Shown here: in pieces, positions 1 through 45,153 of the stretch
How positions within the stretch are numbered: the first letter of the stretch is position 1
How the letters are laid out: every line of letters begins with the position of its first letter
NCBI GenBank assembly: GCA_048939245.1
Contig: JBHLPR010000013.1
Span: 1 to 45,153, forward strand
Length of the DNA stretch: 45,153 bases
Reading direction: 5' to 3'
DNA from: Promethearchaeota archaeon
Lineage (GTDB): Archaea; Asgardarchaeota; Hermodarchaeia; Hermodarchaeales; Hermodarchaeaceae
Notes under the pieces: model-generated
The model's database searches: none
Told to the model about the DNA's origin: nothing
What the model saw: the letters and a program-made list of their open reading frames with translations, nothing else
Program-made: the position numbers and the translations under genes

Positions 1-738
1 AATTCGCCCTCCTTTCGTTTGCACTTGAAGTTCACCGCCATCAACTTCAGCTAATACCGGGCACAAATCGAGAGTTGAATCATACGGTGGAACGTGCATA
101 TTGAAAATCGCTGATTTAGGATTTTGTAATTTGGATGCCATTGTTTCAATACGTTCTTCTAGTTCCTCTTCTGGGATATCCCGAGGACATTCCCAAGGTG
201 TGACATTGCCATAGCCGAGAGAGATCATCTCGTGATCATCGTCAATCATAACGACCTTTTTATCGGGATTGATAACATAATCTGAAGCATTCAGAGCAGG
301 GTCGATTTCGAATCGATCATCGTTTCCGGGACACACGAACATCTTGATTTCTGAGTCTCCCAGTCTTTCTTCTGCCAATTTAATCCATCGTTTTAGCTCA
401 TCGTGCATGACTTTGTTGAAAAGTTTGTCAATCTCGTTTTTGTTTTCGCTTATTTTGTGAATTTCATCGGTGGATCCAATATATGGGTAATAGCCACTGT
501 TTCGAATAGTTTTGATAAGCTGGTCGAGTTCTTCTTGTGTATCAATCTCGTATGTTTTGTTCATGAATGTTAACGAATAATGATTACCGTCTTGTTTGAT
601 TGGTATGATAGCTTTGCCAGTGATGTCCCCTCCCATAATGACAACATTCGCTTCATAGAAAGGTCCGGAATTTACAAATTTTCGCCAACAACGTTCTGAG
701 CCATGAATGTCAGTTGTGAAGAAAATACGTGTCTTCAT
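1..738 (-). CDS. Calcineurin-like (Icc-related) metallophosphoesterase, truncated by window edge
   Basis: Not in ORF track. Manual translation from ATG at 738 gives MKTRIFFTTDIHGSE...MGGDITGK...CPGNDD...NMHVPPY, with DxH, GD, GNxD and H motifs. Frame is open to position 1. Confidence 0.85.
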   Translation of the reverse strand, partial: MKTRIFFTTDIHGSERCWRKFVNSGPFYEANVVIMGGDITGKAIIPIKQDGNHYSLTFMNKTYEIDTQEELDQLIKTIRNSGYYPYIGSTDEIHKISENKNEIDKLFNKVMHDELKRWIKLAEERLGDSEIKMFVCPGNDDRFEIDPALNASDYVINPDKKVVMIDDDHEMISLGYGNVTPWECPRDIPEEELEERIETMASKLQNPKSAIFNMHVPPYDSTLDLCPVLAEVDGGELQVQTKGGRI

Positions 739-1106
739 TTATTGATCACCAAATCTTTTGCTTCTGTTGAGAATTCTTAATTGGGAGAATTCAGATAGTA
801 TTGCTTCGAAGGAGAGGTCTCGAGATTAAAGACTTTCGAATCGATAAACGTTTAATATCTTAACAAAGTTGGTTAGATGCCATCTGGGTTTTGTGCAATT
901 CTGTGTGCCACACCTTCTATGCGTACTCGTTCTTTAAGGATAATATATTACTGAAAATGATTTTCCAAATCCAAGTGTTCGAAGAATTTACCTGTTAAAT
1001 TATACACCACCTGTATTCATTATGTATATTCTAGAGAGATGTAGCATATTTCGGATTTCATAAAAATTACCAAAAAAAAGTAATGGTTTTATATCATATC
1101 CATAAC

Positions 1107-1149
1107 AATGGGGGGCACGTTTGGTATTCATAAACCAAACACACCCATT
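1107..1149 (+). promoter_or_regulatory. Inverted repeat/hairpin in leader of the APC permease gene
   Basis: GTTTGGT(1119-1125)-N8-ACCAAAC(1134-1140), enclosed by AATGGG/CCCATT, just downstream of an A-tract plus TTTTATAT TATA-like element (~1072-1094). Confidence 0.35.
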
Positions 1150-1176
1150 AAAGGTCATTCTTGAGATGAATGAAAA

Positions 1177-2781
1177 ATGGGAGAAGAAATATTTGTACGA
1201 AAAGCTTCCGGTCTTGTTCGAAATGTCAGTGCTTGGGACGCTCTAGTTATGTGCATTCTGATTCCAGGCATCTTTTGGCCCTGGGTCTATCAGATGTGGG
1301 CAGTTGGTCTCCACGGTCCTGGTGTATGGACGCCACTTGCGGCGCTAATCGCAATCGCTTTCATGATTCCGAACGCCATCATGTACGTGATGTTTAGCGT
1401 TGCGATGCCCCGTTCGGGCGGCGATTATGTTTGGGTTAGCCGAATCATCCATCCAGCCGTTGGATTTGCAGTGAACTGGTACATCACCCTAATTCTGCTT
1501 TCATGGGCAGGACCTTTCGCATCCTGGATTGTCGAATGGGGTATATCGCCCATCTGGCTTACATGGGGAACCATGACAGGTGATCCAACAGGATTGATAA
1601 TTTTCAATATGTTGAACATCAACGAGGTAAAACTAGCGATAGGCACAGTGATAATCGTAGCAATGGCCATCCTTTCTTTACTTGGCTCCAAGTGGGAATT
1701 CCGGGCAGAGTGGCTGGCAATTATTATGGGTTACATTGGCCTCATGGTTTGGGCTGGTGTAATGATTGCTGGTGCCCCCTTGATTGATGCCCGTATGCAA
1801 TTGCTTACAGGAGGAGCCCTCTCGTTCGCGACCATAGTTTCGACAGCCTCAGGTGCAGGCTGGGTTGTCACGGCAGCGTTACCGATTGGGCTTGGAGTGA
1901 CGTTCTTTGCGACCACGTATACAACATTGAACTTCCTTGGATATACTAACTCAGCATACATTGCTGGAGAAATCAAAGGGGTAACACGGTCGCATATCAT
2001 CGCCATTATTGGCGCACTCTTCATTTTCGGTTTCACTGCCTTTGGTTTATATGCAGTCAACGATTATGCTCTTGGACCGGTTGTACTCAACAGTCTTGCC
2101 TATCTTGATGTAGCGGGAGATCCTCTCTGGTGGAACTATTTCCCAATTGAACCGTTAGGTAGCATTCTTTCAATGTTTGCCACAGATATACCATTTATCC
2201 CACCGTTTCTAACAGTCACCTTTGCATTTGGTTGCTTTGGTGCTGCACTTGGTCTCTTCATTTCCAGTGTTCGAAACATCTTTGCTTGGTCCTTTGACCG
2301 AGTTCTTCCCAGCTCCCTGTCAAAGGTCGATAGCAGATTTCGAGCACCCTGGGTTGCCATCATAGTGACCTTCATTATCTGTTTTATAATGAACTTCCTT
2401 TACATCTATACAACTGCCCTCGATTACTTCACCTACAGCATTCTAGCCTGGTGGATTGCGATGGTTATTGTTGGCATCGCTGGCATTATCTTCCCATGGC
2501 GAAGAAAAGACATCTTTGAACTTGCACCAGACTTTGCTAAGATGAAGATATTCGGTATTCCACTAATCTCAATATTTTCAGCGATCTCTATTCCAATATC
2601 TGTATTCATTGGATATGCATCAGTGTCCCCCGCGGTATATGGAACGATTGACTGGTCGTTTATGATCGCAGTAGTCGTGACATTCATTATCGCACCTATC
2701 ATCTACTACATCAGTTACTTCTATCACAAGTCCAAAGGCATCTCGATTGCTAAGGCACAAGCGGAGATTCCACCTGAATAA
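1177..2781 (+). CDS. APC family amino acid/amine permease
   Basis: About 12 TM helices, N-terminal FVRKASGLVR, AMPRSGGDYVWVSR, AYIAGEIK, RNIFAWSFDRVLP. Confidence 0.9.
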   Translation: MGEEIFVRKASGLVRNVSAWDALVMCILIPGIFWPWVYQMWAVGLHGPGVWTPLAALIAIAFMIPNAIMYVMFSVAMPRSGGDYVWVSRIIHPAVGFAVNWYITLILLSWAGPFASWIVEWGISPIWLTWGTMTGDPTGLIIFNMLNINEVKLAIGTVIIVAMAILSLLGSKWEFRAEWLAIIMGYIGLMVWAGVMIAGAPLIDARMQLLTGGALSFATIVSTASGAGWVVTAALPIGLGVTFFATTYTTLNFLGYTNSAYIAGEIKGVTRSHIIAIIGALFIFGFTAFGLYAVNDYALGPVVLNSLAYLDVAGDPLWWNYFPIEPLGSILSMFATDIPFIPPFLTVTFAFGCFGAALGLFISSVRNIFAWSFDRVLPSSLSKVDSRFRAPWVAIIVTFIICFIMNFLYIYTTALDYFTYSILAWWIAMVIVGIAGIIFPWRRKDIFELAPDFAKMKIFGIPLISIFSAISIPISVFIGYASVSPAVYGTIDWSFMIAVVVTFIIAPIIYYISYFYHKSKGISIAKAQAEIPPE

Positions 2782-2800
2782 ACGGCTGGAATCCCCCTCC

Positions 2801-2816
2801 TTTCTTTTTTTTATTT
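2801..2816 (+). terminator. Archaeal oligo-T terminator candidate
   Basis: TTTCTTTTTTTTATTT 20 nt after the permease stop. Confidence 0.5.
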
Positions 2817-2935
2817 ACCCTTTGTATCAAGCCAAACTTGATACAACAACATTGAATACCACCAACTTTAGAAGATTGACTAATCACAAATGAAAAAAAG
2901 AGACTACCCATTAGTGGAGAAGTAGGTGTCAAAGA

Positions 2936-4021
2936 GTGTTTGACTTAACCAGTCTTGTTCGTGAATGTGTAAAGAACTCAAAAGGCTACAATGTTAGCCA
3001 TTTCATCCGGGCGTGGTCGAATAGAGACTTATTACGAATGATGTCAAATGAAAATCCCATTCCTCCTTCAAAGGCTGTGATTGATGCTATGATAAGCGAA
3101 TTAAAAACGGCCAATTTGTATCCTGCACCACCATCAGGACTTTGTGACCGATTCGCCAGACATGTAAAAATGGACCCAGAAAACATAGCTGTGTGTGCGG
3201 GTTCGATGGAGGTAATCGATGTTCTAATCCGAACATTTGTTGAACCTGGTCAAGAAGTCATAATTCATACTCCCACATTCTCAGCTTACGAAAAATTTGC
3301 CAACCTCCATGGAACAAAACTAACTTCAATAAAAATGAGCCCTCCTGAATTCCTATATCCCTTTGAAGAGATGGAAAAACACATTGCTGATAATACGAAA
3401 ATCGTTTTTGTCTGTACACCAAATAATCCAACAGGAAATTATTGTACCAAAGAAGATATCCGAAGATTAGCAAGAAACAATGTAATTGTTGCTGTAGACG
3501 AAGCCTACGCCGAGTATATTGACCAAAATATGACAGATCTCATCTCCTCTCACCCCAATGTGGTCTTCATTCGAACACTTTCAAAGGCTTGGGGCCTTGC
3601 AGGGTTACGTATTGGCTATTTGATTGCCGATGAAAGAATTATTGAGTATTTCAGTCGGGTCGCTCAACCTTTCCACATCTCAATGCCTATTCAACGAGGA
3701 GTGGAAGCGGCCTTTGATGACCCAAATTACTTGCGAGAACGTGTTGAAGCCAATAGAGCAGGTGTTGATTTTATCCGGAAAGAGCTAGAAGCAATTCCAG
3801 GAGTTGAAACATTTCCCTCAAGTGGTAATTTCGTGTTAATCAATGCTGGCGGTACTGGCCGAGATACTAAAGAAATCATCGAAACCCTCTTAGACGTGGG
3901 AATCTTTGCAAGAGATATGTCTAGCCATCGTTTGGGTGGCGCATATTTCCGAATTACGGTGAGTACACCAGAAAACAATCAACGATTTGTTGAAGCACTT
4001 AAACGCATTCTCAAAGCATAA
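2936..4021 (+). CDS. PLP-dependent aminotransferase class I/II (HisC/CobD-like)
   Basis: SNENP, PNNPTG, VDEAY, RTLSKAWGLAGLRIGY (PLP Lys). GTG start with AGGTG SD. Confidence 0.88.
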   Translation: MFDLTSLVRECVKNSKGYNVSHFIRAWSNRDLLRMMSNENPIPPSKAVIDAMISELKTANLYPAPPSGLCDRFARHVKMDPENIAVCAGSMEVIDVLIRTFVEPGQEVIIHTPTFSAYEKFANLHGTKLTSIKMSPPEFLYPFEEMEKHIADNTKIVFVCTPNNPTGNYCTKEDIRRLARNNVIVAVDEAYAEYIDQNMTDLISSHPNVVFIRTLSKAWGLAGLRIGYLIADERIIEYFSRVAQPFHISMPIQRGVEAAFDDPNYLRERVEANRAGVDFIRKELEAIPGVETFPSSGNFVLINAGGTGRDTKEIIETLLDVGIFARDMSSHRLGGAYFRITVSTPENNQRFVEALKRILKA

Positions 4022-4052
4022 ACCTCACTAGCACCTTTAGGAAGGAGGCAAG

Positions 4053-5585
4053 ATGACTAAAAAAGACGGGTACATAATTGCACACGATTTTGGCACGAGC
4101 GGAGATAAGGCTGTTCTAACAGACCTCAAAGGGAACGTTCTTGCATCAGAATATCGAGAGTACCAGCTTCTCTACCCGAAAGCCCATTGGGTGGAACAAA
4201 ATCCAAAAGAGTGGTGGCAGGCATTTTGCACCACGACCAAAGCTGTAGCAAAGAAAGCAAAATCCCCTGATGACATTCTAGCCATCGCGCCATCAGCACA
4301 GATGATTACCATAATGCCTGTTGATAAAACTGGAAAGCCCTTACGAAATTCAATCAGTTGGCTGGATTTACGGGCAACAAAACAAGGAGAATGGCTTCAA
4401 GAATTCACAGACGAAATTTATCCAATACTGGGAATGGCACCATCAGCAAAAGACATTGTAAGTCGCATTCTTTGGATAAAAGAGAAGGAACCAAAAATTT
4501 ATGCTAACACGCACAAATTCTTAGATTGCAAAGATTTTCTCGAATTTAGACTCACAGGTAATTTTGTTACCGACTGGAGTAATGCTTCGCTTTATGGGCT
4601 TTTCAATATCCATGAACACAAATGGTCAGAACGTGTTTGTGAGATCATCGAGATATCCCCAGAAAGACTCCCCGAAGCACATCCCTCAACAGAGATCATT
4701 GGAGAAGTAACAAAAGAAGCAGCGCAAGAAGTTGGCGTTCCCGCTGGAACACCCGTTGTAGCAACAGGAGGCGATGTAGCGGTTGCCGCCATTGGTTCAG
4801 GAAGTGTGCGTGAGGGTGACAGTCATGTTTGCATCGGAACTGCTACGTGGATTGGGGTCACCACAAAAGAGGTGTTAATTGACCCACATAAACGCTATTT
4901 AACAATGTGTTCTGGCGACCCAGAAAAAAACATCCTCATGGGAGAAATGGAAACCGGAGGTGCTGCCCTCCGTTGGTTACGTGATCTTCTTCAGAATTTC
5001 CAAGATTCACCTACACCTGGGAGTATTACCTACTCTAAACTGGACCGATTGGCTGATGAGGTTCCTCCAGGATCTGATCAATTACTTTTTACTCCCTGGA
5101 TGTCCGGTGAACGATCTCCCCTTAACGATCATAACGCTCGAGGAACTTATCTGGGCTTAAAACTTGGACACACAATGGGACACCTAATTCGAGCCATCTT
5201 AGAAGGAGTTGCATTCAACATTCGATGGATTCTCGACTCCGTAGAGGAAACCGCTCCATTTGAAATTCACAGCATCTGCGGTGTTGGAGGAGGAGCAGCT
5301 AGTGAATTATGGATGCAAATCATCTCAGATGTAACAGGTCGAACCATTCGTATCGTCGAAGAACCACTAAACACCGGATCGATTGGGGCTGCTTTAACTG
5401 GCGCTGTTGCGCTGGGAATCTATCCAAGTTTCGAGTCGTTATTAGAAGTAATCCATACAAAGACGCAGTTACAGTGTAATCAACAGACATATGAATACTA
5501 CACGCAACTATATCCGATCTTTAAACAATCATATCAACAACTGTCTCCAATCTTTGATAGTTTAGCAAAGATGGATGAGCATTAG
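4053..5585 (+). CDS. FGGY-family carbohydrate kinase (xylulokinase-like)
   Basis: HDFGTSGDKA, WVEQNP, SWLDLRA, GGD, PWMSGERSP, RAILEGVAF, GGGA. Confidence 0.9.
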   Translation: MTKKDGYIIAHDFGTSGDKAVLTDLKGNVLASEYREYQLLYPKAHWVEQNPKEWWQAFCTTTKAVAKKAKSPDDILAIAPSAQMITIMPVDKTGKPLRNSISWLDLRATKQGEWLQEFTDEIYPILGMAPSAKDIVSRILWIKEKEPKIYANTHKFLDCKDFLEFRLTGNFVTDWSNASLYGLFNIHEHKWSERVCEIIEISPERLPEAHPSTEIIGEVTKEAAQEVGVPAGTPVVATGGDVAVAAIGSGSVREGDSHVCIGTATWIGVTTKEVLIDPHKRYLTMCSGDPEKNILMGEMETGGAALRWLRDLLQNFQDSPTPGSITYSKLDRLADEVPPGSDQLLFTPWMSGERSPLNDHNARGTYLGLKLGHTMGHLIRAILEGVAFNIRWILDSVEETAPFEIHSICGVGGGAASELWMQIISDVTGRTIRIVEEPLNTGSIGAALTGAVALGIYPSFESLLEVIHTKTQLQCNQQTYEYYTQLYPIFKQSYQQLSPIFDSLAKMDEH

Positions 5586-5642
5586 GATATAAATCGCAGA
5601 AGTAACATCTCTTCAACAACAATTGCAGGATGTCAATATTTA

Positions 5643-6509
5643 ATGAACGAAACCCCGAAGGCACCAATGTCTGATAAAGAATTTCTAAAAGAAGCCACAC
5701 ACATCGTCGATCAAGCGGAAGAACATGGTCTAGCAATACGCATACTTGGAGCATTAGCTATTAGAATGCAGACCCCGCATAAAATCGACCTTCATAAAAA
5801 TCTAGATCGTCTAGGGGAGGGGGGAATGAGCTTTACCGATATCGATTTAATTGGTCCCAAAAGTCAACGACGGGATATCGAAAAGTTTTTTGAAAAAACA
5901 CTAGGTTTCGAAGTTGACCGTTATGCATTATTAGCCGCTAAAGACCGATACATTTACCATCATTCGCAAAAGCCCTATTATGTTGACGTATTTTTGGACA
6001 CGTTGGATTTTAGCCATGAAATCAGATTTGCTCGAAAAAAGGACTTTCATAGATTACTCCTTGATAAACCAACAATTACCTTAGCAGACCTGGTTTTAGA
6101 AAAAACTCAGATTCATGACATCAATGAGAAAGACATCAAAGATCTCATCACATTATTCGCAGGTCAAGAAGTAGGTACTACGGATAAAGAACCAAAAACT
6201 ATTAACGAAATCTATATCGCAGAAATTCTTTGCGACGATTGGGGATTTTGGTATGATGCAAATACGAATCTGAGGAAGGTTATCGAATTTGTTCAGAAAT
6301 ATTCTGATGAACAACTAATCAGTCGTGATGAATGTAATCTTGTCGTTGCCCGCGTCGAGAAATTGTTGAAGACCATCGAAGAGACTCCAAAGACAAAGAA
6401 CTGGCAGAAACGAGCGAAGAAGGGAACGAAGAAAAAATGGTGGAAAGATGTCGAAGAATCTGATCGGGGAGCTGACCAGCATACCATCCAAAAGGATGGT
6501 TGGTTCTAG
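5643..6509 (+). CDS. Uncharacterised Pol-beta-superfamily nucleotidyltransferase-like protein
   Basis: LGALAI...TDIDLI (DxD)...VDVF (third Asp)...EKDIKD pattern. Confidence 0.6.
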   Translation: MNETPKAPMSDKEFLKEATHIVDQAEEHGLAIRILGALAIRMQTPHKIDLHKNLDRLGEGGMSFTDIDLIGPKSQRRDIEKFFEKTLGFEVDRYALLAAKDRYIYHHSQKPYYVDVFLDTLDFSHEIRFARKKDFHRLLLDKPTITLADLVLEKTQIHDINEKDIKDLITLFAGQEVGTTDKEPKTINEIYIAEILCDDWGFWYDANTNLRKVIEFVQKYSDEQLISRDECNLVVARVEKLLKTIEETPKTKNWQKRAKKGTKKKWWKDVEESDRGADQHTIQKDGWF

Positions 6510-6700
6510 ATTCAGACATTATTGAACACAAACCACCACTCTCAAGTGGATATACCGTCTAATGTTGACTCCCAGAATTTTAAGTGTAAATTTAGATATT
6601 TTTCCAATTGCGAAATAACAACTGGCAAAAAAATTGTTGTAGTAGAAGGCTTTTTTAGCAGAAGAGAATCATAATGGTGACCCACTGGAGAGTGCGCCAT

Positions 6701-7855
6701 GTGCAGTTGCTATTACCCCCACCATTGGACGCGATTGTCACGTTATTAATGATTATCATCTTTCCTGGGTTCCTATTCCTGACAGGTTATGCCTTCTACA
6801 TGGAATGGGTGGACCGGAAATTTTACGCTGACCAACATCACCGCATCGGCCCATTATACACAGGCTGGCGGGGCATCCTTCAACCCTTTGCAGACTTTGT
6901 CAAACTGATGGCAAAAGAGGATGTCACCCCCGCAGCGGTAGATAAAATTGGCTTTACCCTCACCCCGATACTAGCGTTAGCCATTCCTATAACTGTCCTT
7001 TTACTAGTCCCAATCGGCATTTCTCAGACGGCCTTCTTTACGGTGACCGGAATCATGTATTTTGAAGGGGACCTGTTAATGATCGGCTTCTTTAGCACCA
7101 TGTTTACCATAATGCTCTTCATTGCTGGCTGGTCCTCATCGAACCGGTTTGGATTTACGGGAGCCATGCGTGGTATCGTGCAGATGCTGGCTTATGAAAT
7201 TCCCTTAGTACTTTCACTCTTTGCCGCGGGCATGGTTGCAGGAAGTCTCAGCTTGAGCGGCGTCGTAATCTACCAAGCCAACCTCGGATTACCCCTCATC
7301 GTGAATCCTGCGTTCATTGGCCTATTCATCGTCTTCCTCATCGCCGCACAAGCAGAAGCTGAACGCATTCCCTTTGACGCCCCCATCGCGGAAACCGAAA
7401 TCGTTGGTGGCTGGGAAACCGAATTCTCTGGCAAGAAACTCGCCTTCTTCCGCCTTTCCAACAACTTCGAAGTCCTACTTGCCGCAGCCCTTGGAACCGC
7501 CGTCTTCCTCGGTGGCCCCCTCGGTCCAGAAGTCTTTATGGTATTCCTTGCCAATGGAGGCTTTATTCCCGGCGTCAACATTAGCTCAGGGCAATACATG
7601 ACCTGGATAACTGGGAATATGCCCTTCCTCCTTATCCCCGCCGTTGCTGCGATCTACTACACGTTCTGGTTCATCATAAAAACGACCATTATCGTCCTAA
7701 TCTTATCCAATATGAAGGCCCTCATGTCCCGCTGGCGCATCGATCAAATTGCCCATGACAGTTGGAAATGGGTCATCCCTATAAGCCTCCTCTTGGTAGG
7801 TATCTTGCTAGCCTGGCCCTTCATAATGGACTTCATCGTCGCCCTATCCCCCTAG
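6701..7855 (+). CDS. nuoH: Complex I subunit 1 family membrane protein (NuoH/HycD/MbhM-like)
   Basis: RIGP...GILQPFADFVKLMAKE, QMLAYEIP, RIPFDAPIAETEIVGGWETEFSG, RWRIDQ. GTG 6701 follows GGAG, alternative start ATG 6674. Confidence 0.88.
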   Translation: MQLLLPPPLDAIVTLLMIIIFPGFLFLTGYAFYMEWVDRKFYADQHHRIGPLYTGWRGILQPFADFVKLMAKEDVTPAAVDKIGFTLTPILALAIPITVLLLVPIGISQTAFFTVTGIMYFEGDLLMIGFFSTMFTIMLFIAGWSSSNRFGFTGAMRGIVQMLAYEIPLVLSLFAAGMVAGSLSLSGVVIYQANLGLPLIVNPAFIGLFIVFLIAAQAEAERIPFDAPIAETEIVGGWETEFSGKKLAFFRLSNNFEVLLAAALGTAVFLGGPLGPEVFMVFLANGGFIPGVNISSGQYMTWITGNMPFLLIPAVAAIYYTFWFIIKTTIIVLILSNMKALMSRWRIDQIAHDSWKWVIPISLLLVGILLAWPFIMDFIVALSP

Positions 7856-7870
7856 GAGTGTGAAAAAAAC

Positions 7871-8266
7871 ATGCCACGACCTGGAGCAATGGAAACCGAA
7901 ATCCTAAGCACTGTTCTCAAAAGAAAATCTGCCACTATCCGCTATCCCTTCCAAGACGCCGTCCGTCCCGAACGGCTCCGGGGCAAAATCGAGCACGACA
8001 TCGAAAAATGCACTGGCTGTGGTCTCTGCAGCCGTGATTGCCCCGCTACCGCTATAGAAATGGTTCCATCCACCAAAACCAAAACCCAAAAGAAGCCTAA
8101 ATTCCGCTTCGACCGCTGCATTTGGTGCGGCACCTGTGAAGCCGTCTGCCCGAAGAAGGCAATCACTTTGACACCGAATTTTGAGTTGGCGGCATTTACA
8201 TTGAAGGATGACCATCTATTTGTCGTATCAGAGGATCCGGAGCCTGCAGAGAAAGTCGAAGAGTAG
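7871..8266 (+). CDS. nuoI: 2x[4Fe-4S] subunit (NuoI/HycF/MbhN-like)
   Basis: ATIRYP, RLRG, CTGCGLCSRDCP and CIWCGTCEAVCP. Confidence 0.85.
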   Translation: MPRPGAMETEILSTVLKRKSATIRYPFQDAVRPERLRGKIEHDIEKCTGCGLCSRDCPATAIEMVPSTKTKTQKKPKFRFDRCIWCGTCEAVCPKKAITLTPNFELAAFTLKDDHLFVVSEDPEPAEKVEE

Positions 8267-8342
8267 CCTGAACGTGTTGTTAGGACACTTTTAGTTGATT
8301 CGATTAAGTAGTGGATTCTGGGATAATCGAATAGTTAGAAAT

Positions 8343-9209
8343 TTAATGTTGTCCTTTTAGTCGTTCTAAGAGTCGATCGACGACATGTTGGAAGGCATTG
8401 GCGACCGGAGATTTGGCATCAGTGACGATGAAGGGTTTTCCTTCGTCGGAGAGAGTCATGACGCGGGGGTCAAAGGGGAGGTCGCCGAGGTAGAAGAGGC
8501 TGAGGTCTTGAGCGGCTTGTTTGCCGCCGCCTTTGCCGAAAAGGTTGGTGACTTTGCCGCAGTGGGGGCAGTGGAAGCCAGACATATTTTCGATAAGACC
8601 GAGGATTGGCACGTTCATGGTACGGGCCATTGTGGCTGCTTTACGGGAGTCGAGAAGGGCGACTTCCTGGGGTGTGGTGACGATGATGACACCGTCGAGG
8701 TCGGGGAGGAGTTGCATGATGCTGAGGGATTCATCACCGGTGCCAGGTGGTAGGTCGATGATGAGGTATTCTAGTTTGCCCCAGTTGACTTTGGAGAGGA
8801 ATTCGCTGAGGACGCGCATTTTGAGGGGACCGCGCCAGATTACGGGGGTGTCGGCGGATTGGAGGAGGAATTCCATGGAAACGCTGAGGATGTTGAGGGG
8901 ACCTACAACGGGTTCGAGGCCTTTGTCCCCGCCAATCATGCGGGTGCCTTCGAGGCCCAGCATTTTGGGGACGTTGGGTCCAGTGATGTCTGCGTCGAGG
9001 ATGCCAACCACGTTTCCTTTCCAAGCGAGTGCGGTGGCGAGGTTGATGGCGACAGTGGTTTTACCAACGCCACCTTTACCGGAGAGGATGGCGATCTTAT
9101 GTTTGACATGGCGCATTTTTTCAGCGATTTCTTGTTCAGCACTAGTTTGAGCGCCAATCTTGAGATCTTTGGGAATTTTACCTGAGGGTTTAGAGGTGTC
9201 TTTCGGCAT
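8343..9209 (-). CDS. mrp: Mrp/ApbC/NBP35 Fe-S cluster carrier ATPase
   Basis: SGKGGVGKT, DADITGP, PVIWRGP, DLPPGTGD, VTTPQ, ENMS..CPHC. Likely start ATG 9209. Confidence 0.93.
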   Translation of the reverse strand: MPKDTSKPSGKIPKDLKIGAQTSAEQEIAEKMRHVKHKIAILSGKGGVGKTTVAINLATALAWKGNVVGILDADITGPNVPKMLGLEGTRMIGGDKGLEPVVGPLNILSVSMEFLLQSADTPVIWRGPLKMRVLSEFLSKVNWGKLEYLIIDLPPGTGDESLSIMQLLPDLDGVIIVTTPQEVALLDSRKAATMARTMNVPILGLIENMSGFHCPHCGKVTNLFGKGGGKQAAQDLSLFYLGDLPFDPRVMTLSDEGKPFIVTDAKSPVANAFQHVVDRLLERLKGQH

Positions 9210-9350
9210 AGAAATAATCACGACCAGAGAAGAGTCGGATGTTGGCTGCTTTATGGGGAACACCTTTAATGTTACGCATCAGCAAAGCACAATAACTCCT
9301 CAAATCGGGTAGGGTTCAGCTATTGAGTTAATGCGTTGTGAGATGATTTC

Positions 9351-10046
9351 ATGGTCCAAGTAATTGCACATCGGGGAACAGGAATAGGTCAGCGCGAGAA
9401 TACCCTTCAAGCTTTTAAAACTGCTATCTCTTGGGGCGTCGATTGTATTGAATGTGACATTCGAAATTCACGCGATTGGGTCGCTGTAATTATACATGAT
9501 CTATCATTAGACCGATTTCCCAGTACAACAGGAAAAGTCGCTGATTATTCCTTATCAGAATTAAAAGCGATAGAAATTGGTAAGGTAGAAAGAATTCCGA
9601 CATTGACCGAATTTTTCGACTTGGTAGCACCTAATAAAGATGTAGGTATTGACTTGGATGTCAAGATTATCGGTATGGAAGCCCAGATAATGGATAGGCT
9701 TCAAGAATACGATTTGGTTCATCGAACGATGATTTCATCGTTTATTCAACCAGTATTGAAAGAAGTTCGCAGACTTAACGATGATATTGTGACAGCTCTT
9801 TTGTATGAGTATGATTTGCGAAATCCGGTTGAAGTGGCAAAGGGTCTTGGATGTACGGCGATAAATCCGCAATTGCATTTTATTGATTCAACGCTTATAG
9901 CGAAATGCCATCGAGAAGGATTGAAGATTAATCCGTGGGTGATTAATGAACCTGAGGAAATGCGTCGATTCATTGAATACGGTGTTGATGGTATAATTAC
10001 TGATTTGCCCCTACTTCTACTCAAGATGCTCAACCGTGGAAGTTGA
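9351..10046 (+). CDS. Glycerophosphodiester phosphodiesterase
   Basis: IAHRG, ENT, ECD, IHD, IPTL, WVIN, GVDGIITD. Confidence 0.92.
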   Translation: MVQVIAHRGTGIGQRENTLQAFKTAISWGVDCIECDIRNSRDWVAVIIHDLSLDRFPSTTGKVADYSLSELKAIEIGKVERIPTLTEFFDLVAPNKDVGIDLDVKIIGMEAQIMDRLQEYDLVHRTMISSFIQPVLKEVRRLNDDIVTALLYEYDLRNPVEVAKGLGCTAINPQLHFIDSTLIAKCHREGLKINPWVINEPEEMRRFIEYGVDGIITDLPLLLLKMLNRGS

Positions 10047-10052
10047 TGAAGC

Positions 10053-11108
10053 ATGCATGAGTTCTTGGAAAAGTTAGTCTTCGCTGATGCTCCGCCGGGT
10101 CGAGAAAATGAGATTCGCGATATTATCGTACGGGAACTGGATCCGTTAGTTGATGAGATAAGAATGGATGCGCTGGGAAATGTTATCGTGACAAAGAGAG
10201 GGAGTACGAAAAAATCTTTGATGCTGATTGCGCATCAGGATGAGGATTGGGCGCTTCTTTTAACTCATATTGATGATGATGGGTTTCTCCGATTTATCAG
10301 ACTTGTCGGACATCGTTGGAATATACTGGGGCAGCGAGTCACCATCCACGGAAAAAAGGGAAAAAGGAAAGGTGTGGTTGGACTTGCTGCACCCCACCTA
10401 ATCCCGGTTAAGGAATTACAGGAAGGGTATGTACCGGATTTTGATAAGATGTTCATTGATTGTGGAGCTCAGAGTGCAGACGACGCCTTAGCTATGGGGA
10501 TAGAGCGGGGGCAATACGTTACGGCAGAAAAACACTTTGAGGTATTGCGGAATGGTCGGTTGCTTGCAAATAGTTTTGATAATCGAGCCGGGCTTGCTGC
10601 AATGATTGAGGTTTTTCGACGTATTCATGACCAGAAGCTAGCGATGAATGTGGTGGGTGTGGCCTCAGTCCAAGAGGAATTGGGCACACGGGGAGCTGGA
10701 CCAGCAGCGCACCAGATAGAGCCAGATTTTGCTATCGCGTTGGATGTATCTCCCACTGGAGATCATCCCAATATCAAAGAAGGGTTAGTTCCGGTTAAGT
10801 TGGGGCAAGGACCTGTCCTGTTGAAAGCCGATCAATTTCATGTGACGTCATCGAGACTTAACTCGTGGATAATTACTGTCGCAGAGAGGCAGCAGATACC
10901 CTTACAAGAGGTGGTGTTACGTGCCCCCATTCACTTTGGTACGGATGCTGCAGCTGTTGAAGTCATTAAATCTGGAAGTCAGACAACATCTTTACTAATA
11001 CCCACTCGTTATTTCCATACAACAAACTCGTTGATTCAATATTCAGACTTGGAACTCACAGTCAAGTTGCTAATAGCGTGTCTGCAATCCCTTAATCAAC
11101 TTAGGTAA
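10053..11108 (+). CDS. M42 family (TET-like) aminopeptidase
   Basis: DALGN, AHQDE, DNRAG, QEELG, ALDV, GTDA, PTRYFH. Confidence 0.9.
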   Translation: MHEFLEKLVFADAPPGRENEIRDIIVRELDPLVDEIRMDALGNVIVTKRGSTKKSLMLIAHQDEDWALLLTHIDDDGFLRFIRLVGHRWNILGQRVTIHGKKGKRKGVVGLAAPHLIPVKELQEGYVPDFDKMFIDCGAQSADDALAMGIERGQYVTAEKHFEVLRNGRLLANSFDNRAGLAAMIEVFRRIHDQKLAMNVVGVASVQEELGTRGAGPAAHQIEPDFAIALDVSPTGDHPNIKEGLVPVKLGQGPVLLKADQFHVTSSRLNSWIITVAERQQIPLQEVVLRAPIHFGTDAAAVEVIKSGSQTTSLLIPTRYFHTTNSLIQYSDLELTVKLLIACLQSLNQLR

Positions 11109-11149
11109 TAAACTGGTCTTTGTTGGAACAAGAGAAATTGTGTACTCAG

Positions 11150-11701
11150 CTATTCTATGAGACCGAGGTCACGCATGTGGTCAGCGAGAAGATAGATGGC
11201 TTTTCGGGTGATAGTCTCTTTGTTAGTTCCTGCACAGACGATGCGTCCACTGCTGAAGATAAGGAAGACAGCTTTGGGTGTTTTCATACGGTAGATGAGT
11301 CCTGGGAAGACTTCGGGCTCATATAGACACCGTTCGAGAGCCATCTGGGCCATATCTAGGTCCACGCGACTGTGTAAATCTCCAGAGGCCACAATGTTTT
11401 GAATCGTGATTTTTGGTGTCCCGGATACGGTGATGCCAGCTTTGCGAATCTTGGCAATTACGTTTTCAACGGCTTTTTCAGCTTCGCTTTCTCGTCGTAA
11501 TCCTGTGATGACCATCCGTCCGCTATTGAAAACGAGAATGGTAGCTTTAGGGTTTTTTACGCGGAGCATTAACCCAGGAAATTGTTCAGGGTTATATTCG
11601 GCGTCCCGTTGTTTGCGGGCTAGAAGATTGAGATCAATTTTCGCGTCGACTTCGACGCTTGCAACTACGTTTTCTATTTTATATTTGGGTCTCTTTGGCA
11701 A
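11150..11701 (-). CDS. tbp: TATA-box-binding protein
   Basis: Two TBP repeats: IENVVAS...YNPEQFPGL...SGRMVITG and IQNIVAS...YEPEVFPGL...SGRIVCAG. TTG start with GGAGGT SD. Confidence 0.97.
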   Translation of the reverse strand: MPKRPKYKIENVVASVEVDAKIDLNLLARKQRDAEYNPEQFPGLMLRVKNPKATILVFNSGRMVITGLRRESEAEKAVENVIAKIRKAGITVSGTPKITIQNIVASGDLHSRVDLDMAQMALERCLYEPEVFPGLIYRMKTPKAVFLIFSSGRIVCAGTNKETITRKAIYLLADHMRDLGLIE

Positions 11702-11732
11702 AATGAATACCTCCCAGTCGGGTGAAAGTGTG

Positions 11733-11851
11733 CTTTATAAAGTTTTTAAAGACCTTTTATAGAATGGTTGTCACCCTTATAAACCTTTTATAGGACCGCG
11801 AAAGGTCCGTATAAGGGAAAAAGTGGAGATTTCCGGCTCACGATTAGCCGG
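11733..11851 (-). promoter_or_regulatory. cdc48 terminator hairpins plus tandem TATA-like boxes upstream of tbp
   Basis: Hairpins CCGGCT-N7-AGCCGG (11833-11851) and GGACC-N6-GGTCC (11793-11808). On the minus strand CTATAAAAGGT occurs twice, plus TTTATAA boxes. Confidence 0.45.
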
Positions 11852-11862
11852 ATGATGAAAGA

Positions 11863-14115
11863 CTATGTATAAGGACCGGGGGTGGTATCAATGGCATCCC
11901 GTTGTGTTGACATGGTGTCAATGTATTCCTTGTAAGCCTTCAGCATTTCTGGGGTGACACTGGGTTTGATTTTCTTTAGAGCAGCTTCGAAATGTTTAGC
12001 GTTGACCGTGGTGAGTTTGTCTTCATGACGTATGGCATACATACCGGCTTCGCGGACAAGATTGGCGAGGTCAGCGCCTGAGTAGCCTTCCGTTGTTTTG
12101 GCAATCTGTTCGAAATCTACATCATCAGCAAGAGGCATGTTTCGTGTGTGAACTTTGAGGATTTCGATCCGGGCATCCTTGTCAGGTGGTGGAACCATAA
12201 TGATTCGGTCAAAGCGTCCTGGTCGAAGGAGTGCTTTGTCGATGATTTCGGGGCGATTAGTAGCTCCGATGACAACGACACCTTTGAGTTCCTCCATTCC
12301 ATCCATTTCAGCGAGGATTTGATTGAGAACAGATTCGTAGACATGGCTGCCTTGCCATTGACCTCTCGCGGGGGCAAGACTATCTAGTTCGTCAAAGAAG
12401 ATAATACTGGGGGCGACTTGACGGGCTTTCCGGAAGATTTTCCGTATACCTTTCTCAGATTCACCTACCCACTTACTGAAAATCTCGGGTCCACGAATGG
12501 CAATGAAGTTAGCTTCACTCTCAGTAGCGACTGCTTTCGCAAGGAGTGTTTTTCCTCCGCCTGGGGGTCCGACAAGGAGAATGCCTTTGGGAGGTTGGAC
12601 GCCAACTTTTTCGAACTTGCCAGGGTATTTGAGCGGCCATTCAACTGCCTCGCGTAATTCGGCTTCTACCTCCTCCAAGCCTCCCACATCGTCCCATGAG
12701 ACTTTGGGGATTTCGAGATAGATTTCGCGTAGAGCGGAGGGTTCTGCTCGACGACGAGATTCTTCAAAGTCTGCTCCTGTGACCTCGAGACTTTCAATAA
12801 TTTCTGCAGGAAGAGGTTGATCTTCTTCCAAATTAATCTTGGGGAGTATGCGACGTAAGGTATTCATCGCGGCTTCCCGTGCAATCGCTGCAAGGTCAGC
12901 ACCAACCATTCCATGGGTTGCATCCGCGAGAGCATCAAGATCCACATCTTTGGACAGAGGCATTCCGCGCGTATGAATTAACAGGACTTCCTTACGTCCA
13001 TTTCGTGTGGGAACTGGAATCTCAATTTCTCGATCAAACCGTCCAGGACGTCGAAGGGCGGGGTCTAGAGCATCTTGCCGATTAGTTGCTGCGATAACAA
13101 TGACTCGACCACGTGCTTGTAGACCATCCATGAGTGCGAGGAGTTGGGCAACAACACGACGTTCCACTTCTCCTTGTACTTCTTCGCGTTTAGGTGCAAT
13201 ACTGTCAATTTCATCGATGAAGATGATGCTTGGAGCCCGTTCAGAGGCTTTTTCAAATAACTCGCGAAGACGCTTTTCCGATTCTCCATAGAATTTACTC
13301 ATAATCTCGGGTCCATTGATGGAAATAAAGGTGGCATCGGATTCATTAGCTACAGCGCGGGCAAGCAGAGTTTTTCCTGTGCCTGGTGGACCAAAGAGGA
13401 GAACCCCTTTGGGTGGATCAATTCCGAGCCTGTCAAAGAGTACGGGGTGTTTCAAAGGGAGTTCGATCATCTCTCGGACACGATCAATAGCCTCATCGAG
13501 CCCACCAATGTCTTCGTAGGTGACGAGTGGAGCTTTTGCTGTAACGTCCACCGCTTCGGGTTGGATCTGGATAACGGTGTCTTCCGTGATCTTTACAACA
13601 CCTTTGGGTGTGGTGCTTGTGACAACAAACTTGATTTCGCCAAGTGCAAAGGGAGCACCTGCGCCTCTCATCATAGCTTCAAATACAGAATAATCACCAC
13701 TTCGAATAGCTCCGGATCCTGCTGTACTGATGATATCACCAGGAGCTACGGGTCGTTGATTTAGACTGGGTTTTACTGCTTCGCCTTCGGCGACTATTCG
13801 AACACCTCGTTGAGCTGGGGCGAGTTCCACTCTTTTGGCTGGGGGTGGGTCGATGCGGTTGACTTCTACAAATTCTCCGATACCTGTACCGCTATTGTTT
13901 CGGACAAGTCCATCCATGAAGATTTTTCCTGAACCTGCATGAATGGATTGGCCACGCCAGACACGTGCACCAGTGGCCTTTTTTCCTTTAATCTCAATGA
14001 TATCGCCAGAGGTTACTCCAAGGCGTTCCATAACCTTGGGGTCTACACGGACAATCCCGCGACCGGCTTCATCGCTAGGCAGTGAGACAACACGCAGTTG
14101 AATTTTATTTGACAT
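11863..14115 (-). CDS. cdc48: Cdc48/VCP (VAT) AAA+ ATPase
   Basis: N-domain, two AAA modules ([14 protein letters not shown] and [20 protein letters not shown]), penultimate Tyr tail (GPYT) of HbYX type. Confidence 0.97.
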
Positions 14116-14538
14116 TTAATCAGTTTCCTCCATTAGGTGAGATAAGCGTTTACGGACTATTTGGAACTCCGAGGCCATCAACTGGAAGAGTGCTTCATAT
14201 GTATCAAAGTAATGGTCGATCATGGCTTGGAGCAATTGATCGCCATCCTTTGTTAGGCGATAGTATCGACGCATGGGTCCACGACCCTCACTGCGGACTT
14301 TGATATCGCCTACAATCCAGCCCTTTTCGGCGAGCCGATTGAGGAGGGGATAGATGGTTCCAGGTTCCAGTTGAATGCGCCCTGCCGACATCTCATCGAT
14401 TAGTGCGCTTATCCGCGCTCCATAAAGGCTTTCTTGTCGTAATAGGGTGAGTACCCAGAACTCAAGAATGCCACGGTTGATTTCACGAGTCCACTCTCGG
14501 AGTTTATCGTGGGTTTTGTCGGTGGAGCCATCAGTCAT
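14116..14538 (-). CDS. PadR family transcriptional regulator
   Basis: RGILEFWVLTLL...YG..I...PGTIYPLLNRL...G..RRYYRLT..G. Likely start ATG 14538. Stop abuts the cdc48 ATG. Confidence 0.88.
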   Translation of the reverse strand: MTDGSTDKTHDKLREWTREINRGILEFWVLTLLRQESLYGARISALIDEMSAGRIQLEPGTIYPLLNRLAEKGWIVGDIKVRSEGRGPMRRYYRLTKDGDQLLQAMIDHYFDTYEALFQLMASEFQIVRKRLSHLMEETD

Positions 14539-14553
14539 TTTGAGTTTCTCCAA

Positions 14554-14577
14554 ATATATAGTATAACTATATATAGT
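14554..14577. promoter_or_regulatory. Palindromic operator candidate for padR-cdc48
   Basis: Perfect ATATATAGT-ATA-ACTATATAT (14554-14574) overlapping a 12-bp palindrome ACTATATATAGT (14566-14577), 16 nt upstream of the padR start. Confidence 0.55.
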
Positions 14578-14761
14578 ATGACAAAGCAGTATTACTACCA
14601 TATATAAACTTATCGAATTTAGAATCCACAAAATTACAGACGGAACCAATTAGTGAAGTAAATATAGACTAAGCCATTCCCTCCGAGGCAGAAAGACTTT
14701 AAAAGACGCATTAGACATTGGCTCAGAACCCAAAGACCAGCAACTTCAAGGTGACTCATTA

Positions 14762-15610
14762 GTGAAACTGTCACTTCGCGTTTGCACTCTATTGATCGCA
14801 GTATTGTTCATTACTTCATTCGTTGGATTGCAGAACTATACCCCTATTGCAGCAGAAACAGACGTTCAGATCACCGACGTCCAAGTACCGAACGAAGTTG
14901 CCCAAGGCTCGACTGGGCAAGTTCAAGCAACCGTGCAGAATTTACTCAACGTTTCATTGGAGGGGTTTGCTCATTTTTTAGATATGTCTGGAGAGATTCA
15001 TAGTATCAACCCAGCTAATCCACTTACTCATATTGTGAATTTCACAATTGGACCCGAAGAATCACTTACGGTTATCGTTGATTATGTAGTAAATGAAACA
15101 GCAAGTGTGGGTGTTCACACGGTAACCTTTGAGATAAGCGTCGGCGGTTTTTCCTTCTTATTCGAGCAGTATTCGATTAATGTGGTTTCTGTAGTAAGAA
15201 TCGTCGATATCATGCCCGGAAGCGTGTTTTCTCAAGCTCAAGCGGGACTTTTGTTAGTTTCAATTGAAAATCGCGTGGACCTAACCAAGACAGTGCGTAT
15301 TGAGGTCTTTGGACCTAAATTTGTCAACATGTCCCAAGAGGTTGATATCGCACCAGGGATGAACACCGTGGCGATTCCGTTAATGCCGAATGTTACCCAC
15401 GTATATGATTTTGGCATATTTCCTGCAAACGTTTCAGTGTACTTCTTTGAGGAATTAGTTAGTAGTCATATTGTGAGTATTCCCGTCGATATGTCACTGG
15501 TCAACAAAACCGTTGCCATCATTCTTCCTGTAGGAATTTTTCTCATACTCGTTGTCTTCTACGCGTTTCGCAAGCGCCAGCGAGAACGCTCTGCAGCAGT
15601 TAGTGAATAG
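14762..15610 (+). CDS. Membrane-anchored extracellular protein with Ig/CARDB-like beta domains
   Basis: Signal peptide, beta-rich body with NxS/T sequons, C-terminal TM followed by RKRQR. Confidence 0.7.
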   Translation: MKLSLRVCTLLIAVLFITSFVGLQNYTPIAAETDVQITDVQVPNEVAQGSTGQVQATVQNLLNVSLEGFAHFLDMSGEIHSINPANPLTHIVNFTIGPEESLTVIVDYVVNETASVGVHTVTFEISVGGFSFLFEQYSINVVSVVRIVDIMPGSVFSQAQAGLLLVSIENRVDLTKTVRIEVFGPKFVNMSQEVDIAPGMNTVAIPLMPNVTHVYDFGIFPANVSVYFFEELVSSHIVSIPVDMSLVNKTVAIILPVGIFLILVVFYAFRKRQRERSAAVSE

Positions 15611-15664
15611 CGTTATTAGGAGGAGGCATAGTCTTACCATGTTACTGTTGGTTTGTGGTAAGCT

Positions 15665-16279
15665 ATGGCATCAAATCCATGGGTTCGTCTACGGCAAGAA
15701 ATACTAGCCTGCCATAAATGTGACCTTTCGAAATCACGGACACAGGCAGTGCCCGGTGTTGGACCCCAAAACGCCGAACTAGTCATTATCGGAGAAGCAC
15801 CAGGTCGATATGAAGATCTTCAAGGCGAGCCATTTGTTGGTGCAGCAGGAAAATTACTAACTAGACTGCTTGAAGGTATAGGGATCAAGCGAAAAACAGT
15901 GTTCATCACAAATGTGGTGAAGTGTCGTCCTCCAGAAAACCGACAGCCCCTGGCTGTAGAAAAAGAAACCTGTTACCCGTATCTTGTCCGCCAACTGAAC
16001 CTGATTTGCCCCAAAGTAATTGCCTTAGTAGGTAGAGTACCTACGGAAACAATGCTAAATAAATCGGTTCGAATGGGGGCAGCCCATGGTCAAAGCTTCG
16101 AACACGAGGGTCGAACATATTTTGTAATGTATCATCCTGCGGCAGGTTTGTATAACCAAGAACTGGTTCCAGAAATGGAGACAGACATGCGAAAAATGAA
16201 GCAGCTATTGGACAAAGAACCACAGCCAGAACCAAAAAAGGGTCAACAACCTCTAAGCAATTTCTTCGAAAACCCATGA
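15665..16279 (+). CDS. udg: Uracil-DNA glycosylase family 4 with C-terminal PIP box
   Basis: CHKC, GEAPG, PFVGAAG, NVVKCRPPENR, YHPAA, C-terminal QQPLSNFF. Confidence 0.93.
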   Translation: MASNPWVRLRQEILACHKCDLSKSRTQAVPGVGPQNAELVIIGEAPGRYEDLQGEPFVGAAGKLLTRLLEGIGIKRKTVFITNVVKCRPPENRQPLAVEKETCYPYLVRQLNLICPKVIALVGRVPTETMLNKSVRMGAAHGQSFEHEGRTYFVMYHPAAGLYNQELVPEMETDMRKMKQLLDKEPQPEPKKGQQPLSNFFENP

Positions 16280-16292
16280 ATTGGTGTCGGTT

Positions 16293-16757
16293 TCATTCTT
16301 CATTTTCCATCATTGATTCGAGTGCAGCCCGGCGTCGCGCTAGGAATGATTGAAGTTCACCTTGCATTTGAGCACGGATACCGAGTCCACCTGAAGCAGC
16401 TGCACCCATTGGGGATGTTGGGGCTTGTGGAGGGGGCGCTGCAATACCTGGAGGAGAACTGGGACCAGCGGGTGATTGGGGCATGCCGGGACTGCGCGGA
16501 GCTTCCATTGGTGAAGGGGGAGGAGTTGCAGCTGAAGGAGTGGTTGGAGCAGTTTTGGGTCCACCCATGCGAAGCACTGTGTCAACTTGGGTTTCAATTA
16601 TAGCGAGGCGATTCCTTAATTCGTCCATCTGTTTTTCGAGCGAGCCGACACCATTAAGGAAAATTGTGGCTACTCGTTCAAGGACGTTAGCTAGTTCCTC
16701 GATTTTTTTGGTGGTGTCTTTTTCTGCTGCTAAAAAGTCGAATCCGCCGAGAGCCAT
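16293..16757 (-). CDS. Hypothetical protein: coiled coil, proline-rich linker, amphipathic basic helix, acidic tail
   Basis: Heptad region IEELANVLE...LEKQMDELRNRLAIIETQV, then TPPPSP/PPG/APPPQAP, then MQGELQSFLARRRAA and ENEE. Own upstream TATA-like element. Confidence 0.8.
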   Translation of the reverse strand: MALGGFDFLAAEKDTTKKIEELANVLERVATIFLNGVGSLEKQMDELRNRLAIIETQVDTVLRMGGPKTAPTTPSAATPPPSPMEAPRSPGMPQSPAGPSSPPGIAAPPPQAPTSPMGAAASGGLGIRAQMQGELQSFLARRRAALESMMENEE

Positions 16758-16872
16758 TCTGCATCAGGTTCAAGTTGGATTGGATAGTTTAAAACCTTGT
16801 GGGGTAACTGATCAGCTCTTTATAGTTTTAGGGGAAACCTAAACAACTAACCTTAGAAAGACAAGATGACAA

Positions 16873-17553
16873 ATGGTGTCTCGATTCATGCTAGCCCGAA
16901 TGCATTATCAACGCTTTATTAGCTGGGTATTGGAACTTCGGCATCGTCGAATACAGCATGAGTGGACTGTGGAATGGAATGGGCTTCGTATTCAGATTTG
17001 CCCACAGGTTTTCAATCCATTTACGGGTCGTACAACTCAATTTTTTATTAGACATATGAATATCCGACCTGATAGCCATGTGCTAGAGATTGGGACAGGA
17101 TCTGGGGCGATTGCAGCGGCTGCCGCACAAAACGCTCAGTTTGTTACTGCGACGGATGTAAACCCATACGCTGTCCGGTGTGCACAGGCCACGATGCGAC
17201 AAAATGGGTTGATGAATCGCGTAACGGTTCGATTAGGGGATTTGTTTGTCCCCGTCCATGGAGAGCGCTTTGATATCATCTTGTTTAATCCTCCCTATTT
17301 TCGGTTTGACCCTCAGAGTTGGATGGCAAAAGCATGGTGTGCGGGGTCAAAGCACCAATTGATTGTCCGATTTCTTGAGGGAGCACGAAAGGTGTTGAAA
17401 CCGTCAGGAGAGATTCAGATATTGCTAAGTTCAGCGAGTGATTTGCCTCAGATAATTGGACTTATCAAAATGGCGGAGTTCAGAATCGAACTTATCAGCC
17501 AAGGTCAGATTTTGGGACCGTTGGAAAGAATCTATCTATTCCGGTTGATCTGA
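16873..17553 (+). CDS. HemK2/MTQ2-like SAM-dependent methyltransferase
   Basis: VLEIGTGSG, TDVNP, GDLF, FNPPY. Confidence 0.85.
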   Translation: MVSRFMLARMHYQRFISWVLELRHRRIQHEWTVEWNGLRIQICPQVFNPFTGRTTQFFIRHMNIRPDSHVLEIGTGSGAIAAAAAQNAQFVTATDVNPYAVRCAQATMRQNGLMNRVTVRLGDLFVPVHGERFDIILFNPPYFRFDPQSWMAKAWCAGSKHQLIVRFLEGARKVLKPSGEIQILLSSASDLPQIIGLIKMAEFRIELISQGQILGPLERIYLFRLI

Positions 17554-18576
17554 TTTTCGTCGCATCTTCGCCAATAAAGTGCTCCAGGGTATGAAGAAGA
17601 GACCAATTAGTACAATGCCGATTATAAGATATAGGGTGTCCATGATAGGATCGGAGCCTCCACCAAAGATTTGGAGCAGAATGGCTTGCAGGAATGGAAG
17701 TTGGGCGCCGATGGTGATTATCAAGGCTAATACGACTTTGCCAAAGAAACAGAAAAGGAGGGCTTTCCAAAGCGGATATTTGGTTGCTCCGAGGGCGATG
17801 AGGAGGATATCATCGGGGAGAGGAGTGGCTGCGTAGATGAAGATTAGAAGTCCGCCATAGCCGCGTTCGATTTGCCTGCGGATTTTGAGGATTCGTTGTC
17901 CTGTAGGTGATTCTTCTAAGGATTCGCTTTGAGTGCGTCCAAGGAGCCAGGCAACCGTTTCCCCAATGGCGGCACCGGCTCCTGCTACCACGCCAAGGAG
18001 AAGTGCATCAAGGTACGTGAATCCAGGCTGGAGGGCGATAAGGAGGAGGATGAATAGGTAGGGAATGGGAAAGATGACGGTGAAATTACCAAAGATGCTG
18101 ATAAGGAAGATCCCGATATAGATTCCCATGGGTCCGAAGACAGCTAAAGCCCATGCAATGATGCTGTTCATTATATCGAGGATGGATAAGCCGATAAGCA
18201 CGGGAACAATGAGTAAAACCGCAAAGAAGGTGACAAATACCAAGAAGCGGAGGGTGCGGTTGACATCACTTCTTTGGACTTGGGCTTGCCAGACTTGGCG
18301 GAAGGAGAGGTCCTTTCCCCGATAGACTTTGCCTAGCCCCCAAATGAAAAGGATAACCCCAGGGAGCAGATAACTCAATGCCGCGATTAGGGAGGCTGTT
18401 GTAATGTTGGAAGGAAGAAGGAATATACCCATGGAACTGAGAAAATACGGTATGAGTAGTAATACACCCAGAAGGAGGAAAGCTCCGCTGCCAAGTGTTA
18501 GGAAGAATTTAGCATCCCCTGCCCGTTCTTCAGTTGCATTGATTTCTGGGGATGAAGTGGGGGATGGTTCAGTCAC
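17536..18576 (-). CDS. VTT/DedA (SNARE-associated domain) membrane protein with extra N-terminal TMs
   Basis: GNFTVIFPIPY, GAGAAIGE..AWLLGR, AATPLPDD, GK. Confidence 0.8.
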   Translation of the reverse strand: MTEPSPTSSPEINATEERAGDAKFFLTLGSGAFLLLGVLLLIPYFLSSMGIFLLPSNITTASLIAALSYLLPGVILFIWGLGKVYRGKDLSFRQVWQAQVQRSDVNRTLRFLVFVTFFAVLLIVPVLIGLSILDIMNSIIAWALAVFGPMGIYIGIFLISIFGNFTVIFPIPYLFILLLIALQPGFTYLDALLLGVVAGAGAAIGETVAWLLGRTQSESLEESPTGQRILKIRRQIERGYGGLLIFIYAATPLPDDILLIALGATKYPLWKALLFCFFGKVVLALIITIGAQLPFLQAILLQIFGGGSDPIMDTLYLIIGIVLIGLFFIPWSTLLAKMRRKSDQPE

Positions 18577-18923
18577 ACAGGTCTACCTCAACCGTATATT
18601 TAGTTAACCTAGTTCTCACTGTAGAATGGATAGCCCTGAGTAATGTGTTAATAAAAATGGGGTGGGTCAAATGAAAAATGGCGGAGAGAATTAATTATCT
18701 CGTAATAAGAAACACAAACTCTCAACCCTCATGAACCCCTTGGAGAAGCCGCCTGTAAATATCCTACTACACTTTGAAATTTATGATTCCCTTTTCGTCA
18801 GAACCTACGACATTAAGGTGAACTTAGATATTCGCCATAACTTCGAAATATTAAAGACTTGTGTTCGCTAGTTAGCTAATTAACTTCGATAAACCTATCA
18901 AACATTCGAAGTAGGGCAGAATA

Positions 18924-19268
18924 ATGGCAGATGAGGACACCTCAAAGCTTCTTGTCTTAATAGGAGCAATCTTTCAACTAATTACTGCAATTCCTCTATT
19001 GTCTTTGGGCATATTCTTTGTCATTATTATGTTGCCGGCCTTCTTTTTGATCCCATTCTTTTTATTCATAATTTTCCCTGCAATTTTCCTCGTTTGGGGC
19101 ATCGGTTGTTTGATACTCTCTATCTATTGGTTCAAATGGCGTCATGAACCTAGTGCCCACAAATCATCACTTATCGCCACAGGCATTATTGGCTTAATAA
19201 TCGGCGGAACAATTGGTGGACTTTTAACGTTAATTGGTGGGGCCCTTGCACCTGAAGAAAATGCATAA
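18924..19268 (+). CDS. Small hypothetical membrane protein
   Basis: 3-4 TM helices, glycine-zipper C-terminus (GIIGLIIGGTIGGLLTLIGG). Confidence 0.7.
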   Translation: MADEDTSKLLVLIGAIFQLITAIPLLSLGIFFVIIMLPAFFLIPFFLFIIFPAIFLVWGIGCLILSIYWFKWRHEPSAHKSSLIATGIIGLIIGGTIGGLLTLIGGALAPEENA

Positions 19269-19377
19269 TCCTTGGAAGCACAGCATTTGGCAAAAGATAT
19301 CTAAAAAGCGCTTCATCCTAATTATGAAAAAACCTTAACCTCAAAGTTCGAGATTAGTGAGTGTTAAGTAAACATGA

Positions 19378-19608
19378 TTATCTCGTAATCAGTGTGGATG
19401 TTCGTTCTACATTTCGAAGACCACGCATGCGTTCGACGAGAACATAGAGGTCTTCCATGGATTTGGATTCCACCGAGACAATGATGTCCCAAGAGCCTAG
19501 GGTGGTTCGAGCTTCCTTGACTTCTTTGAATTCTTTTAAGCTCTCGATGATATCATATTCCCGTCCAGATTTTGCTAAGATGAGAACGTATGCAAGAACG
19601 ACGGCCAC
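19378..19608 (-). CDS. Stand-alone Lrp/AsnC ligand-binding (RAM) domain protein
   Basis: AYVLI...G.E...V.EA...GSWDIIV.VE...R...V.RTSTLI. Confidence 0.85.
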   Translation of the reverse strand: MAVVLAYVLILAKSGREYDIIESLKEFKEVKEARTTLGSWDIIVSVESKSMEDLYVLVERMRGLRNVERTSTLITR

Positions 19609-19645
19609 TCCGAGTCACCGATTGGGACGGACACCTTAAGAGGTT

Positions 19646-20944
19646 TTAAGTCTTTTTCTCTTTTGTGTGGGTGAGTTCGCGGAATGCGACTTTGTAAGTG
19701 GTCTTTGCTTCAGTATTAGCAGGAACATCTTCGGAGAGGATAGCACCCGGTAGCACGATGGAATTAGTCCCAATTTTGACTCCTGGGTGAACTGAAACAT
19801 TAGAACTGAGAATGGTATTATCTCCAATGACCGCACCATATTTGACTCGGGGCACAACCTCGGATTTCCCTTGAATCAGAGAGGATATTGATTCACCAGC
19901 CACGGGGATATTAACGAGTTGGGCACTGGCTCCAATGTCCACATTATGTCCAACGATGCTGTCACCCACAAAACATAGACGCCCGATTTTTGATTGACCA
20001 TAAATAAGGCTCTCTTTAATTTCCACGCCAAATCCAACGATTACATTGGAACCTAACGCGGTGTATTCCCGGACTAACGCGTTGTTTCCAATATAGGTGT
20101 TAGGCCCGATATAGGTGGGTCCTCGAATGGTTGTGTGCGGACGGATTAGGACACCTTCTGAGATGTGAACGGACCCTTCGATGCGACTGGGTTGTTGGAC
20201 TTCGGCTGATGCTGCAATGAAAGAGCCTTTACCGGTGAGCACCTTATCGAGGACAAACCGATTCGCTCGGATGAGATCCCAGGGGTATGAGATTTCAACC
20301 CAATCTCGTTCCCATACGGAACCAAAAACCTCTTTGCCATTTTTGATTAGTTGCTGAAAAGTTGCAGTCAAGTCCTTTGTTTGTTCTAGTAAATCAAAGA
20401 GATTTGATTGAACCACATAGATTCCAGCTACAGCATACCGGCTTTGAATTTCTGAAGGTTGGGGTTTTTCTACCAATTGCTTGATTCGAGCTCGCTCATC
20501 GATTACTGCAATACCATAAAATTGTGGAGTGTTAGTTAGAGTTAGGCTAACAACTGCTTCGGCACCAAGATCCTTGAAATGCCTCTGGGCGCGTCGAAAC
20601 ATTGTTGGTTCGCCGAGAATATCCGCATTAACAATAAAGAAGGCATCTTCACCTTCTAACTCATCTTTTGCCACAAGAATTGAATCGGCAACACTTCGAT
20701 GTTTTTCCTGCACAGCGTATTCGATTTTAACTCCGAAGCTATGACCGCGACCCAGAAAATCACGTATTTGATCTCCCCGATATCCGATAGATACTACGAT
20801 GTCACGAATCCCCGCCGCACGCATATCTTCGATGATCCATTGGATAACTGGTTTTCCACCGATGTTGAGCAATGGTTTGGGACATGTGTCAACGAGTGGC
20901 CACATGCGTTTACTTTCACTACCTGCCAAAAGGAGCGCACGCAT
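19646..20944 (-). CDS. Archaeal GlmU-like sugar-phosphate nucleotidyltransferase plus LbH domain (degenerate NTase motifs)
   Basis: PKPLL, YG...LVEKP, AGIY, PWDL, hexapeptide repeats, K.GAVIGD. Confidence 0.82.
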   Translation of the reverse strand: MRALLLAGSESKRMWPLVDTCPKPLLNIGGKPVIQWIIEDMRAAGIRDIVVSIGYRGDQIRDFLGRGHSFGVKIEYAVQEKHRSVADSILVAKDELEGEDAFFIVNADILGEPTMFRRAQRHFKDLGAEAVVSLTLTNTPQFYGIAVIDERARIKQLVEKPQPSEIQSRYAVAGIYVVQSNLFDLLEQTKDLTATFQQLIKNGKEVFGSVWERDWVEISYPWDLIRANRFVLDKVLTGKGSFIAASAEVQQPSRIEGSVHISEGVLIRPHTTIRGPTYIGPNTYIGNNALVREYTALGSNVIVGFGVEIKESLIYGQSKIGRLCFVGDSIVGHNVDIGASAQLVNIPVAGESISSLIQGKSEVVPRVKYGAVIGDNTILSSNVSVHPGVKIGTNSIVLPGAILSEDVPANTEAKTTYKVAFRELTHTKEKKT

Positions 20945-20989
20945 TGTTATTAACCCCTATTCCTAGGTGATTGCGGCTAAGCCAGTTCA

Positions 20990-22270
20990 TTAATCTTTTT
21001 CCTTTCGAACCCGTGGTAGAATCTCTACCCCAAACTTATTTTCAACTGTGTGACTTGTCCCTCCTGGACCCTGATATTCACAGGATATTACCCCTTCGTG
21101 AGTACCGGCTTTTGTCGCAATAAGAAAAAGGGGGAATTGAACATTTTGCTGTGCGGGGAGGCTAATAATCCGTTTTTCGAGAGTTCCGGTTTGTAGGAGG
21201 AGACTCGGCGGCAAGGCTATTTTGATATTGACATCCGCCGCATCGCCATGACTGTCGTTTTCAACACGAAGGATTAGTTCGAATTCTTCTTGGGAATGAG
21301 GAGAGGCGACCGGTTCAGTGATAATAGTAAGTCGGGGTTTAGCAGCGGTGATTTCTAATTGGAATGGATTGGATTTGAATTGAAATTGCTGTTTATCGAT
21401 TTGGAAGACAGCGATGAATGGTCCAACATCAAAAGTACCGGGAAGACGTGGTTCTAACGTGAAGAGAATTTTGAATTTTTTCTTCGATTCACGAGGAATA
21501 TTGAATTCTTGGAGGAGCGCGATATTCGATGGAAGGAAGATTTGGATATCAAGGAATCGGGCGGGAACGGAAAAAGTAACCGCGATATGCCCAATAATTT
21601 GTTCTTTGATTTTGACTTCTTCCTTGTCTAAGGTTAGCTTCAATGTTGCAGATTCTGTAATTTGATAGAGTGTAAGTAGAGTTGAAATCAGTTGGTTGAC
21701 TGTTTCAGATTCATCAAACTTTGTGGGAATTTGAAAATCTTTAGGAACTGAGTCTCCTTCGATGAAGCGGTGCACAAGAAGGGAGGCAACATCATATACA
21801 GCTGTCTTAATTTTTTTCACTCCGACGCGTTTTTCGAGTTTAAATGCCTCGCGATATGTCTGTTTTGATTTCGCCAGATCATTGGCAGCTAAGAGCAGAA
21901 TGGTTTGAAGGGAGTAGGTTCGAATTAATAGCCTGTCATTTTTATTCCTTGTCCCGATACGGGCTACCTGGTCTAAAGCTGACGAGGCAGCAGTAAAATC
22001 CTGGTTGGCAGTTGCGGAATCCACGGCATCAAATAGGATGGCAGTTTCACGTTTATCGTCTTGTACCGCTAGATAGAATTGAGCTGCTTGTAAAAAGGCT
22101 TCATAGGCTCGTCTATAATCTGGAATTTTGTTATAATTGTGTCCAGCTGCAGACCATTCATCGGCAGCTTTACTTTCGTCTCCCTCTGCTTGATATCTGT
22201 GTGCACGTTTCTCATGTTTAGCCGCTGATTTGACCGGATCTCCACCGAAGAGGCCTTTTAGAAAGGACAT
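20990..22270 (-). CDS. Alpha-SNAP-like TPR solenoid fused to two Ig-like domains
   Basis: MSFLKGLFGG...WSAAG...AFLQAAQFYL helical repeats, C-terminal beta sandwiches (LRVEN...A.DV.I...LP...F.L.A.KAGTH). Confidence 0.65.
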   Translation of the reverse strand: MSFLKGLFGGDPVKSAAKHEKRAHRYQAEGDESKAADEWSAAGHNYNKIPDYRRAYEAFLQAAQFYLAVQDDKRETAILFDAVDSATANQDFTAASSALDQVARIGTRNKNDRLLIRTYSLQTILLLAANDLAKSKQTYREAFKLEKRVGVKKIKTAVYDVASLLVHRFIEGDSVPKDFQIPTKFDESETVNQLISTLLTLYQITESATLKLTLDKEEVKIKEQIIGHIAVTFSVPARFLDIQIFLPSNIALLQEFNIPRESKKKFKILFTLEPRLPGTFDVGPFIAVFQIDKQQFQFKSNPFQLEITAAKPRLTIITEPVASPHSQEEFELILRVENDSHGDAADVNIKIALPPSLLLQTGTLEKRIISLPAQQNVQFPLFLIATKAGTHEGVISCEYQGPGGTSHTVENKFGVEILPRVRKEKD

Positions 22271-22344
22271 AATAAGGCACGGTTCCTGTGAACCTGCTAA
22301 AATCTATTTCGGGTATAGCAGGAATTCAGGTAAAAACTGTTTTA

Positions 22345-23715
22345 TTAGGAAAATTTCAACGGGACACCTTGCTTAGGTATCTGCACAGGTATTCGAGAAG
22401 CTTTGATGAACTTTTGGAAGAGATCGGGTGCTTCGGTATGAATAGGCACCACCCGCTTGGGCTGTATCTCCTCTAAGGTTTGACATAGCTGGAGGGGATG
22501 TATATGACCTGAACAGTGAGCCGAATACATGGCAAGTCCCGAGAGTGCCAACCAATTGAGAAGTTTTTCAAAACTGATTTCACTCTCTTCGTTAAAGGGC
22601 TCAGAAGCGCTGAGGAGATAAATACCGGATTCAGGGGGCTTGACTCGCTGGATGGCACTAATACTGGCAAAACTGCTGCAGAACACATAACGTTTAGGAT
22701 TTTTTTGAATATCTTTTGCTTTAACACTACGCTCAGCAAGCCCTTTTATCGGTGGATCGACTTCGTGGAGTAGTTTTTCGTGTTTTGATATTCGTTTTTT
22801 CTCTGCATCAAACCAGCGGATTGCATCATCTTTTGCGATGCTGGGGGTTTTGAGACCGTGACATTTATTGATGGCATGAAGAATCCACATCCTTCGTGGT
22901 TCAATGACTAGCTCCCTGTCGTTTTTCTGCGCAGCAGATTTCATAGTTCGAAACCGGTCAAAATCTGGTTCAGAAAAGTCTGCAATTGTTAAGCTTTTGC
23001 ACCCCTGAATTATTGTGGTGGATTTTTCGAGTACTTCTTGCTCTGAGGATAATTCGGCTTTGGCGATGTTAGTCCCTTCGCTAAGGACAACATCTGGCTT
23101 TCCAGCTTTTTGGATGGCTTCTACGAAGTCTTTAGTAAGTTGTGGGGCTGTTCCGTGGCGACGGAAATCTCCGGTATAGACGATGGTGGCTTCAGAACAG
23201 TGAATGATGAACCCATAAGCTGCAGGGATGCTATGGTCAACATGTATTGGTTTAACCTCTACGTTCCCGATTTTGATACGATCCCCCGTCCGGAAGGTCC
23301 TAATTGTTTGGTCTTCGATGTCCGTGTCAAAGGTTTTTCGTGAGCCCTGCAATCGAGCTTCAAAGATGATACGTGTGCATTCACCCATATGGAGTGGAAT
23401 GCTTCGATTTAGCAGGGGGAGATATCCACTATGATCCGTGTGAGCATGCGAGAGGAGTACTGCATCGATATCTGAGGGGGTTTGATCAGTTTCTCTATTT
23501 TGGTGATAGAGGTTGGGAATATCCGGGGTTGCACCCACTTTGATTAATTCTTCAAGAGAGTGGGGGGTGACTGGAAAATCATAGTACTCACGCATCGTTT
23601 CGAAAGATTTCCCGAAGTCAAGAAAGAACTTAACTTCATGACCTTGATCTTCAATGAGGATTTTATTCGCGCCGATTTCTCCTGCGCCACCATATATAGT
23701 TATGATTACAGACAC
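22345..23715 (-). CDS. MBL-fold/beta-CASP nuclease, RNase J-like
   Basis: GGAGEIGAN, LDFG, SHAHTDH, VDHSIP, YTGDFR, EGT, HCSGH, PIHTE. Confidence 0.88.
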   Translation of the reverse strand: MSVIITIYGGAGEIGANKILIEDQGHEVKFFLDFGKSFETMREYYDFPVTPHSLEELIKVGATPDIPNLYHQNRETDQTPSDIDAVLLSHAHTDHSGYLPLLNRSIPLHMGECTRIIFEARLQGSRKTFDTDIEDQTIRTFRTGDRIKIGNVEVKPIHVDHSIPAAYGFIIHCSEATIVYTGDFRRHGTAPQLTKDFVEAIQKAGKPDVVLSEGTNIAKAELSSEQEVLEKSTTIIQGCKSLTIADFSEPDFDRFRTMKSAAQKNDRELVIEPRRMWILHAINKCHGLKTPSIAKDDAIRWFDAEKKRISKHEKLLHEVDPPIKGLAERSVKAKDIQKNPKRYVFCSSFASISAIQRVKPPESGIYLLSASEPFNEESEISFEKLLNWLALSGLAMYSAHCSGHIHPLQLCQTLEEIQPKRVVPIHTEAPDLFQKFIKASRIPVQIPKQGVPLKFS

Positions 23716-23735
23716 TTGTTTATTCCACCGCAGTT

Positions 23736-24194
23736 TTATTGGCGTTTAATTCGTCGAATCTTGGGGACAAAGCTCCGGAGTTTCCCGTTAGAGAGACTTC
23801 CACAGCCAAGGATTGTCTCGTTGTGTATGACAATTACATATCCCCTTTGTTCGTCTTCATAATTAACCGATTCGCCTTGTAACCAGACTTTCGCCTGTTC
23901 ATCGCTTAGCTTAACAATTTGTTTTGTCGCATAGGGTCCAAGAATGTGGGCGCCATCCATTGATAAACGAAAAGTAGTAGGAGAGTATTCGCCCACATAG
24001 AGTCCAGTTGTCCCAGTATAGGGAAGCTTATCAAGCGTGTTGAATGCCATTTCACTGATAAGACGAATGCGTTTACGCCCTGATTTAAGGAATCGGTATC
24101 CAGGGATCCGGGGAATTCCAAATTGGTTAAAGAGATGTTGCCAAACATAGGCCTCCCTTTGGGGGTCAATGGTTAAGGATTTACTTTGAGACAT
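23736..24194 (-). CDS. NIP7/RsmF-C-like PUA-domain partner of RNA m5C methyltransferase
   Basis: GLYVG...RLSMDGA...WLQGE...GYVIV...LGCG...SFVPK. TAATG overlap with the upstream gene. Confidence 0.78.
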   Translation of the reverse strand: MSQSKSLTIDPQREAYVWQHLFNQFGIPRIPGYRFLKSGRKRIRLISEMAFNTLDKLPYTGTTGLYVGEYSPTTFRLSMDGAHILGPYATKQIVKLSDEQAKVWLQGESVNYEDEQRGYVIVIHNETILGCGSLSNGKLRSFVPKIRRIKRQ

Positions 24195-25135
24195 TATGCT
24201 TGTTTCCGAATAAGAGCGATGAAGAAGCCGTCAGTATCATTATCGTGTGGGTAGATTCTAAGACAATCTGTGAGGGCTTCTTGATAAGGAGTATCATTCC
24301 ATTGAGTTATGCCTTGATGGCTTTGCAGGTTGCTGATTTGAGGGCGTTCGAGTGAGGCATCTGAGGAATTTTTAAGGAGATGATGGACAACCGCCTCGTT
24401 TTCTTCAGGATGCAGACTACAGGTGGAATAGACCAGTACTCCGGTGGGTTTGAGTAGGCGAAAGGCAGCGGTAAGCAGACCCTTTTGTACTGTTTGAATC
24501 CCAAGAATTCGCTTAGGATTTGGGACCTTGAATTGTGGCGATTTACTGCGCAGATGTCCCGAAGCGGTGCACGGAACATCGACGAGAATTCGATCACATT
24601 GTAGAGGGAGGCGAGTTGAAAGATGACGACCATCCTGCCGTAAGGTGATTGTGTTTATAACTCCGCATACTTGGATATTATGTCCCAAGCTGGTAAGGCG
24701 GCGAAACGAACGGTCATTTGCGATGATAGCGCCTTCATTACTCATCATTTGGGCAATTTGCGTAGTTTTGGAACCCGGCGCTGCACATAGATCAAGAACC
24801 AAATCTGTGGGTTGAGGGTCGAGAATGACAGGAGGAATCATGCTTCCTCCTTCTTGGACATAGTACCATCCAAGAGCGTATTCTTTTGTGAAGGGTAGCT
24901 GCTCAACAGCGCCAGTGATTCGAAAGCCAGCAGGATACCAAGGAACAGGCGAGGTTTTGATATCAAGAAAATTCAGGTGTTTTATACCTGATTTGAGGTC
25001 TGTTTTGAGGGTGTTTATCCGAACGAAATGGACTGGCGCTTGAAAGATACTTTCAATAAAGTGTGAATATTCTTTTCCAAGGAGTTTTTGGAAACGTTGC
25101 TGGAATGCAGAGGGAAGGGATTCAACGTCTTTCAT
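24194..25135 (-). CDS. RsmB/NOP2/NOL1 RNA cytosine-C5 methyltransferase
   Basis: RINTLK, YVQE, DLCAAPGSKT, DVPCT, YSTCS..PEENE, DGFFIA. Confidence 0.93.
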   Translation of the reverse strand: MKDVESLPSAFQQRFQKLLGKEYSHFIESIFQAPVHFVRINTLKTDLKSGIKHLNFLDIKTSPVPWYPAGFRITGAVEQLPFTKEYALGWYYVQEGGSMIPPVILDPQPTDLVLDLCAAPGSKTTQIAQMMSNEGAIIANDRSFRRLTSLGHNIQVCGVINTITLRQDGRHLSTRLPLQCDRILVDVPCTASGHLRSKSPQFKVPNPKRILGIQTVQKGLLTAAFRLLKPTGVLVYSTCSLHPEENEAVVHHLLKNSSDASLERPQISNLQSHQGITQWNDTPYQEALTDCLRIYPHDNDTDGFFIALIRKQA

Positions 25136-25376
25136 TCTCTTTAGCGCTTCCTGAGCTAATGGACTGAATTACTGGAAAGAGCAAAGGTGTGGCTCCGTCT
25201 TGACTGAACCCACTTTCCTCGCAACTCCAAAACGGAGGACTCGGTGGGTTTAAGATAGCCTTGAAGACAGAGCCATGTATGCTTTATCATTCGGGCTTGA
25301 AAAAAGCTCCCGTAACGTAACAAGTGCAACCTTTTTTAACAGCAAGAGCGAATCTGCTCTAACCGAGGGACACACA

Positions 25377-26324
25377 ATGGTGAGCCTAAAATCTTATGAG
25401 AAAATCCGTAAAGCTCTTGAAAAAATTGGGTTACCAGGACAAGATGCTTATGATTTGCCAACAAGCGATAAACGTTTTCCAGATGGAGCCGGATATCGCA
25501 TCGAAATTTCTGGTGTTGAACGCCCTGAGATCTTAGAAGTGTTAATTGATGAATCTGATAAACGGGATGTGCCTGTTCATCGTCTAATCAGTGTAGTGAT
25601 GGGAGCTACACTCCTGGATGACAAAGAACTCAAGAAATTTGCCCAACTCGCACATGATGCACAAATGGAAGTCATCTTAACACCTGGTCCCCGAACTAGT
25701 TGGGATATCGGTCGACAACTTGTTACCTCCGATGGAATCATATCGGGTATGCGATTTCGGGGTGCTGACAAATTGGTAGAAGTCATTTCGGATATCAAAC
25801 GTGGTATCGAATTGGGTTTTCGGGGGTTTTTGGTTATTGATGAGGGGCTTCTATGGGCTCTAAACAAACTGAAGGAGATAGGAGAAATTCCCAAGGATAT
25901 CACCTTCAAAGTGAGCATTTTTGCTGGCCATGCATCACCCGCTGGAGGAAAACTACTCGAACAACTCGGAGCAGGAAGTTTTAATCCCGTCGCAGACATG
26001 ACCATACCTCAACTCGCAGCCATCCGTCAAGCCACTAATTTCCCAATTGACATTCATATCATGTTGATGCCAAGCTTTGGAGGCTTTAACCGATTTTATG
26101 AAGCCGCAGAAATCACACGATGCGTCCAACCAGTGTATTATAAGTTTGAACCCGGACCTAGCATGGCCTTGTATTCACCCTGGTCTTCCATTGATGGACT
26201 CAAATTTCTAGCCCGTGAAAAGGTCAAATGGGCTGAAATTGTTCGAAATCTCATCCAAGATAATTATCCGGAAGCTAAACTCTCGAAACTAGGAGCTAAG
26301 GATCTCGCTATCCCTCAACCATAG
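25377..26324 (+). CDS. Uncharacterised TIM-barrel protein (U32-peptidase-like family)
   Basis: LPTSDKRFPDGA.YRIEI, GPR.SWDIG, GFRGFLVIDEGLL, FKVS, GA.SFNP. ATG 25377 follows GAGG. Family call from memory. Confidence 0.55.
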   Translation: MVSLKSYEKIRKALEKIGLPGQDAYDLPTSDKRFPDGAGYRIEISGVERPEILEVLIDESDKRDVPVHRLISVVMGATLLDDKELKKFAQLAHDAQMEVILTPGPRTSWDIGRQLVTSDGIISGMRFRGADKLVEVISDIKRGIELGFRGFLVIDEGLLWALNKLKEIGEIPKDITFKVSIFAGHASPAGGKLLEQLGAGSFNPVADMTIPQLAAIRQATNFPIDIHIMLMPSFGGFNRFYEAAEITRCVQPVYYKFEPGPSMALYSPWSSIDGLKFLAREKVKWAEIVRNLIQDNYPEAKLSKLGAKDLAIPQP

Positions 26325-26348
26325 ATAACGATTAAGGAGAGTTGAGTA

Positions 26349-27833
26349 ATGAGGTTTAAACCAAGTGGCGTAAATCCAGCACTCATTACGCCATTTACCA
26401 AAAATGAATCTAAAGTGGATGAACCGGCTTTTCGTAAGCTGATTCGACATTGCATTGATGATCTTGGAGTCACTGGATTGGTCCCTGCGGGTACCACCGG
26501 TGAATTCACCAGTTTGAATATCCAGGAACACAAGCAGGTTATGAAAATTGCCATTGAAGAAGCAGCGGGTAAAGTGCCTGTGATTGCAGGTGCAGGTGCC
26601 AGTAGTACTAAAACAACTTTGGAGCTTGTAGAATATGCCAAAAAAGCCGGTGCAGCTGCATGTCTTGTTGTCACTCCATACTATATGCGTCCGACCCTCC
26701 GAGGTTTATATGAACATTATCGGCGGTTAAATGACATAGGACAGCCAATTATCCTCTATAATATCCCCCAATGCACGGGATTGGATATACCGTGGCAAAT
26801 CGTTGAGGATCTCGCTGATTTAGATAATATCGTTGGTATCAAGGATTCCAGTGGGCAACTTAAACTGATTCTAGCGGTCTTGGAAAAGGTTGGGTCTAAA
26901 ATCAACGTGTTAGTCGGCCACGACGAAGTGGTCTTTCCAGCTTTTGCTTCGGGGTGCTCTGGAGCAATACTGGCTAGCGCACAACTAATCGGCGATATTT
27001 GGCTTGATATGCTCAAAAAAGTCCAAGCCAAGAAATTCGACGAAGCAAGAGCTATGCAATTGAAGGTTCAAAAACTCACGCGACTCATTGTGGGATCAGG
27101 TGCAGCAGGAACAAAAGCAGGGTTAAACATGATGGGAATTTCGGTAGGTAAACCACGTCTTCCACTAACTTATGGCGGCGTGCTTACTTACGAGAATCGT
27201 GAAGAAATTCGCATCGAACTTGAAAAACTGGGCAAAATCAAAGGCAAGGCTGTGACCGTTGAGGTGGAGCCCAAACAACCCCTTGAAGCCCGTTTTGGGG
27301 TCTTTGGGTTTACACCGGAGCATGTGAAAGACTTCTCGCTTAAAGTTGGAGAAGGACTCGCAGGTGGCGGCGCTGAAGTTGCGCATATTGACTTGATGAT
27401 TGGACGTAAGGATGGCCCTGTTGGTTTCGCTTTTGCACAAGCAAAGGCTGCACCGAAGGAACGGATGGAGCCACTTCTTGCGATTCTAGAGCCCAATTTG
27501 ATGGTGAAGCCTGAAACGCTTCTAGTTCCTACAGTTGCTAATCGGAGTATGCATCAGGCTAGCCTGTTCGGAGGACCCGCTCAAACAGGTTGCGCGAAAG
27601 CTGTTGTAGATTCAGTTGAAGAAGGCATTATTCCTAAAGCCGTAGCTGACAAATTAGTTATTGTAGCAACGGTATTTGTCCATCCCACGGCAGTGGATCG
27701 TAAACGGCTCCTCATCAACAATTACAAAGCAATGCGACATGCAATCCGTCGAGCAATCGAGGGACGACCGAGTATCAAAGAACTACTTGCTGATAAAGAA
27801 TTTGCGAAACATCCATTCCGCTGGGGTCCTTAA
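26349..27833 (+). CDS. DapA/NAL-family class I aldolase fused to formaldehyde-activating enzyme (Fae)
   Basis: N-terminal: ALITPF, GTTGE, TPYY, YNIP, GIKDSSG. C-terminal: VGEGL.G.GAEVAHIDLMIG, PNLMVKP, GPAQ...AKAV.DSV.EGIIP, VFVHP, NY.A...AI.RA, HPF. Confidence 0.9.
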   Translation: MRFKPSGVNPALITPFTKNESKVDEPAFRKLIRHCIDDLGVTGLVPAGTTGEFTSLNIQEHKQVMKIAIEEAAGKVPVIAGAGASSTKTTLELVEYAKKAGAAACLVVTPYYMRPTLRGLYEHYRRLNDIGQPIILYNIPQCTGLDIPWQIVEDLADLDNIVGIKDSSGQLKLILAVLEKVGSKINVLVGHDEVVFPAFASGCSGAILASAQLIGDIWLDMLKKVQAKKFDEARAMQLKVQKLTRLIVGSGAAGTKAGLNMMGISVGKPRLPLTYGGVLTYENREEIRIELEKLGKIKGKAVTVEVEPKQPLEARFGVFGFTPEHVKDFSLKVGEGLAGGGAEVAHIDLMIGRKDGPVGFAFAQAKAAPKERMEPLLAILEPNLMVKPETLLVPTVANRSMHQASLFGGPAQTGCAKAVVDSVEEGIIPKAVADKLVIVATVFVHPTAVDRKRLLINNYKAMRHAIRRAIEGRPSIKELLADKEFAKHPFRWGP

Positions 27834-27988
27834 GCCAACTAGTTACTGTATGAGTCAAAGACTTCTCAACCTCAATTCGTTTCCGTCTATAATGATGAAG
27901 GCAGGATGCATCATTATTAGTGAAGGCAATATCAGGTAGTTTTTACAAAAAGTAATAAAAACCACAAATGGGAGCTTTAAGGAATTTG

Positions 27989-28972
27989 TTAGAGGATAGA
28001 TTTGATATTCCCAAGGAATAGGGCAAGAAAGAGGGCAGCTGAAAGTAAGTCAGCGGTGGTTCCTGGATTCAGTTGAGAACCCTGTTTACGGAGGTAGTCG
28101 TCGAAGGGTTCAGTCTGTGTAGCCCAGCTCGTTTCTGGCAGCTTCATAATTCTGGCATACACTTTCTGGGCGCGTTGCATGACATCTTGAGCAACCTCGA
28201 CGCCATTTTTCCGTTGGATAAAGGAGTCGGGGCGATTACTAAGCGCCCAAAGATAGGAAGCAAGAACAGCATCTTCGGTACGTGAATGCTGATTCAGCGC
28301 TTTGATCACTTGGGGGTAGAGCGTATCGAAGGTGTATGCAAAGTTCGTAGTATATTCAGAGGCAATAGAATCGTAGCTTGCGGCTAAAGCTTGTAAGTCA
28401 CAGAGTGAATATTTCTCGCGACGAATCAACTGAATAGTATGAGGTGACTGGAAATCAAAAGCCTGAGATGGTGGTTTCCATTCCGCTGTTTTGGGAATAG
28501 CGCCACCGGGACTAGCCACCTGTAGGGCGTGAATAAGTTCAATGGCATCTTCAACACTAGTATTTGCTAGAATCCGTTTGAGGTTCTGCTGGAGCGTGGT
28601 CCTCGTTGATCGAGGACGGGTAATTTCGTGTCCCGCTGCTGCAGTGAGTGGGACAAGAAGTAAAATTGTGCCCAGTAAGGTATTCTTTCCATGGGGCTCC
28701 ATTGAGGCCTGGACTGCGAGTCGGATGAGTTTCCCAATATGTGAGGGGGCATAATCTGCTGTACTAAATTCATAGCCCCACTTCGCACTTTGATGAAGGG
28801 GATATCCTAAGCTGTTGATACTAGCAACAAAATGGATAAATCGAGTATCAGGGTGATCCTTGTACCGATGCACATTGCCGGGTTTGGGAGTAAGAATGTC
28901 TAAGAACATGGCAAATTGTGCCTTCTCTGAAATGTCACACAGTTGCTCCTCAACCTTAACTCCCTGAACCAT
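27989..28972 (-). CDS. citG: Archaeal CitG-family triphosphoribosyl-dephospho-CoA synthase-like protein
   Basis: PKPGNVHR, NT.LG..LL..PL, PDSFI.RK.G, LNPGTTADL. Confidence 0.85.
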   Translation of the reverse strand: MVQGVKVEEQLCDISEKAQFAMFLDILTPKPGNVHRYKDHPDTRFIHFVASINSLGYPLHQSAKWGYEFSTADYAPSHIGKLIRLAVQASMEPHGKNTLLGTILLLVPLTAAAGHEITRPRSTRTTLQQNLKRILANTSVEDAIELIHALQVASPGGAIPKTAEWKPPSQAFDFQSPHTIQLIRREKYSLCDLQALAASYDSIASEYTTNFAYTFDTLYPQVIKALNQHSRTEDAVLASYLWALSNRPDSFIQRKNGVEVAQDVMQRAQKVYARIMKLPETSWATQTEPFDDYLRKQGSQLNPGTTADLLSAALFLALFLGNIKSIL

Positions 28973-29084
28973 TTGGGGATATCACCTGTTATGAGAAAAG
29001 GGGCATTTTATTAGTATAAGATATTTGGTTGAAGCCTCGAACACCCTGAAGCTTTTTCTCTCCCCTTTTCGATAGATTTCTGTC

Positions 29085-30422
29085 GTGGTCACTTTGACAA
29101 CAAGTGAATGGGAACAAAAAATCATTGCTCATATTGATGAAAGCGAGGATGAACTAGTGGAACTCTGCCAGGATTTGATTCGGATTCCAAGCTGGGACCG
29201 AGAAACCCGGGGTGAAGCTGAAGTTGCACATCGTGTTGGAAAGACTTTAGAAAAGCGCGGTATCCAAACCGAATATTTTGCGTCCCACCCAAGCATCGAT
29301 AATCTGGTTGCTACATGGAAAGCAAGCAAAGGGAAACGACTATTGTTCAACGGTCATGTGGATGTTGTTCCACCTGGGGAGGATTGGACAGTGGACCCCT
29401 TTGCAGCAGAAATCCGTGATGGGTTGATCTATGGGCGGGGCGCTATGGACATGAAAGGTGGCGTGGCGTGTATGGCGATGGCAATGAGTGTTTTGCATGA
29501 GTTGGATGTGCCTTTGAAAGGTACGCTCATCCTCAACGCTGTTGGAGATGAGGAAAGGCAAGGTGATTTGGGAACGGCCTGGTGCATTGAGAATGTCTGG
29601 AACAAAATTAGGGCTGATGCCGCCTTGATTGCGGAACCCTCGGGGATTGGACAGCTTGGCTTCGCCATCAATATTGGTGAGAAGGGACCAGTTTGGATTA
29701 AAGTGACCACAAAGGGTGAGAAGGCGCATGGAAGTATTCCTTCGGCAGGCAAGAACGCCATCACGATGATGATGGAACTGCTTGCGGCCCTCAAAGAAGC
29801 CCAACCCCCGACGATTCCCCCTCCGATTACCCGCGAAGCGGTGGTTGCTCAAATTGCAGCTGCATTAGGCATCGAACCACAATCAATGGAAACATTCATC
29901 ACACAAGGTGGGGATTCTAATCCTCTTTCCGCGGGATTGACAGGGCTAGCTACTACAACAATGAATATCGGCACAATAACCGGTGGAGTAGCAGCGAATG
30001 TTGTCCCCGATCGTTGTGAAGCGCAACTTGACTTTCGAATTCTGCCCGGTCAACAACCTCAAGAGATGATTGATTTCATAAATCAGCATGCACAGAAACT
30101 GGGCACCGCGGAGGCTTGTGAAACCGAAATTATTGAGGCGTTTGAAGGGAACTCGGTTCCTAATTATGAACATAACAAGCTAGTTACTACTGTCTTTGAT
30201 GTTTCGAAAATGATAGCAGGTCCATCAGTGTTCTTTTTAGTGCCCTATGCCACCGATGGTCGATTGCTCCGTCGGGCAGGAATCGAATCAACTGTGGTCT
30301 ATGGTCCAGGTAATATGACCTTAGCCCATACGGCTGACGAAAACGTATCTATCGACGACCTAGTAAAAGTGACAAAAGTGTTCGCCGTATCGGTCCTCCG
30401 ATATCTTGGAGTGAAGATGTAG
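29085..30422 (+). CDS. M20 family deacylase (ArgE/DapE/LysK-like)
   Basis: NGHVDVVP, GRGAMDMKGG, DEE, EPS, G..AHGS.P..G.NAI, NVVP, AHT.DE. Confidence 0.9.
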   Translation: MVTLTTSEWEQKIIAHIDESEDELVELCQDLIRIPSWDRETRGEAEVAHRVGKTLEKRGIQTEYFASHPSIDNLVATWKASKGKRLLFNGHVDVVPPGEDWTVDPFAAEIRDGLIYGRGAMDMKGGVACMAMAMSVLHELDVPLKGTLILNAVGDEERQGDLGTAWCIENVWNKIRADAALIAEPSGIGQLGFAINIGEKGPVWIKVTTKGEKAHGSIPSAGKNAITMMMELLAALKEAQPPTIPPPITREAVVAQIAAALGIEPQSMETFITQGGDSNPLSAGLTGLATTTMNIGTITGGVAANVVPDRCEAQLDFRILPGQQPQEMIDFINQHAQKLGTAEACETEIIEAFEGNSVPNYEHNKLVTTVFDVSKMIAGPSVFFLVPYATDGRLLRRAGIESTVVYGPGNMTLAHTADENVSIDDLVKVTKVFAVSVLRYLGVKM

Positions 30423-30446
30423 CTAATGCTTGAATGCTAAATGGAT

Positions 30447-30851
30447 CTACGCGGGACGGAAGACAAGCCGTATTGTTTTTTCTTCTGGTGTAGGTCCCGG
30501 TAATTCTTCAAAGTCTGCAATGACAGCATCGCCGACGTGTATTTTCTCGGGTTTAAGTGGATCAGTCCCCACAAGCCTTGCACATATTGAGGGCCCTTCT
30601 TTCAAAGCAATAATGGCGACAATATAGGGAACATCCGCTGTGTATGTGGTTCCAGCGATGTGGATTATGGTGAAAGAGCGGAGTGTTCCTTCTCCACTGA
30701 GTGGTTTCCAACCGGTAGTTTTACTATTGCATTGTGTACAAAAGAGACGAGGGGGAAGATGAAGCGTGTCACAGTTGGAACAATAAGCAGCGTACAATTT
30801 TCGTTCATTGAGCAATTCAAAGTATTTCTTCAAAGTTGTTTCTTCACTCAT
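30447..30851 (-). CDS. DUF35 Zn-ribbon/OB-fold thiolase partner
   Basis: CSNC...PPR.FCTQC, G.L.SFT, PY.VAII.L.EGP. Likely start MSEE at 30851. Confidence 0.9.
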   Translation of the reverse strand: MSEETTLKKYFELLNERKLYAAYCSNCDTLHLPPRLFCTQCNSKTTGWKPLSGEGTLRSFTIIHIAGTTYTADVPYIVAIIALKEGPSICARLVGTDPLKPEKIHVGDAVIADFEELPGPTPEEKTIRLVFRPA

Positions 30852-30856
30852 CTTAA

Positions 30857-32017
30857 TCACCATCGTTCACAAATATGGACTGCCGCAGTCGCTCCTGATC
30901 CGCCTACATTGTGAGCTAATGCGTAATTTGGTGAGTCAACTTGTCGTTTTCCTGCTTCGTTTCGAAGCTGGTGATATAATTCGACGATTTGGGCTACTCC
31001 TGTCGCACCAACTGGGTGACCTTTGGCTTTGAGACCACCACTAGGATTGATAGGAAATTCTCCATCAAGCGCAGTATACTCTTCTTGGACAGCTTGCCCG
31101 CCCATTCCTGGTTTGAAGAATCGAAGATCTTCGGTAGCAATTATTTCTGCGATAGTAAAACAGTCATGGACTTCCGCAACGCCGATATCTTGTGGCATGA
31201 TCCGTGCTTGTTTGTATGCCAGGTCTGCCGCTGTTCGTGCCGAGTAGAGAGAGGTGAGAGTAGCGCGATCTGACATATCCATATGGTCATTCGCTTGGGC
31301 TGATGCTATGATTTTTACCGGCGCGTCTGTGAACTTCTTCGCCTGTTTATTCCGCGTGAGGATAACAGCAGCAGCTCCATCCGTGATTGGTGAACAATCA
31401 AAAAGACCTAATGGCCAAGCGACCATCCGTGCTGATAACGCTTGTTCCAGTGTGATTGCTTTTTGATATTGGGCTAATGGATTATGAACCGCGTTGGCAT
31501 GATTTTTAATGGCCACTGCAGCCAGTTGCTCTTTAGTTGTTCCATATTTAGCCATATGAGCCGTGGCGAAAATGGCGAAAATGCCTGGGAAAGTGATGCC
31601 TGGTTGCGCTTCAAAGGGTTGATCTGCAGCCATTGCGAGCGTTTCAATAACTCCGGCTGTATTTAGGTCGGTCATCTTTTCCACACCAGCGGCCATGACC
31701 ACATCATGGTGCCCCGATTCGATGGCAAGAATTGCTGCTCGTAAGGCAGCGGCTGAAGAGGCACAAGCCGCTTCGCATTTGGTTGCAGGAATCCCTTTCA
31801 TGCCTGCAGCATCCACCATCATTGGTGCGATATGGGTTTGCCGATTGAACTGGTCTGCAGACAAGTTTCCGATGAAGGCAGCTTCCACATCTTTGGGGAC
31901 AATTCCTGCATCTTCGATGGCTTCGTGAGCGGCAAGCGCGAAAAGTTCCCGAAGATTATATTTGTCATGACGACCGAACTTGGTTTGTCCGGCTCCAACA
32001 ATGCTTACTTTGAGCAC
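30857..32017 (-). CDS. Archaeal acetyl-CoA C-acyltransferase (thiolase)
   Basis: EAACAS, GVEKM, KNH.NA..NP.AQ, DCSPITDGAAA, EVHDCF, NPSGGLKAKGHPVGATG, HNVGG. GTG 32017 follows GAGGTG. Confidence 0.93.
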   Translation of the reverse strand: MLKVSIVGAGQTKFGRHDKYNLRELFALAAHEAIEDAGIVPKDVEAAFIGNLSADQFNRQTHIAPMMVDAAGMKGIPATKCEAACASSAAALRAAILAIESGHHDVVMAAGVEKMTDLNTAGVIETLAMAADQPFEAQPGITFPGIFAIFATAHMAKYGTTKEQLAAVAIKNHANAVHNPLAQYQKAITLEQALSARMVAWPLGLFDCSPITDGAAAVILTRNKQAKKFTDAPVKIIASAQANDHMDMSDRATLTSLYSARTAADLAYKQARIMPQDIGVAEVHDCFTIAEIIATEDLRFFKPGMGGQAVQEEYTALDGEFPINPSGGLKAKGHPVGATGVAQIVELYHQLRNEAGKRQVDSPNYALAHNVGGSGATAAVHICERW

Positions 32018-32120
32018 ATTAGTACACCTCACCAATTTGAGGAACGCGGAATGAAGCACGGTAATCTCATATAATTATAAACAGTACCGTTGTCCCACTG
32101 TCTTTGAAAAAATCGAGCGA

Positions 32121-33530
32121 TTATTTTTTGCTTGCTTGTGATTGGAATTTCTTTAGGTGTTGGCCGTATTCTACTAGTGCCCAGAGGGCTTTTGCAGCCC
32201 TTGCCGGAGTGGGCAGTGCTGGAATTCCTGCTTCTTCAAGAAGTCGAGCTCCTTTCATGGTGAATCGTCCTCCAGCAGTAAGGGCAATTAGGGGCTTCTG
32301 ATATTTCCGAACAATAGCTACTAGACGATCAACAATATCAAGATTCAATAAAGGAACCTGCATCATCACGATGGCAATCGCAGCATCATAATAGGAGGTA
32401 CCAAGAAGAGTGTCAAAGGCGATTTGGTAACGTTCTGCATTGGTATCTCCTGTGAGATCGATTGGATTATGAACACTGCAGTACCCAGGGAAAGCTTCGC
32501 GAAGAACCTGTTTTTCCTTCTTAGGTGTTTCAGGAACCTTAAGTCCTAGAGCTTCACAGGCATCAACGGTCATGACACCTGCTCCTCCCGCATCTGTCAC
32601 AATGAGAATCCGATTTCCCTGAGCGGGAGGTTGTGAAGCAAGGGCTTTTGCCATCTCGAAACCATCTTCAAAGTCCTGGGCAGAGAGAATTCCTGCCTGT
32701 TGAAAGGCAAAATCATAGAGTCGGGCATCTCCTGCCAATGCGCCGGTATGACTTGCGGCAGCGACTGAACCGCGTTTTGATCGACCAGACTTCACAACGA
32801 TGATTGGTTTCTGACGAGTTACCATTTTTGCAGTTTGAATATAGGATGCTCCTGTGCTCGGAGAAAGCCCCTCTAGGTATTCGACGATTACTCGCGTTTC
32901 AGGGTCGTCTCCGAGATATTTGATGAGATCGATTTCGTTGACATCGGCTTTGTTGCCAAAACTAATAACACGGCTTACTCCGAGCCCGGATTGGGCATTC
33001 ATATCCAGAACCACGGCTGCAAATGCACCACTTTGACTTATGAAACTGATGTATCCTTTTCCGGGTCGGCCCATCCGTGAGGCGGGAAGAAAGGTGGTGT
33101 CCACACCGGTGTTCGTGTCATAGATACCGACACAATTGGGACCGATTACTCGAATTCCACTTCTTTTGGCGATTTCCACAACCTGTTCTTCGAGGTATGC
33201 TCCTTCAGGCCCCGTTTCCTTAAACCCACCACTTATGATGATAGCTGTTTTGACTCCTTTTTCTTCACAATCTTTCATAATGTTTGGAACGATACCAGCG
33301 GGAACGGCGATAACAGCAAGATCAATGGGTTCAGGAACCCCGGATACATGTTCGTAACTTGGTATGCCAAGGACTTCAGTTGCCCGGGGATTGATGGGGT
33401 AGACTACTCCTTTGAAGGCGGGTTTGAGAAAGTTTCGAAAAATCACGCCGCCTATACTGGCTTTTCGTGCTGAAGCCCCAACGACCGCGACCGTTTTTGG
33501 ATTGAAAAACGGCTCCAAGTCCGATTTCAT
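32121..33530 (-). CDS. acdA: ADP-forming acyl-CoA synthetase alpha subunit
   Basis: FFNPKTVAVVGAS, YPINP, SGGFKE, GPNCVG, SQSGA, GNKADV, SHTGAL (phospho-His), NPIDLTGD. Confidence 0.92.
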   Translation of the reverse strand: MKSDLEPFFNPKTVAVVGASARKASIGGVIFRNFLKPAFKGVVYPINPRATEVLGIPSYEHVSGVPEPIDLAVIAVPAGIVPNIMKDCEEKGVKTAIIISGGFKETGPEGAYLEEQVVEIAKRSGIRVIGPNCVGIYDTNTGVDTTFLPASRMGRPGKGYISFISQSGAFAAVVLDMNAQSGLGVSRVISFGNKADVNEIDLIKYLGDDPETRVIVEYLEGLSPSTGASYIQTAKMVTRQKPIIVVKSGRSKRGSVAAASHTGALAGDARLYDFAFQQAGILSAQDFEDGFEMAKALASQPPAQGNRILIVTDAGGAGVMTVDACEALGLKVPETPKKEKQVLREAFPGYCSVHNPIDLTGDTNAERYQIAFDTLLGTSYYDAAIAIVMMQVPLLNLDIVDRLVAIVRKYQKPLIALTAGGRFTMKGARLLEEAGIPALPTPARAAKALWALVEYGQHLKKFQSQASKK

Positions 33531-33576
33531 TACAGCCCCTCAGTTGACCTCCTTTGGATTACACGCACTTTGGGTG

Positions 33577-33840
33577 TTAAAGGGGAGATCCATGGATATC
33601 CATCTCGAAGTCTGCTACGAGATTCGTGATTGTATCTTGGACACCTTTGATGGTGCGGATTTTGGAAACTGTTTCCATGATGTCGCGCATGCCTTTTCGT
33701 TCGATTTCAACAATCACATCATAAAGACCGAAAAGTTTGTGCGCTTCTGAGATGGCCGCGAATTTGCTGATTTCGCGTAAGATTTTGTCTTCTTGTTGGG
33801 GGGCGACTTTGATGAGGACATATGCTTTGTAGATTGGTAT
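33577..33840 (-). CDS. Stand-alone Lrp/AsnC ligand-binding domain protein (non-canonical start, absent from ORF track)
   Basis: Manual translation IPIYKAYVLIKVAPQQEDKILREISKFAAISEAHKLFGLYDVIVEIERKGMRDIMETVSKIRTIKGVQDTITNLVADFEMDIHGSPL*. No ATG/GTG/TTG before the domain. Confidence 0.8.
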   Translation of the reverse strand: MPIYKAYVLIKVAPQQEDKILREISKFAAISEAHKLFGLYDVIVEIERKGMRDIMETVSKIRTIKGVQDTITNLVADFEMDIHGSPL

Positions 33841-33846
33841 CCACTC

Positions 33847-35238
33847 CTATGGTTTAGTTTTGAGACGGGTATTGAGTTGGTATGCGTTTTCTAATGTAGT
33901 GACCGCTCGGTGTGAGTTGGAGTATACGGGGATGTTGAGCTGTTCAAGGCTGTTGATGAGAAGGTTGTCTCGTTCGGTGGCAGGGATAATACTGATGATG
34001 GTTTTGGGGGTTTTGAGAGCTTTTAGGCGTTGTCGGAGCATGACGTAAAGGTAGTCGGGATCGATGTTGGGTGAATCAGGTAGAAGGCTGATGATGATAT
34101 TGTGTACGTTGGGATCAGAAATGACAAGGCGGAGAGCAGTGTCTAATCTTTCTTCGTCAGCGTTGGTATAGAGTCCGATTGGGTTGTCGGTGCGACAATA
34201 GGGAGGGAGATGTTCTTTGAGAGCATTGCGTGTTTTGGGTGTAAGTTGGGCTAGTTGCATGGGAGAATCGTGGAGGGCGCTGGCAATATAGACGCAATAG
34301 GCTCCAAAGTTTGAGATGGCGACAACACCTGTATCTTCAGGAAGTGGCTGAGTCTGGCAGAGAAGGGCTAAATCCACAGCTCGACCCCATGAGGATGTGA
34401 TGACGAGGTTGTGTTGTTTTGCGATGGGAGATGTTAGTGGAGTGACAGTTTTCCCGATTCGGCGATGTAATCCGAGTTGTTTAGTTATCTTCTGGGGAAA
34501 AAGAGATACAATGACAGGCTTCTTTGCACGATGAGCTTTACGAACGGCGGTTCCGAATTTAGTGAGATTCGAAATTTGACCAGCACCAAGAAGGATGACC
34601 TTGGTAGTGTTATCTTGGGCGAGGAAAGCGAGCATATCGGTTTCAGTGATTCCAAGGGATTCACCGCAATCGATGAAGAGAGATACACCACACCGGTATT
34701 TCGTGACCTGCTCAAGCAAGCCATAAGCTACATCTCGATTATCGGTAATTACGCCAGTTGCACCGTCGCGTGGCCGTGGCAGCACTTCCGTTGGGAGTGG
34801 TATCATGTCAAAGTGTGATGATGAGCTATAGAATCCAGCGGCTCGGGGTCCGATGACAGGACAAGATAACTTAGATATTGCTCTGCGGGCATTATCAAAT
34901 TGGTTTGATTGAAGCTCGAAGAACAAGAGAATTCCAATTGGCTGTCTTTTACCTATTAACCGAATGGTTTCAGGGAAGTTTCTTGTTGGTGTGGCAATGA
35001 TCCATAGATGAGGCCCGGGTGGAACTTCATTAATAGTAGCAAAGGTTGGGTATCCGAGAACGCGGGCTTCAGTGGGATTTACATAATGCACTGGTCCTTT
35101 GAAATCATGGATGAGTGAACGGGCGACTTGGAAACCAAATGTACGGGGATTATCACTGGCACCGATTAGTACAATAGAATCAGGAGAAAAGACTTGTTTG
35201 ATTCGTTGCTTAGCACTTTTAGAAGCCATTCGTGACAC
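33847..35238 (-). CDS. Degenerate AcdA-like CoA-binding protein
   Basis: VFSPDSIVLIGAS, YVNP, VIGP, ISNFGA, LPPYC...NPI.L colinear with AcdA, but SQSG and SHTGAL are absent. Confidence 0.75.
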   Translation of the reverse strand: MSRMASKSAKQRIKQVFSPDSIVLIGASDNPRTFGFQVARSLIHDFKGPVHYVNPTEARVLGYPTFATINEVPPGPHLWIIATPTRNFPETIRLIGKRQPIGILLFFELQSNQFDNARRAISKLSCPVIGPRAAGFYSSSSHFDMIPLPTEVLPRPRDGATGVITDNRDVAYGLLEQVTKYRCGVSLFIDCGESLGITETDMLAFLAQDNTTKVILLGAGQISNLTKFGTAVRKAHRAKKPVIVSLFPQKITKQLGLHRRIGKTVTPLTSPIAKQHNLVITSSWGRAVDLALLCQTQPLPEDTGVVAISNFGAYCVYIASALHDSPMQLAQLTPKTRNALKEHLPPYCRTDNPIGLYTNADEERLDTALRLVISDPNVHNIIISLLPDSPNIDPDYLYVMLRQRLKALKTPKTIISIIPATERDNLLINSLEQLNIPVYSNSHRAVTTLENAYQLNTRLKTKP

Positions 35239-35407
35239 CGAGTGGTTTGGTAAACATTAGGTTAGTGAGACGCCTTTGGCTGGTTTTACTTAAGAACCAT
35301 TCGCAACTAGAAACCCCCTTCTTTCGAGGATTTCTCGTTCTTCAAAAAAAATAAAGGATAAGGACAGTGATGCAAGAGTAGTAGAGAATAACAGAAGGCT
35401 GCTAAGT

Positions 35408-36688
35408 ATGACTAGGGAATTAGAAGCTGCTGGATTAATCGTCAATCATAATCGTAGAGAGGATTTACGTTTACCCTCTACCCCAGACCGTGTGTGGATT
35501 TGGGATGAGACTTTACGCGATGGGGAACAAACGGCGGGTACGCTCCTTACTGTTGATGAAAAGATTGAGATAGCGAAGCTAATGGATGAAATTGGTGTGG
35601 CAGTGATCGCTGCTGGATTTCCGATGGTCTCTGTAGAGGAACGAAAGACCATTAAGCTGCTTTCGGAGGAGGGGTTTAAACAGGCGAAGTTAGCTGCACC
35701 AGCTCGTGCAGTGGTTGGTGATGTTCAGGCATGTCTGGATTCAGGAGCAGAGATTATCCCAATTTTTATTGCACCCAGTCGTCTGCGTCTAGAATACCAA
35801 TTGCGCATGAGTCTGGATGAGGCGATTCAGCGTCTTGTGCGGTGTACTACCTATGCCGTAGACCATGGGGCAGAGGTAGCCTATGTTGTGGAGGATGCTA
35901 CGCGGAGTGAAATTGATACTATTGTCAAGATATCACATGCGGCGATAGAAGCGGGTGCAAACAAGATCATTATTGCCGACACTGTTGGATTCAGTCGTCC
36001 TGCAGCTATTCAATTCATCGTCAGCCAAGTTACCAAACAGCTAGAAGATTTAACCAAAAAATCGTTTGCTATGGGTATTCATGTGCACAACGACTTTGGT
36101 CTCGCAGCAGCAAACACCCTTACTGCCATTGAAATGGGCGTTACATATCCACATGTTTGTGTGAATGGATTTGGTGAAAGAGCTGGCAACGCAGCATTAG
36201 AAGAGGTTGTGATGGCTCTTGAGATTTTGTATGGGGTTAAAACCGGGATTAGAACAGAGCGACTTTTTGAACTCTCTCAGCTCGTGGAACGAGCTTTTGC
36301 CATTCCAATTCCTGTCCATAAAGCCATTGTAGGTCAAAACGCGTTTAACCATGGTTCTGGAATCCATGTACATGCGACCCTTGCGCATTCATTGTCCTAT
36401 GAACCAATAGCCCCTGAAATGGTAGGCAGACAAAGGAGTTTTTATCTAGGGAAATTTGCGGGTCGCCATTTAATTGAATACATCCTAAAGAAGAACGATA
36501 TCACAGCATCAAAATCACAAATCGAACAAATAGCTCAAACCGTTAAGCACCACCATGCACAGCAAAAGAAGGAACAAATTTTGAAGCGATTTGATCAGTG
36601 TAAAAGCGAGTTTAGCAAATTGAAGGCAGATCTCAGTGAAGAAGAACTGCTTGCACTGGTAAAACCGATTCTGGAAGACAAGAAATAG
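35408..36688 (+). CDS. Homocitrate/isopropylmalate/citramalate synthase family (DRE-TIM), no C-terminal regulatory domain
   Basis: DETLRDGEQ, AGFP, EDATRS, ADTVG, HVHNDFGLA.AN, NGFGERAGNA, KAIVG.NAF.H.SGIH, YEP. Confidence 0.9.
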   Translation: MTRELEAAGLIVNHNRREDLRLPSTPDRVWIWDETLRDGEQTAGTLLTVDEKIEIAKLMDEIGVAVIAAGFPMVSVEERKTIKLLSEEGFKQAKLAAPARAVVGDVQACLDSGAEIIPIFIAPSRLRLEYQLRMSLDEAIQRLVRCTTYAVDHGAEVAYVVEDATRSEIDTIVKISHAAIEAGANKIIIADTVGFSRPAAIQFIVSQVTKQLEDLTKKSFAMGIHVHNDFGLAAANTLTAIEMGVTYPHVCVNGFGERAGNAALEEVVMALEILYGVKTGIRTERLFELSQLVERAFAIPIPVHKAIVGQNAFNHGSGIHVHATLAHSLSYEPIAPEMVGRQRSFYLGKFAGRHLIEYILKKNDITASKSQIEQIAQTVKHHHAQQKKEQILKRFDQCKSEFSKLKADLSEEELLALVKPILEDKK

Positions 36689-36705
36689 TTGAGAAAAGAC
36701 CGCCA

Positions 36706-37260
36706 TTATTTGACATGGAAAATGCATGCGGGCTTAGCAGGAATTTGATTAAGCTGCTGTTGCAGTTCACTGATTTGGGCTTGAAGCTTTGCATCAGTAC
36801 TCTTCGAAGTCTGCAATTTCTTAATTTTGTATTCTAGTCGGGCCCGATTTACATGCGCTAATCGAAGATTGGTTTCTACGGTAGCTTCCTTCGCCCCCAG
36901 AACCTCTTTGATACCACGTAGATATGGTGCACAGACGAATTCCTCACACCGTAGTGCATATTCTAACTGGCCAGCTAGAATCTTGTCCCAAATTGGACAG
37001 GAAGATACGATCACCGTGTTGTTTTCCACATTGACTATTCGTCCAAGCAGTGAATGCCCGGTTTCCACTGTTTTGACAATGTTGAAGCCATCCGCCTTAG
37101 CAATTTCTCCAACCTTTTGACCCGCGGAGTGCCATGAATTTTGTAAACATTCAATCATGGAAAGGGGACCAACACGATCGCGCATGCTCCACCAGAGTTC
37201 ATCCATCCAAGCGACAATGAATTCTTGCAGTGTTTTGAATTGATCCATCTCTTTCTCCAT
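36706..37260 (-). CDS. Hypothetical protein, V4R-like Cys pattern with coiled-coil insertion
   Basis: SSCP...CEEFVC...ACIFHV, plus heptad segment RARLEYKIKKL...LQAQISELQQQL. Confidence 0.6.
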   Translation of the reverse strand: MEKEMDQFKTLQEFIVAWMDELWWSMRDRVGPLSMIECLQNSWHSAGQKVGEIAKADGFNIVKTVETGHSLLGRIVNVENNTVIVSSCPIWDKILAGQLEYALRCEEFVCAPYLRGIKEVLGAKEATVETNLRLAHVNRARLEYKIKKLQTSKSTDAKLQAQISELQQQLNQIPAKPACIFHVK

Positions 37261-37262
37261 CC

Positions 37263-38033
37263 TCAGCTACTTTCAGGTCTCTTCTTTGGCTGCCAATTCT
37301 TGCCCCACGAACCGACGTAGGTGATTTCTTCCGGTGGTTGCCGGGGAGGACCCTGTATTCGGGGAAACTTGGGATACCCAATAGCTAGGCACATTATAGG
37401 CGTCCAATGAGGCTGTGGAATGCCAAGTAATTCGGAGATTTCACGCACGTCATCATAATGGTCGAGTTGGACACTCGACACACACGCACCTAACCCTAAG
37501 GCGGTGGCAGCAAGCCAACAATTTTGTAAAAACATGCTACCCGCAATGATAGAATGACGTAGGCTACTCCACCCATAGACACCACCTGTCCCACGAAGAG
37601 TTGCTTGGGAGTTCCCTACGTGCGTGGACTCCACTACTAGTACCAAAAGAACCGGGGCTCCATCTGTCTCCGGATCACCTTTAATGTATTCGAAGCGTCT
37701 CCCCGTAATCAACCAGTCAATGGTCCGTTCCCGACTGGGTAAGGCTTTCACATAGTTTAGACGGCGTTCAATCTCTTGCCGGGGGGTAATCCGACCGAAG
37801 AGCTCGATGGTTCGTTCAACGGCAAGTTCACCGATTCGGCGCTGTTTATCTTTGTCTCGAACAAGGATGACTCGCCAGGGTTGTTGGTTTTCGGCACTGG
37901 GAGCGTATCCACCAGCTTCAATAATCTGGTAGAGGAGTTCGTCACTGACAGGCTTATTCGTGTTATAATCACGAATAGCGTGACGGCCCTTAATGAGGTT
38001 CAACATCAGCTCGCTGTCATTGGGCTTCGTCAT
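37263..38033 (-). CDS. Nitroreductase family protein
   Basis: RHAIRDY, APSAENQQPW, QNCWLAATALGLG, IGYP. Confidence 0.88.
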   Translation of the reverse strand: MTKPNDSELMLNLIKGRHAIRDYNTNKPVSDELLYQIIEAGGYAPSAENQQPWRVILVRDKDKQRRIGELAVERTIELFGRITPRQEIERRLNYVKALPSRERTIDWLITGRRFEYIKGDPETDGAPVLLVLVVESTHVGNSQATLRGTGGVYGWSSLRHSIIAGSMFLQNCWLAATALGLGACVSSVQLDHYDDVREISELLGIPQPHWTPIMCLAIGYPKFPRIQGPPRQPPEEITYVGSWGKNWQPKKRPESS

Positions 38034-38088
38034 GTGTATTCCACCAAAGAGTAAGATTTCTTTGGGAAAATAGGCAGGAATTCCACCT

Positions 38089-38136
38089 AATAGTATTTAC
38101 GGTCCTCAGAAAAAACGGTTATTTTCACCAAAACAT
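38089..38136 (+). repeat. 48-bp direct repeat, copy 1
   Basis: AATAGTATTTACGGTCCTCAGAAAAAACGGTTATTTTCACCAAAACAT, 44/48 identical to 40685-40732. Confidence 0.9.
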
Positions 38137-38377
38137 AATAATTCAATTCAAAAAGACAAAAATTACGATTTGATTAGAATTCTACAATGGACCTTATTTT
38201 AAATTAAAGATTTTTAAGATAAATCCAATCTATAGCCTACAAGCTGTGGAATGGCTTAATTATAGAATGGGGCATAGGAAAACTTACCGAGTAATACTCT
38301 TAGAATGATCTCAACCATTGTCACCCCCAATACCCCTCTGAGCAACAAGGTCAAGAACTGAAAGGTGTGGTAGAAAA

Positions 38378-40468
38378 ATGAAAAAAAAATTCCTTGGACT
38401 TTGTCTTACACTGATGTTTTTTCCTTTTCTTAGAGGAATTCAAGTAACTGGTGCTAGCTCACCTGAAACGAGTATTCCCCCTCCCTCATATACATCACAT
38501 TCACCAATAGTTATTCATACTCCTGCGCAATTTGATGCTCAGGCAAGTGCAGAAAGCTGGCCTGGTGATGGAAGTAGTGGAAACCCGTATATCATCGAGA
38601 ACTATTTGATTGATTTGGCTGGTTCTGTTGGAAATTGCATTGAAATTAGTAGTCATGACAATGAATATGCGTTCTGGACCTATTTCGTTATTAGAAACTG
38701 TATACTAAGAAATTCGAGTGGAAGTGGTAATCTTGGTTGGGGAATTTTCTTAATGAATACGCGAAGACTTGGTGATATATACAATAATACTGTTGTTGAA
38801 TGTGAGAGGGGTAGTATAGCATTAGGTAATCATGGTGACGGACATTACAATACAGAAATTACCTATCAGCAAATTGTCAGAAATAACACATGTGATGGGA
38901 AAATATCTTTACAATGGGGTCGGAATAACAAGGTAATCAATAACACCTGTTATGATATTTCTTTATACTTTGGTGGTGGAACGATTGGAAACGTCGTGGC
39001 TAACAACATTTGTAATCGAATACAAACGGGTAGTGAAGATTTTACCATTGTAACAAATAACACTTGTGAAACTATTGCCATTAATGGTTATAACGTCGAT
39101 GTCACTGGCAATATTTGTGATTCCGCAACTGCTTACGGAGGCAATGTCGTTTTTGATTATAATTTTTATTCAGAGTATACAGGACCAGATGCAGACGGTG
39201 ATGGAATTGGCGATATCCCCCACTCAATTGCGGGCACCGCTGGTAGCTCCGACCAGCATCCTCTTATGATCCCATTTAACAACCCATTTCCAATCTGGTT
39301 ACAGTCCCCGTCAAACCAGATTGTTGAATTCGGAGAAGGTTTCCGCTATGACATAAACGCCACTGCGTATCCTCCAGGTTTGAATAGCATCACGTGGAGA
39401 ATCAATGACACTCACTTTAATATTGACAGTTATGGCGTCATCACTAATGCGACCTTCTTACCAATTGCTGAGTATAACATCTTTGTGACAGTTAACGACA
39501 CTTATGATCGGAATTTATCTGGCTCTTTCCTTGTTAAAGTAGAGGATACAATTTGCCCGAATTGGATTGAGACTCCTAAAGATAAAACAATCGAATTTGG
39601 TCAAGACTTCTACTATAAACTAAATGTCTCGGATTTATCAGGTATTCATAAGTGGGTAATCAACGATACTGTACACTTCATTATTGATAACAATGGTGCC
39701 ATCACGAATATAGTTGCTCTGTCCGTAGATGTTTATGAACTGGGTGTTGAGGTCAACGACACATTTGGCAACCTCTTAGTTGGCTCCTTTTCCTTAACGG
39801 TTCAGGATACTACATCACCTGCGTGGACAGATATACCGAAAGACCAGACTACAGAATACGGAGAAGCATTCGAGTACCGAATAACGGCAAATGACCTCTC
39901 AGGTATCGCTGATTGGTGGGTGAATAATACACTTTATTTCAGTATTGAGGATGGTTTGATTATCAACATTACTCTTCTAGTTGTAGGAACATATTGTCTA
40001 GAGATCCGCGCCTACGATACCAGCAACAATTTTTGTAGTGCTACTTTCAAGGTGATTGTAAAAGATACCACATCACCTGTCTGGATAACTTTACCCTCGG
40101 ACAAAACATTAGAGTACGGAGAGGTTTTAGATTACAGCCTTGCTGCCTTTGATGTTTCAGGTATTGACCACTGGACTGTCAATGATACAGAACACTTCGC
40201 TTTATTCAATGGCCGACTTATCAATATCGGCATTCTGGAAGCTGGCAGCTACATTCTTACTGTTAGTGCCTATGACCCTTATGGAAACTACTGCGCTGCG
40301 ACCTTTACTATCACTGTGCTTTCGCCTGAAACACCTCCTACAACTGAACCAACACTTCCAACAGGCACACCACCACTCCTCCCTATACTAGTTATTATTG
40401 TGGGAGTTGGAATTGGAATAACTATTACCGTATATGTTATTATGTCAAGGCAGAATAAAGACCTGTAG
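38378..40468 (+). CDS. Cell-surface glycoprotein: beta-helix (NosD/pectin-lyase-like), 4 cadherin/Ig-like repeats, TM anchor
   Basis: Signal peptide, HSPI.I, WPGDGS..NPYII, NNT repeats, DADGDGIGD.P, four ~85-aa P.W...P.DQ..E.G..F.Y repeats, Pro/Thr linker, TM. Confidence 0.85.
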   Translation: MKKKFLGLCLTLMFFPFLRGIQVTGASSPETSIPPPSYTSHSPIVIHTPAQFDAQASAESWPGDGSSGNPYIIENYLIDLAGSVGNCIEISSHDNEYAFWTYFVIRNCILRNSSGSGNLGWGIFLMNTRRLGDIYNNTVVECERGSIALGNHGDGHYNTEITYQQIVRNNTCDGKISLQWGRNNKVINNTCYDISLYFGGGTIGNVVANNICNRIQTGSEDFTIVTNNTCETIAINGYNVDVTGNICDSATAYGGNVVFDYNFYSEYTGPDADGDGIGDIPHSIAGTAGSSDQHPLMIPFNNPFPIWLQSPSNQIVEFGEGFRYDINATAYPPGLNSITWRINDTHFNIDSYGVITNATFLPIAEYNIFVTVNDTYDRNLSGSFLVKVEDTICPNWIETPKDKTIEFGQDFYYKLNVSDLSGIHKWVINDTVHFIIDNNGAITNIVALSVDVYELGVEVNDTFGNLLVGSFSLTVQDTTSPAWTDIPKDQTTEYGEAFEYRITANDLSGIADWWVNNTLYFSIEDGLIINITLLVVGTYCLEIRAYDTSNNFCSATFKVIVKDTTSPVWITLPSDKTLEYGEVLDYSLAAFDVSGIDHWTVNDTEHFALFNGRLINIGILEAGSYILTVSAYDPYGNYCAATFTITVLSPETPPTTEPTLPTGTPPLLPILVIIVGVGIGITITVYVIMSRQNKDL

Positions 40469-40646
40469 ATTCAATTGTATTGAATTTCATCTCTCACGAG
40501 GATTTCTGGGTTGTTCTATTATACATCTTCATTCATTTTCTTACATCATTCCTTCTCAATGGATTTTCGAAGGTCAGATACAATTCCACAATACATGGGA
40601 CTGTTTTCCCACTGTTTTGGGCTAATAGAAGTGCTCTTCATTGAGT

Positions 40647-40732
40647 ACCGTAAATAGTGTTTACGGTCCTTAGAAAGAACCTAAAATAGTATTTACGGTC
40701 CTCAGAAGGAACGGTTATTTTCATCCAAACAT
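40647..40732 (+). repeat. Tandem partial copy (40653-40680) plus full copy (40685-40732) of the 48-bp repeat, with inverted repeat
   Basis: ACCGTAAA-TAGTG-TTTACGGT perfect 8-bp IR (40647-40667), then AATAGTATTTACGGTCCTCAGAAGGAACGGTTATTTTCATCCAAACAT. Confidence 0.88.
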
Positions 40733-40755
40733 CGCAAAGCATTAGAGAATTTTTA

Positions 40756-40971
40756 GCATATGCTCTTTTCGTTACAACAATAATCGTTGACGAAACGGGA
40801 CATGCTGGGTGGTATTTTGCTAAAGATTACGAAACAGACGGGATGGGAAGAGTAATTAATTTCAAATACAAATGGGGTCAATATTGGTGGGTGAATAATT
40901 GGGCACCACTTTGGATTCCATGGCCAATTTGGGACTACGGAGGCATCCACATAGATGCAACACCCCTGTGA
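40756..40971 (+). pseudogene. Start-less Trp-rich 3' gene fragment
   Basis: Frame open from 40690: ...AYALFVTTIIVDETGHAGWYFAKDYETDGMGRVINFKYKWGQYWWVNNWAPLWIPWPIWDYGGIHIDATPL*, ending 12 nt before the next gene. Confidence 0.45.
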
Positions 40972-40983
40972 TGAGATGATGGT

Positions 40984-41418
40984 ATGAAACGACTTCAAGA
41001 AAGGGTACGGACCCATTGGTTTGCTACAAGTTTTGGCGGAGCATTAATCTTTAGCTCTCAATTTTACTTTCTTGTAATGCTGACTCTGTGGTATGCACCA
41101 TTTGAGCCAGCGTTAATCTTAGTTCCCAATATTCTTGTAGGCATCTCTGTATTCTGCGGATTCATCCTATTGACATTAGCAGTATTTCCTGCAGTGAGTA
41201 ACTGGAAAGTGCGAATAATTATTGCTGTTTCAATACTCTCTTTAGTGAGTCTTTACACTTTTTCTCTTCTTCCCATACTCGTGCCTTTATTCAGTATATT
41301 GGTCTTAGTGGGAATGAGCTTAATGTACGGCATGCTCATAGCTGGTGCTATTCTTGGTCTATTAGGTGGACTGCGAATGTTTCGGAAGGTAAGAGAAAGC
41401 GAAGTTACAGAATCATGA
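40984..41418 (+). CDS. Small 4-TM hypothetical membrane protein
   Basis: Four hydrophobic helices, G..LGLLGG C-terminal helix. Confidence 0.7.
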   Translation: MKRLQERVRTHWFATSFGGALIFSSQFYFLVMLTLWYAPFEPALILVPNILVGISVFCGFILLTLAVFPAVSNWKVRIIIAVSILSLVSLYTFSLLPILVPLFSILVLVGMSLMYGMLIAGAILGLLGGLRMFRKVRESEVTES

Positions 41419-41782
41419 CCCGACACTACACAACAACTGATTAAGACTTTCATGTCCTCTTTGTCTTTGAAGCGCCCCTGATAGGCTTCAGTATCGCAAA
41501 GGGACAAAACAGCGTAGTCTCCACCATTCACCTCGGCGTGACACTTAGACAGCCTGAACTTCGATTATAACGATATAAGTGTCTGAACTGGGGGTTCTGA
41601 ATTAACATTTCCCTTTTTTCTCCTGTGATTTGCGATAGGCAGTCATAATGCACCATGTACAGGTTGTTTTCATGCTGTTTTGGACGGATATCAGGGTTCT
41701 CCATTGAGAATGCTAATAGTATTACCGGTTATTCGTGGAACTGCACGGACACTACTCTGATAGGACCCTTGCAATTACGGTT

Positions 41783-44700
41783 TTACTTGTCATCCGAATC
41801 GTCGATAATAAATTCCTTCTTATCCTTGACGATCTTCCCTTTGGGTATATCCTTAGAACGCTTTTCGCGGAAAGTCTGTAGTACTTTTTGGCGTTCTTCG
41901 TCACTCAAATCTTTGAGTTCTTCCAGAAGTTTTTGGCGTTCTTTTTCAGTAAGCGAAGGAAACTCCGCAGGCCCCAGCACTTCTTCAACTGTTTCCGCTT
42001 GGGGTTTATCCGCTATTGCTAGCGTCTGAAAGATTTCTTCCCAATCCTCTTTGGGAATCTTCCGTAATTGTGCGGCAATTCGTTCCTTCTCAAGTTTACC
42101 AAGTGTTGGATAGGTCGCTAACCGTGCCTGAAGTTCCGTTTCCAGATCCTCACTAATTTCTGGCTCTTTGACTTTTCTATCAAATCGTGTTCCATCGGCC
42201 ATTTGTCTTCTAAGGTCTTCGATGAACCACACACGTTCAGCTGGTGCGATTTGTTTCATCTGCTGGAATAAGTCTAATTTCTGCTCGTATTCGATAAAGG
42301 GAAGACTTTTCAATTTCGACCAAATCGCATCATCTTCAGCTTCTCGTTCGGCCCAATTAATTTCTGCAGGAATCACTGTTGGAGCAGCCGCAAGCCCCAC
42401 TGAACTATAATAAGACGCGGCAATTTCAGAAATTAACCCGGTTCTATCGGAAATTCGAGCACGTTCCATTTTAGAAAGACTGGGCGAGCCTCCCTTTCCA
42501 ATACTCTTAGCCATCTTTCGCATTTTACGAACCATCCACGGAATAGAGAAGACCCGCACATACGCAACCCAAAGAATAAGACCCAATATCGCAATGACTG
42601 CACCAATGGATACATACACCATAATACTACGCGTGAAGTCTGTGGCTCTAACATAGATGTAAATTGTGCGACTGCTGGGAGTTTTATATGGGAATGGAGC
42701 GGAAGCAGTGATCTGAATGGTGTGTGTTGTTTCTAGCAAACCACTATACCACTCAAACGTATAGGTTCCGTTATGATGATTAATCATTGGTTCCTCAATT
42801 CCCAAGGCCACAATAGTGATTGTCAAATCAGCATTAGAAATCAGCAGTGAATTATGGGTATCATTGAGCATAACACTAATTGTGAAATTAGTGCCGACTA
42901 GGACTTGAATTGGTTCTTGAAGAGGTACAATTTCGGTTGGAATTTCCTCGAGAGTGAGCCTGAATTCCCTTACATCTTGACCCATCGTTGGTTTGGAAGC
43001 ACTCACATAGATTTGATAATAAAATTCCACGAGAGCCGTCGTGTTAAGGATTCTAGTGTAGATACCAGAACCTGCATCAAAAAGATAACCAGCATCAATT
43101 TCTGTTCCATTTAGAAGTCTAAAATTGTAAGAGACATTAGCTCCATTAATAGGTACATTGTCGCGATCTGTAACAAAAGATACCGTGAGATTAAATGAAT
43201 CTCCAAAGAAGACGGAAAATTCTATTGGAGAAAGAATCTCCAATCGGGTTGCGGTAGGATTAATGGTAATTATAATTATTTTTGTTATTGAGAAATATTT
43301 TGTGGTGTTTGATGCCCGAAGAGTAACCTGATAATCAGGGCCCACACTAGCATTAGCATAGAATTCCACATAATAGTGACCGCTCCCTTGCCAATTCATG
43401 GCAACAAAGCCACGACCAGCCCAACTATATTCTACAATCGCATCATTAATGGGAACGCCCGCCAAATTTGTGACAAGTAATGAAATATTCACAAGTTCAT
43501 TATATTCAACTTCCCATCGTCCAGTGGCAGGCTCGATAATTTGCATATTCAATTGGATGCGGGTTATCTCAACTGTTATGAATATCGTCTTTGAGTCATA
43601 ATGAGGATATGCGAACTCAACTTGGATTGTGTGTGTCCCCACCGAACTAATTGAAGTGTTTAATTGTAGAAAATAGGTACCATTGCCAAAATCAGAAATT
43701 GAATAGTAACCGAAAAGCCAATCGATGGTGACAGTTGCATTTTTAATGGAAACCCCGAGATGATCGAGGTCACTATATGTGAACAAGCAAGTTGCGTTGG
43801 TTCCAATTTCCACAATTTGTGCTGGAGTATTAGCTTCAAGTCCTGTTCGGATTTGCCGTATAACAAAGCTTTGGAGATTATAATCTGTCATATAGTGTTC
43901 GTTAGTTGCAGTGATTTGGACAAGAAATCCTCCTTCGACTTCATTCTCTGTATATATAGTTAGGTTATAGTAACCAGAAGCAGCATCATAGATGGAGTCC
44001 CAGTAGAATATCTCCCAGTCGCACCAAATGCTCGCTCCGGATATTATCACATTGTGATCATCGTCATTGAATTTCAAGATGAGGGTGAGGCTTTCCCCCC
44101 ACGGAACAGACGTTGATGTTGATCCCATAACAATGGTATCGAGAATTGAAAGAGATGTTTGGATATCTCGAACTTGAAATACCACGTTTACCTGGTTAAT
44201 GTCATAATGCGTTTTATTGAATGTGAAAGTTAACGTATAACCTTGCGTTCCTTGAGGTACTAAAGTTGTGTTAAGAGTAATCGTATAGGTGCCATTGTCA
44301 TAATCCATTTCCCAATAATCCTGACCTTCATGACCATCCATCCATGAGAAGCCAATGGTTGCTCCAGGAATTCCATAGCTTGAATGATCAGTGTCATAAT
44401 ATTTCAAAATGATAGTGACATTGTCACCCCAGGCTACAGAGGGAGATTCAGCGTTACCAGAACTCGTTGTGTGGGCAGGACGAACTGTAACCTCATAAAG
44501 TTTGGTTTGCGTTTGATAATTTGTCTTATTGAATCTAATAATAACGGTGTAAAAGCCTTCAGAAATCGTTCCATTTAATGTAATAGTGTAAACTCCAGGA
44601 GTGAGTGGATTATATTCCCAATTTTCTGCGAAACCTGAAACAGTGATTCCAGCATTGCTTATACCAACCTCTTGTGACCCGCTTATATCGTTGAATGTAA

Positions 44701-45151
44701 AAGTGATAATCGCATTATCGTTATAGACAAGTTCGAGAGCGGTGGGCGTATAATCAGCGACAAGTTGGGTTTTTCGAGCCTCGATGATGAGGTTTATGCG
44801 AATAGTTTGGAGTGCATGATCTGTATAGGTTGCATTAACGAAAAGGGCATGGGTTCCGACAGGCAAAGAAGCCGTATTTAATGAATAATTGTAATACCCA
44901 TCTGTCTTCTCATCCAAGGAATAAACAGTTCCACCAATGAGGATTTTTACAGTTGCAGATTCAATCCCCGTTAGCGTATCAATATTTTCGTAGTATACTG
45001 TGATGTTAAACCAATTATCCCAATAGATATGAACCTCGTAAGAATCTGTTAGGTTATTGTACTCAGTCCACCCATTCCCAGTTCCGGTGGGTGGGTAATC
45101 AATATCGGTGCGAACGGCGTCTAGATTTGTCGCCCATGAGACGACGCTAAT
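41783..45151 (-). CDS. Very large Ig-repeat single-pass membrane protein with helical-repeat cytoplasmic tail (5' end beyond window)
   Basis: Frame stays open past 44917 to the window edge. Repeated ~95-aa units (W/YG.N.T...Y.D.D....I.GA...NGTY...LNT...G.Y), TM, ~250-aa cytoplasmic domain. Confidence 0.88.
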   Translation of the reverse strand: MSVVSWATNLDAVRTDIDYPPTGTGNGWTEYNNLTDSYEVHIYWDNWFNITVYYENIDTLTGIESATVKILIGGTVYSLDEKTDGYYNYSLNTASLPVGTHALFVNATYTDHALQTIRINLIIEARKTQLVADYTPTALELVYNDNAIITFTFNDISGSQEVGISNAGITVSGFAENWEYNPLTPGVYTITLNGTISEGFYTVIIRFNKTNYQTQTKLYEVTVRPAHTTSSGNAESPSVAWGDNVTIILKYYDTDHSSYGIPGATIGFSWMDGHEGQDYWEMDYDNGTYTITLNTTLVPQGTQGYTLTFTFNKTHYDINQVNVVFQVRDIQTSLSILDTIVMGSTSTSVPWGESLTLILKFNDDDHNVIISGASIWCDWEIFYWDSIYDAASGYYNLTIYTENEVEGGFLVQITATNEHYMTDYNLQSFVIRQIRTGLEANTPAQIVEIGTNATCLFTYSDLDHLGVSIKNATVTIDWLFGYYSISDFGNGTYFLQLNTSISSVGTHTIQVEFAYPHYDSKTIFITVEITRIQLNMQIIEPATGRWEVEYNELVNISLLVTNLAGVPINDAIVEYSWAGRGFVAMNWQGSGHYYVEFYANASVGPDYQVTLRASNTTKYFSITKIIIITINPTATRLEILSPIEFSVFFGDSFNLTVSFVTDRDNVPINGANVSYNFRLLNGTEIDAGYLFDAGSGIYTRILNTTALVEFYYQIYVSASKPTMGQDVREFRLTLEEIPTEIVPLQEPIQVLVGTNFTISVMLNDTHNSLLISNADLTITIVALGIEEPMINHHNGTYTFEWYSGLLETTHTIQITASAPFPYKTPSSRTIYIYVRATDFTRSIMVYVSIGAVIAILGLILWVAYVRVFSIPWMVRKMRKMAKSIGKGGSPSLSKMERARISDRTGLISEIAASYYSSVGLAAAPTVIPAEINWAEREAEDDAIWSKLKSLPFIEYEQKLDLFQQMKQIAPAERVWFIEDLRRQMADGTRFDRKVKEPEISEDLETELQARLATYPTLGKLEKERIAAQLRKIPKEDWEEIFQTLAIADKPQAETVEEVLGPAEFPSLTEKERQKLLEELKDLSDEERQKVLQTFREKRSKDIPKGKIVKDKKEFIIDDSDDK

Positions 45152-45153
45152 TA

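Follow-up and report, generated by a model that had tools for sequence, protein, structure and literature searches.

The question raised by this locus is what a small, unannotated protein of an Asgard archaeon is built to bind. The window, that is, the whole stretch of DNA that was analyzed (45,153 nucleotides of a Hermodarchaeia contig), carries an open reading frame whose product, here called P0001, had been read in a first-pass annotation as a minimal WAVE-, WASH- or VASP-like protein and as a possible archaeal precursor or analog of eukaryotic actin nucleation and elongation factors. The position of the frame, 16293–16757, and all the strings quoted from it were confirmed by the ORF table and the translation. 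It is a real gene and not a chance ORF, because a word-indexed search of 5.8 billion proteins returned 64 homologs at 48% to 93% identity, none of them annotated. The gene, an upstream promoter-like element, and the parts of the protein are as follows.

16293–16757, minus strand: whole P0001 gene, 154 codons plus stop, ATG start (ORF table, table 11)
16788–16794, minus strand: TATA-like TTTTAAA, 31–37 nt upstream of the P0001 ATG in the divergent intergenic region, seen in the sequence only
16725–16757, minus strand: N-terminal aromatic/hydrophobic motif, residues 1–11, with M1, G5, F6, D7, and F8 each at 90% or more
16566–16745, minus strand: long helix in two heptad segments, residues 5–64, from AlphaFold2 and the alignment
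16644–16655, minus strand: N-G-x-G between the helix segments, residues 35–38, with N35, G36, and G38 invariant
16398–16565, minus strand: Pro/Ser/Ala-rich disordered linker, residues 65–120, of low pLDDT and variable across homologs
16299–16385, minus strand: C-terminal amphipathic helix, residues 125–153, conserved, from AlphaFold2 and the alignment
16329–16373, minus strand: invariant core of the end helix, A129 to R143, from the alignment
16296–16319, minus strand: acidic end, residues 147–154, without a terminal Trp, from the alignment and tail composition

An AlphaFold2 model of P0001 based on a 24-sequence alignment contains a helix at residues 5–64 (pLDDT 83–96 over residues 11–60), an unstructured stretch at residues 65–120 (pLDDT 42–46), and a second helix at residues 125–153 (pLDDT about 90). 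In the alignment of the homologs, both helices are conserved and the linker varies in its length as well as its sequence. The invariant columns number 34, among them V29–G36 in the first helix and A129, M131, E134, L135, F138, L139, and R141–R143 in the second. The model and the alignment thus bear out the order of coiled coil, proline-rich linker, end helix, and acidic tail that had been described from the letters. At the N-terminus, G-F-D-F-[LI] is nearly invariant in members of the Hermod/Thor type, and the clades outside this type have an F-rich equivalent.

The N-terminal helix of the family is probably an oligomerizing coiled coil, perhaps a trimer, because it tolerates heptad-sized insertions and because its profile matches mostly trimeric coiled coils in the PDB. 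Its heptad register, as read from the hydrophobic positions, shifts at N-G-x-G. Loki-type members have a 7-residue, proline-containing insertion exactly at this point, and a Hermod subgroup (P0059–P0064) has a clean 7-residue insertion in the second helix segment. The PDB matches of the N-terminal-domain profile are composition biased and include reovirus sigma-1, trimeric autotransporter stalks, the phage tail needle, and designed trimers; no BRK1 or HSBP1 chain is among them.

The linker had been likened to profilin-binding polyproline. This description fits the Loki-type members best, which have two runs of five to seven prolines immediately before the end helix; P0001 itself has 19 prolines in the whole protein and linker runs no longer than PPP, two in number. 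In all clades, the end helix that follows has a hydrophobic residue at about every third or fourth position and an invariant E-L pair, then two hydrophobic residues three positions on, and then a basic cluster; in the clade of P0001, the core reads ELxxFLxRRR. Conservation of this helix had been proposed as a test, and it was borne out by the invariant residues listed above and by the E-L core, which is retained across all clades and in the fused proteins described below. An acidic tail closes most family members, with 8 to 11 Asp in some Loki-type members. The tails examined lack a Trp such as that in the C-A region of the WASP family, an absence that had been recorded correctly for P0001.

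The named homologs among the 64 come from Promethearchaeota or Thorarchaeota MAGs, and the closest named relatives, at 82% to 88% identity, are from Candidatus Hermodarchaeota MAGs. An exhaustive phmmer search of 1.84 billion representatives, which used no word index, gave only 8 matches and added four distant relatives with an identical layout. A profile search found 85 family members, bringing in Odin-, Hod-, and Loki-type proteins. In whole-genome profile searches, family matches were present in 330 of 400 genomes of the Asgard phylum, coiled-coil and proline composition possibly contributing to the weakest of them (E 1e-4 to 1e-6), as well as in 80 of the 90 high-quality genomes and 75 of the 85 genera. 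All named matches in the protein-set and related-locus searches are Asgard archaea, which have actin, in agreement with the expectation that homologs would be found in actin-bearing archaea. Protein-atlas searches placed the family in unnamed clusters of its own or gave no match, and no description of it was found in the literature searched. The family is therefore undescribed, unannotated, and nearly universal in Asgard archaea, and among named matches it is restricted to them. It is single copy in the host genome, where the family profiles had one significant match among 4953 ORFs.

Membership of the P0001 family in the WH2, Ena/VASP, or WAVE/WASH families was not supported by sequence comparison. 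Whole family proteins gave no match to WH2 (PF02205) in Pfam at E values up to 1–10, seven isolated C-terminal segments gave no Pfam match at E values up to 10, and the L-[KR]-[KR]-[TV] of WH2 is lacking at the aligned positions of every clade. Unlike WH2, in which a short helix is followed by an extended motif, the predicted helix of P0001 continues through the basic cluster. EVH1/WH1 and VASP_tetra likewise had no Pfam match in the family. The Pfam matches that were obtained were all subthreshold matches of the coiled-coil or composition type (NPV_P10, FlaC, DUF7310, BLOC1_2, CCDC53, and HSBP1). Among them, CCDC53 (PF10152) was matched in 4 of 17 members, at best with an E value of 0.011 and 16.3 bits where the cut-off is 24.6, and HSBP1 was matched in 3 of 17; both stood amid many generic coiled-coil matches. 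PDB sequence and profile searches found no WH2, WASP, WAVE, VASP, arcadin, or other actin-binding peptide. The best PDB match of the C-terminal profile, the N-terminal helix of the twinfilin ADF-H domain, had an E value of 0.28 and was treated as chance. The initial placement of P0001 among WAVE/WASH/VASP-type proteins was thus not supported, no model of WH2, VASP, WAVE, BRK1, or CCDC53 scoring above threshold.

A fainter likeness was found to the F-actin-binding motif of human VASP, residues 259–278 (PMC10340426), which the first-pass annotation had given correctly as printed there. Residues 131–145 of P0001 share 7 of 15 positions with human VASP 263–277 (PMC10340426). Against the family end-helix profile, in a comparison picked after the fact, the VASP 259–278 peptide scored 7.3 bits, which was equalled by 44 of 20,000 shuffles and by 16 of 40,000 random 20-mers from host ORFs. 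This places it in the top 0.04% (about 1 in 2,500) of random 20-mers, but several hundred windows of one 2.5-Mb genome would equal it, and the score is not significant proteome-wide. The G-actin-binding block (human VASP 223–239) scored 0.2 bits. The sequence likeness of the end helix to the VASP F-actin-binding motif is thus measurable and real, and it is weak. With this low score and no family match, the suggestion that P0001 is a precursor in the sense of homology was unsupported; that it is an analog in function is a hypothesis on which these comparisons weigh neither way.

Actin and profilin had both been expected in the host, and both were found. Besides a Lokiactin-type actin (1e-129) and other genes of the actin family, the genome encodes a profilin and two gelsolins of two domains each. 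The contig edge truncates the main actin gene (genome G000, contig C68, 3626–4714; loci L001 and L024) at its 5′ end; over 363 residues, its product is 100% identical to that of the intact gene in a congener. The profilin gene (L005, 1429–1851, minus strand) has a possible GTG start 17 codons upstream of an internal Met, which would give the protein an N-terminal extension like that of the polyproline-binding Thor profilin (PMC8410842). Weak binding to a VASP polyproline peptide is known for Thor and Heimdall profilins, and the Loki, Odin, and Heimdall LC2 profilins were reported not to bind it (PMC8410842). According to a recent Lokiactin study, crawling Asgard cells build dynamic actin-filled protrusions, profilins and gelsolins are the only actin regulators named, with no nucleator or elongation factor known, and an ARF GTPase co-precipitated with Lokiactin (PMC13716822). 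Its main text makes no mention of a P0001-family protein in the Lokiactin co-immunoprecipitation (PMC13716822).

These features are consistent with the following mechanism. First, the N-terminal helix would oligomerize, probably as a trimer, and would thereby display several linkers and end helices together. Second, the end helix would act as a short motif that docks on a single partner shared by Asgard archaea. Third, this partner would most likely be actin, and the proline tracts would recruit profilin or profilin–actin where the profilin binds polyproline. By clustering actin or profilin–actin, the protein would favor nucleation, elongation, or bundling, in the way of Ena/VASP or of the proline-rich region and C-A tail of WASP-type proteins, without homology to either.

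The different parts of this proposal carry different degrees of confidence. That the family consists of oligomeric adaptors with a docking motif is quite likely. The identification of actin or profilin as the partner of the end helix is tentative, and the complete reading, an oligomeric adaptor whose end helix docks on actin or profilin–actin, is offered as the best explanation with rather less than even confidence. Actin or profilin–actin is favored because a run of prolines with a short basic amphipathic helix behind it is the hallmark of eukaryotic actin-assembly factors and because the distribution of the family mirrors the Asgard actin toolkit. Against the actin reading, the family has no significant sequence similarity to any actin-binding family in Pfam or the PDB. 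The lack of a conserved neighborhood with cytoskeletal genes and of gelsolin fusions in five genomes, both described below, and the silence of the Lokiactin main text (PMC13716822) also count against it. Against a profilin link, the Loki-type members have the best proline runs, yet Loki profilins are reported not to bind VASP polyproline (PMC8410842), and P0001 has only its PPP runs.

The end helix is read as a short docking motif because the conserved peptide turns up again and again behind proline-rich stretches of proteins that are not related. A search of ten whole Asgard genomes showed that the coil, proline linker, and end helix together form the C-terminus of Arf/Rag-like GTPases of 400 to 450 residues. 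Such fusions occur in at least nine genes of four genomes, which represent three families: three genes in G129, one in G181, three in G169, and, in G124, one complete fusion gene with an adjoining paralog that runs off the locus end. The fused Arf/Rag-like GTPases include the following.

L059, 532–1869, plus strand: fused Arf/Rag-like GTPase
L062, 1492–2820, minus strand: fused Arf/Rag-like GTPase
L069, 643–1881, plus strand: fused Arf/Rag-like GTPase
L071, 1417–2655, minus strand: fused Arf/Rag-like GTPase
L073, 625–1827, plus strand: fused Arf/Rag-like GTPase
L102, L106, and L107: one fused Arf/Rag-like GTPase each

The complete module fused to these GTPases corresponds to profile positions of about 13–145; the N-terminal-domain and end-helix profiles, used separately, each match, and the GTPase stands in place of the N-terminal aromatic motif of the family. 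The central domain of the fusions matches Pfam Arf at 1e-18 to 1e-23 and Gtr1_RagA at 1e-15 to 1e-27, and G1, G3, and G4 motifs accompany the Arf/Gtr1_RagA matches in L059, L069, L071, L073, L102, and L106. A helix-hairpin-helix-like region can be seen by eye at the N-terminus of the fused GTPases, and their genes are often tandem paralogs (contig C10 of G169 and contig C63 of G124). A search of the 5.8-billion set for longer proteins gave no fused relatives; this was a false negative, as the whole-genome searches found them.

The module is also found in proteins of other types. A 356-residue protein with weak HEAT-repeat matches (L072) ends in it. In a 697-residue protein without a Pfam match (L103 of G142, 760–2850, plus strand), the proline-rich stretch and end motif are internal, at about residues 270–303, and the C-terminus is, by eye, a hydrophobic, transmembrane-like segment. 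A check of 18 gelsolin matches (13 distinct reading frames) from five genomes gave no gelsolin fusion of the module. In another protein (L070, contig C4 of G129, 1669–2211, plus strand), of 181 residues from the first ATG, PPPPP is followed by a family-type helix that leads into G-V-K-L-Q-P-V. This is the most WH2-like relative seen, with a weak family match (5e-6) and no WH2 match in Pfam.

An alternative explanation is that P0001 is an adaptor of a small-GTPase pathway. In this case, the module would work with Arf/Rag-like GTPases, its end helix would bind a regulator, an effector, or the GTPase itself, and the stand-alone protein would correspond to the fused GTPases in split form. The Rosetta-stone logic of a complete module fused so repeatedly in these genomes speaks for this alternative, as does the richness of Asgard genomes in Arf/Rag-like GTPases, and it is compatible with an actin link, given the ARF GTPase that co-precipitated with Lokiactin (PMC13716822). 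However, P0001 has no GTPase domain in Pfam, and the host, in which the best phmmer matches (E about 1e-5) are generic small GTPases and no close ortholog of the fused type was found, keeps the stand-alone protein with its invariant end helix. The end motif is also present in the non-GTPase proteins L072 and L103. An AlphaFold2 model of one fusion, based on a 4-sequence alignment, had a mean pLDDT of 60.6, with 30–60 in the module, which is too poor for any docking and gives no information on where the end helix binds. The small-GTPase explanation is thus considered unlikely. A bolder version of the actin reading, in which the family would be the missing Asgard actin-assembly factor and its end helix would also couple Arf/Rag-like GTPases to the Lokiactin cytoskeleton, is possible but doubtful.

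It is also rather improbable that P0001 is a membrane-tethered scaffold, in which the C-terminal helix, perhaps together with the N-terminal aromatic motif, would bind the membrane in the manner of the MinD and FtsA helices. The hydrophobic moment of the end helix, 0.35–0.54, is near that of the MinD membrane anchor (0.41), a basic cluster follows the hydrophobic face, and the helix comes after a flexible linker and, in the fusions, closes small GTPases, which is where anchors usually sit. Nevertheless, the best 18-residue window has a net charge of only 0 to +3, the tails that follow carry a charge of –1 to –8 in most family members, with up to 11 Asp, and the acidic E134 is among the invariant residues. 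Furthermore, the motif lies in the middle of L103, which already has a hydrophobic C-terminal segment. Actin is favored over the membrane because the end helix has too little positive charge, and its flank is too acidic, for a typical anchor.

The surroundings of the gene were also considered. The P0001 gene stands alone, convergent with a uracil-DNA glycosylase (UDG) gene (Pfam match 3.6e-33) across a gap of 13 nt and divergent from a small methyltransferase gene across an intergenic region of 115 nt. The TTTTAAA in this region can be read as an archaeal TATA box because it resembles the usual consensus, TTTAWA, and it is likely to be the gene's own promoter, with a very short leader. In the Hermod/Thor clade, the neighbors of the family gene are the methyltransferase, UDG, PadR, and CDC48 genes. 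Loki genomes have a gene for an Elf1-type zinc-ribbon protein upstream and, on the downstream side, genes for a membrane protein and a hexapeptide-repeat protein. In one Odin genome, the family gene lies about 5 kb from an ESCRT cluster with Snf7, Vps4, and ESCRT-II genes. Because neighborhoods differ between clades, the synteny of the family gives no functional clue. No conserved neighborhood with actin, profilin, or gelsolin genes was found across the clades examined, and the sole gelsolin adjacency seen, in G127, is loose, at about 930 nt.

Several further observations were made on these regions. The G127 locus (L092, contig C5) holds within 2.2 kb the family member (2694–3095, minus strand), a divergent gene of 133 codons (2206–2607, plus strand) that looks roadblock-like by eye and has no Pfam match, and the gelsolin-domain gene (907–1761, minus strand; PF00626 at 1.9e-4). 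Across the Hermod/Thor clade, gene order is kept over about 11863–23715 of the window and is also seen in L022 and L050. It begins with an RsmB-type methyltransferase with PUA, a metallo-beta-lactamase, a SNAP-like protein, an NTP-transferase/LbH_eIF2B protein, AsnC, and VTT/DedA. The small methyltransferase and the P0001-family gene come next, followed by either UDG or a small ORF, and then by a predicted membrane protein, PadR, CDC48, and TBP. The family gene of Odin and Loki genomes, too, has an NTP-transferase or hexapeptide gene no more than a few kilobases away. The SNAP-like protein of the window (20990–22270, minus strand; 426 residues) matches Pfam SNAP (soluble NSF attachment protein) over residues 11–142 (E 2.1e-7; 31.2 bits, cut-off 25), and a weak BatD/DUF11-like beta domain lies behind this match.

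These neighborhoods bear on the two weakest explanations. It is very unlikely that P0001 is an adaptor of AAA-ATPases whose end helix, MIM1-like or VIM-like, would bring the protein to Vps4 or CDC48. MIM1, with the pattern (D/E)-x-x-L-x-x-R-L-x-x-L-(K/R), is found at the C-terminus of ESCRT-III proteins. Residues L139–E147 of P0001 resemble the CHMP1-type MIM1 and the R..AA..R of VCP-interacting motifs, CDC48 is encoded four genes away in the whole Hermod/Thor clade, and the Odin gene lies close to the ESCRT cluster. However, the CDC48 and ESCRT linkages are clade specific, with unrelated genes in between, and the family-wide invariant core is located upstream, around the E-L pair. The key Leu positions of a MIM1 are occupied by the invariant Arg143 and, in Loki-type members, by Ser or Val, and the residues needed for a MIM1 or VIM are not conserved outside Hermod/Thor, Loki-type members having Ser, Val, or Asp instead. 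Finally, a PCNA client is the least probable of all: Q132-x-x-L-x-x-F-L of P0001 matches the PIP box Q-x-x-[LIM]-x-x-[FY]-[FYL] at the C-terminus, with basic residues after it and the fitting UDG gene adjoining, but other clades have Arg, Leu, Met, or Ser in place of the Gln, and the UDG neighbor is missing outside the clade and replaced by an unannotated gene of 155 codons in one close relative.

If the actin reading is correct, the combination of an oligomer, polyproline, and a short actin-binding helix that marks Ena/VASP, WASP/WAVE, and formin tails, possibly with GTPase control, would predate eukaryotes, either as an ancestor of the eukaryotic design or as an independent invention. The delivery of actin by polyproline and profilin, and perhaps its control by GTPases, would then be dated to before eukaryogenesis. 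Small, present in nearly all Asgard archaea and only there, and with the component parts of an actin polymerase, the protein would be a concrete candidate actin regulator. If the actin reading fails, the portable end motif would still mark an interaction hub in most Asgard archaea.

Compared to known actin-assembly proteins, P0001 exhibits several likenesses in layout. Ena/VASP proteins consist of EVH1, a proline-rich region, and EVH2 with GAB, FAB, and a tetramerizing coil, and they resemble P0001 in their coil, their proline tracts, and their short helix, which is basic and amphipathic. P0001, in contrast, has no EVH1 and no WH2-like GAB, its coil is N-terminal instead of C-terminal, and it has an additional acidic tail. 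With the WASP, WAVE, and WASH proteins, P0001 shares the order of proline-rich region, basic amphipathic helix, and acidic end, as well as a small N-terminal coil, WAVE and WASH being assembled through BRK1/CCDC53-type coils. It differs from them in having no WH2, no L-K-K-T/V, and no Trp in the acidic end; to our knowledge, an Arp2/3 complex has not been established in Asgard archaea.

Formins, with FH1 and a DAD/WH2-like tail, and the I-BAR proteins MIM/ABBA, with a proline-rich region and a terminal WH2, offer another parallel, at the level of consensus patterns. In the P0001 family, runs of five to seven prolines are likewise followed near the C-terminus by a short amphipathic helix and a basic cluster, and the same tail is attached to different N-terminal modules, although P0001 has neither FH2 nor I-BAR. 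Among GTPases, those of the ARL13B type have an Arf-like domain, a coiled coil, and a proline-rich tail, and in the fused proteins L059, L069, L071, L073, L102, L106, and L107, an Arf/Rag-like GTPase is similarly followed by a coil and a proline-rich region, the likeness beyond the GTPase domain being one of description. The conserved terminal helix of the fusions has no known counterpart in ARL13B.

Finally, Arcadin-2 of Pyrobaculum offers a comparison within the archaea. Izore et al. reportedly described in 2016 that its C-terminal helix binds a hydrophobic groove of crenactin. Arcadin-2 belongs to another phylum and sequesters instead of assembling, and we know of no proline tracts in it. 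Both are nevertheless small archaeal proteins, and P0001 would likewise act on an archaeal actin through its C-terminal helix.

Follow-up and report, generated by a model that had tools for sequence, protein, structure and literature searches.

A gene family that is Asgard-wide and, among its named members, Asgard-restricted encodes a predicted soluble protein in which a SNAP-like alpha-solenoid is followed by two Ig-like beta-sandwich domains. SNAP is the nearest known relative of the solenoid, and exclusive common descent of the two is plausible but unproven, whereas the Ig-like half is of a generic CARDB/DUF11/TRAP-beta type. The member described here is encoded in the window, i.e., the whole stretch of 45,153 nucleotides that was analysed (Table 1). 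On our best reading, the combination of a SNAP-like solenoid with two CARDB-type domains is a new architecture: no description of it was found in the available text of the literature searched, and the recent structure-based Asgard surveys that could be searched do not name the family in their main text.

Table 1 Positions of the family gene, its parts, and the nearby Cdc48 gene in the window
Feature	Positions	Strand	Basis and remarks
Whole coding sequence (P0001)	20990..22270	(-)	426 aa plus stop codon; ORF list, translation, and full-length orthologues (42-93% identity)
Apolar N-terminal peptide MSFLKGLFGG, residues 1-10	22241..22270	(-)	Low pLDDT; M1, F3, and G10 conserved
SNAP-like TPR-type alpha-solenoid, nine helices, residues 11-205	21656..22240	(-)	Pfam, structure search, and hhalign
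First Ig-like beta-sandwich, residues 206-310	21341..21655	(-)	AlphaFold2 strands at residues 209-308; least conserved domain
Second Ig-like beta-sandwich, CARDB/TRAP-beta type, residues 311-420	21011..21340	(-)	Strongly conserved
Basic C-terminal tail VRKEKD, residues 421-426	20993..21010	(-)	Conserved in own clade only
Cdc48 (CDC48_N, CDC48_2, two AAA domains)	11863-14115	(-)	6.9 kb from the family gene

The three strings quoted in the initial annotation of this DNA were verified in the translation (MSFLKGLFGG at residues 1-10, EWSAAGHNY at 38-46, and AFLQAAQFYL at 58-67). A total of 51 homologues (42-93% identity) were identified, almost all of them 422-426 aa long; together with a wider family (410-450 aa) of the same architecture, they set the gene well apart from chance open reading frames. 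Based on a 32-sequence orthologue alignment, the AlphaFold2 model (mean pLDDT 91.1, pTM 0.74) bears out the proposed succession of helices and two beta-sandwiches. After a disordered stretch (residues 1-8) come seven regular helices of 17 residues each, spaced at a strict 20-residue pitch (residues 12-149); helices eight and nine occupy residues 157-170 and 189-205, and the two beta-sandwiches span residues 209-308 and 314-418. Conservation peaks in the N-terminal peptide, helices 1-3, the second Ig-like domain, and the tail. The claimed absence of a transmembrane segment also held, in that Kyte-Doolittle analysis over the 426-aa protein revealed no hydrophobic segment of membrane-spanning length: the top 19-residue mean (1.33) lies inside the beta-strand region, and the N-terminus has just four or five apolar residues, followed by a charged helix. 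Judged from its sequence, the protein is soluble and has no evident export signal.

To describe the distribution of the family, we combined homologue searches with a profile scan of sampled genomes. The closest homologues belong to metagenome-assembled genomes that carry Thor-, Hermod-, Hod-, or Promethearchaeota labels. When 1.84 billion representatives were scanned exhaustively with phmmer, only 46 proteins were retrieved, about half of which are 410-450 aa long with an identical architecture; where named, these matches belong to Hod-, Hel-, Odin-, and Thorarchaeota and to Ranarchaeia. Using a profile of 30 diverse members (threshold: E 1e-10 or better), the family was found in 229 of the 301 sampled genomes of the phylum (high-quality genomes: 72/90; genera: 51/70), with one to four copies per positive genome. 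A few family-level groups among the 301 sampled genomes had no profile match, and the best E in one group (f4) was only about 1e-11, a match that may be domain-level only.

The preference of the helical half for SNAP, first proposed from the letters of the sequence, was borne out by Pfam, profile searches, hhalign, and structure matches. The source protein scored 31.2 bits against the Pfam SNAP model (PF14938; cut-off 25 bits), and SNAP was the commonest Pfam match across 30 diverse members (17/30, compared to 7/30 each for TPR_2 and TPR_12). When profiles were searched against PDB sequences, the own-clade profile ranked Sec17 (6.8e-6) and alpha-SNAP (~2e-4) ahead of the next protein, Cut9 (0.04). 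The broad-family profile placed alpha-SNAP, Sec17, and gamma-SNAP between 4.6e-12 and 1.8e-10, and the natural protein that came next reached 9e-7; among these sequences of solved structures, designed consensus TPRs alone outscored SNAPs. From 5.8 billion proteins, the own-clade profile retrieved a genuine eukaryotic SNAP at E 4e-6. Aligned by hhalign to a 30-sequence SNAP alignment, the own clade reached a probability of 95% (E 4e-8) and the broad family 97.5-98.2% (E 6.5e-12 to 2.3e-13), with reversed profiles, used as a control, at 46% or less.

Comparisons of three-dimensional structure gave the same ranking. By VIA Z score over 48,161 chains, gamma-SNAP (17.2-17.8) and Sec17 (16.2-16.5) were both top, with the whole model as well as with the isolated domain, and the latter superposed on gamma-SNAP at Z 17.2 and an rmsd of 2.9 A over 185 residues, with Sec17 at Z 16.2. 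Foldseek TM scores were 0.68-0.74 for SNAPs and 0.67 for HAP40, which is a SNAP derivative (PMC7725122) and was among the top matches by Z too, compared to 0.57 or less for Rap, LGN, and KLC. In the ESM Atlas, the gamma-SNAP cluster was top by TM (0.72 vs. 0.62 or less elsewhere). SNAPs were thus preferred over other TPR proteins, so that for the helical half the outcome that the initial annotation had named as its own refutation (generic TPR with no SNAP preference) was not found. A search of solved structures with the single sequence returned noise only, including a RecA artefact, and an NCBIfam search of the protein gave nothing useful.

What the family protein shares with SNAPs is a twisted TPR-like solenoid with helices of ~17-20 residues; a few apolar residues also lie at the N-terminal end of either solenoid, but the two stretches coincide in the second-best register only. 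SNAP, however, has 14 helices (a nine-helix twisted sheet and a C-terminal bundle), whereas the family protein has nine only. In the best register, by both sequence and 3D comparison, family residues 9-194 lie on SNAP residues ~86-270 (helix 5 onward), the best alignments covering SNAP residues ~86-275 or 88-270, and SNAP helices 1-4 are absent from the family protein. In a second register, which covers SNAP residues 30-185, family residue 11 aligns just after the SNAP apolar loop, and SNAP helix 1 and the C-terminal bundle are the absent parts. This second register, adopted in the earlier reading of the sequence, stands as the second-best profile alignment (95.7% for the broad family, and a near tie over residues 1-90), but it gave the poorest of three 3D superpositions (alpha-SNAP: Z 12.4-13.5, rmsd 6-8 A). 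The accompanying alignment of motif pairs to alpha-SNAP proved internally inconsistent: the three pairs need offsets of 24, 19, and 6 and thus are not all homologous positions. A search for internal repeats found no detectable mutual similarity among the four hairpins, and recent amplification therefore does not explain the multiple registers. The C-terminal ends differ as well, SNAP carrying an acidic NSF-activating C-terminus where the family protein has two Ig-like domains and a basic ...RKEKD end. The SNARE domain model (PF05739) had no match in the source genome, although at 88% completeness such an absence is no proof. With five fewer helices, no acidic NSF-activating tail, and no SNARE match in its genome, the protein is very probably not a working SNAP.

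The Ig-like half was compared to known beta-sandwich domains in the same way. The first sandwich had a weak Pfam BatD match (E 1.5e-3). For the second, the top match was the TRAP-beta luminal domain (Z 14.2-14.8, rmsd 1.8-2.7 A); its N338 and G362 are invariant and its G342, A344, and K366 nearly invariant, an N/G/A pattern that we take to be typical of the seven-to-eight-stranded CARDB/DUF11 (E-set) domains. Tandem DUF11/CARDB proteins fit both sandwiches (TM 0.67-0.75), which also match transglutaminase C-terminal barrels and alpha-2-macroglobulin MG pairs, and the Pfam families found among members (TRAP_beta, BatD, TRAPPC13_C, CARDB, DUF11, and Transglut_C) include no clear winner. Searched against solved structures, a profile of the C-terminal half gave a best E of 0.36 and found no TRAPP, adaptin, or TRAP-beta by sequence. 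The kinship with TRAPP subunits or adaptins that had been suggested for the Ig-like half was thus not borne out, and the generic BatD/CARDB-type outcome, which the initial annotation had named as refuting its view, is what was found. CARDB/DUF11/TRAP-beta domains are those of archaeal and bacterial surface proteins and of the beta subunit of the eukaryotic translocon-associated protein, and the proteins that carry them are mostly exported or luminal; in contrast to them, the sandwiches of this family are fused to a cytosolic-type TPR solenoid, with neither a transmembrane segment nor an evident export signal. In the tail, K423 and K425 are conserved at 90% or more in the own-clade alignment, and the tail is absent from distant members.

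At the opposite end of the protein, the low pLDDT of the N-terminal peptide indicates that it is flexible. M1, F3, and G10 are nonetheless 90% or more conserved in the own-clade alignment. The LFGG motif, on which the initial comparison with alpha-SNAP had drawn, occurs in just four of ~50 orthologues (three with LFGG and one with LFGA), and MSFL and G[DN]P are conserved instead. The clade pattern reads M-S-F-L-[KR]-(x-h-h-x)-G-[DN]-P, where h is apolar and the four residues in parentheses are missing in several orthologues; MSFL is retained even in orthologues without these four. MSFL-type N-termini recur in Odin, Hod, and Ranarchaeia relatives, and about half of the distant subfamilies are without the apolar peptide and have N-termini that begin with charged residues. 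The mean Eisenberg hydrophobicity of the peptide is 0.49 and its helical moment lies at the 63rd percentile; a reading of the N-terminus as an amphipathic helix was rejected, since the peptide is apolar yet its helical moment is ordinary. Together with the peptide, the basic first helix (K14, S15, A16, A17, K18, H19, E20, R22, and A23) is among the best-conserved parts of the protein, with K14, K18, H19, and R22 nearly invariant. The apolar peptide, MSFL(KGhh), coincides with the apolar SNAP loop between helices 1 and 2 in the second-best register only, and not in the best sequence/3D register.

Gene order was compared to determine what the nearby Cdc48 gene implies. The family gene belongs to a co-directional run of RsmB, PUA, an MBL-fold hydrolase, the family gene itself, a sugar-nucleotidyltransferase, and AsnC, with a VTT/DedA membrane protein and PadR-Cdc48 further along. 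The whole block, including Cdc48, is syntenic in orthologues down to 43% identity, and the Cdc48 linkage is lost in Odin and Hod relatives and in 20 further loci. Eight or more unrelated genes, on both strands, lie between the family gene and Cdc48. Clustering of the neighbourhoods of 26 loci showed that neighbours are kept within lineage groups only, with no neighbour common to several of these groups; flanking genes at the 26 loci were of a housekeeping kind (AlaX-like, nucleoside phosphorylase, ferredoxin-type, HMG-CoA reductase, and tRNA synthetase). Given the clade-wide synteny and the unrelated neighbours elsewhere, the nearness of Cdc48 is inherited gene order and not functional evidence. 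The earlier remark allowed that Cdc48, ~7 kb away, might be there by coincidence; no link was found for the suggestion of an adaptor for an AAA ATPase, the adjacency to Cdc48 being whole-block synteny within one clade. Co-folding of the Cdc48 N-domain with the whole protein gave a score of 0.00, which counts neither for nor against binding.

The explanation that we place first, and to which we give about an even chance of being right, is a soluble cytoplasmic scaffold composed of an apolar peptide, a nine-helix SNAP-like solenoid, two CARDB/DUF11-type Ig-like domains, and a clade-specific basic tail. The scaffold is probably membrane-associated, to judge from the apolar peptide and the basic first helix. 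These two elements, the second of them nearly invariant, would tether the protein to the membrane on its cytoplasmic side, a helical partner would be gripped by the SNAP-like solenoid, and another protein could dock on the highly conserved second Ig-like domain.

It is possible, if somewhat doubtful, that the protein is instead an ordinary TPR-CARDB protein that works in the cytosol as an assembly factor or regulator, without a part at membranes or in trafficking, and whose likeness to SNAP reflects the long-helix TPR_12 class (Rap, LGN, KLC, and SNAP) and not specific descent. Similarity within the TPR class is promiscuous, and SNAP-likeness has to be read with this caution: among 14 model prokaryote genomes used as controls, four contain a match to the Pfam SNAP model, as do three other loci of the source genome, and in like-for-like single-sequence hhalign comparisons with SNAP, two long TPR proteins of the source genome equalled or beat the family protein (77-92%, compared to 53% for its N-domain). 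The SNAP sequence signal is confined to residues 1-130, i.e., to the repeats, with no similarity between residues 130-208 alone and the SNAP C-terminal bundle, and the register is ambiguous. The generic C-terminal half, the housekeeping genomic context, and a bacterial BamD/YfiO-plus-DUF11 cluster of equal length are likewise consistent with an ordinary TPR-CARDB protein. However, the family profiles rank SNAPs four to five orders of magnitude above other natural TPRs of solved structure, SNAPs are top in overall 3D shape even with the last two, non-repeat helices included, and some explanation would still be needed for the conserved apolar N-terminus and the basic helix behind it.

We regard it as unlikely that the large TRAPP subunits (TRAPPC8, 9, 10, 11, and 13) or adaptor appendages have a small archaeal counterpart in this protein, which would then form an arm of a GTPase-regulating or coat-like complex. 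Its order of domains, an alpha-solenoid and then beta-sandwiches in a cytosolic protein, is that published for TRAPPC8, 9, 10, and 11, whose sandwiches are Ig/ASH-like (PMC4094338), although the family protein is two to three times smaller than the large TRAPP subunits and has no significant sequence link to them. Yeast TRAPPII chain A (7u06_A) was the top Foldseek match of the whole model (E 1.8e-9, 461 columns), but at a TM of just 0.28, and it was absent from the top 50 when the Foldseek top 1000 were re-scored by Z. A protein-language-model search gave 0.80 for TRAPPC11-type and 0.79 for TRAPPC8-type clusters of eukaryotes, Atlas scores that, below 0.9, are leads only. Among the TRAPP families tested (Foie-gras, Gryzun, TRAPPC9-Trs120, TRAPPC10, Ig_TPPC8, and TRAPPC13), TRAPPC13_C was the only one matched by the source protein (E 0.049). 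It was also found in 5/30 members (best E 4.8e-5), and Alpha_adaptinC2 in 2/30, with TRAP_beta, BatD, and CARDB equal or better in members. The second sandwich also resembles a BBS9 domain (6vbu_9, residues 410-534; Z 12.0); however, the C-terminal profile found no match among solved structures, and tandem DUF11/CARDB proteins of bacteria are the better fit to the Ig-like half. The solenoid itself prefers SNAP, the TRAPPIII entry 7b6e_A reaching only E 0.16. Compared to TRAPP subunits, the family solenoid is nearer to SNAP and the sandwiches nearer to CARDB/DUF11. The TRAPP-core Bet3 family (PF04051) was unmatched in the 88%-complete genome, as this model also was in every control genome.

A working equivalent of SNAP, an adaptor through which a Cdc48/NSF-type AAA ATPase would reach a helical-bundle substrate bound to the membrane, is very unlikely. 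The solenoid is SNAP-like, the apolar peptide at the terminus is reminiscent of the loop of apolar residues in Sec17/alpha-SNAP (PMC8143792), the second-best profile register puts that peptide exactly at the loop position, and Cdc48 lies within the same syntenic block. However, where SNAP has the C-terminus that binds NSF (PMC8143792), the family protein has Ig-like domains and a basic tail, and neither the absence of a SNARE-domain match from the source genome nor the intervening genes and the losses of Cdc48 linkage fit such an adaptor.

SNAPs are universal in eukaryotes. To our knowledge, no prokaryotic antecedent of them has been described, and none was found in the literature searched. 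With members in roughly three out of four Asgard genomes sampled and a solenoid closest to SNAP, the family is a candidate eukaryotic-signature protein, and it offers a concrete target for asking whether Asgard cells have SNAP-type membrane adaptors. It seems improbable that the family is an Asgard remnant of the lineage that founded SNAP, located at membranes and holding helical-bundle complexes for a Cdc48-type AAA ATPase. A stand-alone 190-aa protein encoded in the source genome, which is similar to the N-terminal half of SNAP, may on this reading belong to that lineage as well. If the reading were true, the SNAP/NSF disassembly module would have originated before eukaryogenesis. Reports of SNARE-like proteins are confined to Heimdallarchaeota (Neveu et al. 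2020, cited through a preprint).

The source genome (2.52 Mb, 88% complete) contains a single full-length copy of the family, and a search of it for a full-length paralogue found none. One match (C53) was rejected as a paralogue: it is a DUF58-like protein encoded beside MoxR and has the sandwich alone in common with the family.

The genome that carries the studied protein (a SNAP-like TPR-type solenoid followed by two Ig-like domains) also encodes a stand-alone TPR protein of 190 aa on contig C9, which matched the Pfam SNAP profile (E = 2.5e-10; profile positions 3–173 covered) and scored 93.5% in hhalign against residues 4–148 of SNAP. Based on these comparisons, the N-terminal part of SNAP is matched more closely by the C9 protein than by the studied protein. 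The C9 protein carries an 'AFLEF' stretch at the position of the SNAP apolar loop. The two proteins combined would cover most of a SNAP.

A SNAP match was also found next to the family gene (the homologue of the studied gene at a given locus) in one Asgard lineage group. In eight loci of this group (L046, L048–L052, L055, and L056), a gene for a stand-alone protein of ~245 aa directly adjoins the family gene on the opposite strand, and its product likewise exceeds the Pfam SNAP cut-off (E = 3e-6). The other flank of the family gene in the same eight-locus group encodes an AlaX-like tRNA_SAD protein.

Elsewhere in the genome, the sandwich domain of a 440-aa membrane protein encoded on contig C53 weakly matched the family profile (E = 2e-3). 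Together with the MoxR-type AAA ATPase gene that precedes it, this locus presumably resembles a MoxR-DUF58 (Bat-like) pair.

Location of the features in the window and at other loci (locus coordinates count within the locus)
Feature	Location	Strand	Remark
PadR-family regulator gene, then Cdc48 (750 aa) directly after	window 11863-14649	-	adjacent, co-directional
VTT-domain (DedA/TMEM41/VMP1-type) membrane protein	window 17536-18576	-	2.4 kb from studied gene
DHDPS-family domain + formaldehyde-activating enzyme (Fae) domain	window 26349-27833	+	fusion, single 494-aa ORF
Very long ORF, at least 1044-1122 aa	window 41783-45151	-	extends past window end
Stand-alone TPR protein, 190 aa	C9:74200-74772 (= locus L009:1450-2022)	+	Pfam SNAP, hhalign
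Example of ~245-aa neighbour	L056:9260-9994	-	Pfam SNAP match
MoxR-type AAA ATPase gene, then gene for 440-aa membrane protein	contig C53, locus L021:361-2661		

Several other genes of the window are conserved in the syntenic loci (the gene block of close orthologues). The VTT-domain protein gene is kept within the same block as the studied gene in all close orthologues, and the DHDPS-Fae fusion is likewise kept across these loci. The PadR-family regulator and Cdc48 genes are co-directional neighbours in all syntenic loci; in the window, one of the two ORFs ends right where the next begins.

Follow-up and report, generated by a model that had tools for sequence, protein, structure and literature searches.

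The closest described relatives of the gene analyzed here belong to several distinct systems. In Fae-Hps (NF009833), the formaldehyde-activating enzyme (Fae) has as its fusion partner an enzyme for C-C bond formation or cleavage, an arrangement that couples formaldehyde to H4MPT. An engineered homoserine cycle in Escherichia coli joins pyruvate and formaldehyde to 4-hydroxy-2-oxobutanoate (HOB) through a side activity of RhmA on free formaldehyde, after which transamination and the enzymes homoserine kinase and threonine synthase take over; both the HOB aldol step and the transamination to homoserine work, and HOB is termed non-native in that study (PMC8879981). A search of the literature outside subscription papers found no report of an aldolase-Fae fusion; a survey of archaeal fusions, supplements included, does not mention one (PMC11237513), and another publication covers Fae-HPS only, with no aldolase-Fae fusion (PMC11291895). 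NanA, YagE, YjhH and the KDG aldolases are pyruvate-dependent class I enzymes that are often encoded near sugar-acid dehydratases. To our knowledge, the joining or splitting of pyruvate and a carrier-bound one-carbon unit is so far known from engineered pathways only.

The window, a 45,153-nucleotide stretch (contig JBHLPR010000013.1) from a hermodarchaeial genome (G000, the source genome), encodes a fusion of a DapA-superfamily aldolase with Fae (Table 1). The initial annotation had proposed a single ORF with an aldolase and a complete Fae domain, and profile searches agree: the ORF has no internal stops, and it matches both Pfam DHDPS (residues 5-274, E 6e-68) and Pfam Fae (residues 333-490, E 2e-55), and TIGR03126, the Fae family, scores 193 bits, well above its cut-off (118). 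All the motifs listed in that annotation are found in the sequence. An AlphaFold model consists of two confident domains and a linker of low confidence between them. Given that both Pfam domains are present in all of the best 120 database matches and that full-length matches occur at 80 GTDB loci, the fusion is not an assembly artefact, a possibility that the annotation had raised should related genomes lack it. The start of the upstream barrel gene is a letter-for-letter match with a database protein (P0121), and the 24-nt gap between this gene and the fusion suggests that the two are probably co-transcribed; a promoter and terminator scan of the locus, of a kind ill-suited to archaea, gave matches at chance level.

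Table 1. Features of the fusion locus (positions in the window)
Feature	Position	Strand	Description
Fusion gene, 494 aa	26349..27833	+	DapA-superfamily class I aldolase, linker and Fae domain
Aldolase domain, residues 5 to ~298	26361..27242	+	Profile match and alignment
Inter-domain linker, residues 303-329	27255..27335	+	Low confidence in AlphaFold model
Fae domain, residues 333-490	27345..27818	+	Profile match and alignment
Partner TIM-barrel gene, 315 aa	25377..26324	+	Distantly U32-like, without Cys cluster
CitG-family gene	27989..28972	-	Convergent to fusion; neighbor only in Hermodarchaeia

The fusion is conserved and widespread. It is carried by 39 of 121 Bathyarchaeia, 37 of 151 Asgard and about 56 of 251 Anaerolineae-class genomes, or between roughly one quarter and one third of those sampled, and a single fused clade spans two archaeal phyla and one bacterial class. 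Many database records label the gene DapA, which can wrongly imply a diaminopimelate pathway of lysine biosynthesis.

The aldolase domain is not a DHDPS, as the residues, the clade and the genome content show. Thr49, Thr50, Tyr112, Tyr137 and Lys165 align with Thr44, Thr45, Tyr107, Tyr133 and Lys161 of E. coli DapA, and Cys142, His191, Leu208 and Gly251 replace Arg138, Asp187, Ser204 and Asn248. The Arg-to-Cys change highlighted in the initial annotation as evidence against DHDPS thus falls on Arg138, which we take to be the residue that binds aspartate semialdehyde; across 228 fused sequences, this position is Cys, Val, Ala, Thr or Leu, and Arg is found in none. The dapB gene was found in only 3 of 51 carrier genomes, each of these 3 with a separate dapA adjoining it, and dapB, asd and aspartokinase were not found in the source genome (88% complete). 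In a tree of 46 rows with few references, which includes neither archaeal KDG aldolases nor HOGA, the fused aldolases group together (99/99) and stay separate from the DapA clade (100/99). The view embodied in the database labels, namely that the protein serves lysine synthesis as a genuine DHDPS and simply carries Fae along, can draw on a score above the TIGR00674 (dapA) cut-off (224.1 against 206.15 bits), on the best PDB matches of the domain, which are DHDPS, and on the fusion being the sole DHDPS-family gene detected in the source genome; against the observations above, it has next to no chance of being correct, and we reject it.

The Fae domain is matched over its full length, above cut-off, by PF08714 and TIGR03126, in line with the claim of completeness. 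Its putative catalytic residue, His346, corresponds in the alignment to His22 of Methylobacterium extorquens Fae (1y5y), which lies in the same motif and is presumably the catalytic His, and it is kept in 225 of the 228 fused sequences. The altered [NP]KVT motif (PTVA) noticed initially is genuine: Thr395 replaces the Lys of the M. extorquens NKVT motif, which is present in the Fae-Hps of the source genome, and Thr occupies this position in 225 of 228 fused sequences, which may mean a different carrier or rate. Tandem copies A and B occur in Anaerolineae, Bathyarchaeia and Asgard archaea; in Anaerolineae and some archaea, the Fae domains of the two copies lack complementary motifs, so that each motif is kept in one or the other. 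This pattern, expected for a selected site between two subunits, suggests that A and B form a heteromer with selection acting on the Fae site. In archaea, the fusion co-occurs with H4MPT genes: mch is present in 43 of 50 archaeal carrier genomes, and the source genome, for which the initial annotation had called for such a check, encodes mch, mtd and mtrH, along with a separate Fae-Hps gene on another contig (C26). In the single Anaerolineae carrier examined, F420-type mtd and mtrH were not found.

On balance, the sequence evidence favors a two-site enzyme that would connect the H4MPT one-carbon pool with pyruvate. Lys165 of the class I aldolase would bind pyruvate as a Schiff base, and this domain would make or break a C-C bond with formaldehyde, while the fused Fae domain would release formaldehyde from methylene-H4MPT or capture it; the most likely net reaction would be HOB + H4MPT <-> pyruvate + methylene-H4MPT + water. 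HOB would be connected to homoserine by transamination and to threonate or erythronate by dehydration. Formaldehyde is the likely aldehyde of the aldolase, and for HOB as the aldol the chances appear about even. Thr50, Tyr137, Lys165, Gly190, Asp192 and Glu193 are invariant in the 228 fused sequences, which fall into two aldolase subtypes, His191 and Trp191. Positions 191 and 208 presumably line the aldehyde side, as in relatives, and the bulky His/Trp191 and Leu208 are thus compatible with a small aldehyde. From the equilibria of Hps and Fae, the coupled reaction should sit near equilibrium, so that different lineages may run it in either direction; in the source genome, which is heterotroph-like and where thrB was not found, cleavage seems at least as likely as synthesis.

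Genomic context offers clues to HOB and homoserine, at few of the approximately 140 loci and spotted post hoc. In one genome (G070), where hom and asd were not found, the fusion is followed on one strand by thrB and thrC as an operon; hom lies directly upstream of the fusion at two loci (L138 and L139) and directly downstream at a third (L033). One genome in which Fae was not found has a barrel > hom > AOR operon. The hom gene is rarer in carriers than in non-carriers among Bathyarchaeia (13/39 vs 64/82), Asgard archaea (8/37 vs 54/114) and within one Asgard family (5/18 vs 9/12), although kin are not independent in these comparisons. The link to homoserine proposed in the initial annotation therefore finds contextual clues, but a complete homoserine route to threonine is not evident in the source genome, where aspartokinase, asd, hom and thrB were not detected at 88% completeness. 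Moreover, thrB is found in only 4 of 22 genomes of the His191 subtype, so that plain auxotrophy may account for the missing hom. A split UxaA-family dehydratase is encoded near the fusion at 5 loci and LarA at 4; UxaA is present in 17 of 17 Trp191-subtype genomes, compared to 27 of 82 non-carriers, and was not found in the source genome. These neighbors suggest four-carbon sugar acids, in place of homoserine, as another possible origin of HOB. They are also typical of hexonate and pentonate catabolism, which, together with the match of Asp192 and Glu193 to the NanA/YagE motif, the replaced Fae Lys, and AOR genes near the fusion (9 loci) that could clear other aldehydes, would fit cleavage of a larger 2-keto-3-deoxy acid, as by YagE, YjhH and KDG aldolases, with an uncoupled Fae domain added for detoxification, as a scaffold, or for regulation through pterin binding. 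We consider this improbable given the scores far below the family cut-offs (NanA, 137 vs 382 bits; KdgD, 108 vs 374; HpaI, 163 vs 397; archaeal KDG aldolase, 108 vs 390), the maintenance of the fusion as one clade across phyla, and the persistence of the Fae motifs even when divided between two paralogs.

The partner barrel, which comprises two distant families, is located within 8 kb of the fusion at 73 of 81 loci and accompanies it at 16/20 and 16/22 loci in two further counts; it is present in 30 of 39 carriers vs 8 of 82 non-carriers. By this linkage it is a real partner, as the initial annotation had surmised; a reading of it as a U32 hydroxylase is not supported. Structure searches point to a generic TIM barrel: the U32 protein Mk0906 (PDB 5d88) matches with 16% identity over 189 aligned residues (Z 14.7, rmsd 3.1), but CutC (Z 15.2) and other barrels tie with this match, Pfam and NCBIfam searches gave no hit, Pfam U32 included, and the U32 label is carried by 17-55% of members among the Atlas look-alikes. 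The barrel has one Cys, and no alignment column exceeds 34% Cys in 77 sequences, so that an Fe-S site of the UbiU/TrhP type is lacking. A search for longer fused forms of the barrel, itself weak evidence, found none. Most other neighbors of the fusion are unrelated genes (trmI, RNase J-like, citG); in Bathyarchaeia, the common ones are trmI and the second barrel family, not dapB and lysA. The convergent citG (Pfam CitG, E 4e-60), mentioned in the initial annotation in view of CitG-like genes in H4MPT gene clusters, adjoins the fusion at 7 loci among approximately 140, all in Hermodarchaeia, and is rejected as a member. The barrel is the only constant partner and has no known reaction, so that the true substrate may be a compound outside those considered here. 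It also occurs apart from the fusion, in clusters for the catabolism of amino acids and sugar acids, and, with the existence of two aldolase subtypes, this leaves a minor but appreciable chance that the formaldehyde-coupled chemistry is kept while the barrel sets another 2-oxo acid or aldol, such as 2-oxobutyrate, 2-oxoisovalerate (yielding ketopantoate) or a branched hydroxymethyl acid. Against this, the residues with which the family binds pyruvate do not vary, and the informative neighbors (hom, thrB-thrC, LarA, UxaA) converge on HOB; a ketopantoate aldolase in place of PanB is unlikely because PanB is present in the source genome, and no pan genes were recognized among recurrent neighbors.

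Taken jointly, and tentatively, at slightly below even chances, the fusion may be a naturally occurring, dedicated "pyruvate hydroxymethyltransferase" (pyruvate + methylene-H4MPT <-> HOB). In anaerobic archaea and Anaerolineae, it would supply homoserine and threonine with no need for aspartokinase, Asd and Hom, or would break down homoserine and tetronates to feed the H4MPT pool. It would be a natural counterpart of the key step in the engineered homoserine cycle, and in many bacteria its A and B copies would form a heteromer that shares one Fae site. If so, it would join Fae-Hps and serine hydroxymethyltransferase as a new point of entry to or exit from the pool of H4MPT-bound one-carbon units, explain threonine synthesis in some genomes that lack hom, and offer a naturally evolved HOB aldolase to synthetic methylotrophy, which today depends on side activities.

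The fusion shares genomes with Fae-Hps, the source genome having both, but it is not a Fae-Hps: the Hps domain is missing, NF009833 matches no more than residues 331-490 (158 bits, cut-off 274), the partner of Fae is instead a Schiff-base aldolase placed in the order aldolase-Fae, the KVT Lys is Thr, and a split A/B form exists. With DapA (TIGR00674, PF00701; ~32% identity to the E. coli enzyme), it shares the fold, the Thr-Thr motif, the catalytic Tyr and the Schiff-base Lys, but differs in the four replaced residues, in its separate clade and in the rarity of dapB among carriers. The aldolase domain resembles NanA in the Gly-x-Asp-Glu motif; nevertheless, it is only 29-34% identical to NanA, YagE, YjhH and the KDG aldolases, is placed in a separate clade, and none of these enzymes has Fae fused. 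Compared with the RhmA step of the engineered cycle, the fusion would represent a natural class I enzyme devoted to this reaction and equipped with its own C1-carrier domain.

The fusion predicted in the window (see the table) is matched by Pfam to DHDPS at residues 5-274 and to Fae at residues 333-490, both far above the cut-off. The Fae part can be aligned in full with the Fae of M. extorquens (E 4e-32), and structure prediction yields two confident domains joined by a flexible linker, bearing out the initial annotation of aldolase and Fae in a single ORF. The nearest relatives (79-88% identical) come from Hermodarchaeota/Promethearchaeota MAGs, which makes the window's genome an Asgard one resembling Hermodarchaeia, and both domains are present in all 120 of the 120 best database matches. 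In even samples, the fusion is found in 39 of 121 Bathyarchaeia genomes and in 37 of 151 Asgard genomes, spread over 9 of 25 families. It is also present in about 56 of 251 genomes in the class of one Chloroflexi (Anaerolineae) carrier, where almost all Fae matches sit in fusion-length frames that occur as pairs. These two-domain relatives and the wide spread exclude an assembly artefact, which absence from related genomes would have indicated. The fusion is real, widespread and uncharacterised; no description of it was found in the literature searched.

Coordinates of the fusion, its neighbors and compared loci (L, locus; G, genome; C, contig)
Feature	Location	Strand	Remarks
Fusion, 494 aa	window:26349-27833	+	ORF call
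Barrel gene, 315 aa	window:25377-26324	+	Ends 24 nt upstream of the fusion
CitG-family gene	window:27989-28972	-	Downstream, convergent; Pfam
HMGL-like homocitrate/isopropylmalate synthase-family gene	window:35408-36688		Possible first step in aminoadipate or leucine synthesis, of interest for lysine supply without DapA
426-aa protein	window:20990-22270		N-terminal SNAP-like (PF14938) repeat region, kept in Hermodarchaeia loci; possible eukaryotic-signature-like protein
696-aa ORF	window:38378-40468		No Pfam match at 1e-8
1044-aa ORF	window:41783-44917		Weak invasin domain 3 match
Split fusion	L138:8702-10196 (G124)		Two frames, 187 + 288 aa, directly behind hom; either broken gene or assembly error
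Fae frame other than the fusion	G154:C48:87901-88377		One of many of 450-530 aa in Bathyarchaeia (Fae-Hps, 390 aa); stop-to-stop lengths may explain them, further Fae fusions being possible
Tandem A/B paralogues	L122:9072-12486		Also L124, L125, L227, L273 and about 50 further genomes
Fusion > thrB > thrC > asnS	L282:8938-12726 (G070:C7)		Bathyarchaeia; operon-like run
Barrel homologue (67% to the window's), hom, aldehyde:ferredoxin oxidoreductase (AOR)	L224:8001-11840		Operon headed by the barrel homologue
LarA-family gene, split UxaA-family dehydratase (SAF + GD_AH)	L145:10396-13133		Also L151, L074, L081, L200, L201
29% barrel homologue	L119:7910-14622		Enterobacter plasmid NZ_CP097174.1; apparent cluster for small-molecule biosynthesis, with phosphotransferase, aminotransferase and iron-containing redox enzymes
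43% barrel homologue	L118:3442-9933		Thermomicrobium roseum plasmid; ends a cluster of sugar ABC transporter, enolase-superfamily and MBL hydrolase genes, suggesting sugar-acid catabolism
D-threonine aldolase / D-serine dehydratase-family gene	L005:5666-6811, L006:3717-4853		Divergent insertion upstream of the barrel, two Hermodarchaeia; none in the window's genome (tblastn)

The fusion protein scores above the NCBIfam threshold for dapA, which accounts for its database name DapA. The replacement by Cys of the Arg at position 138 (E. coli DapA numbering) had been taken as a sign against a true DHDPS, and this reading holds across the family: none of the 228 fused sequences has Arg there, and Asp187, Ser204 and Asn248 are replaced as well, with the pyruvate-activating residues invariant. 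A search for dapB found it in 3 of 51 carrier genomes, and those 3 have a separate dapA adjoining it; neither aspartokinase nor asd was found in the window's genome (88% complete). The aldolase domains of the fusions group in the tree as a single clade (99/99), separate from DapA (100/99), NanA and YagE/YjhH. Accordingly, DHDPS identity is rejected.

The Fae domain appears functional: His346 is kept in 225 of 228 fused sequences, although one family-wide change, Lys to Thr395, is seen. The H4MPT pathway sought in the window's genome is represented by mch, mtd and mtrH, together with a separate Fae-Hps, and mch is present in 43 of 50 archaeal carriers. Duplicates of the fusion gene occur in Anaerolineae, on one Bathyarchaeia contig and in some Asgard genomes. 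In copy A, two central Fae motifs remain but the His and C-terminal tail are lost; in copy B, the His and tail remain but those two motifs are lost. In the tree, bacterial and archaeal A copies cluster together by their aldolase domains (92/93), and so do the B copies (100/98). Fae active sites lie at the interface between subunits, so that, given this complementary loss, the simplest reading is a heteromer of A and B with one working interface, which argues for selection on the Fae site. The pair, the dominant form in Anaerolineae when in tandem, is probably an obligate heteromer.

In the simplest case, a pyruvate-type aldolase joined to a formaldehyde-handling domain would yield 4-hydroxy-2-oxobutanoate (HOB). 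In the Bathyarchaeia genome G070, thrB and thrC follow the fusion on one strand and neither hom (homoserine dehydrogenase) nor asd was found; here the fusion stands in the usual place of hom. In three loci (L138, L139, L033), hom is its direct neighbor. In L224, three metallo-beta-lactamase-fold genes follow the barrel-hom-AOR operon, and no Fae was found in that genome. In each of the two archaeal groups, and also within one Asgard family, carriers have hom less often than non-carriers; among thrB-positive Bathyarchaeia it is missing in 8 of 16 carriers versus 8 of 53 non-carriers, related genomes not being independent, so that p-values for such counts overstate.

Dehydration of threonate or erythronate also gives HOB. 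Several loci have a split UxaA-family dehydratase and a LarA-family epimerase next to the fusion; in Bathyarchaeia the pair recurs close to either the fusion or the barrel, and UxaA is present in 17 of 17 genomes of the Trp191 aldolase subtype. These genes are candidates for a tetronate epimerase and dehydratase.

The barrel is the usual, not universal, partner of the fusion. The window's barrel family occurs near it in 13 of 81 loci and a 430-aa distant homologue in 60 more (HHalign 84%, E 7e-6; reciprocal top non-self matches). Either family is found in 16 of 20 further Asgard and 16 of 22 Anaerolineae loci and, in Bathyarchaeia, in 30 of 39 carriers versus 8 of 82 non-carriers. Its predicted structure (pLDDT 96) is a TIM barrel that matches CutC and the U32 protein Mk0906 about equally well; Arg, Lys and Asp residues are conserved, and a Cys cluster is absent. 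The linkage fits the proposed place in the pathway of this upstream gene, which may be distantly U32-like. The convergent citG, also raised as a possible pathway member, was a neighbor of the fusion in just 7 loci, all from Hermodarchaeia, and synteny is the preferred reading.

Taken together, the fusion probably couples formaldehyde; that its aldol is HOB we predict with about even confidence, and the direction of the reaction may differ between lineages. Four context clues agree with HOB, but they were noticed after the fact and involve only a few of some 140 loci. The window's genome has a ThrC-family gene; thrB, missing also from most His191-subtype genomes, and UxaA were not found there, so that neither a full threonine route nor a tetronate route is evident in it. 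In engineered E. coli, the HOB aldol reaction and amination of HOB to homoserine both work, HOB being termed non-native (PMC8879981). Compared with known systems, the fusion shares the DapA superfamily with DHDPS but falls outside DHDPS, and it is predicted to work like Fae-Hps but lies outside that family and has no Hps domain.
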